A DNA stretch of 61,907 bases, counting the filler, from Trichosphaerium sp. ATCC 40318 (lineage: Eukaryota; Protista; Tubulinea), in NCBI GenBank assembly GCA_038496445.1. It is 4 parts of 4 records of this genome, joined end to end, with 100 filler letters (N's around TTAATTAATTAA, not from the genome) between each part and the next. Parts side by side here need not be neighbours in the genome. Positions count along the whole stretch, not along the records: positions 53,677 to 61,907 come from JALMLS010000158.1; 3 more parts are not named here. One strand, given 5' to 3'. Below are positions 1 to 61,907 of the stretch, in pieces (positions within the stretch are counted from its first letter, which is position 1; each line of letters opens with the position of its first letter). Under the pieces are notes generated by a model. The model did not search any database. It saw only the letters and a list, made by a program, of their open reading frames with translations, and was not told where the DNA came from. Made by a program: the position numbers and the translations under genes.

Positions 1-1745
1 CAAATTGAAAGAGGAGTACAAGAGATGCCTTGATAGCAAGGCAAAGTTAAAAATATAGTACCCATTATTGGTTTTCTGAAAACGTTGTCATACCTGGTTC
101 CAATGTGGCAAAGCAGTTCTTCCAGACTGAACAGACAACTAGCAAATAAAAGTTTTAATGTTACGAAATCTTGATGTAGAAAACAAACTGCCTGTGGAGG
201 TAGTACTTCTCAGCAAAAGTGGAAAAAAAGTATTGAAGTTGTAGTCAACAAATAACTTTCGGCTTAACGTACCAGTAGGTATTGTCTAGTCTTGTACCAA
301 GTCACAAGACCTTCCCATGTATCTATATTTAAAAACCTTCCATAATCGCACCTACAAGATTTAGGAGTCTTTAATACTACAACATTGAAAAAGATTGGTG
401 CGTACTTAATATTCGACGAGTTTTCTGCTGTTACTAAAATAGCTTTTGTGTACTTTACAACTATACGTCTGATTTCAACGATACTTGCCATCAAACCTTT
501 ACCAAAGAAAAAAGTTAGCTTGTCTTAAATCAACGAAACACTGTTTTTTTTAGATGATAACGTTCTAAATTTAGCGTTGCATGTACCGAGCCAAAGCCAG
601 CTCTCTATGAATGCAATATAGAAAATGAATAGTCTGTCTATTACCAATTTGACAGTGTCATGGCCTGTAATCCGGAATCCAAAAGGTATTGTAAAAAGCG
701 GAACAACCTGTAGAGATAAATAAATCAAAGATGAGTTAAATGTTATACCTTGTAACCAGGTACTGCTGCAATGAGCCCAGCTCCAACACAGAATAAAACA
801 GATAAAGTCATCCAATACCAGCTCAAATGTGTACTTGCTGATTTCATCACCTATAAAGCACTCTCAGATAAAGAATATGTAAAATGTTGTTTGAAACCTT
901 CAATATTGGAAAGTCTTTTAGAAGATCTTCTTCAGGAATAAGCTATAATAAGAATTATGTTAATTATAGATTTAGAACATCAATCACACGTGCATCTTCA
1001 TGAAGCGTCTCCCAAAAATTAATAGCAGCTTCGCGTTGGGCAGCACTCTGAAGTAAATCCTCAAGTTCGCCAAGAACGTCACGTGTTACAACCTTAACAT
1101 TGAAAGTCAGATACACAAAACGGAAAAACCGATCAATTACTGTATGTCTATTATTCAAGTCAGTACTGAACACCAAAATAAGTCCAACCTCTCCGATCGT
1201 GTACATGTAACTAAACAACAAAAAAGTAAGCTGGTTTTTCATTTTTTTTCTACTTGCAAAACAAAGCTTTCTCGTGGTACTACACCCCAAACAAGGATAA
1301 CAACAGACATTAGAGATAAAGGACTAATAAATATTTAGTATACACATACATTGTAATTGCACATACAATGTTAGTAGACCAAGTATCATTGTGTATTTTA
1401 AATGTTTTTCGCGATAGTAATCTATACAACAAATATATAACCCATAAAAGAATATGAATAAAGTCCAAAGAAACGGCACAGTAGCTCCTGGGAAAACAAT
1501 AAGTAACACATGGTATACACGTCAAATATTGGCGTACCTATGACCAACATAACAGAGAACCTGGCTATATTCCATGCCCACGCAGCTAAAAATTTCTGTC
1601 AACTAAAAAACAAGCTCTGAATACGATTTCATTACGCACTATGTGTTTGGGTTGGCCTGATAGTAGGCATAGAGACCTTAGAAAGACAATATCACAATGA
1701 CATTAGAAATAACTATAAAATTCGTACCCTTAGCCCTGTTTGTCG
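1..1745 (-). CDS. Multi-exon gene of unknown function with hydrophobic (probable TM) N-terminal exons; runs off the window's left end
   Basis: Chain of short minus-strand ORF pieces (e.g. LLIVFPGATVPFLWTLFIFFYGLYICC, VLGELEDLLQSAAQREAAINFWETL) separated by GT..AG AT-rich spacers; no family recognised; boundaries approximate. Confidence 0.35.
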
Positions 1746-2829
1746 CTCCTTGGGCGCTCTATCAACCAATCTAAAATCACGTGACCTAAAACGTGTACAT
1801 CAGAACAATATCTCCTGAGATCATATGTGGAAAGCGTACCACACCCTTTTGGTCATTTGGCGAACTAATGGAGTCTTTTCATCAAGTTCTACGTACTCAC
1901 TACCATAGCAATCACAATATTAACGGTTAGGGTGTAAATACATATTAGCGTACGGTTTACTGCCTCTTTCCATTATCTAATAAACCGTGAGAGATAAGGT
2001 TGGTAGGTTAAGTAATAATTCTCGGGGCTTGTGCCGACTTTACTGTGTTTGACTATTACAAAAGGCGTGATTCTAGGATCTAGATACGCCACTAGTGAGC
2101 TTCTGTTCATGCTTGTACTTGCGGTTATACTTGTGAACTAGCATTTGAAAAAGGATTGAAATAGTCTGTTTTATTATTGCTTGCAAAACAGTTCATTATT
2201 TTCGGACTTTGTTGTTATCATACAAAAGAGTTTACCATAAAGCTCTTCAACACATCTTTGCTTCATGGATGCAGCCAAAATAAATTTTCATAAGGATAAC
2301 CATCCCAGGCGCAGTATACATCATTTAAAAGGCATGGTGTATAAGAACACAGCGGCCTACACTTCAACAGTTATGCTCCTTCAATGCCACACATCTTGGT
2401 ACTACAACTTCAACAATTACTGTTGACAACAAAGACACTTACAAACTCACCAAGCGTAACATGATCAGAATTGTCTTTTTGGGTGAGTCGACAGTGGATA
2501 AAAAGGGCGTAAGTGGAATTCTTTAAAATAATTTCGCTACACTGACTCTTTGTTTAGACCATCCTTGAAATTACGCACAGGAATTTCAGTATTGTGCTGG
2601 TCATGACCACACCTACTAATCGATAACTCAAGTTCTTTGGTGAAATTAGCAATCTGGCATATTCATGAGGAGGTACAATTATACACCACGTGGGAATTCT
2701 TGTCATTTACAGTCAAAAAGGAGTATATATTTTATTATACATTCTTCACGCTGTCTAAAGAATATGGTAAAAACAAGTTAATGTAGTCAACAGTTGTCGC
2801 ATTCAAATGGAGGTATGAAAGTGGGCTAG

Positions 2830-3893
2830 TGCTATTACAATCTAAATCAACAGCATATCTTTCAATGCATTAATACCTTCACGTGTCAAATGTTCACAAT
2901 TATTAACGCCTATTGTATGAACGCCCATAAGAGCTTTGAGTCTGTCATCTGTAACTACAGTGCCGTCAAGGTTAATTGCAAAAACACCAGCAAGTGCTTT
3001 TATCCCTTCATCTGTCACAGAAGTACGAGAAAGATCAATAGCATGAACCAGTCAGCGCTTTCACACCACTATCTGTCACTGATGTATCACCAAGGTGAAT
3101 AGTATGAACTCGTGATTTAATACCTTCATCTGTAACTGCTGTTTTATCAAGGTAGATTGTATGAACACCTTTCAATGCTTTGACACTTTCACCTGTGATT
3201 GAGGTGCCAGAAAGGTAAATGGTATGAACCCCCTCCAGTACTTTAATGCTGCTATCAGTCACTGCTGGCATGTCTAAAACGCTTATAGTGTGAACTCCCT
3301 TTAGCGACTTGATGCCATCATCCGTCATGTTTAACCAGATAGATAAATAGCGTGAACACCAGCAAGGGCTTTGATACCTTCGTTTGTCACGTTTTTACAA
3401 TTGCTTATGTTTATCTCATAGACACCCGCTAGTGCTTTTATTCCATCATCTGATACTGAAGTACGAGTAAGGTTTATCGTATGAACACCCCTCAACGCCT
3501 TAATACCTTCATCTGTCACATGTGTACATCTTTTAAGGTTAATGGAGTGAACTACAGCAAGCGCCTTGAGATCAATATCATTGATAACACTGCTTTTCAT
3601 CCACAAGGCACTTGTGCGTCTAGTAAAGTCTGTATCAATATTGCGACATCCGGATAGCAACGAAAATTAGGTATTATTTTCTACATTAACAACTATAACA
3701 GTGTTGTTCATGATACTTTGTACTGTCTTATTTGTATGATATCTGGAATGTCATAGATGTATATCTTTTTGTATCCAACCACTTGGTGGATGATGTCAGC
3801 CATCAAATGACACGATTGAGCTACATTGAATCTAGATTTTGCATCTGTATGCTTTAGAATAGTTGCAATAACCTCTGGAGGAAAATTAACCAT
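2830..3893 (-). pseudogene. F-box + leucine-rich-repeat protein, disrupted by stops/frameshifts
   Basis: N-terminal F-box-like MVNFPPEVIATILKHTDAKSRFNVAQSCH, then many ~21-22 aa repeats (VTDEGIKALxGVHTIxL) split over ORFs 3708-3893, 3331-3660 and 3035-3328. Confidence 0.7.
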
Positions 3894-3945
3894 TTCAACC
3901 ACTTTGTTTGTCAATTGGTGCCTTCTATATTTAGCCATCAGAAAA

Positions 3946-4272
3946 TTAAAGATCTGCATTTGGTTTGTGCACGTACTCTTTTGTTTGTTTGGATTTTGGT
4001 AGTGAGACGTCCTCTGGTTGTGCATATTTTGGCATATTTACATCTCTAGCATGTATTTTATGTTGTTTCGTTGCTGCATTGATGATATCCATGTTTTCAA
4101 AGAGATGTTTGTCAAGTTGTTGAATGACGCTCTTGTTTGCAGCCTTTACAATGTTCTCGACTTGTTTTGTGAACGTTTCAGGCTGTTTTGCAGTAATCTG
4201 ACTGAATTTGTCAGCATGCCTTTTGTGGTAGTATCTTATCGCTTGTTCAACTGAAACAACAAGGGAATCCAT
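3946..4272 (-). CDS. Short intronless hypothetical protein (~108 aa, helical)
   Basis: Open frame from ATG 4272 (MDSLVVSVEQAIRYYHKRH...) with protein-like composition. Confidence 0.4.
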   Translation of the reverse strand: MDSLVVSVEQAIRYYHKRHADKFSQITAKQPETFTKQVENIVKAANKSVIQQLDKHLFENMDIINAATKQHKIHARDVNMPKYAQPEDVSLPKSKQTKEYVHKPNADL

Positions 4273-4550
4273 GATTTGGTGTAGTTTGTAAGTGCTAGAA
4301 CAAGTACAATTAAGTAAAGATGTAGTTAAGTACGCTGAGGCTGTTGCAAACAATAACAAATTTTACGTTTACAATGGCATAGAACTTGATAACTTTAACT
4401 GTTTATTATACTCCATAGTTGACAAATAACAATAGATGTTGCGATTATGTAGATAGTTTTTTTAGAGATTTTTCCGAAGGATTTTGTGTCGCTTGACTGT
4501 TGTTGAACTCAGAGCGTGCGGTCAATAATTCGTTAACTGATTTCACAAAG

Positions 4551-4847
4551 ATGGGAGAGGCTAAGGAGATAACATTTAACGATTTACTATGCCCTTTAAA
4601 CAAAAGCTTTGATTCTGCTGGTCTAAACAGCTCATACGCTCTTGGATGGCAACGTGCCCATTACGACCTTGCGAAACATATTGATAATAACGACGCCAAT
4701 GGAATTATATCATCACCGCAACCAAAATGCTCTGGACACTTTCATAAGGGTTGGAGCATGTCTAACGAATCTTGGCTTAGAGGTTGGAATGATTGTAAGA
4801 CTAAAATGCTCTTGTACGTGATGCAAAGGAGAAATACCCCATTGTAA
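4551..4847 (+). CDS. Short intronless hypothetical protein (98 aa) with paired xGW motifs
   Basis: ATG at 4551; SYALGWQRA ... SWLRGWNDC; AATAAA shortly after the stop. Confidence 0.4.
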   Translation: MGEAKEITFNDLLCPLNKSFDSAGLNSSYALGWQRAHYDLAKHIDNNDANGIISSPQPKCSGHFHKGWSMSNESWLRGWNDCKTKMLLYVMQRRNTPL

Positions 4848-5035
4848 CAAAAATTAATAAAATACTACGTGTCAATAGGCAAAGGAACACGTGTTAAAGA
4901 TAGTTTTCCGTGAAAAGTAGTTTGGCCTAAACGGTGAAAGTATTTTAACTTTCTATTATTTTATCAACCCACATGGTTTGGTAAGTAAGTTGCCCACTTG
5001 CGTACTGTCGTATAAGACTCCACCGAACTCCAACA

Positions 5036-5191
5036 TGTTAAGTTGTACCTAACTTAAGATTCATATCTTCAGCGAAGTCCCTTTTCTCTTTCACTGAATC
5101 AAATACCACAATATTATTTCTCGCTTTGTAACTTTTGTAATTGTCGTAATTCTTAATAAACACGCTTTGATAATAAATCTGCATCATAACA
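5036..5191 (+). repeat. 5' LTR of family A copy 1
   Basis: TGTTAAG...CATAACA, repeated at 11622-11777 and inverted at 51828-51983; contains AATAAA and a terminal TTAAGTT-N6-AACTTAA hairpin. Confidence 0.97.
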
Positions 5192-5193
5192 TT

Positions 5194-5211
5194 TGGCGAC
5201 ACTGTCAGATT
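5194..5211 (+). promoter_or_regulatory. Primer-binding site, probably for a tRNA-Ser
   Basis: TGGCGACACTGTCAGATT, 2 nt after the LTR; its complement AATCTGACAGTGTCG-CCA reads as a tRNA 3' end with a G discriminator. Confidence 0.8.
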
Positions 5212-5304
5212 TTTACCTGCTTACTTTTATCAATTAAGCACGTCCAATATAGTTAAGTGATCACAGCCGTTTTCTGTGCCGAAGAAGTCTAGTCGAGAAT
5301 TAGT

Positions 5305-8300
5305 ATGTTAGAACAGTTAGTGGATATCAACGACGCCATCGAGGTGTATAAGCCGGTTTTTAAAGCACGCGTTGCAGCAGTAGGAGAGGACGGAAATCCG
5401 ATTTTAGCGAATGAACTTCCTGTTTATGTCCAACCAAAATACCCATCAATACCTAAAGGTTCTCTACGCGCCTTCACAGGTGACAGATTAGTAGACAAAA
5501 TCAGCGTTGAGGATTGGCTTGATAAGATCAAGTCCATAAGTACTTTCAGTAACTGGGAAATTACCCAATACGAAATTGTTTTGCATAACCACATCACTGG
5601 TGAAGCACTCGACCGTATCAAGCCTGCTGACGGTTCAAGCATCTCGAGTATGGCTTGGACCCAGATTGTTAAAAACCTGTTAGAGCGTTATGGCAGAAAA
5701 ACAAATGCAGTTTTGAAAAAGCATGAGTTTGCATCATTAAAAATGCAGTTGGGAGAGGATATTGGTAGTTTTAGCGGACGATTCCATATTGCAGCACGAG
5801 AAGCACGCATTCACGATCCAACACAACTCAGAGATGCATTTTGCTTAAAGCTTATGCCCTCAGAATTGGCACAATATGTGCTTTTACAAAGACCAGCATC
5901 AGCCCAAGAGGCCGCTGAGGTAGCTATGTTTCATGTCAGTGTCATGAGTACTATGAAGGCCACGGTACAAGCTCCAACACCGACACCGGTACCAAGCACT
6001 ATTAATGTAGTACAACAACCGAACAATCCAAACATCAGATGTTATAACTGCAATGGAACCGGACACATAGCTCGCAATTGCCCTAACCAACAAAGACGAA
6101 GACAATTTAACAACAGACAACAAGGACCATTTCGTTATAACCCCCAGTATAACCGTTATCAACAACGACCAAGACGAGGCAATGGATTTCGCCGCAGATT
6201 CAATAATAACAATAACCGATCAAACCAACGATTTCAGGGACAACGATCCCGTAACCAACAACAAGGACAATACATACGAATGATTACAAACGAGGGAGAG
6301 GATCAATACTATGACAACGAACCCAATATATATGATGATTACAATGATGAGTTTGAAGAAGAAAATGGTAACTATCCAGTTTATATGATCAAGTCAGCAA
6401 ATAGTCAGGCAACATCGGTGCTATCCACATTAGCCACCTTTGCAAACAAAACAGGAAGAGTCACTATGGAAACCATTGTAGATTCAGGAGCAGTACGAAG
6501 CATATTCCCATACAAGGATATTATACAAATGGGGATCACAAAATTGCAACCAACCAAAGCAACATTGCAAGGAGCTGGACATGAACCACTTAAAATAATG
6601 GGAACGATAATGTTTCAAGTTACAATCGGACTATCAAAACCATGTTGGATTAGATTTATCGTAGTAGATGACTTTGACAAACCACTCATTGGTATGGATA
6701 CTATTCTATCCATGAAAATAACGATTGATGCCCCCAATTATCAACTGATCTTCAATAACAACCCAAACATCAATTCGCCATGCATTCGTGGTCAAACAAA
6801 CAAACAAGACCAAACACTATTTGTTACACATGAAGTAAAATTACCACCAAGATCATACTCATTTGTGCCAGTCAGAACACACTCGCTCACCTCATCAGGA
6901 GTAATGATGATCGAACCAGACAAAAGGTTCCGTAATATACACGGAACAGCAGTCGAACGGGCAATAGTAATGGTACACGGAGGACACACTGGTATTAAGG
7001 TAGCGAACTTCTCAAATGAGACAATGGGAGTTTCAAAGGGTTTAAAGATTGCAACTGGAAGTTGGATGCAGTCAAATAGAATTAACGCTATCAGATCAAC
7101 AGAACTCAAAGAAGCAAAGTCAATAATTGATGATTTAAAAGACATGAAAACACTTAGCAGTGATATTGAAGGGATCAGAGATATGTTTGACTTCTCGAAC
7201 AGTAATATCAATGACGAACAAAAGCTGCTCCTAATGGCATTTCTCGCAAGATACCGTCACCTGTTTATTAAAAACACGAAGCGCCCCCCCAGGTCCAAAA
7301 TGCCAGCACACAACATTGTAACAGGAGATGCACGTCCAGTCAAAAACCAACCATACCGAGTATCACCATCTGAAGCAGACTACCTATGGAACCGGATCAA
7401 CACCATGCTGGAAGACGGAATAATACGTGAAAGCAATTCACCATGGGCATTTCCAGTGGTAATAGCCCCAAAAAGCGACGGAACACTTCGTTTCTGTGTG
7501 GACTACCGAAAATTAAATGGTCTAACTAAGAAAGATTCTTACCCAATACCACGAGTAGAGGAAGCACTAGACTCTGTTGCAGGAGCCGTGTATTTTACCA
7601 CATTAGACCAACCTAGTGGGTATTGGCATATAGAGGTTGCAGAACAAGATAAACAAAAGACAGCATTCACTACAAAATTTGGATTATTCGAATTTAACAG
7701 GATGCCTTTTGGATTAGTCAATGCACCGGCCACGTTCCAGAGATATATGGAAGTACTTCTTAATGGGTTGACATGGAAGTATGCATTAGTTTATATTGAC
7801 GACATCATCATATTCACTAAGACATTCAACCAACACTTGCTTGCACTAGCATTAGTATTCAAACGATTTGACAAATACTCGCACTCACTCAACGCAAAGA
7901 AATGCAAATTTTGTGTACCAGAAGTTAAATATCTGGGTCATGTAGTAACTCAACATGGCGTTAAACCTGATAAAACAAAAATAGAGGCAATTGTGAATAT
8001 GACACCACCTACGAATGTACCAGACCTAAGGTCATTCTTGGGGATCTCAAACTATTATCGCTCGTTTGTAGACAAATATACAGAAATCGCATATCCACTA
8101 TATGAATTGCTGAAATCAGACATGCAGTTTAAATGGACACAAAAGCAAGATCATAGCATAAACAAATTAAAAGAAGCCTTATGCAATGCCCCTATATTGG
8201 AATATCCGGATTTTGAACTTCCATTCATACTGTACACAGACGCCTCAAACGTAGGCATAGGTGCAGTACTAGCTCAAAGAAAGAACGGCATTGAGTCAGT

Positions 8301-10716
8301 CATATCCTATTTCAGTAAGAGTTTGAACAAAGCTGAACGAAATTATTCAACAACAGCAAAAGAGTGCTTAGCCGTAATTAAAGCAGCTGAACGATATAGA
8401 CCATATATTGCCAGCAACAAAGTAAGAATAATAACAGACCACGAATCACTAAAGTGGCTGTTAACCACTAAGCACGTGCGTCAAAAATACGCAAGATGGA
8501 TCTTTGCACTTCAAGAATACGATTTCACAATCGAACAACGGGCGGGAAAGTTACATGGCAACGCTGACGCATTATCGCGTCCACCATTCATCAAAGATAC
8601 AACAAATGAAGAACAAACTGGATTCAGCATCGAAAGACTCAAAGTGTGTCAAAGCCATGACCAGTTTTGTAGAGATATCACAACATATCTCAAAACCAAA
8701 ACATTACCTAAAGACCAAACAACAGCACGTAATGTAGCTGCACTATCAAGATTCATGTGGATAAACGATGATGGAATTCTCAACCACATATGGTTACCAA
8801 CAGTACCAAAAGTCAAAGCAGAAGTATCACAGATTGTGATACCGAAATCATTAATATCAGAAGTACTGATGAGCCATCACGACAACAATGGTCATCTAGG
8901 ATTCTTCAAAACCTTTAATTCAATTAGGTCCAACTATTATTGGCCAGGATTTTACAGTCAAATTAAGAAGTATATTGACAGTTGCAAACTTTGCCAAACG
9001 AAAAAGATCAAGCGAGGAAAACAACAAGGTAAATTAATGCCAATGATTGCCAGTTTTCCTTGGCAATGACTTGCAATTGATATTGTCGGACCAATGAAAA
9101 CAACAAGATTGGGAAATAACAGTATAGTTGTTTTCTGTGATTACTTCACGAAATGGGTTGAAGCATTTGCGTGTTATAACCCAACAACAGAAGTAATTGC
9201 AAAATTACTATTTGATCGAGTCATTGCAAGATTCGGCTATCCGGAACAGTTACTTACAGATCGAGGGTCACAATTCTTAAGTGAATTAATGACGGATTTA
9301 TTAAAACTGTTCAAGATTCGCAAGCTTTCCACAAGCTCATACCATCCTCAAACCGATGGACAAGTTGAGCGATTTAATCATACTCTTGCAGAAATGTTAG
9401 GCATATTCTGTGATCAAGAGTTTCAAACAGACTGGGATGAATACTTACCACAATGCTTACAGGCATATCGTACCACACATCATGTAGCGACAGGAGAAAC
9501 ACCATTCTTTTTAATGTTTGGACGACATCCAAGAAGACCGCTGGATTTAAATGTAATACATGAACAACCAACAACGTTAAAGTTATACAGATCACGAATG
9601 GTTGAGGCCCTACAAAAATCACATCAATTAGCAAGAACTAAAATGCTAGAAGCAGCAGAGAAAGCAAAAGTGAATCACGATTCACATACAAATACAACAG
9701 TATTCAATGTTGGTGACAAAGTTCTGATGTGGCAGTACAACCCCACACCGGGCCTAACGAAGAAATTACAACACCGATGGAAAGGCCCATATGTGGTGTT
9801 AAAACGTATTAACACGAATGCATACAAGCTTAACTTCAAAAGCCAGAGTCGGATGCACAATGTAGTTAGCATAAAATTCTTAAAAAAATATAATGAACGA
9901 GAAGACAGAAACATAGAACAAAGTACTATGTACCCACCGTTTGAAGTCAGTACAACATTAAATAGACCTATTACAAAGCCGCTACCAAAGAATTCAGAAG
10001 AATCAGACTCAGATGATGATGATTATGATATTGAATTTAGAAATACTGGGCAACAACAAACGACAAAAGCGCCACCATTACCAAGAGGTGTAGACGATAT
10101 TGACGTCAACCTTGATAACGGAGAAAATGACGCTACAAACAGCAGCGGAGAATTAAGTCAAAGCGAGAGTGTTAGCGGAGAAATTAGCATCTCAAACAGC
10201 GAAACAAGCTCCAAAGTAAGTAGCGAAGATGATATCAGTGAAGAAGAGGATGAAAATTGGCGAAGATATAAATTACAAAACGCTCCGGTTATATCCGTTA
10301 AAAATTCGGATGAAGTTTCGCGCGAAAAAAAGAACATATCACAAGGGACAATAGAACTGAACAATAATAACACAGAAGATTATTTCACACCAGAAGTACC
10401 AATTACTCCACCACGACGAATTCGTAGGTCACCTAGAACCGCAGGAACAGCGAATGTAGCAGATACATTTCAAATAGAACTACAACGGTTACTTACCAAA
10501 ATGGAAGGCACTAAAACGAACGAACCAACTAACTACAAGCCACCAATGTATTCAATTATTGAAGGGTACATTGCAAATACTAACCACAGAAAGAAACTCC
10601 GAAAAGAAGTTAGAACGGCAAACAGCAAACAAGCTCTTATCACTATTGCTAAAAGATGGGCGCAAGATAAGAACACTTCCCAAATGAAAATTAGGATGGA
10701 GCTTTCAGCAAAATAA
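5305..10716 (+). pseudogene. gag-pol: Single-frame Gag-Pol polyprotein with one premature stop at 9067-9069
   Basis: CCHC knuckle CYNCNGTGHIARNC; protease IVDSGA; RT LRFCVDYR / YIDD; RNase H YTDAS; IN H..GHLG..C..C and TDRGSQF / QTDGQVERFN; the TGA corresponds to CGA (Arg) in copy 2. Confidence 0.95.
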
Positions 10717-10864
10717 GAAAGCCCTGAACAAATCAAAGCCTACAACAGTCTGATTAAAAACAGACAAATACATACAATTGACATTTAACACACATGACGC
10801 AATAACAAATCACTGAACACAACAACGAGAGAAAGAATATAATTTAATTAGAAATACAAGCAAC

Positions 10865-11605
10865 ATGGAGCACCTCTGGAGAACTGAAGTATCTACGATC
10901 ACTGATGATCTTTCAAACGATTCGTCCTTACCCATTCCGGCCATTGACCTTACACCTGGAAGTTTCAGCACCAACGCAATGAAAGCTATACACGAGCTTC
11001 TTGCGCAAATGGTCCAAGACCTCGCTTTAAGACGTTGCGAAGCCGAAACCATCGTAGCTTTTTGTACGACGGTACCACGCATGATTGTTATCGCTCAAGC
11101 GCTCCAAACGCGCCAATCTTCGATCGCACGCCGTACTTATCTGCTGGGCCTTCTCAAAGCTCCGAGACCGTATTTTCAAGAGAGTTCGCCTTCGTATCAC
11201 CCAACTTCGCCAAATTATAGTGGATGTACTTCGCCAATCAGCCATGACATGATAGATCATACTGCGTTACGTTATGGTGATGATGTTTCAATGGACGTCG
11301 ATCCAGACGTCGATTTTGGAGATAATGAGTCGCTAACAAGTATTAAGTGTCCAGTAAACAGAAATGCGCCTTCTCCTGTTCCTACACTTAAGATGCCGCG
11401 TTTTGAATCTTGCTTAAATACCACCGACAACAGCGACCCTCAAGAACAACCGATGGTCACAACTAATGCGGATGGTACTATCCACGTCGATTTCAACAAC
11501 GGTTTCAATAACGTGCCTGACTCATCTGATTATGAAATGGTTTACTCATCTGACGAAGAAGTTGATGATTATATCCCTGAAGAATACTTCTACAATTTAG
11601 ATTAA
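10865..11605 (+). CDS. Extra ORF3 of Gypsy family A (246 aa, no obvious signal peptide or TM segment, acidic tail)
   Basis: Open ORF between the pol stop and the PPT; also open in copy 2 (44506-45227). Confidence 0.8.
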   Translation: MEHLWRTEVSTITDDLSNDSSLPIPAIDLTPGSFSTNAMKAIHELLAQMVQDLALRRCEAETIVAFCTTVPRMIVIAQALQTRQSSIARRTYLLGLLKAPRPYFQESSPSYHPTSPNYSGCTSPISHDMIDHTALRYGDDVSMDVDPDVDFGDNESLTSIKCPVNRNAPSPVPTLKMPRFESCLNTTDNSDPQEQPMVTTNADGTIHVDFNNGFNNVPDSSDYEMVYSSDEEVDDYIPEEYFYNLD

Positions 11606-11608
11606 TCT

Positions 11609-11621
11609 AGACAAGGAGGAA
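11609..11621 (+). promoter_or_regulatory. Polypurine tract
   Basis: AGACAAGGAGGAA directly before the 3' LTR. Confidence 0.8.
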
Positions 11622-11777
11622 TGTTAAGTTGTACCTAACTTAAGATTCATATCTTCAGCGAAGTCCCTTTTCTCTTTCACTGAATCAAATACCACAATAT
11701 TATTTCTCGCTTTGTAACTTTTGTAATTGTCGTAATTCTTAATAAACACGCTTTGATAATAAATCTGCATCATAACA
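11622..11777 (+). repeat. 3' LTR of family A copy 1
   Basis: Direct repeat of 5036-5191, followed by TSD CAACA. Confidence 0.97.
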
Positions 11778-11904
11778 CAACAAGGAGTGTGTTAATACAC
11801 TTTTGGCATAGTGGTTTATAAGATGCGACAGTACCACATACCGTATTGAGTGTGGAAAGTTCCTTTTTGGATTTATTATTGTCACAAGTTCGTTTGGAAG
11901 AAAA

Positions 11905-13929
11905 TTAACAAGAGATTGATAGCGCCAAACTTATTGGTACAATATTTCCTTCAGCATCCTCAAAAGCCACTTGAACAGCTTCAGTATTTATATAATGTGA
12001 GTCACGTGAAGGGTATAAAGGGTAGGGTGTAGCACTCTTTAGATAAATACCATCTATAGACCATGATAGTTTAATAGATGTTCTACAAAACACCAAAGTT
12101 AACACAAGACGCACAAGAAGAAGACTAAAACCAAAAGAAAAAAAAAAAGGAGAAAAAAAAAACCCAAATCAAACTCACCGAAAAATCTCATTGATTCCAA
12201 ACCAAAACCGAAGTTCTGTCTCTTCATCTCTTAATGTGGGCATAACACTACTAGATGAAGTTGTTAGCAACAGGGTGATTTAATCATATTTGTTTTAATC
12301 ACGTGCCAATGAAGACCACCAAAATAGAATTCAAAACATTTCCTTTCTTTTACATCTTGTTTAGTAATTTCCTAAAAAAGATCATTTAGTTAGCAACCAC
12401 TGTACAAACATAATATAGATTATCTATTACTAGTTGTTTACGTACAAATGTTCGTGAAAATTTATCGGGAACTTTAACATTTTTCTGTTTATTTCTTCTA
12501 TGATTAAAGACGCTCTACGAAGATCATTAGAATACCGGCTCTCATTTTTTTCTCAGTGCAAAAACAAATGTTTGCAGACCAAACTACACGTACCTTTAAC
12601 GCTTGGGCTGATAAATCACAAAAAAATCTTGGCATCAAGCTACAATGTCATTAGTTCAAGGAATGTTGCTTTGGTAATTGACAAAGGTTCTAACGTTTTT
12701 TTGAATCTCTTCATACCGTTGACAAATCTTGGAACAAGGTAACTTTGGTGTTGGTATATATGTTTCGTCTTTTTCTTCAAGGTAAGGTACCCACCAGTAG
12801 GGAGCTTTTGAATCCAGTTGCCAGAGATACCTAAAGTTGTTATGAGTTTTTTTGAAAAAACGAAAAAACACAGGTGATAGATCGTAACGCTGTGTCTACT
12901 TACTGTGAAAAAGCTGGAGGTAAGTATTCTATAATTTTATCCATAAGATCTTGATCTCCTGAGATATCTAAAAAGGTGTTCATTCAACAACAAGAAAGAA
13001 AGGAACGCTTTTTGAAATGAAACATACGTGCTAATATAAAGCAATCAGCACTTGAAGTTACAAGTTCTCTTTCTGTCAGGTATGAGCACCATATCTGTCT
13101 ACATACTTCTTGTGGTAAACGTGATAAAGGTAAATCATCATCAAATAGAGCTTGAGTAATAAAGTTTGCTGTAGAATGAAACAACTTTAAAAACTTGAAA
13201 TAAAAAAAAGAGGAATCCAAGACCTCCACTTCACCCCAATCCAATATATGCCATGATAATACTGATAAGAAATTACGCTTTCTTTTTGTTCTACGTAACA
13301 TTTGATAAACCAACTGAGCTTGAAGTTTTTGCTCTAATACCTAAAAATCACGTGTTAAAAAAATGAGGTTTCTGAAAAAAACAATAAAAATAATCTGTTC
13401 GAAAAAAGAAGACTTAGAAGACCTCTTCCTACCTGACCAAGCTTTGATACGACGCTATGGAGTGTCTTAATGTCTGATGAAGATTCTCTTATATCAGATG
13501 CATCAACAACATGTTGTACAGCCTTTTCTCTATCAAGAGCTGACATTATTTCAAGAAAAATTACTGCAGCGTCCACTGACTCTTGCTCCATTAACTCATA
13601 ATGGAAATCGTTATCTAATGATTCTTTCATTCCATTTGTAAATGCTTTTTCAAAATACGCGCAACGAGCAAGAAGAAGCTTAGAAGAGCGTATAGAAGCT
13701 GCGGTTTCAGTTAATGGAAAGACGAAATAACTTGAGTGTTTTGCAGACCTTGTGGTGCTGATTTTTCTTCTACGATGATGTTTACGTCGCCCAACTCCAT
13801 CAAGTGACTGAATGACTCATTTCCAAGCAGTCTAAGCTTTCTTTTCGGAATCTTGATAGTAGACTCCTTTTCTGCATTCGCTTGCTCTTCACAGCGTGAC
13901 GCTGCATTTTCTACTGGTTTTGACGCCAT
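11905..13929 (-). CDS. BTB/POZ-domain protein (multi-exon)
   Basis: GDVNIIVE...KLLLARCAYFEKAFTNGMKES is a typical BTB motif; exon chain continues to a stop at 11905. Confidence 0.7.
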
Positions 13930-14151
13930 GCCTTGAATTCTACAAGCGTACTATATTATCTACACCCTGTATTAGCTTATGGGTTGTATATGCATATTAT
14001 TGTACAGTACAATAAATACCAATAACGTTGTTGAGTCTGTTTTGGCGTAATTTGTAGCAAGACGCCTCCAACAGAATAATCGACGTATGCCGCTTTGTAC
14101 CAAAAAACAATTGTTGGCGCTCAAAGAAGGTCAACTGACTTAAACGTCGCA

Positions 14152-17065
14152 ATGAGGTTAAAACGCCTTGCACAAGCTCTTGCCAAGAATGAAGGAACAG
14201 GTAATAAGCTAGCGAGCGCTAACAATTTTTGTAACTGTAATAGAGCATAAAAATCGCACTTTGCACGCGCCGCGAGGATATTGGGATGATGTAAACAATC
14301 AACGTGAGTATTTCGATAACCTGGCGATAAAACTTGGCGTAAGCGTATCAGAACTCCTTAAAAACATCACTTCAAAGGATTTAAGAAAGCTTGGCGGCAC
14401 AAGCATTTTGAAAAGGTGACACTTGCATAAAATAATTGTAGAATGACATTTACAAGGTATAATTCTGTGGGCAAAGCGGCCAGGGCCATTTACAACGAGA
14501 AAACTTGGAATCCAAACGAATTTCTGTGCGGGTACCATAGGTTAACACTACGCTGACACTTCACTTAGATGTGCCCCTATGGGTTACTGGGATGATTTGA
14601 ATAACCAAAAGAAACAGTTTGATGCTATTGGAATGGAACTAGATGTTATGGAACTAAGAGACTGGTACAGCATTTCTCCGTCCCAGATAAACAATTTGGG
14701 CGGTAAGTCTATACTCTCCAAGTACTTGTAATCATCCTACATCCGAATTCTTACTGCTACTCATCTAGATACAATAACTCTGTACCCAAAGCTTTGGGCA
14801 ATATTTACCCATCGTTTAGATGGCATAAGATACTGTTTGAGATGAGTAAAAACAAAAACAAAGGAATACCATACCTTCTAAAATCAACAATAAGACGTAA
14901 TCCTAATCGCCCAAATACAAGACCACAAAGAGAAAAAATTTCAATTATAAGCCAAGCCCTTGATATCAAGAGTTTATCAGAGTGGTATAACGTACCAATA
15001 GCAGAAGTTGTAAGATTGGGAGGCGCTTGGGTACTCAAAAAGTACGTCCAAATATACAAGACTTGATTTGCTTCGTTTTTATGTTTAACTCACTTAGACA
15101 TGACAATTCACTACCAATGACACTGAAAGAACTATACCCTGACTATCCTTGGATAGTTAACGCGTTCAGAAATGAAGCTGTGCATAAGGGACTATCACGG
15201 CTTCGTGGAAGGTTCGAAAGCGTTGGAGAAGCACTACAGATTAAGGAATTGAGCGAATGGTATTATATTACCAAAAATAAAATCATACAAAAAGGTGGAG
15301 CAATTCTCTTTAACAAGTAAGTAACGAATCAACTATATTACTTTCTAACTCATCCTCTAAGACCTTATTTCTTGAACCCTGAAGCTACATTAGCGGTACC
15401 ACAACCCAAGCAGTACGTAGTGTAGACAAGCGAGTTGTTACAGAAGCCTTAACTATTTTTTGTTTTAGAGTTAACGAGACCCTACACACAGCTTTATCCC
15501 TCTGCTATCCAGACTATGATTGGCAAGAGAAACTTTTCAGGTATTGATTATACATGCATAGCCAATAATCGTTGTTTAACTTTACCTGCAGAAGACTTCA
15601 GTTACCTATTGATCGTACAAAGTCATGGACAGTTAGATTTTTAAAACAAGCTGAAAAGAAATTGAACATCTCACATCCTACCTTCTGGTAAGCTTAACGT
15701 CTAAGCATAAGATATTTAACCCGATAATACTAGGTATCGTGTATCATGTGCGCAGCTATCACAAGTTGGTGGTTACAGTTTACTTAAAACCCTCCCAAAT
15801 GCATTAAAGTCAATTTATCCAACTTTTAACTGGGACAAGTCCTTGTTTCCTATGGTCAAGAAAAAATCTATACAAGGGTACCATACTATAGTTAATTTAT
15901 TTTTTGATTCAATACAAAATAAGGACGCCTTCCTGGCTGTACTTTATCTAGAAACCAACACCACTCATTTTTCTCGTTTTTTTCTTGTTTCAATTTGAGT
16001 TGATTTTTTGTTCTAATATTTATTGTAGAGTTTTATTGCATTGTATCAAAGAGTTATTTCCCGGAAGAACAGTGTTTGAAGAATACAGGACAGGCCTAAG
16101 GTATAAAAGCTCTGAAGAATGGATTGATTTGGACATTTTTGTTCCAAGTTTAAACCTTGCACTGGAGTATAACGGTGAGCATCACTATACCGATAATAGA
16201 AGATTATTTGGTCCTTCTATATTACAAGAGAAAAGAGACTTATGGAAACTCGAAAGATGTCGAGAAAATGGTACTACCAATCTGTTCTACAGTTATTTAC
16301 CACTATCACTTTTCTGCTACTCATGATGGCTAACTTACTGATAACTCCTAGGAATTACTATCATTCCAATACCTTATTGGTGGAAATACGATATGCAGTC
16401 CCTAGTAGCAACTATAAAGCACTACAGGTAGAATTTATCTCAATTTTAAAATTTTTGTTGGAAGCTAACTTTTCCAAGGCCTGATATTGTTATGCGTGTT
16501 CCAGATGAAAATTACCCACCTCTCCTATCTAGAGATAACAATTCACCGTTAAAGTGCGATTAAGTGGTTTCACTAGCATACTAAAGCGTACTAGGGACAA
16601 ATTTGCAATACCATTCTCTGTGCCCGTGATGTAACAACTAGTTCAAGCTTGCTCAGAGTTTTACACTTATAGATTGGCATGATGAAAGAAGTACTCGATA
16701 AGAGATGTGCACATGGGTAAGTTTCATGCCAAATCACCAAGAACCCTTGCCCATGCTTTGTTTGTGATAACTCATTGTTTAGAGGCAAGATGGAAGTCTG
16801 GTGATATACTTCAATAGACTTGGATAACGCACTAAGAGGTTTGGGTTGAATGGCAAAGACCTAGGTAAACATTTTCAAATTCTATTTTCGCTAATTCCCT
16901 ATCAATATAAGAGGATTTGATGTTAAATGGAGAAATACCGGTATTTCTTTGTTTACAGAATGTAAGGTGAACTTTGAAAATACCAAATTCAAGTATGATC
17001 CTTCAAAAGGCTACACAGCATGTAATAATGCGCCCGTAAAGGTTATGTCAAGCGGGAGTTGGTAA
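14152..17065 (+). CDS. Protein with five ~70-aa helical repeats (GYW..NQ / WY..GG..IL / YP...W) followed by a PD-(D/E)XK (DUF559/RAP/Vsr-like) nuclease domain; 3' end uncertain
   Basis: Spliced translation PRGYWDDVNNQREYFDNLA..., PMGYWDDLNNQKKQFD...DWYSI..GGKSILSK; nuclease segment IDLDIFVPSLNLALEYNGEHHY...RDLWKLERCRENGITIIPIPYWW. Confidence 0.8.
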
Positions 17066-17315
17066 GGAACTAATGAATATCCGCTGTTATTGGGAGCCTC
17101 TCCAAAATAAAAATATCAAACGTTGACTTTAATGACACAGATAGCATCTGCTTTTTACTTCAGTCTGGTCAAATTAAGTAACATCACGTAAGTGTTTGTA
17201 TCAGTATATTTTCTTTGCTTGGTGGTGACGAACTAGTCATATTAACGAGACAAGCTAAAAGAGGTACCTCAAAAAGCCTAAAAAAAAAGGGCTAACTTGT
17301 TAAATACTTGTTTAT

Positions 17316-19350
17316 TCACCAACTTGAAACTCGTTCAGGTCCTTTAGAGTACTCTCTAGATCAAAAGAATTAACAGGAAGATCCATCATGTCAGCCAACT
17401 TATCCAGAGGTGTCACTTTCCTAAACGAACAACATTAGCAAAAGTATAACTTTAGAAAAAGAAAGCCTACTTTTCATCATCTTGCTTAACAGGTTCAGGC
17501 TCTGACGTATCATCAGAAGAGGAAAAGTTTGATAGATCTCCAATATCTCCTAACCCACTAACCAAGTCTAGAAACTAATTACAAAGAGTATATTTAACAC
17601 AGCGAATATACCTGCTATTTCAATGATGCCTATATGAAGGTTTAGTTTTTTTATACACAAGATTTTATTTCCATACCTGATTCAGTTAATTCAAGCTCTG
17701 CACACGTATCCGCGTCAACAGTAAAAGAACTAGAACGGCCTCTTACAGTAAGTGAATTCGACCTACTTCGAGACACGCTCGAGCTTGTTGCGCCATAGTC
17801 TAGGAAAGTGCCTTTGATGATAAGCTCCTTGACAAACAATATTAGAATCATTCTGACACGTTTGAACAAGCTCATACTTTTATGTTAGACAAATTAGTTG
17901 CTAGCCACTCGTCAGGGCTCGACACAGGTACAACAAGTGAACCAGATTTACAAGCTTTAATGACAGCCTAATGCAGATTTGGTTTTAGTTGCGCTGTAAA
18001 TCTTATAAATCTAACATGCCTCTATCATAGTGCCTATGGGAGAATTACCGTATTCTTCTTCAGAACCTTTAAGGTTATAGTATAATTCAGTCGCTAGTTC
18101 CAAGTCTGGCTATTGGTCACAAAGAAATTAGGTGCCACTCGATGTATTGATAAATTCAGGAACAGAGCTTTCTTGGTTGCTGTGACGTACGATTTGTATA
18201 ATACATAAGATAGATTTAGAAAGGTGTATCCACTTGTTATCTTCTTCTTCTAATAAAGAAAAGGATGAATAAAAACAAGTTGTTAGATTGTTTATACCTT
18301 TAGCCAATATTTTAAATGCTTCGCTTCGTGCTATCCACGTATTTCTTACAATTGACGCATTAGCCATAGACGCTACTCTACCTCTTGGAGCCTTTATTTA
18401 GTATTAGTTAATTAAGGAAGTATGTACTGTGACATACTTCCGAGGCTACTTCTAAAGAAGTGTCAATACCAGTTGATACTACTTCTAGATTGTGGTAAAG
18501 CTTCTTCAGTGATCGCTTGACCCATTTATCTCTGACGTCATTGGAGCACTGTTTATTTAACGTATTAATTGCCTTTGCATCTAGAGACATACAAGCTTCA
18601 ATCAACGACTAATAACATTAAGAAAAACCTTTGAAGTGAAAGAAAAGATGAAAAAAACACAAGAACGGAAAACTACTTACTTTTGCGAACTTCTGCTGTA
18701 ACGACGACTCGAAACTTGATCCAACAGCTTTTGAAAACCGTTCGCAACATTCACCAGCACGTATAAAACAAGGTAACTTGAGTTCCTAAAAAGAATAAAA
18801 AGTCAGAACAAAAACGCAGTTTGAATGCACGTGCCAGTAATAGACATATTATTGCCTTCAAATAAAGAAGATTTGCCTTGAAACTAAACTTTTGTTCAAC
18901 TAATAATATATCGGTATTAGAAAGTAGTCACGTGATGATAACTAAAGAAGCAAGTAGAAAAAAAACCAAACTATGGTTTCTTAAATTATTCCTCTTTTAC
19001 GACTTACTTTGTTTAAGAGCTTGCTCTTCGAATACCTTTGCTGCCAATTTATACTTTTTCATCGTAGGCAGACAACAAAGATGTGATAAGTTCCTTAAAC
19101 ACTCTGAAGCTTCAAAATGACATCCAGCTTTTTTAAATAACTCCAAAGAAGCTTTAAACAATTCAATAGCTTCATCAGCTTCAAACCCAAGAAACATATT
19201 CGCTGCACAAAAATTGAACTTTGCAGCAAGTTTTGTGTTCCTCCCTACATCCTTAAATACCCGTAACCTTTTTAAAAAAACGCACTACGCTATTGTATAC
19301 TTACTATCAAGCCCAGCAGCCGCCTTACGGTATTGTTGAACATAACCTTT
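17316..19350 (-). CDS. 3' part of a multi-exon alpha-helical (TPR/SNAP-like) protein; 5' end lies in the gap
   Basis: Exons such as ADEAIELFKASLELFKKAGCHFEASECL and KKYKLAAKVFEEQ. Confidence 0.5.
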
Positions 19351-19450
19351 NNNNNNNNNNNNNNNNNNNNNNNNNNNNNNNNNNNNNNNNNNNNTTAATT
19401 AATTAANNNNNNNNNNNNNNNNNNNNNNNNNNNNNNNNNNNNNNNNNNNN
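19351..19450. other. Scaffold gap with artificial TTAATTAATTAA linker
   Basis: 100-nt N block with the same central all-frame-stop spacer as the other two gaps. Confidence 0.99.
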
Positions 19451-19986
19451 AGAACCATTTGATCCTAAGAAGGATGTACAACGGTTAAATCCTGATAAAG
19501 AGTTAAGAGAGGTAGGAACAAAATTTTGAAAATGATTTATACTGTTGGCTTACTAACTATTTTCTAGAAACTCGAATTACAATTAGAACTTGCTGAAAAG
19601 GAACGTGCGTTAATTCGTGCAGCAAAAAGGGCTGCAAGGAAACGAAAACGTGCTGCCAATGGCGAACTACCAAAGGAGAAACCAAGTACTGTTTTTTTCT
19701 ATTTTTGTTTGAACTTTTTAACTTATATCTCTTGTAGCCAAAAAAAGCCGTTGTGCTGACCGTGCAGAATTGGATACAACCAAGAGTCTTCGTGTGAAAA
19801 GTGTACGTGACAGTTAGCATCATGTGTTCAGTGTTCTGACACTTCTTTTAGGTTGTCAAAAAGGCTGAAAAGCAAACGGCTGAGTATAAGGATAGCGAGA
19901 CTTACCGTAACTTGTTTACTGATTCTATCAAGAATCCTATGAAAGAAACATTTTGCTGTCGCCATGTGCAGCATAGATTGTTCTAA
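19451..19986 (+). CDS. RTF2: Replication termination factor 2 homologue, 3' exons
   Basis: EPFDPKKDVQRLNPDKELRE-KLELQLE...KRAARKRK...SETYRNLFTDSIKNPMKETFCCR matches the RTF2 C-terminal pattern. Confidence 0.7.
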
Positions 19987-20538
19987 AATTGATGATTTCA
20001 TCCCGTTTGATACTGAAAATGTGTTTCTAAAAGAAAAGTGTAAAAAACTAATAAAAAAATGTAATAGTTTTTCTATGCCCAGTTATCCCTAACTTTTGTT
20101 TTAGTTTGAAGGTAAAAACCAACAGCACTGTTGGCTTGTTGCAAACGTTACTCAAACTAACAGAGAGTTAAGAGCACTTTCGATCAGAAAAGTGCTTCAT
20201 TGAATTCGGAAGTCTCCGAGATGCATTTAGTGAAAAGTATAAAATGTCCCAATTCTAGGTAAAATGTCCCCACTTTTCAATTTTTAAAATGCCTCGCAGA
20301 AGTGCCACAAAGGCTAAAAACATGGCAGAGGCCACAAAGGAAGTACTTTATAAACTAAAGAAGCGTAAACCTTCACAAACACTCTCAATTCGTCAAATTT
20401 GCATCACAGTGGCTAAAAAACACTGTGTTAAATCAGAATCGCTACGAAAGCGTGTTCAGAGGGCATTTGCAAAGGAGAATTCAGAGAATTTCAAATCTCA
20501 TGGCAACCAACTTTTTACGGATTTCGAAGAAGAAATGT

Positions 20539-20798
20539 GGACCCACGTTTTTTCCGAATTTTTCGAAAAAAAAAATTCGAAAAAATAGAATTCAATACAA
20601 AAACCAAATGCCTATACCCACCAATGGATCACTATATGTGAGCGAAGGTCGGGTTCTAGTTCCGAGCACAGCGAGGACCCGACTGTAAGTGAACCAGGCG
20701 CTTTGTAGTTTAGTGGACTGCCCTAGCTATGCATCTTTCTACGAATTCTATTTTTTCGAATTTTTGTTTTCGGAAAATTCGGAAAAAACTATGGCCCC
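20539..20798. mobile_element. 260-bp Mutator-type MITE inserted in the pogo transposase
   Basis: 9-bp TSD AAGAAATGT (20530-20538 / 20799-20807); long imperfect TIRs GG..GTTTTTTCCGAATTTT. Confidence 0.9.
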
Positions 20799-21789
20799 AA
20801 GAAATGTTGGTTGGCTACTGTTTGAGTTTTAGCGGGCGTCATATGCCTCTATCACGTGCAGCCTTGATATTTATGGCACAAAGTCTGTACAAGAAGAAGA
20901 AGTTGACCAGTATGGAAGCTTGGTGTGATGGCTTCACTGAAAGACACAATATTGAACTCAAAGCCACTGTTTCGAAGACAATTCGCCGCTGCCGTGTATC
21001 TCCTGTCACTCTGCCACGTGTAGAAGCTTGGTGTGATGGTTTTGAGCAATTCTCAGAGATGTATTATATGAACCCAGATTTGATGTTCAATTGTGACGAA
21101 AAGTTGATAACAGCATCAAGTGACAAGTATCAACACATTACCTTTCAAGATAGAACGATGAAAATTGCTGGGCGGCTGAACAATAACACAAGCAGCCCTC
21201 TCACGTTGATTCCGTTTGTTTCAGCCTCTGGACGCGTACTGGTGTCAATTTATATAATGGCAGCAAAAAACAAAGGTGATGAACAAAAAGTGCATCAAAT
21301 GACAGTACCCAGACCAACAAATACCCGCTCTTCATGGCCTAGATACTATATATTTCATGGTAAAGGGTATGTGACCAACGAAATTTGGCCAAAAATTCTT
21401 GATGTGTTCTTAAAGCACTTGAAAATTTTTCAAGGGGACAGGGTTGCATTTTTATTCCTTGATAGATTGGCCAGCCACATTAAAACAGAATCGTTACAAA
21501 AATGCCTTGAACAGCATGTACACACTATCACATGGGTGCCTCATACCTCACATTTCACGCAACCCTTAGATGACAAGCCATTTGCTACCCTAGCTCAGGC
21601 ATATAAATTAACCAGGAAAATTACAATTGAAAGTGGCACAGAGATCAAACATAAAACACGACGTTATGACATAATGGCTGTTGCAGCTGCAAAGACCAAA
21701 GCACTGTCTCCCAAAATCTTAAAATCGGCATGGAAGTCCGTGGGCATTGTACCCTTATACACCTTGTCCTAATAAGGGTAAATATTAGT

Positions 21790-22264
21790 GTTTTGTCACC
21801 AATACCCAAATCAATCTAAAGATGCGACAATGTTGTGATAACTAATAACCCAATTGTTCCTAATTTAGACATACATAGTCTTAATTTAGATATAAATTAG
21901 TTATTTGTCGCCAATACTCTAAATTCAATCAAATGTTATGATAAATAATCCACGCATGTAGATTGATTGTGCTTAATTTGGAAATAAATTAGTTATTTGT
22001 CACCAATACTCCTAGATTGATTTAGTCGCCCAATTTAGATAAAAATTAGTCATTTAGATACCCTACAATACCCAAATCAATCTTCAGATGCAACAATGTT
22101 TTGATAAATAATCCACACATGTAGATTGATTGTGCTTAATTTGGAAATAAATTAGCCATTTGTCACCAATACCCAAATCAATCTTCAGATGCAACAATGT
22201 TTTGATAAATAATCCACACATGTAGATTGATTGCGCTTAATTTGGAAATAAATTAGCCATTTGT
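21790..22264 (+). repeat. ~101-bp tandem repeats within an intron of the pogo transposase
   Basis: CAATACCCAAATCAATCTTCAGATGCAACAATG recurs at 22066 and 22167, with degenerate copies near 21800 and 21912. Confidence 0.85.
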
Positions 22265-24476
22265 ATACCCTACAACAGAAAGTTGATCTTAAATCATGCT
22301 TCAAAAAATGTAGGGGTCCAACCTAAACAATCACCTTCCTTCATCACCGATACTGCTAGAAAAGCCAAAAACACTATGGATGAGCTATACAGCCACAGCA
22401 ATCAAGTAAATGCCCTAACAATCGGTCCAATGACAGTACCAAAAGGGAATGCTTATATTGCTACCCAAATGGTTGAATTAGCAAAAAAAAAAAAGATAGA
22501 TAAAGAACAAGAAATTAAACACAAGGCAGAGCTAAGGCAACTCAAGATAGATGCTAAACAAAAAAAAATTGAGGAGGAGAATGTTCGTAGAGAGGAGACA
22601 AGACAGAAAAAAGAAAAAAAAAAACAGGAAAAAAAACTTGCCACTGCTAAGAAGAAGTACAAAAATGAATGTGAGACCCTGTCAGATATGTGGCGAGCGC
22701 ATATGGAGGGGAGGATCTACGTGGGTGTGGTGTGAAGTCTGTGATCAGTATGGGTCATGCCCATGCTGCTTAAAAGAATTTGATGGAAAAAAAATGGTTG
22801 AAATGCACGAAGAAGAATGTACAGGAGGGCGATCTTTTGGTAACTGGTACTCAACGCAAATGGACACATCATGTTAAAATCAGAATAAAAAAGTATTTTT
22901 TTTAAGAGCGTAGCATCAATTTTTTGTTCAAAAAAAGTGTTGAAAAGTGGGGACATTTTATACTTTTCACTAATTAAACGCATTTGTGTCAAAGAACTGG
23001 GTTTATGGAATGGATGCTAATGTCTCTCTTAAACGATATGCAATGTAGTTATACCACTGAAAATGCAGTTAATATTAGTGTAGAGCAAAGCAAGCGAAGT
23101 TGAAGCGTGTACAAGAACGAGAAGCCCTAAATAGGCGACTGAGATTCGAAAAACTAAAGACAATGCAAAGAGTGAAAAAGTTTGTTCTGTGGTGGTTTGC
23201 CGGCCATTCATTATTTTATGTATTATCTATAATTCAGATATTCTTGTTCATTTTTTGTGGAAATGATGGATGCTAAGAAACAAAGTGTACGAAGAAAGAA
23301 ACAACGGAAATTGACCCAAGTTATATTACTTTTTTTTTTTCATTATACTCAATTTTCAGCACACAGGGCGGATGGTATCCTCTTCAATACCCAATATTAT
23401 CGCTATGAGTACAATCAGTTCTCGAGAGGATGCAATCATAGTTTTATAGATCTACAGATTCATAGCCATGATAAAATGTGCTGCAAATTGAGATTGCAAG
23501 GAAAAAGGATGTGTCGGTACTTTAATTTTACACTTGTGCTTCACCACGAGTCATAGCGTGTCTGTACCTAAAACAACAAATTTCGTATTGCTTTCAATAC
23601 ATGGTATTCAAATAATGGCTTATTACACCAACCATGAATCAGTGCTCCAGTTAAACTTATATTCTTTAGTTGCAAGTATTCAGACGTGTGCAAGATCTGT
23701 CATGTTTACAATTCTTTGTTTCTTGTTGCTTTGAAAACTTGAATGATACGAACAATAGAAACATGTCGTCTACAAAGGTCTTTATACTAAGTTCCTAGCA
23801 CTATCACATGATCAAAAACGGTCCAAAAACGTGTCCAATAAATAACTACTCCTAACAGCCCATTCAGGCAGAGATAGAGTTAGCGATGTTCCAAACGGAT
23901 AGATTGCAAAATTCGTATTTGAACCAAATTTTCTTGGTTTATTCGAATATATTCTTCTCGCTTTTTTTGTGGTGAGAAAACAGCACAAATTACATCCTTA
24001 TTGCTGTCCTGAACCCATTTTTTTACATCTGAACACGTCTGAGACTTTTTTTTAATAGAGCAAGTGAATAGATAAAACTACAAAATTGTGTTAAAATATG
24101 TTTTACCTCAAGTGATGGCTATTTCTACGCGTGAAAAGTTCTAAAAAGTGGTTTTGAGACAGCAAAAAAATAGATCACTTGGCGGGCTCAAGATTGGCTC
24201 GAATTGTCAAAAAAACGTCACCACTGGCACAATTTCACAACAAAAGTGTCGGTTAGGCTTACTGTGACTTAGTTTTACCGCTAAAATGTAAATATCTTAA
24301 ACTCACTCAATATAGGGCTTTCAACCACTCTATGTATAGAACTATGCATTTTAAAATATATGAGAGTGGTTTGGATGAAAAAAAAGCACTTGGTGATTAG
24401 CAAAAAAGCCAACAACTTTCAGTTTCCAGTCGCTCTTCTCTGAAAACAATTTTGAAATTATTAGCGACAGACATCA

Positions 24477-26407
24477 ATGCTTTCACATACGCATTTCTGC
24501 CTTGTGTTATTGGCAGCGTTAAGCTGGTACAGATTGTTCTTTAAACTTTTTTTTTCTTCTTTTTCTGGCAAAGAAAACTCAACCTAAACCTCCAATTTAC
24601 TGCTTATGTACTAACTGATACGTAGTGCTTTGGCCTCAAGCGATAAATTCGGTCAAAATCCACAACACGAGTTTGGAGCCTTATATTCAAATGCTAAACC
24701 AATCATACCTTTCTGGAAACTAAGTAAGTACCCATAAAAAACGACCCAAGAGAGCTTTTCTCAATTCAGTGTCAAAAAACAGTTTATGAAAATAATAAAA
24801 AAAGTTTTAACCGTTTGAACGACAGGCGGCAATGCCGTTGCCACCGACGACTTTGTTCGTATCACCTCAGACCGTCAAAGTCAGATGGGCGCTCTTTGGA
24901 ACTCAGTTGTACGTACTATTTCAACTAAGGGTGTTTTTTGTAATTGTTTCTCATCACTACGTTAGCCAAACCGATTTAATTCTTGGGAAGTTATCATGAG
25001 TGTTCGCATCCATGGCGTAGGCCACCTTGGAGCTGACGGTATGGGCTTTTGGTACACCCAAAAGCCAGCCATGCCAGAAGGTGACTTCTTTGGTTTTCGC
25101 GAAAGTTTCAGAGGTTTGGGTGTTGTTGTCGATACTTACGATAACGACGGTACTGGAAACCATCCTCAACTTATTTTGATGTACAATGACGGCACCAAAT
25201 CCAAGAATGTTGCCTCCGCTGCAGCCCACGATCCAACTCACTTGCGTCAAGTAGAACGTAAGTAGTTTACTCTTTTGCTGTCGCCTGTTCAAATCAATGC
25301 GTACTTACTGAGCTTATAGAATCTATGCAGTTGGGTTCGTGTCAAATTAAGATGAGAAATGTAGAAAAACAGACATACATCAAAGTCACCTACTGGCAGA
25401 ACAGCGTCACCGTACGTTATCATAATAATATTAGCTTGTAGAAGTTTGGTTGTTTAGCTTTTTTTTCTTCAATCTTTGTTGACAATAGCTGAACTTGTTT
25501 CTGATGACTATTTAGGTGAGTTATGATCTCGGCAGGTGAGCCACGTGGACAATTAAAGTTCCTCCAGAATATGTTTTTATTTTTGCTCGTTCTTCTCTTA
25601 TGTCTCATTAGCACTGGTACATGGACTGATTGCGTATCGGCCACATCTCAGATAGTTCCAACTGGATATTATTTCGGTTTCACAGCTGAAACTGGTCAAC
25701 TTGCTGGTATATATTTACAACCGAAAACATTTCGAACGTGTTACCATAATTAACATATTAATAGATAACCATGACTTGCACGGTATTGCAATCCGCAATT
25801 TGGATAGCAATGCAATGAGCATCGATAGCATGACTCAATACTCAGGCCAGGCCAGACAAGAGAGTATGCAAGAGACATTGAGCAAATTGAACTTGGCCAT
25901 GAAAACGTTACCAACTGGTGGTAGTTCTAGCAGCGGTGGGCTTTCGTATGTCCTGCTCTTCCTGTTTTTTTCTATTAAGCCCATCCTTACATGTATTTGT
26001 AGTGCTAAGGACCTTGCAAATATTCAAGGAACGCTTGCACGCGTTGAACAAAGACTTGGTACACTAGAATCACGCTTGAGCGGTAGCCAACAAACAACCC
26101 AAAAACTTGATCAAATTTTGAATCAAATTCGCCATGTCGAAGTACGTCATGCCAATAGTTCTATTTCTAGTATCTAACGTTGCACTGCAGAGTATTCCAG
26201 ATGGTCTAGGAGGTATTTTCTCGTCACTCCAAGGATTATTCAGAGCATTGTGGTACGTATTTTGTGACATTTGGCATTAATCTTGTTTACCCCACTATTA
26301 GGTATGCTCTTGGTTTTGTAGTATTTGTCGTAGTTGTCTACTGTGGATACTTACTTTACCGTGTTTTGGCCTCAAAGAAAACAAGGTCTAACAAGCAATT
26401 GTACTAA
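24477..26407 (+). CDS. L-type lectin cargo receptor (ERGIC-53/LMAN1-VIP36 family), type I membrane protein
   Basis: Signal peptide; GADGMGFWY, GLGVVVDTYDND, GYYFGFTAETG..D.HD motifs; coiled-coil stalk; TM and a short basic tail ending KQLY. Confidence 0.93.
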
Positions 26408-26977
26408 AAGAGCGTTATTTGTTGTCTCACGCGTTCTCCTGTACAAATAAATAAATAAAAAAAATTTGGTGAAAGAAGATTCATTGTGTACTCAGTTTAC
26501 ATTAACAGCAGTGCGTTGAGGTTGACTCTCCAGAAAACAAATAGTGTTACGTCGTTGTGGCCACAAAACTAATAATTAACACATAAACATTGGCTTTGTA
26601 GTTTTTTGGTGGTACTGTCGTTAGGTGACGAGATACGCTTAAATGTAGCCTATCAAGTACTTTTCAATTGAAAGCGTAAATTGAAAAAACTTAACGCCAG
26701 AAAAAATCAGCTATTTTCAAACCAGAAATAGTAACCACGGATTACCACCTGTAAGAAGTATTCATACAAACGTACCAAACGGTAAGTTTTACCCCTCCAC
26801 CGCTTTTTCTTTCTGTTCTGTGAGAAAAATAATTATAAAAACCAACAGTGTTTTAAACAAACGACCTTTCAGTCAATTTGTCCATATCTTTGTAGATGAA
26901 TAATTAAACAATCCGCTTTGTTTGGTTTTTTTAGTTTCGTTTATAATTCACCTGGTTGACCCCATAAGGTGCAATAG

Positions 26978-29900
26978 ATGACCAGCACGCGTACTGGTCC
27001 TCGAAACGGCCATAAAAAAGTTAAATCTGCTCACTCGGATGGTTTTGCAATTGGCCCACTAGGTAATTAAACAACTGCAATACTGAATACTTACAGCAGA
27101 AAAAGAAATGGAAAAAGAACCTTTATATTCAAACGGAAAAACAACGTCTCGATCGTCCCCAAAATCAAGGTCAAAGTCTCGCGGACGAACGAGGAGACAA
27201 CGGGCTGGAAGCGCTGGCATTAAAAGAGACAGAATTGCTTCTCCCCCAAAACGGTATGAGCGTCACTAATTAAACGCTGTTCTCCAGTATAACGCCGCAA
27301 TTATATAGAAGACGAACGCAAAGACGAAGACCAGGCGTCTCAAGTGGCAGGTATACATTTATTCCCCGCAGTGCAACAAAATGGCCCCTACATCCCTTTT
27401 TTACGCTAAATATTTGCGTCAAGCACTTGTTTTTTACAAAAAAAGACTTGCAACGCGCCCTTTTTTAAAACTTTAACCTAGCGGCGCTACAAATGCAACG
27501 ATAAACGGTAGAACAAATGGGCATAATAAAACAGGCTCTCCTAAAAAAGTTCGACGTAATCACACTGCCAAATTTCGCCATCACAGTACATCAAATGGTC
27601 CACGTCCAATGAAGAAGGCGCACACGGAAAGGTATTTAAATCTTCCATTTCTATAAGTATAGTTATTCATCTCGTCTCTTTTAGAGCCCACACACGCTCT
27701 CATGGCAGGAAGGGTATACCTAAAAACATGATTTCACCTTTATCGCCAAAAGGTACTCAAAAAAAGATTTGAAATGCTTGCTGTGATGCACTTTGTGCAA
27801 ATACCTAATTTTTTCATTTCTCTTTGTTATAATTTATTAATGCTGGTGCTATTAGGGCAACGACATAAATCTAAATTGCCTACGGATGATGCACTTCCCT
27901 TATTACATATGGCTGCAAAAAAAGGAGATGAACAAGCAGTGTTGTCTTTGCTGGCCAAGGTATGTTTTGCGTACTAGTTGTATTTTTTGGTTTGTTTGAC
28001 ATTTTCCTCTGTTGCAGAAAGTAAATATTAATAAACGAGAAAGAATGTACGGTACAACTGCTCTACATCAAGCTGTAAAACGCGGAAAAATTGGAGGTAA
28101 GAAAGGAATTATTTTCAAATCTAACAGTGTGCAGTTGTCAAGATTCTGTTGGAAAATAATGCCAATCCAAATATTAAAGACAAAAAGCAAAAAACAGCAT
28201 TGCACTGGGCTACATCAAAACAGGTTGGTGACTTCATGAGAAGCAATCGTTCGCATATGTACTAAACTCGTTCAGGAACCTGCAGGATTAGTTAATGTGC
28301 TGCTTGACTACGGCAATGATATAGAGCCAGGTGCTAAGGATCATAAGAATAGAACGCCACTGCATGTTGCTGTAATGTACGGTACCCCGCAAGGTGTAAA
28401 GGCTCTGACAGAGGTGATTGGGAAGCAAGTGCGTACCATAAAACACGTGCTAAGCGTCAAGTTTTTCTCATGTGTTTTCGGTAGATAAATGCGAAAAATA
28501 GAGAATGGAAAAGACCACTTCATTTAGCTGTGCGCTACAGTGAAGAATCTGAAAAGATATTATTGGGCTCACCTGATATAAAAATTGATGCTGTTGATTT
28601 ACAAGGCCGCACTCCTTTGCACATTGCATCAAGAGAAGGCAAACTAGAGAGTGGTAGGGTTAACCAAAATGGTTTTTTTATCTACGTTAAAATATCTGAC
28701 TTGTGCACCCATAGTGAAACGTTTGTTATCTGCTGGTGCTAGCGTAAATGCCAAAGATGATTCAAAACTGACAGCACTTCATTATGTACGTTGGTCTATT
28801 TTGTGCATTAAAAGCTAATTTATTTGTTAAAGGCTGCTGGGTTTGGCAACCTTAGTGTCACCAAGTTATTAATAGAAAAAGGTGCCCATGTTAATATGAG
28901 AGATGTTGAAGAGAGGTAACAATTGACCGAATTTTCTTGCGAAAACTTAACGCATTGATAGGACACCACTTCATCTTGCAGGCGAAGGAGAATACCATTC
29001 AGTTTGTCATGCGTTGACAAGCGCTGGAGCTGATGTTAGTGCGTTATACGACTTAAAGTACGCTAGAACAGAGCACTCTGTTCATTTTTTATCGACTCGC
29101 CGTTAACTAACTATTATTTCTTTTCAGGACTTATAGGGTGCGACAACATCGTATGCTTGTAGCCAGGCGATCCACTGTAGATATGGGAAGTATTCCTGAC
29201 CGCCAAGTCGGTTATCTGGTACGCAAGATTTTCATTGTTTCTTTTTCCTCATGAGTGACTGCCGTTGCTGTTCTTATTGTTTATGTGTTATTAGCGCCGC
29301 AATTCAATGATCCCATTAACGCCGAGAACAATACGGCAAACGAATCGTGCACAGTGGTTTGTAAGACCCATGCAATCTACTGATAAGTACGGTTTCATAA
29401 AGAAGAAACACTCAATGGTAAACGCAACTGATGCCGACGATGCATCCAGCTCGTACGTAGCAATAAAAGTTATATGAGTGATTTAGGCGGATATTTACAC
29501 CTATTAGGAGTTCAGATGTAACTGATGCGCCTAAAATGCGTAACACGGATAGGAGAGAAAGGAAGGAATTGGAACGCGCTGATAAGGTTCGCACTTAGTA
29601 ACCACGCAAGCTAATTAACACGTCACAGTGGGCAAAAATGCTTAAAAATTGGGGAGAGTATTCAGAAGCCAAAATTCGGCGGCGAACTTATAAGGGAATA
29701 CCAGATAAGGTTAGAGGGGAATCATGGAAACGAATTGCGAATATCAAAGCCATGCGTGAAGCGAATCCTGGTATTTATAAGGTGCGAAGAGATTGCGCAT
29801 ACTATGTTATTTTTTGAAGACTTATTTCTCAATAGTCGAATCTGGACAAAAGGTTCAGCGGTAAAAATGTGTCTATTAACAGACAGATTGATCTTGATGT

Positions 29901-30975
29901 TGAACGTACTTGGAGAAACCATCTTATGTTTAAAGAACGCTATGGTCCAGGGTACAATTTTTACAATAATCGTAAGATGTTGTTGGTTAAATACTAATGA
30001 AACTAAAAGGCAAATTGCTTTATTTAATATACTAAAAGCATATTCGCACTATGACCCAGACGTTGGATATTGTCAAAGCATGTCAGACATTACAGGTTCG
30101 TTTGTTTGTTAAGATTTGATTGTGTCTATGTTGACAATTACTCATTGTTTTAATTAGCGTTCCTGTTGTTCTACATGGAAGAAGAGGATGCCTTTTGGAT
30201 GCTCGTTCATTTTTGCCATTCCCAAAAGTTTCACATGCAGGAACTGTTCACAATAGGTACTGTTTTGCGTCAATAAAGGTTTCTTAGAAATTCTAAAATG
30301 TTGTTAGATATGACAGAGCTAAAGATGAACTTTTACGTACACAACCGTATGTTCGAGGACAAGCTACCCAAGCTCTATCAACATTTTGTACGCACTTTTT
30401 TATGGTTAGGTCAGCTACGCTTGTAGTCAATTACATGCTTTGGTGGAATTTTAATAAATATTTTTAATGGTTTGTTGCTGACACTGTTTTGTAGCAAAAA
30501 GAAGATATTCATCCGTCTGGCTATGCATCGGAATGGTATATGAGATTGTTCATGACTGTATTGGACCTTGAAGTTGTTCTACGTGTATGGGATTTATTTA
30601 TTCTGGAAGGCTACGATATATTCTTTACTGTAGCATTCTGTATCTTAAAAGAGCTTGAAGGTACACTAAAACAACTAGTTCTGTTATTGTTTAATTGACA
30701 ATTTTTTGAAAGATCGGTTGATAAAAGCAGACATGGTGACAATCATGACAGTCATCAATAAAGATATTAAGACACAAGGTGAGAGTAAAGATATCATTGA
30801 ACATTTTGGTTGTTAACTTATGTGCTTAGGGGTTCTCGATGCTCAAGAATTAATGAAAAATGTCAAGACCCACAAACTGAAGCAGAGTTACCTCAATAAG
30901 CTAAAAAGAGAATACCGCAATCAAAACCCACCAGATCTAGAAGAGCGTATGAAAGCAAACACAGCGCCACATTGA
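26978..30975 (+). CDS. Ankyrin-repeat + TBC (Rab-GAP) protein, multi-exon; start uncertain
   Basis: Ankyrin motifs (GTTALHQA, RTPLHVA, GRTPLHIA); TBC motifs DKYGF, KGIPDKVRG, IDLDVERT, GYCQSM, EEEDAFW. Confidence 0.9.
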
Positions 30976-31371
30976 GAAAGTCATCCTAATAAGCACTTGT
31001 GATTTCGCTAAGCATCAAATTTTTCTTTTGAGCGAAAAGCGTTCTTGTATTTTATTTTTATTACACGTTGTACTTTGCAGCACCAAAATCTAATAAAGTG
31101 TACCATAGAATCAACTTCGTTATTCGTCAAATTCTCACAAGGTCTCAATAACAGATCAGGTAAATGCGCTTGGAGTCCTATTTGTTTTGCCGCGCATTTT
31201 AAACGGCAATTTGTACTAGCGAATCGCTGGTCTAGTTCCTTTTTTTTTTGCGAAATTTAGCGTATTCATCTAATTTCGCCTAACAAGACGTTGCTCAAGG
31301 CAAAGCCGTGAGGTCGAATCACATTTTTACTTGCGCTGTTAAAAGAAATTCGTTTAATTAATGGCGTCTAA

Positions 31372-31471
31372 NNNNNNNNNNNNNNNNNNNNNNNNNNNNN
31401 NNNNNNNNNNNNNNNTTAATTAATTAANNNNNNNNNNNNNNNNNNNNNNNNNNNNNNNNNNNNNNNNNNNN
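31372..31471. other. Scaffold gap with artificial linker
   Basis: 100-nt N block with TTAATTAATTAA. Confidence 0.99.
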
Positions 31472-31828
31472 AAATAAATAGGAATGCCATTGTAAGTTGA
31501 CAATAAATTTGGTTATAGCTCAAATAGGCGTTGGTCTCTTTTGTATGTACAAATTACTACATACTCCACGTGCTACAAAAAGACAACAACGTTTATTTTT
31601 TTTGCAGATATTGTTACATTCCTTACTATTTCAACAGGCAATCTTTGCCTTAGGGTTTGTAACTTACCTACTCGTTGACGGCAAGGATAATTATAATAGT
31701 GAAACATCGTGTCGTGTAGGGTCGTGTAGTTTTACGTGTTTTGTGGTTATGTGAAATCGGGATTACATCGGACAAACTCTTGAAAACTCGTTAAACATTT
31801 TCACTCAAAAAATTATTGTCACCTTACA

Positions 31829-34800
31829 ATGAGCAACTTTTCTTTAATACCTACGCTATCCTTGGCTATTGTTTTTGTAGTATTTATGTTCGCATGTCCA
31901 GTATCAGGAAACGATGAAGATGTAGAAGGAGGGTGCTGGGCCAAATGGTGCTCAAGGCTGTATGAAAACACTGACGGAGAGTCTGGAACTTTTTGCGCCG
32001 ACCGTTGGGGATCTTGCCCTAAAGACAGTTACGATGATGTATGTTACGAGAAAAGGTGCGAGGTACGAGTTGTAGTTAAGTGTGTTTTATTCTATCTAAG
32101 TACATTACAATATCGTGACATACCCCGGTAAGTGAGTTTACATACCACACGAATGTTATACGATATGTACATGAGTTTTAATTTATCACACTGTACCAAA
32201 CATCATAAAATACTAATGCATACCCCTCCAAACTGAACCCATACGTTTTATAGTTCAGGCTTAAAGATAGTCTCGAAATTGGAAATGAGTGAATCCATAT
32301 AATCCAGAAATTTTTTCACTGTGGTAACATTCTTTAATTGTCCTTTGAAATAATTTCTTCTGGAATTTCTCGTAACGAACATGGAAAGATCGCCAGCGAT
32401 AAGATCATGTAATGTATTTTTATAAACCTGTAAGACCTTTTTCGTAATAGAACCCGCTTCAGAGCGTTGTGAAACAGCATTGTATACTTCCAATAAAGCA
32501 TCTTTAAAAGGGCTTACTTTCTTAGTGATAGTAGGATTACTATCTTTTGTCGCATTTTTTTCTTCCTGTTCTTTTGCATATGCTTTCTCTGCAGGGGAAA
32601 GAACAGGTATAGCTTCCACTATTTGAACTAATTTATCTGTATCGCCGGAAATTTGTTCATTGTGCTCCTTGAGTCGATCAACGTTATAGACATCAGGGAT
32701 GATAGGTCCTTTAGTACCATCTTTATTCATGACTCCAATACGATAATTATGATGTCCTTTAACTTCAGCAATATAGTATACTCCAGTATAGTTCTTAAAA
32801 AGCTTTTGTGATTTACCCCATGGTACATCACGTTTCTTGTTAACACGTAAATAAACTTTTTGTCCAACAGAGAATGTCTTGGTACGATGCTTCTCATCAT
32901 ACCGTTTCTTCTGTCTTTGATATGCTTTCTGTCTAAGCATAGCTGACGTTTCATGTGTTTTCTTTATCACTTTCGCAATGTTTTTTATGTATTTGTCCTT
33001 TGATCTGGTAGATACTCGTCCTAAAGCCTGATCCCAAGACGAAACTGCTCTTCTACCATGCATAAGGAAATAAGGTGTTTCTTTTAATTCTTCATGAACT
33101 GACGTATTATACGCGAATGTGCAAGGTCGTACATATTCATTCCAATCTGTTTGATTGTCATTACAATACATCTTTATCATATTGACTAAGGTAGCATTAA
33201 ATCTTTCAACTAGACCATCCGTTTGAGGTCTATATGCTGTAGTTTGGCGTTGGTCGACATTCAATAACTTCATAAGTTCCTTCAGTACGTTTTTAAATTC
33301 ACCACCTTGATCGGAGAGAAATACGTTAGGTGTTCCATGTTCCAATATAAATTCGTCATAAATTGCACGTGCAATTGTTGATGCCTTTTTGTTTGGAAGT
33401 GGAATGGACTTAGCATATCTGGTGAAGTAATCCATAACCACCAGAATGCAAACATTATCATTTCTGGTACGCGGTAACTTTGTAATTAAATCAGTGGCAA
33501 TAACATCTATCGGGCATCTTGAAGTTACCGTTCCCATCGGTCCACCTAGCTTCTTTCGACGATCGATTTTCTTAGTCTGGCATTGTATACATCCTTTAAC
33601 ATATTGGTTAACGTCCAACCACATGTTAGGCCACCAGTACTTATCCATGAGTTTAAGATAAGTACGTTTAACTGCTAGATGTCCTGATGTAGGAATATCA
33701 TGGTTTAATCTAAGAAGTTCCAATCTCATCTGCGTAGGAACAACTGTTTGAATCCTTTCGGTTTTATCGGATCGTTGGGATTTTGGAGGTATCCAACTCC
33801 GACAGAGTATACCATAATCGTCTAGACAGAGATCTTTTGTACTTTTAGTTAAACGTTCCACATCTTTGTAATATTTGAATACATCAGGAGATTGTAGATA
33901 CATAATCTGTTTGTTCATAAAAGCGTCTTGTCTTTGTAAGTAATATAATCGAAGTAACGGCTCTGGAACTGGTTTCTTGTGGACCACATGTCCAGGAAAG
34001 ATTGAAACTCCTCTAGCTTGAATAACAGGAGTATAAATTTCGTTGACTTCGAATTCTTTCTTTGGAGCGTCTTCAATAGAAATAACAGGAGACCGAGACC
34101 CAGTATCTGCATTAGCGTTTCTTACACCAGGTCTATGTTTGATAGTATAATCATACGCTGAGAGAAATATAGACCATCTAATCATTTTTCCATCAGGGTT
34201 CTGGTGTCGGTAGAACCAAACCAGAGCTTGATGATCTGTCCAAATTGTAAAATGTTTAGATAACAGGTACGGTCTAAACTTTCTAACACCAGCCACCACC
34301 GCTAGCGCTTCCTTCACGGAAGCTGAATAGTTTCGTTCAGCCTTGTTGAGTGATCGTGAATAGTACGACACAACTCTTTTTTTACCATCATCTTCTCTTT
34401 GAGTTAAGATTGCACATAGTCCCTCATCTGAAGCGTCAGTGTGAAGTTCGAATTCTTTGTCGAAATCTGGATAAGCCAATACGATAGGTTCCGTTACTAA
34501 ACACTTTCTGAGGTCTTCAAAGGCATCTTGTTGCTCTTTTCCCCATACCCATTCAGCATTCTTATGAGTTAGAATGCGTAAATGATATGATCTTTTAGCT
34601 AAGTTATTGACATAGCATCCATAATACTTGATCATCGCCAAGAATCGTTGGAGTTGCTTTAGTCGGTTTTTTCCATTCGGAGGAGGCATTCTAGCTATAG
34701 CCTCTATCTTTGCAGGATCAGGTTTTCTTCCGTTGTTGGTAACTACATGCCCTAAGTAATTAAGTTCCTTCATAAAGAACTTGCATTTCTTTGGTTTAAG

Positions 34801-37800
34801 TTTAACGTTGAATTTCTCCAGTTGTGTTAAAACGGTATCCAATCTCTGAATGTGTGTCTTAAAGTCTTTAGAGTATACAATGATATCATCAATGTATACT
34901 AAACAGATCTGCCAGGTGAGACCCGCTAAGACTAAGTTCATATAGCGTTGCCAAGTAGCAGGTGCATTCGTTAACCCAAATAAGTGTGGGTGTGTATGTG
35001 GATGCGGATGGCAATGTTGGAGCATAGGGGCAAAGAACCACTGTAACTCATTATCAATAATTTTTTGACTTTGTTTTTTTTTGTTATTTTTTATTTGTTA
35101 CTTTTGTTTTGTTGTACCTAGCCTAGGTCAACCTTGATCTGGTATCAAGGTTGTCCGTCTGTGATGATACACTGTGTTGTGTTTATGTGTGATGGCTCAT
35201 TGCTGGGTTAATTCTGACGGTTGGTGTGTCTACAGTGTTCATGTAATAGGGTTGACTATCCAATATTCTATATAGGGTTGACTGTCCATTATTTTATATA
35301 GGGTTGAACAACCATTATCAGGTCTAAAAATTAAAGTGGTATATACCAGTTTTTTTATGGTATATACCACTTTTTTCAACAAAATGGTATATGATATATA
35401 CCATTTTGAAATACCACTTTTTTTAAAAATTAAGTGAATAAAAAAGTGGTATATAGAAGTGGTATATACCACTTTTCATTCACATAATAAGACCTTCTAA
35501 AAATGGTATATAAAGTGGTATATACCACTTTTTTATGGTATGTGGTATATACCACCTTTTTATTGGTATATACCACTTTTATGGTATGCTTCAAGAAGGT
35601 CATTAAGGAGCTTTTTGGTAATGGGTTTTCTTGTTGAACGATCATGGACGTCATACATTGAACGGTGCGTAGGGACCTTAGTATATCATAGAATCTAACC
35701 AAACCAAGCTCATTCGAACCGCAGGACCTGATTCCAGTACCAACATTGAGGAAACTATATTGCAGGTATTATACAGACGTTCGTGGGTACCAGACAAAGT
35801 TTTATTTTATTTTCGTTTGATATACATTAACCGACCTCCGTAGGCCTTAGTAATTGATAGATTCAGGTGGGACCACTTTCATTAGGTGCGCAGCATGTTT
35901 TTACAGTAGGTACAGCAAGCTCATGGAGATGGACGAATTTTCCAGACGCCCATAGTAATGTAACTGTAGTGGACATTGTCCAAAACTTGTAACTCACAAA
36001 CTGTGTATTAAATAAAGTGTATTTTCTGGAATTGCAGGTGTACTATAAGTAAGCATAAAGTGGTATATAAGAGTGGTATATACCATGAAAAACTGGTATA
36101 TAAAAGTGGTATATAACTGGTATATACCTAAAAAAAGTGGTATAAAAAAGTGGTATATTTTTTTTTTTCTGGTGAAAAAAAGTGGTATATTTTCTGTTTT
36201 TATACCTGTTTTTTTTGGTATATTGTTGGTATATTTGGTCAATATACCACTTTTTTTGGTATATTTCGGTCAAAATATACCACTTTTTTTGGTATATACC
36301 ATAAAAAAACTGGTATAAAAAAGTGGTATAAAAGTGGTATATACCAAAAAAACTGGTATATTTTTTTAGACCTGATTTTACATTGTAAGGCATGAACATC
36401 CATGATTTTATATTGTAAGGCATGAACAACCATCTTTATTAAAACTACACAATATTAGTTAATACTACATAAAACCTAGCCTAGACAACCTTGATCTGGT
36501 ATCAAGGTTGTCGTCTGTGATGATACACTGTGCTACATTCACCTTGTGATCACACAAAGCTGGTTTTTACCTATTTTTTGGTTGTTTGGCTTTTGATTTT
36601 ATATAATAGGTACAAAGAGCCATCTTTTACCTAAATTAATTTAAGGGCATTGCAGTCCACTCGTATAGACCTGATTGATCTACAAACGCTGTCTTTTCAA
36701 TTGAAGCTTCGTCCATTTGCAATTGGTGAAACCCAGACAAAGCATCCATTACCGAAAAGTAATGACTTCCCACCAATGCATCAAAAGCATCATCAATGTT
36801 GGGAATAGGATAGACATCTCTCTTAGTAATTGCATTCAATCCACGATAATCGATACAGAATCGCAATGTACCATCTTTCTTCGGAGCGATGACTATGGGT
36901 GAAGCCCAAGGGCTTGTTGAAGGCCTGATCAGTCCAGTCTTCAAATAATCTTTAATAAATTTCCTGATAAACTCAACATAACGCTTCGGAAAACGTCGTG
37001 GAGTCGTAGCAACTGGTTGTGAATCTCCAGTATTAATATGCATGCGTACGGCCGTCTTGGGAGGTTTGTTTAAAGCTATGTCGAATGACTTCAAGTGAGT
37101 AGCCAATAGGTTGCGAATAGTATGAAGTTCTTCTTCGTCTTTGATAGCACATTCCTTGAGTTGCTCACCAAAGTATTCTTCCACCAAATCTAGCTCCGCT
37201 TGAGTTGCTTTGTATTCATTAATCTGTTCGATTGTTCTTAATCCTCTAACCAGCATTTTAGACTTCTGAGTTTGAAATTTACCAAGTCGTTGACCTGGTT
37301 GAATATTTATCGTCTTTTCAGACAAGTTTGTCATTTGCATAACACAATGACCATTATTAATCACTGATATAATAGGTCCAGTAACTAATCTAGTTCTTTT
37401 CCATATAGGGCCAACCGGTGTAATGATTCCAACAGTTCCATCTGGTAATTGACTACGGAACTTCATAGTCAGGATCACTGTCTCTTTAGGATATATTTGT
37501 ATCTGATCTCTTGAATATAGGAGACGAACTTCGCCTTCTTTATTCGATTGATTAATAATCGGAATAGTTGAATCATCTGCGAAAGTAACGGTTCTCTTTG
37601 CATAGTTGACGCTCATGTTAAATTTTTCTTGAAGATCTCGTCCAATAACCAAGACTTCTTCCATATCTGATGTCACGTATAGCTCTACTAATCTTTGTTC
37701 TTGATTTCCAAAGGAAAGTGAGACGGAAACAATACCATCCAACTTGAATTTGTTAGAATTCAATGTACTCGCTTGCGCAGTTGTTGATAGTACTTCTACT

Positions 37801-40750
37801 TCTGGTAAGTTGTTAAGAAAAAAAGAATGAATGATAGATTTATCGCATCCACCATCCAAATATGACACTATAGGAGCTTGATTTATATGGGCCAGGACGT
37901 AAGAAGGAGGGCTTGGAGAATTGACAACACGTTTTGATCTAACTTCTTTATTGTGTGTTGTTACATCTCCAAATGGCTCTGGAGTATGTTTACGAGTGAC
38001 ATTGCTTGAGCCAGACGCAATGTCATTTACTCGTTTTCCGAATCTTCACCTGAGTCTTCAGTCTTGACAGAAGCAACTGTGACGTCTTTGTTTTCTTCTT
38101 CAGCTTTCTTCTTTCTTTCAGCTCTTCTCTTTTTTCTCGCTATGACCTTCGGATTCAATTCGCATTTGTAGGAGGTATGATAACTCCATTTCTTGTGATG
38201 TACACACCAATGAGTTCTAGGATTTGGTTGCACATTCGGATCAGACCAATCAGCTTTCGTCTTATCAGATTGTTCATCACCGGTTTTGTTTTTGGTTTCG
38301 GCTTTGGCTTTGGCTTCTTATCTTTTTTCTTATCTCCAACGGCTTTCTTGGTATCATTGATTGCCGCTTCGATATGATGTGCTCTGGTAACACATTCTGA
38401 CCAATCATTCCACTTGTATCGTTCTTTCCTCAAATGTTCTTGTATTTCAGGGTTAAGTCCCTTAATAAAATATTTGATACGCGTCTGATGGTTGATATGA
38501 TAACCGGTGTCGTTCGCTTTCCTTCCTTTTCTAGCTGCGTATTGTAACACAGGTAGTTGATCTTGAATGTAACTCTTAAAGGCATGTCGGAGTCCTTCTC
38601 TAGTTACTTCAGATGAAAAATAATTTTGAAGTTTCTCAAAAACTTCATTTTCTTGTCCTTCAACAGCGCCACCAGGAAATTGATCTTTGTAATAATCCTT
38701 CGCGAATCCTTTAAGGTTTTTCTCAATAAGCCCAATAAACATCTGAACAGTTGTAGGGCTACGTGTGGCAACAGCGGATATATCAGCAATCCATCTTAAT
38801 ACATTTTCACCTGGTTTTCCATAAAAGAAAATTTCATTATCACTCGCGTTGTTGGTGATAATATTTGGATAACCTGGCATTGGCATTTGGTATTGTGGCA
38901 TCATGTAAGGCTGTACTTGAGGAACAATAGGATTAGTACCAAAGTTAGGCTGTGGTAAAGGATTTGATGTCGACGTAGAATCTTCAGGTAAAGCTTTGCG
39001 AATTTCTGTAAAGTCGAATGAATCATCATCTTCATCATCATCATCCTTATCATCTTCATCTGACTCGCTCTCTGAGTCACTGATTGATTCTTCTTCTTTA
39101 CCCTCTCTAGCAAAGAACTTGTCTAACTCTGTCTGTGCTATCTCTCTAGCATAAGCAACACAGAGATTACCAAAATACTGAACAGCATAATTATGTTGAT
39201 TTTGTTTGTAAATTTTATCACGATCAGCGACTTGTTCTTTCGTAGCTTGACTATCCAATATACCCGGTTGAATATTCTTCTTTGCTTCATCAAAAGCGTT
39301 GTTCCAAAGTTTTGTAACCTTTCCTGTCTCCACAGGAATCTTTGTAGGGAGGATAAACCTTCTTTTTATTTTTTCTTTTGGTACGCTCTTTTTCTTTGGA
39401 ACGTCCTTCTTCTTTGGAACTTGCTTCTTCTTTTTCACTGTCGTCGTGGTGACAGTGGCTTTCCTTGAAACAAACGGTGTTGTTGGAGGCCTTGGCATCG
39501 GCTGCTGTACTGTTGCAGTTCGTGGTACAGATTGTAATTGTTGACCAGTCGATTGATATTGCATCTGCGTTCTCGGCAAGAAAGGAGTCATCTGAGGTTG
39601 TGTAGACAGATACTGCATCTGTCTTTGATGTTGTCGCTGTGCCATAATGTGAGGTGTAGCGTATAGAAAACTCGATGGTTGTCGGTAAGGTGAAGTCGTC
39701 GCAGAAATAGTAGGAGACTTCGTAGATGGCTGATCCCGTTGTGATAAATTTGCTATAACCTGACCCTGTCGCTGCATCTCATTCTGAGTCTGTTGCATCT
39801 GTGACTGTAGGTTTAACAGGATTTGCATCATCTGGTCATTCGAATTATTTGACATGACTAATCGTGATCAAATAATGTTTCTTACAAAAGCAATTTCTAT
39901 GTTTTGTAGTGGTACGTAGCTTTCGTGGTGCGCTTTAGATACCTGTGCACAGAAGGACGTTTGCCGTCTAAACTTTTTGTCCGTATGAAAGCGTTCGTTT
40001 TCAGAAGTACAGATTTTAAGGAGATGTACTGCCCCCGGCGTTGTCTTTTGACGTACCGATTATGTACAGATTTTATGGAGATGTACTGCCCCTGGAGGTA
40101 CCCAAGTCAAAGGTACCTACCAATTAATTTTGTGTACAGGTTTTATGGAGATGTACTGCCCCCAGTAGTGCGTTTAGAGCACGTACCGTTTGGAAACGCC
40201 CAAGTCAAAGGTGTCTCGCAATTAAATTTGTGTACAGGTCTTAAGGAGATGTACTGCCCCCGGTACTGCGTTAGACGCGCGTACCGTTTGTTTGTACAGG
40301 TATTAAGGAGATGTACTGCCCCACGACTTACTACTGAAAGTGAGTCGATTTCTGTTGTTGTAGGAGAGCTTTAACACGTGTTTTAAAGCGTTTGCCCCCA
40401 ATTTGTAAGTTTTTTATGTTTATACTTAACAATCGCTATATTTATGGTTCAAATATCCTTTCAAGTCGCCAAATTATGTTACGAGAAAAGGTGCGAGGTA
40501 CGAGTTGTAGTTAAGTGTGTTTTATTCTATCTAAGTACATTACAATATCGTGACAATGTACGTACTTGTTCATCTCATATGCTTTCAACTTTCCACTCAA
40601 TTTAAAGCTTAGTATGAACACATATCAGGCAAGAAAAACTGTGGTAAACGATGCAATCAGCGAAAGCCTAGTTCTGGAAGATGTAATAACTACGATGGTA
40701 CCATGATGATTGGTATGAAACAGCAAGTAACCCGCTATAAATGTAATTAA
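31829..40750 (+). CDS. Small secreted Cys-rich protein (115 aa; exons 31829-32038 and 40613-40750) with Gypsy family B inserted at its splice donor
   Basis: Signal peptide MSNFSLIPTLSLAIVFVVFMFACPVSG; removing the element and one TSD gives DD|gtacgt...ag|YEHISGKKNCGKRCNQ...YKCN* in frame; 8 Cys in the predicted mature part. Confidence 0.8.
32042..32120 (-). repeat. 3' LTR of family B
   Basis: TGTTACGAG...CGTGACA, repeated at 40477-40555. Confidence 0.95.
34981..36642. mobile_element. Unclassified non-coding insertion with two ~60-bp direct repeats and a ~30-bp minisatellite; hosts MITE B
   Basis: Interrupts the codons CCC TTT GGG of RT; repeats at 35116-35176 and 36474-36532; no TIR or clear TSD seen. 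Confidence 0.8.
35319..36374. mobile_element. MITE B: CAGG termini, 2-bp TSD, arrays of GTGGTATATACCAC-like palindromes
   Basis: CAGGTCTAAAAA ... TTTTTAGACCTG flanked by AT/AT. Confidence 0.85.
37974..38039 (-). promoter_or_regulatory. -1 ribosomal frameshift signal (G_GAA_AAC + 7-nt spacer + stem/pseudoknot)
   Basis: Slippery heptamer just before the gag stop; 9-bp stem TGACATTGC/GCAATGTCA; loop TGGCTC complementary to downstream GAGCCA; the -1 frame is open into protease. Confidence 0.8.
38027..39855 (-). CDS. gag: Gag of family B; apparent frameshift near 38280, before the CHHC knuckle
   Basis: Capsid-like FYGKPGENVLRWI...YFIKGLNPEI; C-terminal WCVHHKKWSYHTSYKC lies in another frame. Confidence 0.85.
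40007..40322 (-). repeat. Five ~30-bp direct repeats separated by hairpin-forming spacers in the 5' leader of family B
   Basis: GTACAG(A/G)TxTTA(A/T)GGAGATGTACTGCCCC near 40007, 40064, 40134, 40232 and 40294. Confidence 0.9.
40477..40555 (-). repeat. 5' LTR of family B
   Basis: Copy of 32042-32120; PBS adjacent. Confidence 0.95.
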
Positions 40751-41299
40751 GTGAGTGTATCTATAGTAACCACATCCATGTTGTGGCTTTGTTTCTCAGC
40801 AAACTACAAAATAAATTGATTGCTTTGTTGGCATTTTCTTTTTTTGTTTATTTATTTATTTTGAAGCCTGTCCAAGGCAATGCGAATAAATATGACCTTG
40901 AAGCCACATCTTTGCTAATGAACTACAATACTTTTTCCTTTTAAAATATTTTGAGGTAAAGCAGATTTGCTGTTTGGTGTTTCAAGTAATAATAGAAAAA
41001 AAATCCCTCCACACTTTTTCTCGTATTGTTCAACAAACAAAAGCCGAAGGACTTCACAAGTTATGAAGCATCACGTGTTACTATGATAAAACGATTAAGC
41101 AAGCGTATGACGCGTGTAAATATAGATACGTATGTTATTCGCGTGCCTTTTCTAATTAATAAAACTACGCTGTAAAATACACGTGTTGTGAAGCGTTATA
41201 ACCAAATCTAATTTTTTTGGACACGTGATTTCTAAAATCTCCTCACTATACTAAACACTCCACACAGCGATACAAAAGTACTTGATTTAATAAAGACGG

Positions 41300-42801
41300 G
41301 TATGTAAGGTCTTATTCTTCAGAAAACAAAACTATAAAACTCAGATGAGAAGGAACTAACCTTTAATTAATCAGGAAAATACAAACATGTGTAAATAAGA
41401 CGTTTGCGTGGTATGTTGATGATTTAAGTGGTGATAATCTTCTACATATTCTTGCGTTATCGCGTGAAAATCATGGCCACCGCGATGCAAGACAACTGTT
41501 TGACATTCTCATAGAATTGGGTACAAAGAAAAGTAGAGAGTTAAGTGCTCACGTATTTGTTGTACGTAGGTGTCGACTGTAATCAGCAGAACAAGTATGG
41601 AGATACACCATTGCATGCTTGTCTTTATAGCTGCGATTTAGAACTATTCAGTTGGATGATATCTGCTGGAGGTGACGTAACAATAAAAAATGGGTAAGGC
41701 ATGAGCTTCGCGTTTGATTTATTCATACTCTGTAGCTGCGGTGTATGTCCAGAGCTTTGGCTGGTATTACAAAGGTATAATATTACTGTAAAGAAGCAAT
41801 TCACGAACAGACATTTACGATTAATTGATGACAAACAACGCAATATGGTTTATCACTATGACTTTCAACAAAAAGGAGATATAGCAATAGCAATAGTCGA
41901 ACAAGGTGCCGTTTAAGAACTTAGTCTAAAAATAAATAATCACGTGACACATATTCTCTAAAGGCGTTATCCTTAGGTCACTTTTATCTGTTTGAGCAGT
42001 TTTTGGAGGATACAAGAATGAACGTAAACAAGTTTTATGCAAAGCAGAGTATAACAAAGACGTTACTTGAGCATATGGCTTTGATCCTACTGGCGGCTTC
42101 CGACAATAGCAAAGTTGATATTTTATCTCTGATCTTGAAGCTATGTAATCACAGACAATTAAGCAAAGAAGGTATAGGAGACGCTCCATTAACTCTAGCA
42201 CAACACTCACCTTCAGGGAAGGAAGCAGAGTTGGTTATAAACATTTTTGAAAAACTACAAACTTTAGGTACTGTATGGTTTTCTTTCTTTTCGTTTGGAC
42301 TTACCCTTGGTTTGTGTAGTTTCTTTTGAAAGTATTTTGAATAGACAGCGCGAAACAGTACTACATCTAGCTTCAAAATTTAGTACCGCAAGTGTTGTGA
42401 AAAGTTTGTTATCAGGAAAGAAATCAACAACAAGGCACACAAAGTAAGTACTTTTGGTTTTTTTTTTGTGTGCTAAGTTGTCGGTTTTAGGCATGGAGAA
42501 AACCCGTTACACTACGTATGATTAGATTAAGTAGGATATAGTTATCTAACATGATTCATTTCTTAGGCTGCTTTTAATAAATCACACCGTGTTGCTGAAG
42601 TGTTATTGAGGCATGTTCGACAACATCATTTAGAGTATGTTTTAGAATCTAAGGTAAACCTGTTTTCTTCACGTAACAGCTTGTCATCTAAATTATCTTT
42701 CATAAAAGGGACCAAGAGGAACACCTTATGATATAGCGATGCTCGACAGTACAAGCTCTGGAAGGAAAAAACAAAGGCTCCTAATGATAAAAAAACCTTG
42801 A
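41300..42801 (+). CDS. Ankyrin-repeat protein, multi-exon; ends approximate, possibly degenerate
   Basis: GDNLLHILA, NKYGDTPLHAC, ETVLHLASK, HGENPLHY motifs. Confidence 0.75.
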
Positions 42802-42845
42802 AAAAAAACTAAACCACGTGTATTTGTAGTAATGTATTAAGTGAT

Positions 42846-44505
42846 TTATTCGTCTTCACTATCGCTTGATTTATTTGATTCATAAGGCTTCAAACACCCT
42901 GTATCAATCAATTCAGAAGTACCGTTACAAATAAATCCCTGGCTAACTCTAGAAACCCTGCCATAGTTGGGATCTCTAAACAGTAATAAACCTCCAGCGT
43001 AATAAACTTCGAATGTAAAAGTTATACCCGCTACCTAGTGGTCCCATTATACCGTCATCGTCATCAGGTGCTCCTGTTGCTAAACCAATACCCCAGCCTA
43101 TTATACTATATGTATCTAGAAGATTACGGCGATTGACTATCACAAACGGCTAACAGTTGAAACACTTAGGCACAAACAAATAGCTATTACAAAATTACGA
43201 ACATGATCACACAATGACCTAGGTCTTGCTGTAGCATGTTTAGCACAGTTATGGAATAATACAGCCATTGATGTATCTCCGCAACATTGAGGTATCTCAT
43301 TGTACCAATCATATTCAAAAGCATCATAAGGATCTGTACAGTCTTCTGAGCGTTCTTCATTCCATGACACTTTTCCTTGAAAAAAGGTAATCAGTTTGCA
43401 TTCCAAACTGTTGCAAGGACGTGATCGGAGAAATACTTTATTTAAAAAATCAACGCACCAGGGGTGGTGTATATTATTGCGTTTTGTATCGTGACATGCA
43501 GTCTCTAGAACGAGGATCAAAAGTAAACAGAACTATCTTGGTATTTTTGCTTTTTTCTTACCACATCAATTTCAAACCAAACATTCAGACTCATGACAGC
43601 TATGAAATAATGAGATGAAACAGATAGGAAATACCACACCTTGTGTAATGTAATTAGCAGCTTTTTCAATACTTCCAGCAGCCCTTACGTAAGCAACAGT
43701 TACAGCAATACTCTATTTGTACACATTGTTAACGGAATACAGTTCATACATCAAACTCACAAGTGTAACTTCATGGACTTCCGTTGGACAAGGATCAGGA
43801 GGAGGCGAAAGAGGTGCCTTGTCTCCGACAGCTGGACCTCTCTTTGTTTTTTGCAACATTACTTTAGGTTCTCTACAATTATTTAACATGAGTTCAACCA
43901 AAGCGCCATAATCACTTTGTACCTGAAAGCCAAATGAGAAGCATTTCCAATCAAAGATTTGTGATGAGGATGCATGAACGACACATGTCTAGTTTTTTTA
44001 ATCAGCATTAGACCATGGTGATGAAATATGGTGCCTATCAAGAGCATCCAAGCGTATCAAATATCCTCGTGGAGATTTCCAGAAGCCAGAGAAAGTACCA
44101 TCAGAGTATTGAGTAACTCGAAAATGTTGATGGTTCTCTCCAATCGCTTTGAACGTGTTTGAAGGTGCATCAATAAACGTGACGTTACTTTCAGTGTGGA
44201 TTTGTATCTAACCAACGTCAGCAATATTTAAACAAATTCGTTGTAAGTTACAATTTTTTTTACATCTATGATCACGTGATTGTAAAAGTTCGTTATTAAT
44301 GCTACTACGCGATACCTTTGTATTCTTTGCGTATACCGAGTGTTTGATGCAGTTGAAGCTCATTGTTTTGTTTGAATCGAAATGAAGCATGACCTGGTGG
44401 TACGATGTATTCACGTGCGTTAGCGATACTACATAGCGTTACAAGATAAACCAGAATGTGATGGTACCTTTTGTAATCATTTCAAAGTGTTCTATGGTGT
44501 TCCAA
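42846..44505 (-). pseudogene. Gene of unknown function (paralogue 1), cut off from its 5' part by Gypsy A copy 2
   Basis: Exons with YDWYNEIPQCCGDT and GPAVGDKAPLSPPPDPCP also occur at 52.8-53.5 kb; coding sequence abuts the truncated element at 44505; a possible signal-peptide exon lies near 52170-52215. Confidence 0.6.
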
Positions 44506-47500
44506 TATTCTTCAGGGATATAATCATCAACTTCTTCGTCAGATGAGTAAACCATTTCATAATCAGATGAGTCAGGCACGTTATTGAAACCGTTGTTGAA
44601 ATCGACGTGGATAGTACCATCCGCATTAGTTGTGACCATCGGTTGTTCTTGAGGGTTGCTGTTGTCGGTGGTACTTAAGCAAGATTCAAAATGCGGCATC
44701 TTAAGTGTAGGAACAGGAGAAGGCGCATTCCTGTTTACTGGACACTTAATACTTGTTAGTGACTCATTATCTCCAAAATCGACGTTTGGATCGACATCCA
44801 TTGAAACATCATCACCATAACGTAACGCAGTATGATTTATCATGTCATGGCTGATTGGCAAAGCACATCCACTATAATTTGGCGAAGTTGGGTGATACGA
44901 AGGCGAACTCTCTTGAAAATACGGTCTCGGAGCTTTGAGAAGGCCCAGCAGATAAGTACGGCGTGCGATCGAAGATTGGCGCGTTTGGAGCGCTTGAGCG
45001 ATAACAATCATGCGTGGTACCGTCGTACAAAAAGCTACGATGGTTTCGGCTTCGCAACGTCTTAAAGCGAGGTCTTGGACCATTTGCGCAAGAAGCTCGT
45101 GTATAGCTTTCATTGCGTTGGCGCTGAAACTTCCAGGTGTAAGGTCAATGGCCGGAATGGGTAAGGACGAATCATTTGAAAGATCATCAGTGATTGTAGA
45201 TACTTCAGTTCTCCAGAGGTGCTCCATGTTGCTTGTATTTCTAATTAAATTATATTCTTTCTCTCATTGTTGTGTTCAGTGATTTGTTATTGCGTCATGT
45301 GTGTTAAATGTCAATTGTATGTATTTGTCTGTTTTTAATCAGACTGTTGTAGGCTTTGATTTGTTCAAGGCTTTCTTATTTTGCTGAAAGCTCCATCCTA
45401 ATTTTCATTTGGGAAGTGTTCTTATCTTGTGCCCATCTTTTAGCAATAGTGATAAGAGCTTGTTTGCTGTTTGCCGTTCTAACTTCTTTTCGGAGTTTCT
45501 TTCTTTGGTTAGTATTTGCAATGTACCCTTCAATAATTGAATACATTGGTGGCTTGTAGTTAGTTGGTTCGTTCGTTTTAGTGCCTTCCATTTTGGTAAG
45601 TAACCGCAGGGCTGAAACTAAATAAGGCTTTTTTTGCAAAAGCCATTTTTTTGCCACCAAATACAGCCTTATTTTTCACCAAATTGCCTTGTTTTTGCCA
45701 AAAAAAATGGGCAAATATGAGGCATTGCCTTGTAATTTTGGGCTTTGGAGCCTCATATTTGGGCCAAATAGCAAGCAACTGGTTCACTAATTAGCCTTAA
45801 AATAGCCTGCGTTGGTCCAATAATGCCTCATTTTTTGTGCAACAATAAGGCATTTTTGCCCTCAATTTTTGGGCATAACCCAGGCACCATATACTCATAA
45901 AACAAGGGTTTATATAGGCATACAATAGTGATTCATTTATTAAAGTACAGTACACAAAACACAAAAAACTTCAATGTCCTCCATGTGAAAAAAAACCTTT
46001 AGTTAAAAAAAAAAATTAACAAATTATTGGTATAATTTTCGCGGACTGGAAAAATGGTTTAAAGTACCTATACTCCTGTTGTAGGTGGATTTGGGTGCTG
46101 CGGTTCGAATGGCGGTGGTTTCGTTAGAATCCATAAAATACTAAGCGCGTGGTGACGGCGTCTATATAAAACGTCAGTAGTAAATGAAAAAAAAATGTTT
46201 AGGAAGTGTTGGTGTGGTGGAGACTTACCTTAAACCAATGTATCCTTAATGTACAATGTGTACACAACCAATGCCTAATTGGTGCCTATAAATTTAAGGC
46301 TGGCAATGCATAAAAAAACTAGGGCAGGCATTGCCTAAAAAAAACAAGGCATTGCAACAATTAAGGCATTGCCCAACAAAGCCTTATTTCAATGCCTGAT
46401 TTTTGCCTTTTCTGCCATTGCCTTTGCAAAATCAGGCATTGCCATTTTTGCATGCCTGATTTTTGCCATCAATGCCTGATTTTAAAAAAATGCCTTCATA
46501 TTTAAGGCAAAGCCTTGTTTAGTTTCAGCCCTGTGTTGTAGTTCTATTTGAAATGTATCTGCTACATTCGCTGTTCCTGCGGTTCTAGGTGACCTACGAA
46601 TTCGTCGTGGTGGAGTAATTGGTACTTCTGGTGCGAAATAATCTTCTGTGTTATTATCGTTCAGTTCTATTGTCCCTTGTGATATGTTCTTTTTTTCGCG
46701 TGAAACTTCATCCGAATTTTTAATGGATATAACCGGAGCGTTTTGTAATTTATATCTTCGCCAATTTTCATCCTCTTCTTCACTGATATCATCTTCGCTA
46801 CTTACTTTGGAGCTTGTTTCGCTGTTTGAGATGCTAATTTCTCCGCTAACACTCTCGCTTTGACTTAATTCTCCGCTGCTGTTTGTAGCGTCATTTTCTC
46901 CGTTATCAAGGTTGACGTCAATATCGTCTACACCTCTTGGTAATGGTGGCGCTTTTGTCGTTTGTTGTTGCTCAGTATTTCTAAATTCAATATCATAATC
47001 ATCATCATCTGAGTCTGATTCTTCTGAATTCTTTGGTAGCAGCTTTGTAATAGGTCTATTTAATGTTGTACTGACTTCAAACGGTGGGTACATAGTACTT
47101 TGTTCTACGTTTCTGTCTTCTCGTTCATTATATTTTTTTAAGAATTTTATGCTAACTACATTGTGCATCCAACTCTGGCTTTTGAAGTTAAGCTTGTATG
47201 CATTCGTGTTAATACGTTTTAACACCACATATGGGCCTTTCCATCAGTGTTGTAATTTCTTCGTTAGGCCCGGTGTGGGGTTGTACTGCCACATCAGAAC
47301 TTTGTCACCAACATTGAATACTGTTGTATTTGTATGTGAATCGTGATTCACTTTTGCTTTCTCTGCTGCTTCTAGCATTTTAGTTCTTGCTAATTGATGT
47401 GATTTTTGTAGGGCCTCAACCATTCGTGATCTGTACAACTTTAACGTTGTTGGTTGTTCATGTATTACATTTAAATCTAGCGGTCTTCTTGGATGTCGTC

Positions 47501-50500
47501 CAAACATTAAAAAGAATGGTGTTTCTCCTGTCGCTACATGATGTGTGGTACGATATGCCTGTAAGCATTGTGGTAAGTATTCATCCCAGTCTGTTTGAAA
47601 CTCTTGATCACAGAATATGCCTAACATTTCTGCAAGAGTATGATTAAATCGCTCAACTTGTCCATCGGTTTGAGGATGGTATGAGCTTGTGGAAAGCTTG
47701 CGAATCTTGAACAGTTTTAATAAATCCGTCATTAATTCACTTAAGAATTGTGACCCTCGATCTGTAAGTAACTGTTCCGGATAGCCGAATCTTGCAATGA
47801 CTCGATCAAATAGTAATTTTGCAATTACTTCTGTTGTTGGGTTATAACACGCAAATGCTTCAACCCATTTCGTGAAGTAATCACAGAAAACAACTATACT
47901 GTTATTTCCCAATCTTGTTGTTTTCATTGGTCCGACAATATCAATTGCAAGTCGTTGCCAAGGAAAACTGGCAATCATTGGCATTAATTTACCTTGTTGT
48001 TTTCCTCGCTTGGTCTTTTTCGTTTGGCAAAGTTTGCAACTGTCAATATACTTCTTAATTTGACTGTAAAATCCTGGCCAATAATAGTTGGACCTAATTG
48101 AATTAAAGGTTTTGAAGAATCCTAGATGACCATTGTTGTCGTGATGGCTCATCAGTACTTCTGATATTAATGATTTCGGTATCACAATCTGTGATACTTC
48201 TGCTTTGACTTTTGGTACTGTTGGTAACCATATGTGGTTGAGAATTCCATCATCGTTTATCCACATGAATCTTGATAGTGCAGCTACATTACGTGATGTT
48301 GTTTGGTCTTTGGGTAATGTTTTGGTTTTGAGATATGTTGTGATATCTCTACAGAACTGGTCATGGCTTTGACACACTTTGAGTCTTTCGATGCTGAATC
48401 CAGTTTGTTCTTCATTTGTTGTATCTTTGATGAATGGTGGTCGCGATAATGCGTCAGCGTTGCCATGTAACTTTCCCGCCCGTTGTTCGATTGTGAAATC
48501 GTATTCTTGAAGTGCAAAGATCCATCTTGCGTATTTTTGACGCACGCGTTTAGTGGTTAACAGCCACTTTAGTGATTCGTGGTCTGTTATTATTCTTACT
48601 TTGTTGCTAGCAATATATGGTCTATATCGTTCAGCTGCTTTAATTACGGCTAAACACTCTTTTGCTGTTGTTGAATAATTTCGTTCAGCTTTGTTCAAAC
48701 TCTTACTGAAATAGGATATGACTGACTCAATGCCGTTCTTTCTTTGAGCTAGTACTGCACCTATGCCTACGTTTGAGGCGTCTGTGTACAGTATGAATGG
48801 AAGTTCAAAATCCGGATATCCCAATATAGGGGCATTGCATAAGGCTTCTTTTAATTTGTTTATGCTATGATCTTGCTTTTGTGTCCATTTAAACTGCATG
48901 TCTGATTTCAGCAATTCATATAGTGGATATGCGATTTCTGTATATTTGTCTACAAACGAGCGATAATAGTTTGAGATCCCCAAGAATGACCTTAGGTCTG
49001 GTACATTCGTAGGTGGTGTCATATTCACAATTGCCTCTATTTTTGTTTTATCAGGTTTAACGCCATGTTGAGTTACTACATGACCCAGATATTTAACTTC
49101 TGGTACGCAAAATTTGCATTTCTTCGCGTTGAGTGAGTGTGAGTATTTGTCAAATCGTTTGAATACTAATGCTAGTGCAAGCAAGTGTTGGTTGAATGTC
49201 TTAGTGAATATGATGATGTCGTCAATATAAACTAATGCATTCTTCCATGTCAACCCATTAAGAAGTACTTCCATATATCTCTGGAACGTGGCCGGTGCAT
49301 TGACTAATCCAAAAGGCATCCTGCTAAATTCGAATAATCCAAATTTTGTAGTGAATGCTGTCTTTTGTTTATCTTGTTCTGCAACCTCTATATGCCAATA
49401 CCCACTAAGTTGGTCTAATGTGGTAAAATACACGGCTCCTGCAACAGAGTCTAGTGCTTTCTCTACTTGTGGTATTGGGTAAGAATCTTTCTTAGTTAGA
49501 CCATTTAATTTTCGGTAGTCCACACAGAAACGAAGTGTTCCGTCGCTTTTTGGGGCTATTACCACTGGAAATGCCCATGGTGAATTGCTTTCACGTATTA
49601 TTCCGTCTTCCAGCATGGTGTTGATCCGGTTTCATAGGTAGTCTGCTTCAGATGGTGATACTCGGTATGGTTGGTTTTTGACTGGACGTGCATCCTGTTA
49701 CAATGTTGTGTGCTGGCATTTTGGACCTGGGGGGGCACTTCGTGTTTTTAATAAACAGGTGACGGTATCTTGCGAGAAATGCCATTAGGAGCAGCTTTTG
49801 TTCGTCATTGATATTACTGTTCGAGAAGTCAAACATATCTCTGATCCCTTCAATATCACTGCTAAGTGTTTTCATGTCTTTTAAATCATCAATTATTGAC
49901 TTTGCTTCTTTGAGTTCTGTTGATCTGATAGTGTTAATTCTATTTGACTGCATCCAACTTCCAGTTGCAATCTTTAGACCCTTTGAAACTCCCATTGTCT
50001 CATTTGAGAAGTTCGCTACCTTAATACCAGTGTGTCCTCTGTGTACCATTACTATTGCCCATTCGACTGCTGTTCCGTGTATATTACGGAACCTTTTGTC
50101 TGGTTCGATCATCATTACTCCTGATGAGGTGAGCGAGTGTGTTCTGACTGGCACAAATGAGTATGATCTTGGTGGTAATTTTACTTCATGTGTAACAAAC
50201 AGTGTTTGGTCTTGTCTGTTTGTTTGACCACGAATGCATGGCAAATTGATGTTTGGGTTGTTATTGAAGATCAGTTGATAATTGGGGGCATCAATCGTTA
50301 TTTTCATGGATAGAATAGTATCCATACCAATGAGTGGTTTGTCAAAGTCATCTACTACGATAAATCTAATCCAACATGGTTTTGATAGTCCGATTGTAAC
50401 TTGAAACATTATCGTTCCCATTACTTTAAGTGGTTCATGTCCGGCTCCTTGCAATGTTGCTTTGGTTGGTTGCAGTTTTGTGATCCCCATTTGTATAATA

Positions 50501-51983
50501 TCCTTGTATGGGAATATGCTTCGTACTGCTCCTGAATCTACAATGGTTTCCATAGTGACTCTTTCTGTTTTGTTTGCAAAGGTGGCTAATGTGGATAGCA
50601 CCGATGTTGCCTGACTATTTGCTGACTTGATCATATAAACTGGATAGTTACCATTTTCTTCTTCAAACTCATCATTGTAATCATCATATATATTGGGTTT
50701 GTTGTCATAGTATTGGTCCTTTCCCTCGTTTGTAATCATTCGTATGTACTGTCCTTGTTGTTGGTTACGGGATCGTTGTCCCTGAAATCGTTGGTTTGAT
50801 CGGTTATTGTTATTATTGAATCTGCGGCGAAATCCATTGCCTCGTCTTGGTCGTTGTTGATAACGGTTATACTGAGGGTTATAACGAAATGGTCCTTGTT
50901 GTCTGTTGTTAAATTGTCTTCGTCTTTGTTGGTTAGGGCAATTGCGAGCTATGTGTCCGGTTCCATTGCAGTTATAACATCTGATGTTTGGATTGTTCGG
51001 TTGTTGTACTACATTAATAGTGCTTGGTACCGGTGTCGGTGTTGGAGCTTGTACCGTGGCCTTCATAGTACTCATGACATTGACATGAAACATAGCTACC
51101 TCAGCGGCCTCTTGGGCTGATGCTGGTCTTTGTAAAAGCACATATTGTGCCAATTCTGAGGGCATAAGCTTTAAGCAAAATGCATCTCTGAGTTGTGTTG
51201 GATCGTGAATGCGTGCTTCTCGTGCTGCAATGTGGAATCGTCCGCTAAAACTACCAATATCCTCTCCCAACTGCATTTTTAATGATGCAAACTCATGCTT
51301 TTTCAAAACTGCATTTGTTTTTCTGCCATAACGCTCTAACAGGTTTTTAACAATCTGGGTCCAAGCCATACTCGAGATGCTTGAACCGTCAGCAGGCTTG
51401 ATACGGTCGAGTGCTTCACCAGTGATGTGGTTACACAAAACAATTTCGTATTGGGTAATTTCCCAGTTACTGAAAGTACTTATGGACTTGATCTTATCAA
51501 GCCAATCCTCAACGCTGATTTTGTCTACTAATCTGTCACCTGTGAAGGCGCGTAGAGAACCTTTAGGTATTGATGGGTATTTTGGTTGGACATAAACAGG
51601 AAGTTCATTCGCTAAAATCGGATTTCCGTCCTCTCCTACTGCTGCAACGCGTGCTTTAAAAACTGGCTTATACACCTCGATGGCGTCGTTGATATCCACT
51701 AACTGTTCTAACATACTAATTCCTGACTAGACTTCTTCGGCACAGAAAACGGCTGTGATCACTTAACTATATTGGACGTGCTTAATTGATAAAAGTAAGC
51801 AGGTAAAAATCTGACAGTGTCGCCAAATGTTATGATGCAGATTTATTATCAAAGCGTGTTTATTAAGAATTACGACAATTACAAAAGTTACAAAGCGAGA
51901 AATAATATTGTGGTATTTGATTCAGTGAAAGAGAAAAGGGACTTCGCTGAAGATATGAATCTTAAGTTAGGTACAACTTAACA
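44506..51983 (-). mobile_element. Gypsy family A copy 2: 3'-truncated (no PPT or 3' LTR), decayed, with a MITE insertion
   Basis: Near-identical to copy 1 in inverted orientation; 5' LTR 51828-51983; frameshift near 49690, stops near 49633 and at 47244; homology ends within ORF3 at IPEEY. Confidence 0.97.
45607..46533. mobile_element. MITE A copy 1 (927 bp), inserted in the integrase tail
   Basis: TIR CAGGGCTGAAACTAAA.AAGGC; absent from Gypsy copy 1 (empty site); flanks CG / TG; AGGCATTGCC arrays. Confidence 0.95.
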
Positions 51984-52359
51984 TCATTGGCTAGTACTAC
52001 GCACTCACAGTGTTGTAACATAAGAATGCAAATACATCAATTCAAAGCAACGTGTAAATAAAATTAACTTGACCTATCCATGCTAGCACTGGAATAGTAT
52101 CGACAAGGCAGATTATTATAATGTATGCGAAGCCATGGCATTAAACACAAGCAATATTATTGTAGGCTTTATTTACGCCACAACAAATATAACAAAACTT
52201 GGCAAAATCACATGCATTTAAATTGTGTACGCCTAACGGACTGATAAAATAATATTGGGCCGAGTCCGTAACTGTATCTCATTCAAATTATTACTTACTC
52301 GAAATTTTATACTGAGTGCTCTGCTTTCTTAGCTAGTTTGACTCAGGCCTTTTTAAAGT

Positions 52360-53576
52360 CACATGAATTTTTTTATTAGTTTTGCTGACATTCTTCTTTT
52401 TTTTCAAGTTCATCAAAAAAAGTGAGTTAAAAGTTCTATGTTTTATGTTGATTCATAGGGTTTCAAACAGTTTGTAGCAATTAAACCAGGAATGGCATCA
52501 CATACAAATCCTTGACTTATTTTTGAAAACCTGTCATAACCGGAACCTCTAAACAATAATAACCATTGGTGATGTTGCATAAAAAACTGACATACTCATT
52601 ACTGGTTGTCCCTTCCAGAATACCATCGCTGTCAACAGGTGCTCTGGTCATTAACCCGATACCCCATGTAATTGAACGGCGGGTATGTACAGGATCACGG
52701 TAATTAACAGTCATTCCCGGTAAGGCTGGCTAGTGAAACAGTTAGGTGAACATGCAACCAAAAAACTAAATCGGAATACGAACGTTTCCACACAATTTTC
52801 TAGCACCCGTCACAGCAGAATGTGAGGCACAGTTATGGAATAATATACCCATCGCTGTATTTCCACAGCATTGAGGTATCTCGTTGTACCATTCGGAAAC
52901 AAAAGATTGAAAAGGATTCTCACAGTTATCTGAGCGTTCCACGTTCCATGATACTTTTCCTTGAAAACAAAAGTTAAGTTTACTTGTATTTCACAAAATC
53001 ACGGTACCTGGGGTGGTGTATATTATTGCATTTTGAATCGTGACATGCAATCTCTAGAACATGTCAAAAGTTAGAAACAGGAAAGGTCTTCTTTTTCGTT
53101 ACCACATCCATTTCAAACCAAACATTCAGACTTGTGACAGCTAATTAATATGATAAGAGATTGAAAAGAGTATAAATCTACAACAAGTACCTTCTGCAAT
53201 ACGATTTGCAGCTTTTTCAATACTTCCAGAAGCCCTTACATAAGCAACAGTTACAATAACACTCTATTTGTACAGATTGTTAACGGTAATACAGTTCATA
53301 CATCAAACTCACAAGTGTAACTTCATGGACTTGTGATGGACAAGGATCAGGAGGAGGCGAAAGAGGTGCCTTATCTCCAACAGCTGGTCCTCTCTTTGTG
53401 TTTTGATACGATAATTCAGGTTCTCTAAAATTATACAACGTGATTTCAAAGTGGAATAATAACTAATATTAATTACCTGAATACCAAGTGAGAACCATTT
53501 CCAATCAAAGACTTGTGACGAGGATGCATGAACAACACGTGCCTAATTTTATTCATTTGTAATATCCTATTGTGGC
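52360..53576 (-). CDS. Paralogue 2 of the 42.8-44.5 kb gene, 3' exons; 5' part lies in the gap
   Basis: Exon-by-exon nucleotide similarity to 43240-43990. Confidence 0.65.
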
Positions 53577-53676
53577 NNNNNNNNNNNNNNNNNNNNNNNN
53601 NNNNNNNNNNNNNNNNNNNNTTAATTAATTAANNNNNNNNNNNNNNNNNNNNNNNNNNNNNNNNNNNNNNNNNNNN
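53577..53676. other. Scaffold gap with artificial linker
   Basis: 100-nt N block with TTAATTAATTAA. Confidence 0.99.
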
Positions 53677-55155
53677 AAAAAGTGACTTCCAGCATCACCA
53701 AGTCAATCAAGGCAAAAGCATGATTCCTACAGAGTTCCAAACCTTCATTCTCTTTCTTTTCAGACAGTTGATAAAATATGCTGATTTAATTGAAAGAACC
53801 AAGCTCAAAGCCACTCACTACATTGACAGAGTTATTCTACACAGCAATCAAATCAAAGATGCAGCATTTGAATACCAGAGATATCTCATCACTCTTTGTG
53901 TTATGCTTTCTGGTGGACAAAGAAGACAAGTTGTTGCCAATATAAAAGTGGCTGATTTAAAATTCAGACCAGGTGATAAATCTCTTGAATTTGCTCTCAG
54001 TGTTGAAAAGAAGCAAAGGAGAAACAACTCCATGGCTCTCTCTGTACGTTCAACACGTTTCGTCTTCGCACACGTGTTTCGCGTGTTCGGTTTTGGACCG
54101 CGAGCTCGCGGTCGCATTCGAACACGTTAAAACTCTGTTCATTTTTTTGTATTTTTCACTCGTTCTGACTTGCTTTTGTTTGTAGATGGATAACAAGCTG
54201 TACACTTATGTTGCTTTGTGGTACAACAACTATAGAAAGCTGTTGGTTGATGTGAATGCCACCCATCCTGTTCTTCAATTTTGGGTAAACAAAATAGGCA
54301 CTCCAATGGACAACAATTCAATAAGTAAGATGGTCAAACATGTTGGAAAGAAATTCAATCCTTTTGTCACCAACCTCTCTTGCTCCACTGTAAAGCACAT
54401 TACTTTGACCAAACTCTTTGCTGGAGAGTATGCTAGCCATTGCCCTGCTGTCAACTTTCAAAGCTTGGGTATGGAGATAACCAGACTTCTCAACACTTCC
54501 TTGAAGACTGCCAACAAATACTACAATGACTTTGACTCTCAAATACAAGATGAGTATGGGTTTTTTGGTTTTTTTTTTCTTTTTAGAGAACTCACCCTTT
54601 TTTTTTTTTTTGTAGAGCCACATTAACAATGATCAATAAAGAAGCTTTGGAACCTATTGCTGATGCCATAGAAATTCCTGAACACTTGGAAGAGCTCATT
54701 GACAAAACCAAACTTCCAGCCATAGTGAGAGACACACTGTCCAGGCCTGTTCGAGTAGATCCAGACCTACGAAATGCTGTGTCTGAAAAAGATGTCTCTT
54801 TTTATGAACCTGAAGGGGCCAAAACTGTGCTTTACCATCAAAGTACTTACTTTTACCACTATTGATACAATAGATAGATTGCTTTTTATTTTTTACTGAG
54901 TTTTTTTTTTTTTTTGTAGATGCACATAAGTTATCCAAAATAATGGCTGTCTTTAAAAATGCATAAGGAGAATTGACATGCAAGGTACAATTAGCAGACA
55001 AATCCATTACTGTTTGGCCTTTTAAAAAGGTGGCCAAACACAACATGGCTGATTTGCAACAAGCCATGTTGAAAGAGCTTCAAGAGAGAGATGACAACTA
55101 TGAGCTTGTCAAAGCAGAGCTAAAAAAAGCCAAAAACCAGGAATTAGAGGCGTGA
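53677..55155 (+). CDS. Tyrosine recombinase (phage-integrase fold), intron-containing; 5' end in gap, one in-frame stop near 54964
   Basis: Box I LSGGQRRQVVANIKVADL; catalytic-K region LSVEKKQR; FWVNKIGTPMDNNSISKMVK; box II STVKHITLT...LLNTSLKTANKYY; in-frame intron 54044-54185. Confidence 0.8.
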
Positions 55156-55333
55156 TCATGAAAATCTCCACTTTTTTTTTTCAAAATCTCCACTTTTTTA
55201 TTTTGTCCCAATAGTTGTTTTACACCTTAATATACTCCCCAAAGCCACTACAGCATTGTTTCAAAGTGTAACACAATACTACTAATGTCATAGACCTTCA
55301 GACAACTTAATAAATAAGAAAAAAATGGTATAT

Positions 55334-57512
55334 TTATTGAGTTGCTCCAAAGCGTTGTACAGGCACTGAAACACGCTTTGTATGCTGTGTTTGTAAGCGC
55401 TGTTTTAATACAACCTCTCCATCAGGTAGCACTTGTTTAACTTCATGGCTTAAACCAGCTGTAAGTCCAAGAGCTTTTTTTTGTTTTTTGATGATAATTC
55501 TTTTCTTTTTAGTACCAGAAAGAAGGGGTTTTTTGTGTCGTACAATGATCACAGTCTTTCTCTTTTTTTTAGGTGGTACCATTGAAGGTTTTAGGCTTTT
55601 GCGCTTGCTATTTGCTTTCTTCTTTTTTTCTTCCTTTCTTTCTTTTTCTTCCCGTTTTTTTCTTTTTTTGTCAATTTTGTGTTGCATACTCAAGACCAGA
55701 GGAGTATTGTTTACTTCTACAAATAAAACATTAACATTATTTAAAGAACGTTGTAAGAGTTGGTAGTACTTTTTTGTTCATCTTTTTTTAAAGCAGCTTG
55801 TTTCCTTTTTTCTGTAGTAGAATGAGGGGTACCACTGCCTTTAACACCTTCTATAACACGGAGTGCTTCGTTACAACTGGCTACAGTGTATTTGACAAGA
55901 GTGTCAACTACGTGATCAGTGATACTTCCTTTGGCACCATATAATTTAAGCACCTGTTGAACATCGCTGTTGTTGCCTTCACTAATATTATTGGTTCGAT
56001 TATTGAGATGTTCTGGGTTGTTACAACAAAACTGAGCCCATGTCTTAGGAGGAAACCTATAAGAATGTAAGCAACATATATAGAACCAATAAAACGTGTA
56101 CTTGCTGACATCATTGCTTGGTGCTACATAATTGTCTTCTAAATATTGCATATATTTTTTGATATTACCACCTGCTATTATAGCATCCTGTAAATAACAA
56201 CCATTAGTACTACAACCACTCAAAATACAACGTACCTCTTTGAATTTATTCCAAAGCTTCCAAAACTGCTTTTCCTCCGGACAAGTTGTTAAATCCTTAC
56301 TAAACTGGGTACACCAAGCATATTCGGCCTTGTTCTTTTCTCCACCCAACCCACATTTCATACGGTTCCTTCTATGAGCTTCTGCCACATGAAATAAACA
56401 GTGGTAGACAGGCATATCATCTCCCCAAACTTTGAAAGCAGCTAAGCGTTAAATTAACATTTTTTCAGTCAGTTTTTTTACCTTTTTTCAAATTCACCTC
56501 ACAGTCGGCCATCATCCGTAAAAAGACAGGACCAAAAACTTCATTTAGATGCTCAAAGGCATACACATACTCTGGTAATGTTTTACCTTCTGTTAAAGCC
56601 CATCCGATATTAGTTCCCTTAGATGCAACAGGGCCAACAGCTTTCAACCAATACATCAATGTCTATAAAAAAAATAAGTATTTGCTGCAATTATAAATTG
56701 TGTCTTTTTCTTTACGTGAGATCCAGCATCCGTTGAGTTGTGAACAGCATCCACAAACAATGTTTGTTTATTCAACTGTTCTATTAAAGGTACAGCTAAA
56801 GGCTCAATGTATGATATGACAGTGTGTTTGGCCATATTTATATACACTGCTTCTCGGTACTTTAGTTTGATGTTTGCGAACACCTGTTGGCGTAAAGTAA
56901 GCCTTAAATAGCATATAAAAAAGATTATGATGCAAAAGGTACCTCAGGGTTTTTCCTTCCTTCTGCGCGTTGCAGACGCACTCTATACGTTAGCGCATTG
57001 TTTGTTGGTACTATGGAAGCATTTAAAGGGTTTTTCGCAGCAGATAAAGTATTAATAGCCTAAACAGCAATTAAATACTTTAAAAACACCTTGCTACGCA
57101 CAATCACCCTTTTAGACACTCCTTTTTTATAATCTGTTTGAATTTCGTGTCCAATGGAATATTTCAACTTAAAGTTCTTTACTGGATCTGGAGTGCACCT
57201 GGGAACATGTTCTACACTTTTTAAACAACATTTTCTACAAAGAAACTCACGTTTTGTTAACTTCACCATGCCTATTTTGCCAACTTTTGTTTTGTGAGAG
57301 TGTATGTTTAAGCGTGCTGAACATTCCGAGTGATTGCATTCAAAATAGTATGAAATCTTCTCAGGGTTTTTTTTATGAGGCTTGCTGCCCTTTCGAGTAA
57401 ATTGGTACCCATGTGAGCGTGCAGAGCTTGTGTAAACAATTGCACGCTCATTTGGCACCCAATCTATTAAATTAAGGTCTCCCACGCCTGGGTCTATTAC
57501 AACAGCTGCCAT
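55334..57512 (-). CDS. Mutator-like (MULE) DDE transposase, multi-exon
   Basis: N-terminal WRKY/FLYWCH-like finger YFECNHSECSARL; LFVDAVH, MMADCE, YHCLFHV (CxxH), RTNNISEGNN; basic C-terminal tail. Confidence 0.88.
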
Positions 57513-57574
57513 GCCATGATTGCACTCGTTTTTACTGGTTACTTTTTTTGGCGCTAAGTTTGCCTTCCCTTATC

Positions 57575-58040
57575 TAATACCATGTCACCTTTAGTTATTT
57601 CGTGTTACTCTTAGTAAGGTACACTGTGTTACTCTTAGTTTATTCCGTGTTACCTTTAGTTTATTCCACGTTACTTAGTAAGGTACACCATGTCACCCTT
57701 AGTTTATCCCGTGTTACTCTCAGGTCATACCTTTATGTTACTCTTAGTTTATTCCGTGTTACCCTTAGTTTATTCCATGTTACTTAGTAAGGTACACTGT
57801 GTTACTCTTAGTTTATTCCATGTTACCCTTAGTTTATTCCGTGTTACTCTCAATTTATTCCGTGTTACTCTTAGGTCATACCATGTCACCTTTAGTTATT
57901 CCGTGTTACTCTTAGTAAGTACACTGTGTTACTCTTAGTTTATTCCGTGTTATTTAGTAAGGTACACCATGTCACCCTTAATTTATTCCGTGTTACTCTT
58001 AGATCATACCATGTCACCCTTAGGTCATTCTGTGTCAGTT
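57575..58040. repeat. Array of ~21-24-bp tandem units, probable subterminal repeats of the MULE element
   Basis: TTAGTTTATTCCGTGTTACTC and variants repeated immediately upstream of the transposase start. Confidence 0.85.
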
Positions 58041-58215
58041 ACATCATACCATTTCTTGTAGAGCAGGTATTCTGTGACTTTTAGTAATGTCCATGTCCTT
58101 AAGGTATACCTTAGGTGTTATAAACTCGATTACCAAAATGAGTGTTTTAATGCTAGAAGAGTAGTTGGAGCTCACTAAGAACTTGAACTGAGTTTGAATG
58201 TGACAACTACTGGAG

Positions 58216-59142
58216 CAGGGCTGAAACTAAATAAGGCTTTTTTTGCAAAAGCCTTTTTTTTGCCACCAAATACAGCCTTATTTTTCACCAAATTGCCTTG
58301 TTTTTGCCAAAAAAAATGAGCAAATATGAGGCATTGCCTTGTAATTTTGGGCTTTGAAGCCTCATATTTGGGCCAAATAGCAAGCAACTGGTTCACTAAT
58401 TAGCCTTAAAATAGCCTGCATTGTTGGTCCAATAATGCCTCAATTTTTGTGCAACAATAAGGCATTTTTGCCCTCAATTTTGGGCATAACCCAGCACCAT
58501 ATACTCATAAAACAAGGCTTTATATAGGCATACAATAGTGATTCATTTATTAAAGTACAGTACACAAAACACAAAAAACTGCAATGTCCTCCATGTGAAT
58601 AAAAACCTTTAGCTTAAAAAAAAAATTAACAAATTATTGGGAAAATTTTCATGGACTGGAAAAATGGTTTAATGTACCTGTACTACTGTTGTAGGTGGAT
58701 TTGGGTGCTGCGGTTTGAATGGCGGTGGTTTCGTTAGAATCCATAAAATACTAAGCGCGTGGTGACGTCGTCTATATAAAATGTCAGTAGTAAATGAAAA
58801 AAAATGTTTAGGAAGTGATGGTGTGGTGGAAACTTACCTTAAACCAATGTATCCTTAATGTACAATGTGTACACAACCAATGCCTAATTGGTGCCTGTAA
58901 ATTTAAGGCTGGCAATGCATAAAAAAACTAGGGCAGGCATTGCCTAAAAAAAACAAGGCATTGCAACAATTAAGGCATTGCCCAACAAAGCTTTATTTCA
59001 ATGCCTGATTTTTGCCTTTTCTGCCATTGCCTTTGCAAAATCAGGCATTGCCATTTTTGCATGCCTGATTTTTGCCATCAATGCCTGATTTTAAAAAAAT
59101 GCCTTCATATTTAAGGCAAAGCCTTGTTTAGTTTCAGCCCTG
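58216..59142. mobile_element. MITE A copy 2
   Basis: Near-identical to 45607-46533; 2-bp TSD AG/AG. Confidence 0.95.
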
Positions 59143-59615
59143 AGTTGCTACATATTCTTGACCCAGTCAATACCTCGATTAACTTTATTACACTCATTGT
59201 TGGTGTTGTAATGTTAAAAGAGCACATCAAGCATGATGCTATGTTATGAAGGTTGTAGACTATGTGATGAAAGCAACACACATCATTTCTACACTCCAAA
59301 CGAGCGTTCTAATGCTAGAAAAGAACATGCGGTTTGGTACACAAGTAGTTGTTGCCCACTCAGGGCTTCAACTCATGTTGTATTGAACTGTTTGCCACTC
59401 AGGGCTACAAGCTCAATTTTCAACATGTTTAATGGACAATGACTTGATCGACATCTCTTTATCAATCTGTCATTTCATTTGACAGAGATAAGATGAAGGA
59501 GGAGTACAGGTGTCCATGTTGTACAATAAACATTGATCCATTCAGGACAATATTGTATTGTGACAATGTCTGTGTTCTAATGATACAAAGCACTTGAGAG
59601 TATTTTGTGTCACTA

Positions 59616-60644
59616 CAGTGGTAAAATGAAAACGGGATTTTGGATATAAATCCCACTAAATTCCTTTGTTTTAGGGATTTTTAAGGTAATTTGTGAAGAA
59701 TTCTTATTTTTATTTTTTTTTATGACAGGATTTTTGATAGAATTACCATAATATTCCCTTAAATATGGAATTTTCAGAATTATTGTACAAAATCCACCAA
59801 ATAATGTACTAATTTAGTTAGGGTTAGGGTTAGGGCTAGGGTTGAGGTTTATGAAAGTACAAATTAAGTTAGGGTTAGGGTTTAGTTTTATATTTGCAAA
59901 AAACCATCAACTCCTTAGGTACATAGGTTTTTCTAGCAAACAATATCCACATGCTATTATTAAAGGTGAAAAAACCAATGGTACAGGTTAAAGTGCGTTA
60001 ATCCAAAAAGTAACGGAGAACGCGTTTTAGGTGGTTTGGAAAATCACTTAAACATAAATATCTCTTACTTATCTGTTTTAGGATGATTAAAGCATTGCAA
60101 CAGCCTTATTACACCATTAAAGAATGTATTTAAAGCATTAACTCCAAATACGTTGTTTTTAAAGCTTATTTCCACTTAATTTATCAAAAAACCCTATGCG
60201 TTCTTAATTTAGCATTTACAAATGCATTAATTATTGTTCAGGCTCTCAAAACCAAATGCGATCAAATTACTTCTTTCGTTTATGAAGACACGATGTATTT
60301 AACTTGTACGTATTATTTAGGACGTTTGTATTTTGTAATGATCAATAAATAAAATGACTTTGCATTAAATCTGAACCAAAGTATCGAATAATATGTGTAA
60401 TTTATAAAGTATTTTTTATTGAAATCTACAAAAAATACATTAAGAAATGCTATAAAGAATACATAGAGAATTCTATATAAAATACATACGCAATTCCAAA
60501 AATAATACTCTAAGAATTCTATGAGTAATACTTACGGAATTTCATATAAATTCAATGGGAATTAAGGAAGAGTTTTTCCGTCTACTTTTCCCATAGGAAA
60601 ACAGGGTGGATTACTTAAAAATTCCCATTTCTATTTTACTACTG
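59616..60644. mobile_element. MITE C (CAGT termini, TA flanks) carrying TTAGGG repeats
   Basis: Imperfect TIRs CAGTGGTAAAATGAAAACGGGATTT / AATTCCCATTTCTATTTTACTACTG; TA on both sides. Confidence 0.8.
59818..59885 (+). repeat. Interstitial telomere-like TTAGGG repeats
   Basis: TTAGGGTTAGGGTTAGGGCTAGGG...TTAGGGTTAGGG. Confidence 0.85.
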
Positions 60645-61907
60645 TAACATCACACACTATTGAAGTGGTTGTGTTGCTGTATCTTTGAGAGTACAGTCTC
60701 ATAGCCCAAGAACTCGATTAACATTTCTACGCTCTGTACAAAAACGTGCGGTATAATGATAGAAGAGAACTCTTCATTCTGGGAGTGAACACAATATTAA
60801 AGCTGCAATTACCACACAACAACCAACTAGCATTGTCATCAGTGGATATACTAAGAGATGAGTTTAACTCGTCCTTTTCTATCACATAAGAAAGCTAGAG
60901 TAGCCATACTCGTGGTTTTTGTGTGTGTAAGCGCAACTAATGCTCATGTCTACTTTCCAGTTGGAAGTAAGAGGCTGGCATAGCAAAGAGGAATTACAGC
61001 CATGTGCTCAAAAACGCTCAAAAACTCAATAGAACCACATGTTTGGGCCAAAAGTGTCTTTTCTTGCGATAGAAGAATACATGCTACCCCTTTTCGTTAT
61101 GCCTTGATAAACAGTGTTCTGTAGTTACAAAACATTATCATCACCTCAGACGAAAGGTTGTGTTGGAGCCAGAAGTTGATTACCACTGCCTATGTTGCTA
61201 TGTTTATTACACATGTTTCATAGGGGCTTACGTGGTAGAAGACGACAGCATCCTAGGTCCTCGTGCTTACCGTCACACTTGAGCGCACTCCAGTATTTTG
61301 GGAGTGTTGCTTGGGCGTGATAGTCAGTCACCATAAATGTGCTACACGATGGGCGGAACCCATGGTCACCGTGCACTCCCTGTGGGCTTGTTCATCGGGT
61401 ACAACAAAAGGACTTTCAGACGTCACGCTTAGCTGCATTTTCTTCAAATGCATTTGCATTCGACTGATTCTTTTTTGTTTTCTCGATTGTGCCAAGGAAA
61501 AGAGATGCGATTTCTGCAGGCGCATTTCACTCAAATTTTTTCCTTGTTCTTCCGCGCAGGTAAATCGCCTAGCGTTTATGGGGGAATCTGATTTGGTTTA
61601 TGCCTCATAGTCTCTTCTCCATTTACGCCTCCATTAGGCTACACGGTTGTAAGACTGCGAATTTATTGAGTTTTCACGCAACACACTACACTCAACACAT
61701 TCTTATAACTCTGAATAGGCAGGTATTGTACGTTACAATAATTTTTTATTTTTATTTTTTTTTCTACAGTACAGCCGGCGACAAAAATCACGTGAAGGTA
61801 CAACAAGACTGTTTTTTTTTTTTGTAATATTGGGCTTTATTAATAAATTACAGGTTAAAAAACCATTGAGAGTATTTAAACCATATATAAAGGGAAGACA
61901 GCCCGTT

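Follow-up and report, generated by a model that had tools for sequence, protein, structure and literature searches.

In the window analysed here, a stretch of 61,907 nucleotides from Trichosphaerium sp. ATCC 40318, a Mutator-type (MULE) transposase gene and a gene resembling those of tyrosine recombinases (YR) converge tail to tail next to a subterminal tandem array. Both gene models can be read directly from the DNA, as can the catalytic spacing of the MULE, the array and the lack of an intact element end in the gap between the genes. That both genes belong to one element has a chance slightly short of even. Our tentative preference is a foldback-type (Muta1-like) MULE carrying a second, convergent gene of the YR fold as a passenger or accessory. 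If the genes move together, the pair would be the first case, in the literature searched, of a Mutator element that carries a tyrosine recombinase.

The transposase gene lies on the minus strand from 57512 to 55334. Its eight exons contain 616 codons without an internal stop, and its seven introns (30-59 nt) are all GT-AG.

57090-57512, minus strand, MULE exon 1: WRKY/FLYWCH-like zinc finger, overlapped by a strong hairpin at 57398-57466
56943-57059, minus strand, MULE exon 2
56716-56883, minus strand, MULE exon 3: first Asp, D225 (56751)
56482-56662, minus strand, MULE exon 4: second Asp, D289 (56506)
56236-56441, minus strand, MULE exon 5: CxxH motif, C311 at 56400 and H314 at 56391
56102-56187, minus strand, MULE exon 6
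55770-56056, minus strand, MULE exon 7: W400 (56040) and catalytic E420 (55980)
55334-55716, minus strand, MULE exon 8: basic C-terminus and stop

The catalytic series D225, D289, C311/H314, W400, E420 was assigned by motif comparison with Muta1, not by a profile match; the Muta1 counterparts are D214, D283, H307, W401 and E419. The spacings here and in Muta1 are 64 and 69 residues (D-D), 25 and 24 (D-H), 20 and 18 (W-E), and 131 and 136 (D-E). The N-terminus matches Pfam WRKY at E=0.011, under the gathering score, and PDB WRKY1 in register at E=0.66. An exon-by-exon Pfam search gave no MULE or Transposase_mut match, the domain being divided over exons of 56-68 aa. The hairpin in exon 1 has z=-5.1. 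The spliced MULE transposase proposed in the earlier note is borne out by this frame and by the Muta1-like D-D-H-W-E spacing, and the sequence features make the MULE identity well supported.

At the 5' end of this gene lies the subterminal array that had been placed at 57.6-58.0 kb, now confirmed with a TRF score of 283-386.

57579-58035, subterminal tandem array: 21-bp period, about 21 units in three subtypes
58036-58122, degenerate continuation of the array, to about 58120, and probable right end: 14-bp palindrome at 58101-58114

The right end of the element is probably at about 58118-58122, since a flank repeat starts at 58123. Long-TIR MULEs commonly have subterminal tandem repeats (10 of 12 mosquito families). 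The array was also considered as a Helitron end and rejected, as some 40 bp separate the palindrome from the nearest CTAG, itself part of a flank repeat.

The second gene is on the plus strand. Its 5' part is missing at the sequence edge, 53677, and introns are located at 54044-54185, 54554-54615 and 54843-54919.

53678-54043, plus strand, first visible YR-like exon: Arg-I candidate codon 53921, Lys candidates 54008-54013
54044-54185, plus strand, YR intron 1: 142 nt, GC 0.45, strong hairpin 54076-54131 (z=-3.8)
54186-54553, plus strand, YR-like exon 2: 54384 Ser in place of His, 54393 Lys in place of Arg-II, 54492 Asn in place of His/Trp, 54519-54524 Tyr-Tyr
54616-54842, plus strand, YR-like exon 3: C-terminal extension without a family match
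54920-55155, plus strand, YR-like exon 4: in-frame TAA 54964-54966, final TGA 55153-55155

The assignment of this gene is based on motif order and spacing, without a database match. Five YR blocks occur in the correct order and spacing over two exons (combined p ~0.0007), whereas the MULE exons are negative. The block chain gives p=0.017 for the first visible exon, where hhalign places box I in register (E=0.04-0.06), and p=0.004 for exon 2. By HMM or hhalign alone exon 2 is not significant, and HMM scores against phage YRs fall within those of shuffles. The first visible exon has the Arg-I box followed some 20-30 residues on by Lys that is characteristic of tyrosine recombinases: the chain picks R82 as Arg-I, and K111/K112 lie 29-30 residues downstream, the chain's own choice for the Lys block being R115. 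The motifs STVKH and LLNTS are present as reported in the earlier note. Box II, expected as H-x-x-R, reads S-T-V-K and is atypical, as that note held, in having Ser for His; the Lys replacing Arg-II is a natural variant, tolerated in Cre as R292K (PMC4499138). Further on, Asn103 precedes Tyr112/113, so that the Tyr and the nine-residue spacing are present and His/Trp is substituted. Single-sequence AlphaFold models of individual exons (pTM 0.21 and 0.32) are uninformative, and Foldseek with these single-exon models found no structural match. Pfam searches of each visible exon, an exon-wise query being of lower sensitivity, detected no DUF3504, GCR1_C or related domain. The block evidence gives moderate support to a tyrosine-recombinase fold, which we consider probable. 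Thus the earlier description of a spliced tyrosine-recombinase gene holds for the splicing and for the order and spacing of motifs; it overlooked the TAA at 54964 and has no database match behind it.

This TAA is most likely a premature stop, since the 62 codons past it retain coding-type GC periodicity (0.53/0.24/0.45). Reading through it by a ciliate-type code was rejected, as the 21 Gln codons of the MULE frame are all CAA or CAG and internal TAA or TAG are absent; splicing around it is unlikely, as it would need acceptors without a pyrimidine tract. The part of the gene after the TAA has no Pfam match; exon 4 may bear some resemblance to a chromo-shadow domain. Red-algal and amoebal YR-like proteins may carry GGQR and NTS motifs like those of this gene; two scans of viral contigs for motifs of this type gave chance matches only.

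The final stops, TGA 55153-55155 (plus strand) and TAA 55336-55334 (minus strand), are 178 bp apart. The spacing of about 180 bp given earlier thus stands for these stops, but presupposes read-through of TAA 54964; otherwise the gap is 367 bp.

55156-55333, gap between the stops: 22-bp tandem duplication at 55161-55204
55309 (plus strand) and 55203 (minus strand), AATAAA poly(A) signals in the gap

The AATAAA of each gene sits on the far side of the gap (a weak observation). The gap contains no intact TIR or array copy, in agreement with the earlier note, and no TSD. MULEs have TIRs at both ends, except in some families. However, the gap faintly resembles the array when read in inverted orientation, and only then: the stretch 55262-55274 agrees with an array word at 11 of 13 positions and holds the 7-nt core GTGTTAC, which has no other copy outside the array. 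Local alignment gives p 0.002-0.19 for the inverted orientation, varying with the scoring and null used, versus 0.26-0.8 for the direct one; strict gap costs raise the former to as much as 0.19, and neither a unit HMM (nhmmer) nor a PWM singled out the word. From these comparisons, the claim that no end lies between the genes is not secure. The argument from it to one element is weaker than was stated, because a TIR-less Crypton inserted in the MULE 3' end would look identical, and because Muta1 needs little per end, one terminal motif and one repeat (PMC5499845), and the gap holds a faint inverted array-like word. Crypton-type elements indeed have no TIRs (PMC3212892).

Searches for relatives were run exon by exon. 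Neither gene has a relative in any collection searched, and one cut-off copy is known. Exact look-ups gave no match, nor did a word-indexed protein search queried with YR exon 1, MULE exon 7 and the 230-aa frame of the MULE, which reaches only proteins of 0.55-1.75 times the query length and is uninformative on full-length kin. No relative was found in scans of viral, metagenome and genome contigs, in tblastn of phages and plasmids, or in PDB sequences, PHROGs, NCBIfam and PADLOC; a Cre scan returned near-identical Cre only, and no Rfam family matched. The sole HMMER match of YR exon 2 among 1.84 billion representatives, a fibronectin-repeat protein, was rejected as a summed-repeat artefact. 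The array unit had no match in viral contigs, and two isolated matches in metagenomes were put down to chance.

Among known systems, Muta1 of Aedes aegypti, a type-2 foldback MULE (PMC5225508, PMC5499845), shares the N-terminal FLYWCH/WRKY-type finger and the D-D-H-W-E spacing, and likewise has tandem repeats in its subterminal part and a palindrome close to the end. It differs in having a single gene, no recombinase, and symmetric TIRs of 145 bp with 12-bp repeats, whereas here there are a 21-bp unit, seven introns and one visible end. In maize MuDR, the mudrA and mudrB genes are convergent. A second ORF, often antisense, is shared with MuDR (mudrA/mudrB), Mutyl (mutB), VANDAL/Hiun and the PMD-carrying clades, but a recombinase is reported in none of the 50 groups surveyed (0/50; PMC6446971). 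Our literature search likewise found no such Mutator element, in accordance with the earlier note.

Tn4430, of the Tn3 family with TnpI, is a bacterial DDE + YR pair; it transposes replicatively through cointegrates, which TnpI resolves at a defined resolution site. The DDE + YR pair is what the two have in common; cointegrates and a resolution site are features of Tn4430. Tec was rightly named beside Tn4430 as a precedent, but the eukaryotic list was too short, lacking Sardine/Thon, other Paramecium elements and MarCry-1_FO. Tec1/Tec2, Sardine, Thon and other YR-carrying Paramecium ITm elements (PMC3464196, PMC5405496) have an IS630/Tc1/mariner transposase and, unlike the present case, up to four ORFs and long palindromic TIRs; the transposase here has MULE spacing, with 131 residues from the second Asp to Glu versus about 32-35. 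MarCry-1_FO of Fusarium oxysporum (PMC3212892) likewise joins a DDE transposon to a Crypton YR in a eukaryote, and its DDE enzyme mobilises the whole. It has a mariner transposase, 16-bp TIRs, a TA TSD, a CryptonF YR with GCR1_C, and four copies, as opposed to a MULE, a YR without a family match and one cut-off copy. Eukaryotic DDE + YR composites (Tec, Sardine/Thon, MarCry) are known only with Tc1/mariner transposases. Cryptons (PMC3212892, PMC13465315) share a spliced eukaryotic YR gene without TIRs, whereas the present gene has no DUF3504, GCR1_C or Crypton family match and its R-H-R-Y tetrad is altered.

Several observations favour a single element. Nothing in the gap approaches the likeness of the two Muta1 ends (97%; PMC5499845). 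Antisense second ORFs (MutB, PMD) are common in MULEs, and ciliates and Fusarium have given rise to DDE + YR composites. Against it stand the single cut-off copy without relatives, the inverted array likeness within the gap, and a broken YR gene next to an intact MULE. The preferred foldback-type element would have a mudrA/mudrB-like layout, its left end lying past the sequence edge. As in Muta1, the WRKY-like domain would bind the array, the DDE enzyme would release the ends through double-strand breaks that leave hairpins on the flanks, and insertion would produce an 8-9 bp duplication. As in MarCry, the YR gene may have been acquired from a Crypton-like element or an adjacent gene; it would be a passenger or DNA-binding accessory, dispensable for cut and paste and, in the present copy, presumably disabled by the premature stop. 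The faint inverted words in the gap could be a decayed original left end, bypassed on YR uptake.

Two independent elements are a serious, if lesser, possibility. Either a stand-alone MULE has asymmetric ends, the left one in the gap (about 55213-55300), or a TIR-less Crypton-like element was inserted in the MULE 3' region, only in the present copy; the estimate covers both. The YR would then serve its own element only, by circle excision and reintegration. The inverted-only likeness of the gap would fit such an end, as one repeat and a terminal motif suffice in Muta1 (PMC5499845), but stricter gap costs weaken this likeness, neither the PWM nor nhmmer picks it up, a search for a left end in the gap gave no matching ends flanked by a TSD (8-11 bp in MULEs), and an end only about 60% alike sits badly with an intact transposase. 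The YR introns, at 62-142 nt, exceed those of the MULE (30-59 nt; p=0.017), and the YR gene also has the higher GC3 (0.40 vs 0.32, p=0.015), which suggests separate histories of the two genes. Cryptons have only 4-6 bp direct repeats and occur in nested TE regions (PMC3212892), although an insertion must here hit a target window of less than 180 bp. TEs are dense around the pair, two more TIR elements lying within 2.5 kb, and chance adjacency is plausible.

It is unlikely that the genes form one element with a functional YR partner that would resolve cointegrates, or else circular or multimeric intermediates, of a MULE that transposes replicatively or forms circles. We likewise doubt that a MULE family stably encodes an active divergent YR (Ser/Lys/Asn for His/Arg/His) with Tn4430-like resolution. 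Arg-I, Lys and Tyr candidates are present, Lys at Arg-II is natural and tolerated (PMC4499138), the Tec YR has been proposed to resolve intermediates (PMC3212892), MuDR is able to switch to a replicative mode, and both genes contain unexplained hairpins. On the other hand, three catalytic positions are non-canonical, the premature stop stands alongside an intact transposase, and a palindrome built like loxP, its arms set around a 6-8 bp spacer, was not found in 53677-58220. The resolvase role suggested in the earlier note is disfavoured because Muta1, the one MULE whose biochemistry has been studied, leaves its site through double-strand cuts that form hairpins on the flanks and yields no cointegrate (PMC5499845). 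By analogy, a passenger or accessory role appears likelier.

Least probable is a plus-strand gene that is no recombinase, or a non-catalytic host derivative (DUF3504, Ndc10/Gcr1 type), with the MULE inserted beside it: the empty searches of Pfam, PHROGs, NCBIfam, PDB and the 1.84 billion representatives, HMM scores within shuffles, the existence of domesticated non-catalytic YR genes (PMC3212892) and long poly-T introns similar to a host-type acceptor are countered by the five ordered blocks, and a conserved host gene is unlikely to hold a nonsense codon.

If the genes do form one element, the DDE + YR pairing would have originated independently outside Tc1/mariner, with a bearing on how MuDR attains replicative gain. 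It would also offer a tractable test of the YR role in Tec/Sardine-type elements, because the MULE mechanism (Muta1) is assayable in yeast. If they are mere neighbours, what is left is an intact but divergent MULE and a YR-like orphan gene, of modest interest.

In the 3.8 kb to the right of the element no intact gene was recognised, so close gene spacing is not characteristic of the region. A host-type acceptor at 61742-61767 resembles the long poly-T introns of the YR-like gene.

The DNA between positions 53677 and 61907 has a GC content of about 36% and spliceosomal introns mostly of 30-77 nt. For both spliced gene models, homology searches were run exon by exon, and exons were joined solely for checking the reading frame, numbering residues and counting codons. 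On the minus strand, eight exons (57512 to 55334) joined via GT-AG introns give an open frame of 616 codons, from which the genetic code was judged to be standard. The candidate catalytic residues are D225, D289, C311/H314, W400 and E420. With H314, their spacing resembles that of D214, D283, H307, W401 and E419, all essential in Muta1 (PMC5225508). Exon 1 resembles WRKY weakly, but the match keeps register in both Pfam (E=0.011) and PDB (WRKY1, E=0.66). The exon-by-exon search gave no MULE-domain profile match, probably because the domain is split over short exons. The open frame, the introns and the Muta1-like residue spacing bear out the spliced Mutator-type (MULE) transposase proposed in the earlier note, and this assignment from sequence is well supported. 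A strong hairpin (57398-57466, z=-5.1, 26-nt arms) lies within exon 1 and overlaps the start of the WRKY-like domain.

The subterminal array (57579-58035) starts 67 bp upstream of the transposase ATG and comprises about 21 copies of a 21-bp unit. Beyond it, degenerate cores and a short palindrome are seen as far as ~58120, where a repeat starts that recurs elsewhere in the flank. This end, array plus palindrome, is of the foldback type described for Muta1, in which such subterminal repeats help binding and excision (PMC5499845).

The plus-strand tyrosine-recombinase-like (YR-like) gene (53678-55155) has four visible exons, and the edge of the piece truncates the first. No exon had a real match in the libraries and databases searched, including Pfam, PHROGs, NCBIfam and PDB. 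Against 14 phage recombinases, HMMER scores were within the range of shuffles. hhalign set exon 1 on box I, with 3 of 200 shuffles equally good, and exon 2, not significantly, on the patch preceding box II. Chaining gapless blocks outperformed both programs: in exon 1 the chain put Arg-I at residue 82 (p=0.017), and in exon 2 it found the patch, Lys70 at the Arg-II position and Tyr at 113 (p=0.004); the MULE exons were negative. The combined p is ~0.0007 over exons 1 and 2, which is moderate support, as the blocks and gap ranges were picked with the sequence already known. A tyrosine-recombinase fold, as claimed earlier, is likely from block order and spacing. The earlier note overlooked an in-frame TAA (54964-54966). 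Since the 62 codons 3' of it retain coding periodicity and the genetic code is the standard one, the TAA probably marks either damage to this copy or a sequencing error; it lies 3' of the part that encodes the catalytic domain.

Three active-site positions are atypical: His is replaced by Ser, Arg-II by Lys and His/Trp by Asn. Asn at the last site is used by bacterial type IB topoisomerases. Lys at Arg-II is a natural variant tolerated in Cre (PMC4499138). For these two reasons the protein may still be catalytic. A GC-rich hairpin in intron 1 (54076-54131, z=-3.8) includes an 18-bp palindrome free of mismatches; the hairpin may be a very small element that inserted there, or a stem that shortens the intron. 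Exon 4 (54920-55152) may resemble a chromo-shadow domain.

The stops of the two genes are 178 bp apart, and a 22-bp tandem duplication (55161-55204) closely follows the final YR stop. The earlier note took the genes for one element, as it saw no TIR or array copy between them. Indeed, there is no intact TIR, array or TSD between the stops, but the gap aligns to the inverted array (p=0.003-0.05 in six scoring schemes; p=0.004-0.19 with nulls preserving local composition), and never significantly in direct orientation under the six schemes. The best inverted array-like word matches at 11 of 13 positions (55262-55274); one pattern search had been loosened to include this word and so does not count as independent evidence. 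Neither a PWM nor an HMM built from the array units picks it out. As one repeat and a terminal motif per end are enough for Muta1 (PMC5499845), the gap may hold a weak left end of the MULE. Equally, the likeness could be the decayed remains of an ancestral end, in an element that acquired the YR gene afterwards; a poor end next to an intact transposase would then be accounted for. No second copy of either gene or of the array was found in the collections searched, including metagenome and viral contigs. That both genes form one element has close to an even chance, with a wide margin.

We tentatively prefer, at slightly below that level, a YR gene captured by the MULE and riding as passenger or DNA-binding accessory. 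The MULE would move by Muta1-like cut-and-paste: the WRKY-like domain would bind the array, double-strand cuts at the ends would leave flank hairpins, and insertion would produce an 8-9 bp TSD. The MarCry-1_FO composite is moved by its DDE enzyme (PMC3212892). Established eukaryotic DDE+YR elements are Tec1/2, Sardine, Thon, other Paramecium elements (PMC3464196, PMC5405496) and MarCry (PMC3212892). Every one of these has a Tc1/mariner-type transposase, in contrast to the MULE here. A second, antisense ORF is frequent in MULEs, and a survey of 50 MULE groups does not mention a recombinase (PMC6446971). No MULE+YR element was found in the literature, most subscription papers and Repbase being outside the coverage; if the linkage holds, the pairing is a new variation on the DDE+YR theme.

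Somewhat less probable are independent or nested elements. The YR gene has longer introns (p=0.017) and a higher GC3 (p=0.015) than the MULE gene, which suggests separate origins without deciding linkage; a Crypton-like insertion leaves no TIR (PMC3212892), and two further TIR elements lie nearby. A working resolvase, as suggested earlier, is unlikely: a Muta1-like path would make no cointegrate and so would not need one, and no loxP-like site was found in 53677-58220. Least probable, by a little, is a non-recombinase or host gene.

Features to the right of the MULE

58216-59142: element of 927 bp; 25-bp TIRs, 96% alike, starting CAGGG; apparent 2-bp AG duplication
59616-60644: Tc1/mariner-like MITE of ~1 kb; TIRs starting CAGT, TA on both flanks
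58123-58161, 59172-59222, 59284-59323, 60711-60767: flank repeat of 40-55 bp, four degenerate copies (pairwise p 0.003-0.013)

No coding capacity was seen in the 927-bp element. Two short motifs at 59352-59415 resemble its right end, reversed, and are possibly older copies of it. The MITE contains TTAGGG repeats (59817-59882) and a 23-bp tandem repeat (60421-60541). The flank repeat has no match in Pfam; its copies have a small internal inverted repeat and end near CTAG. It may represent a coding repeat that has decayed, or else a small element end.
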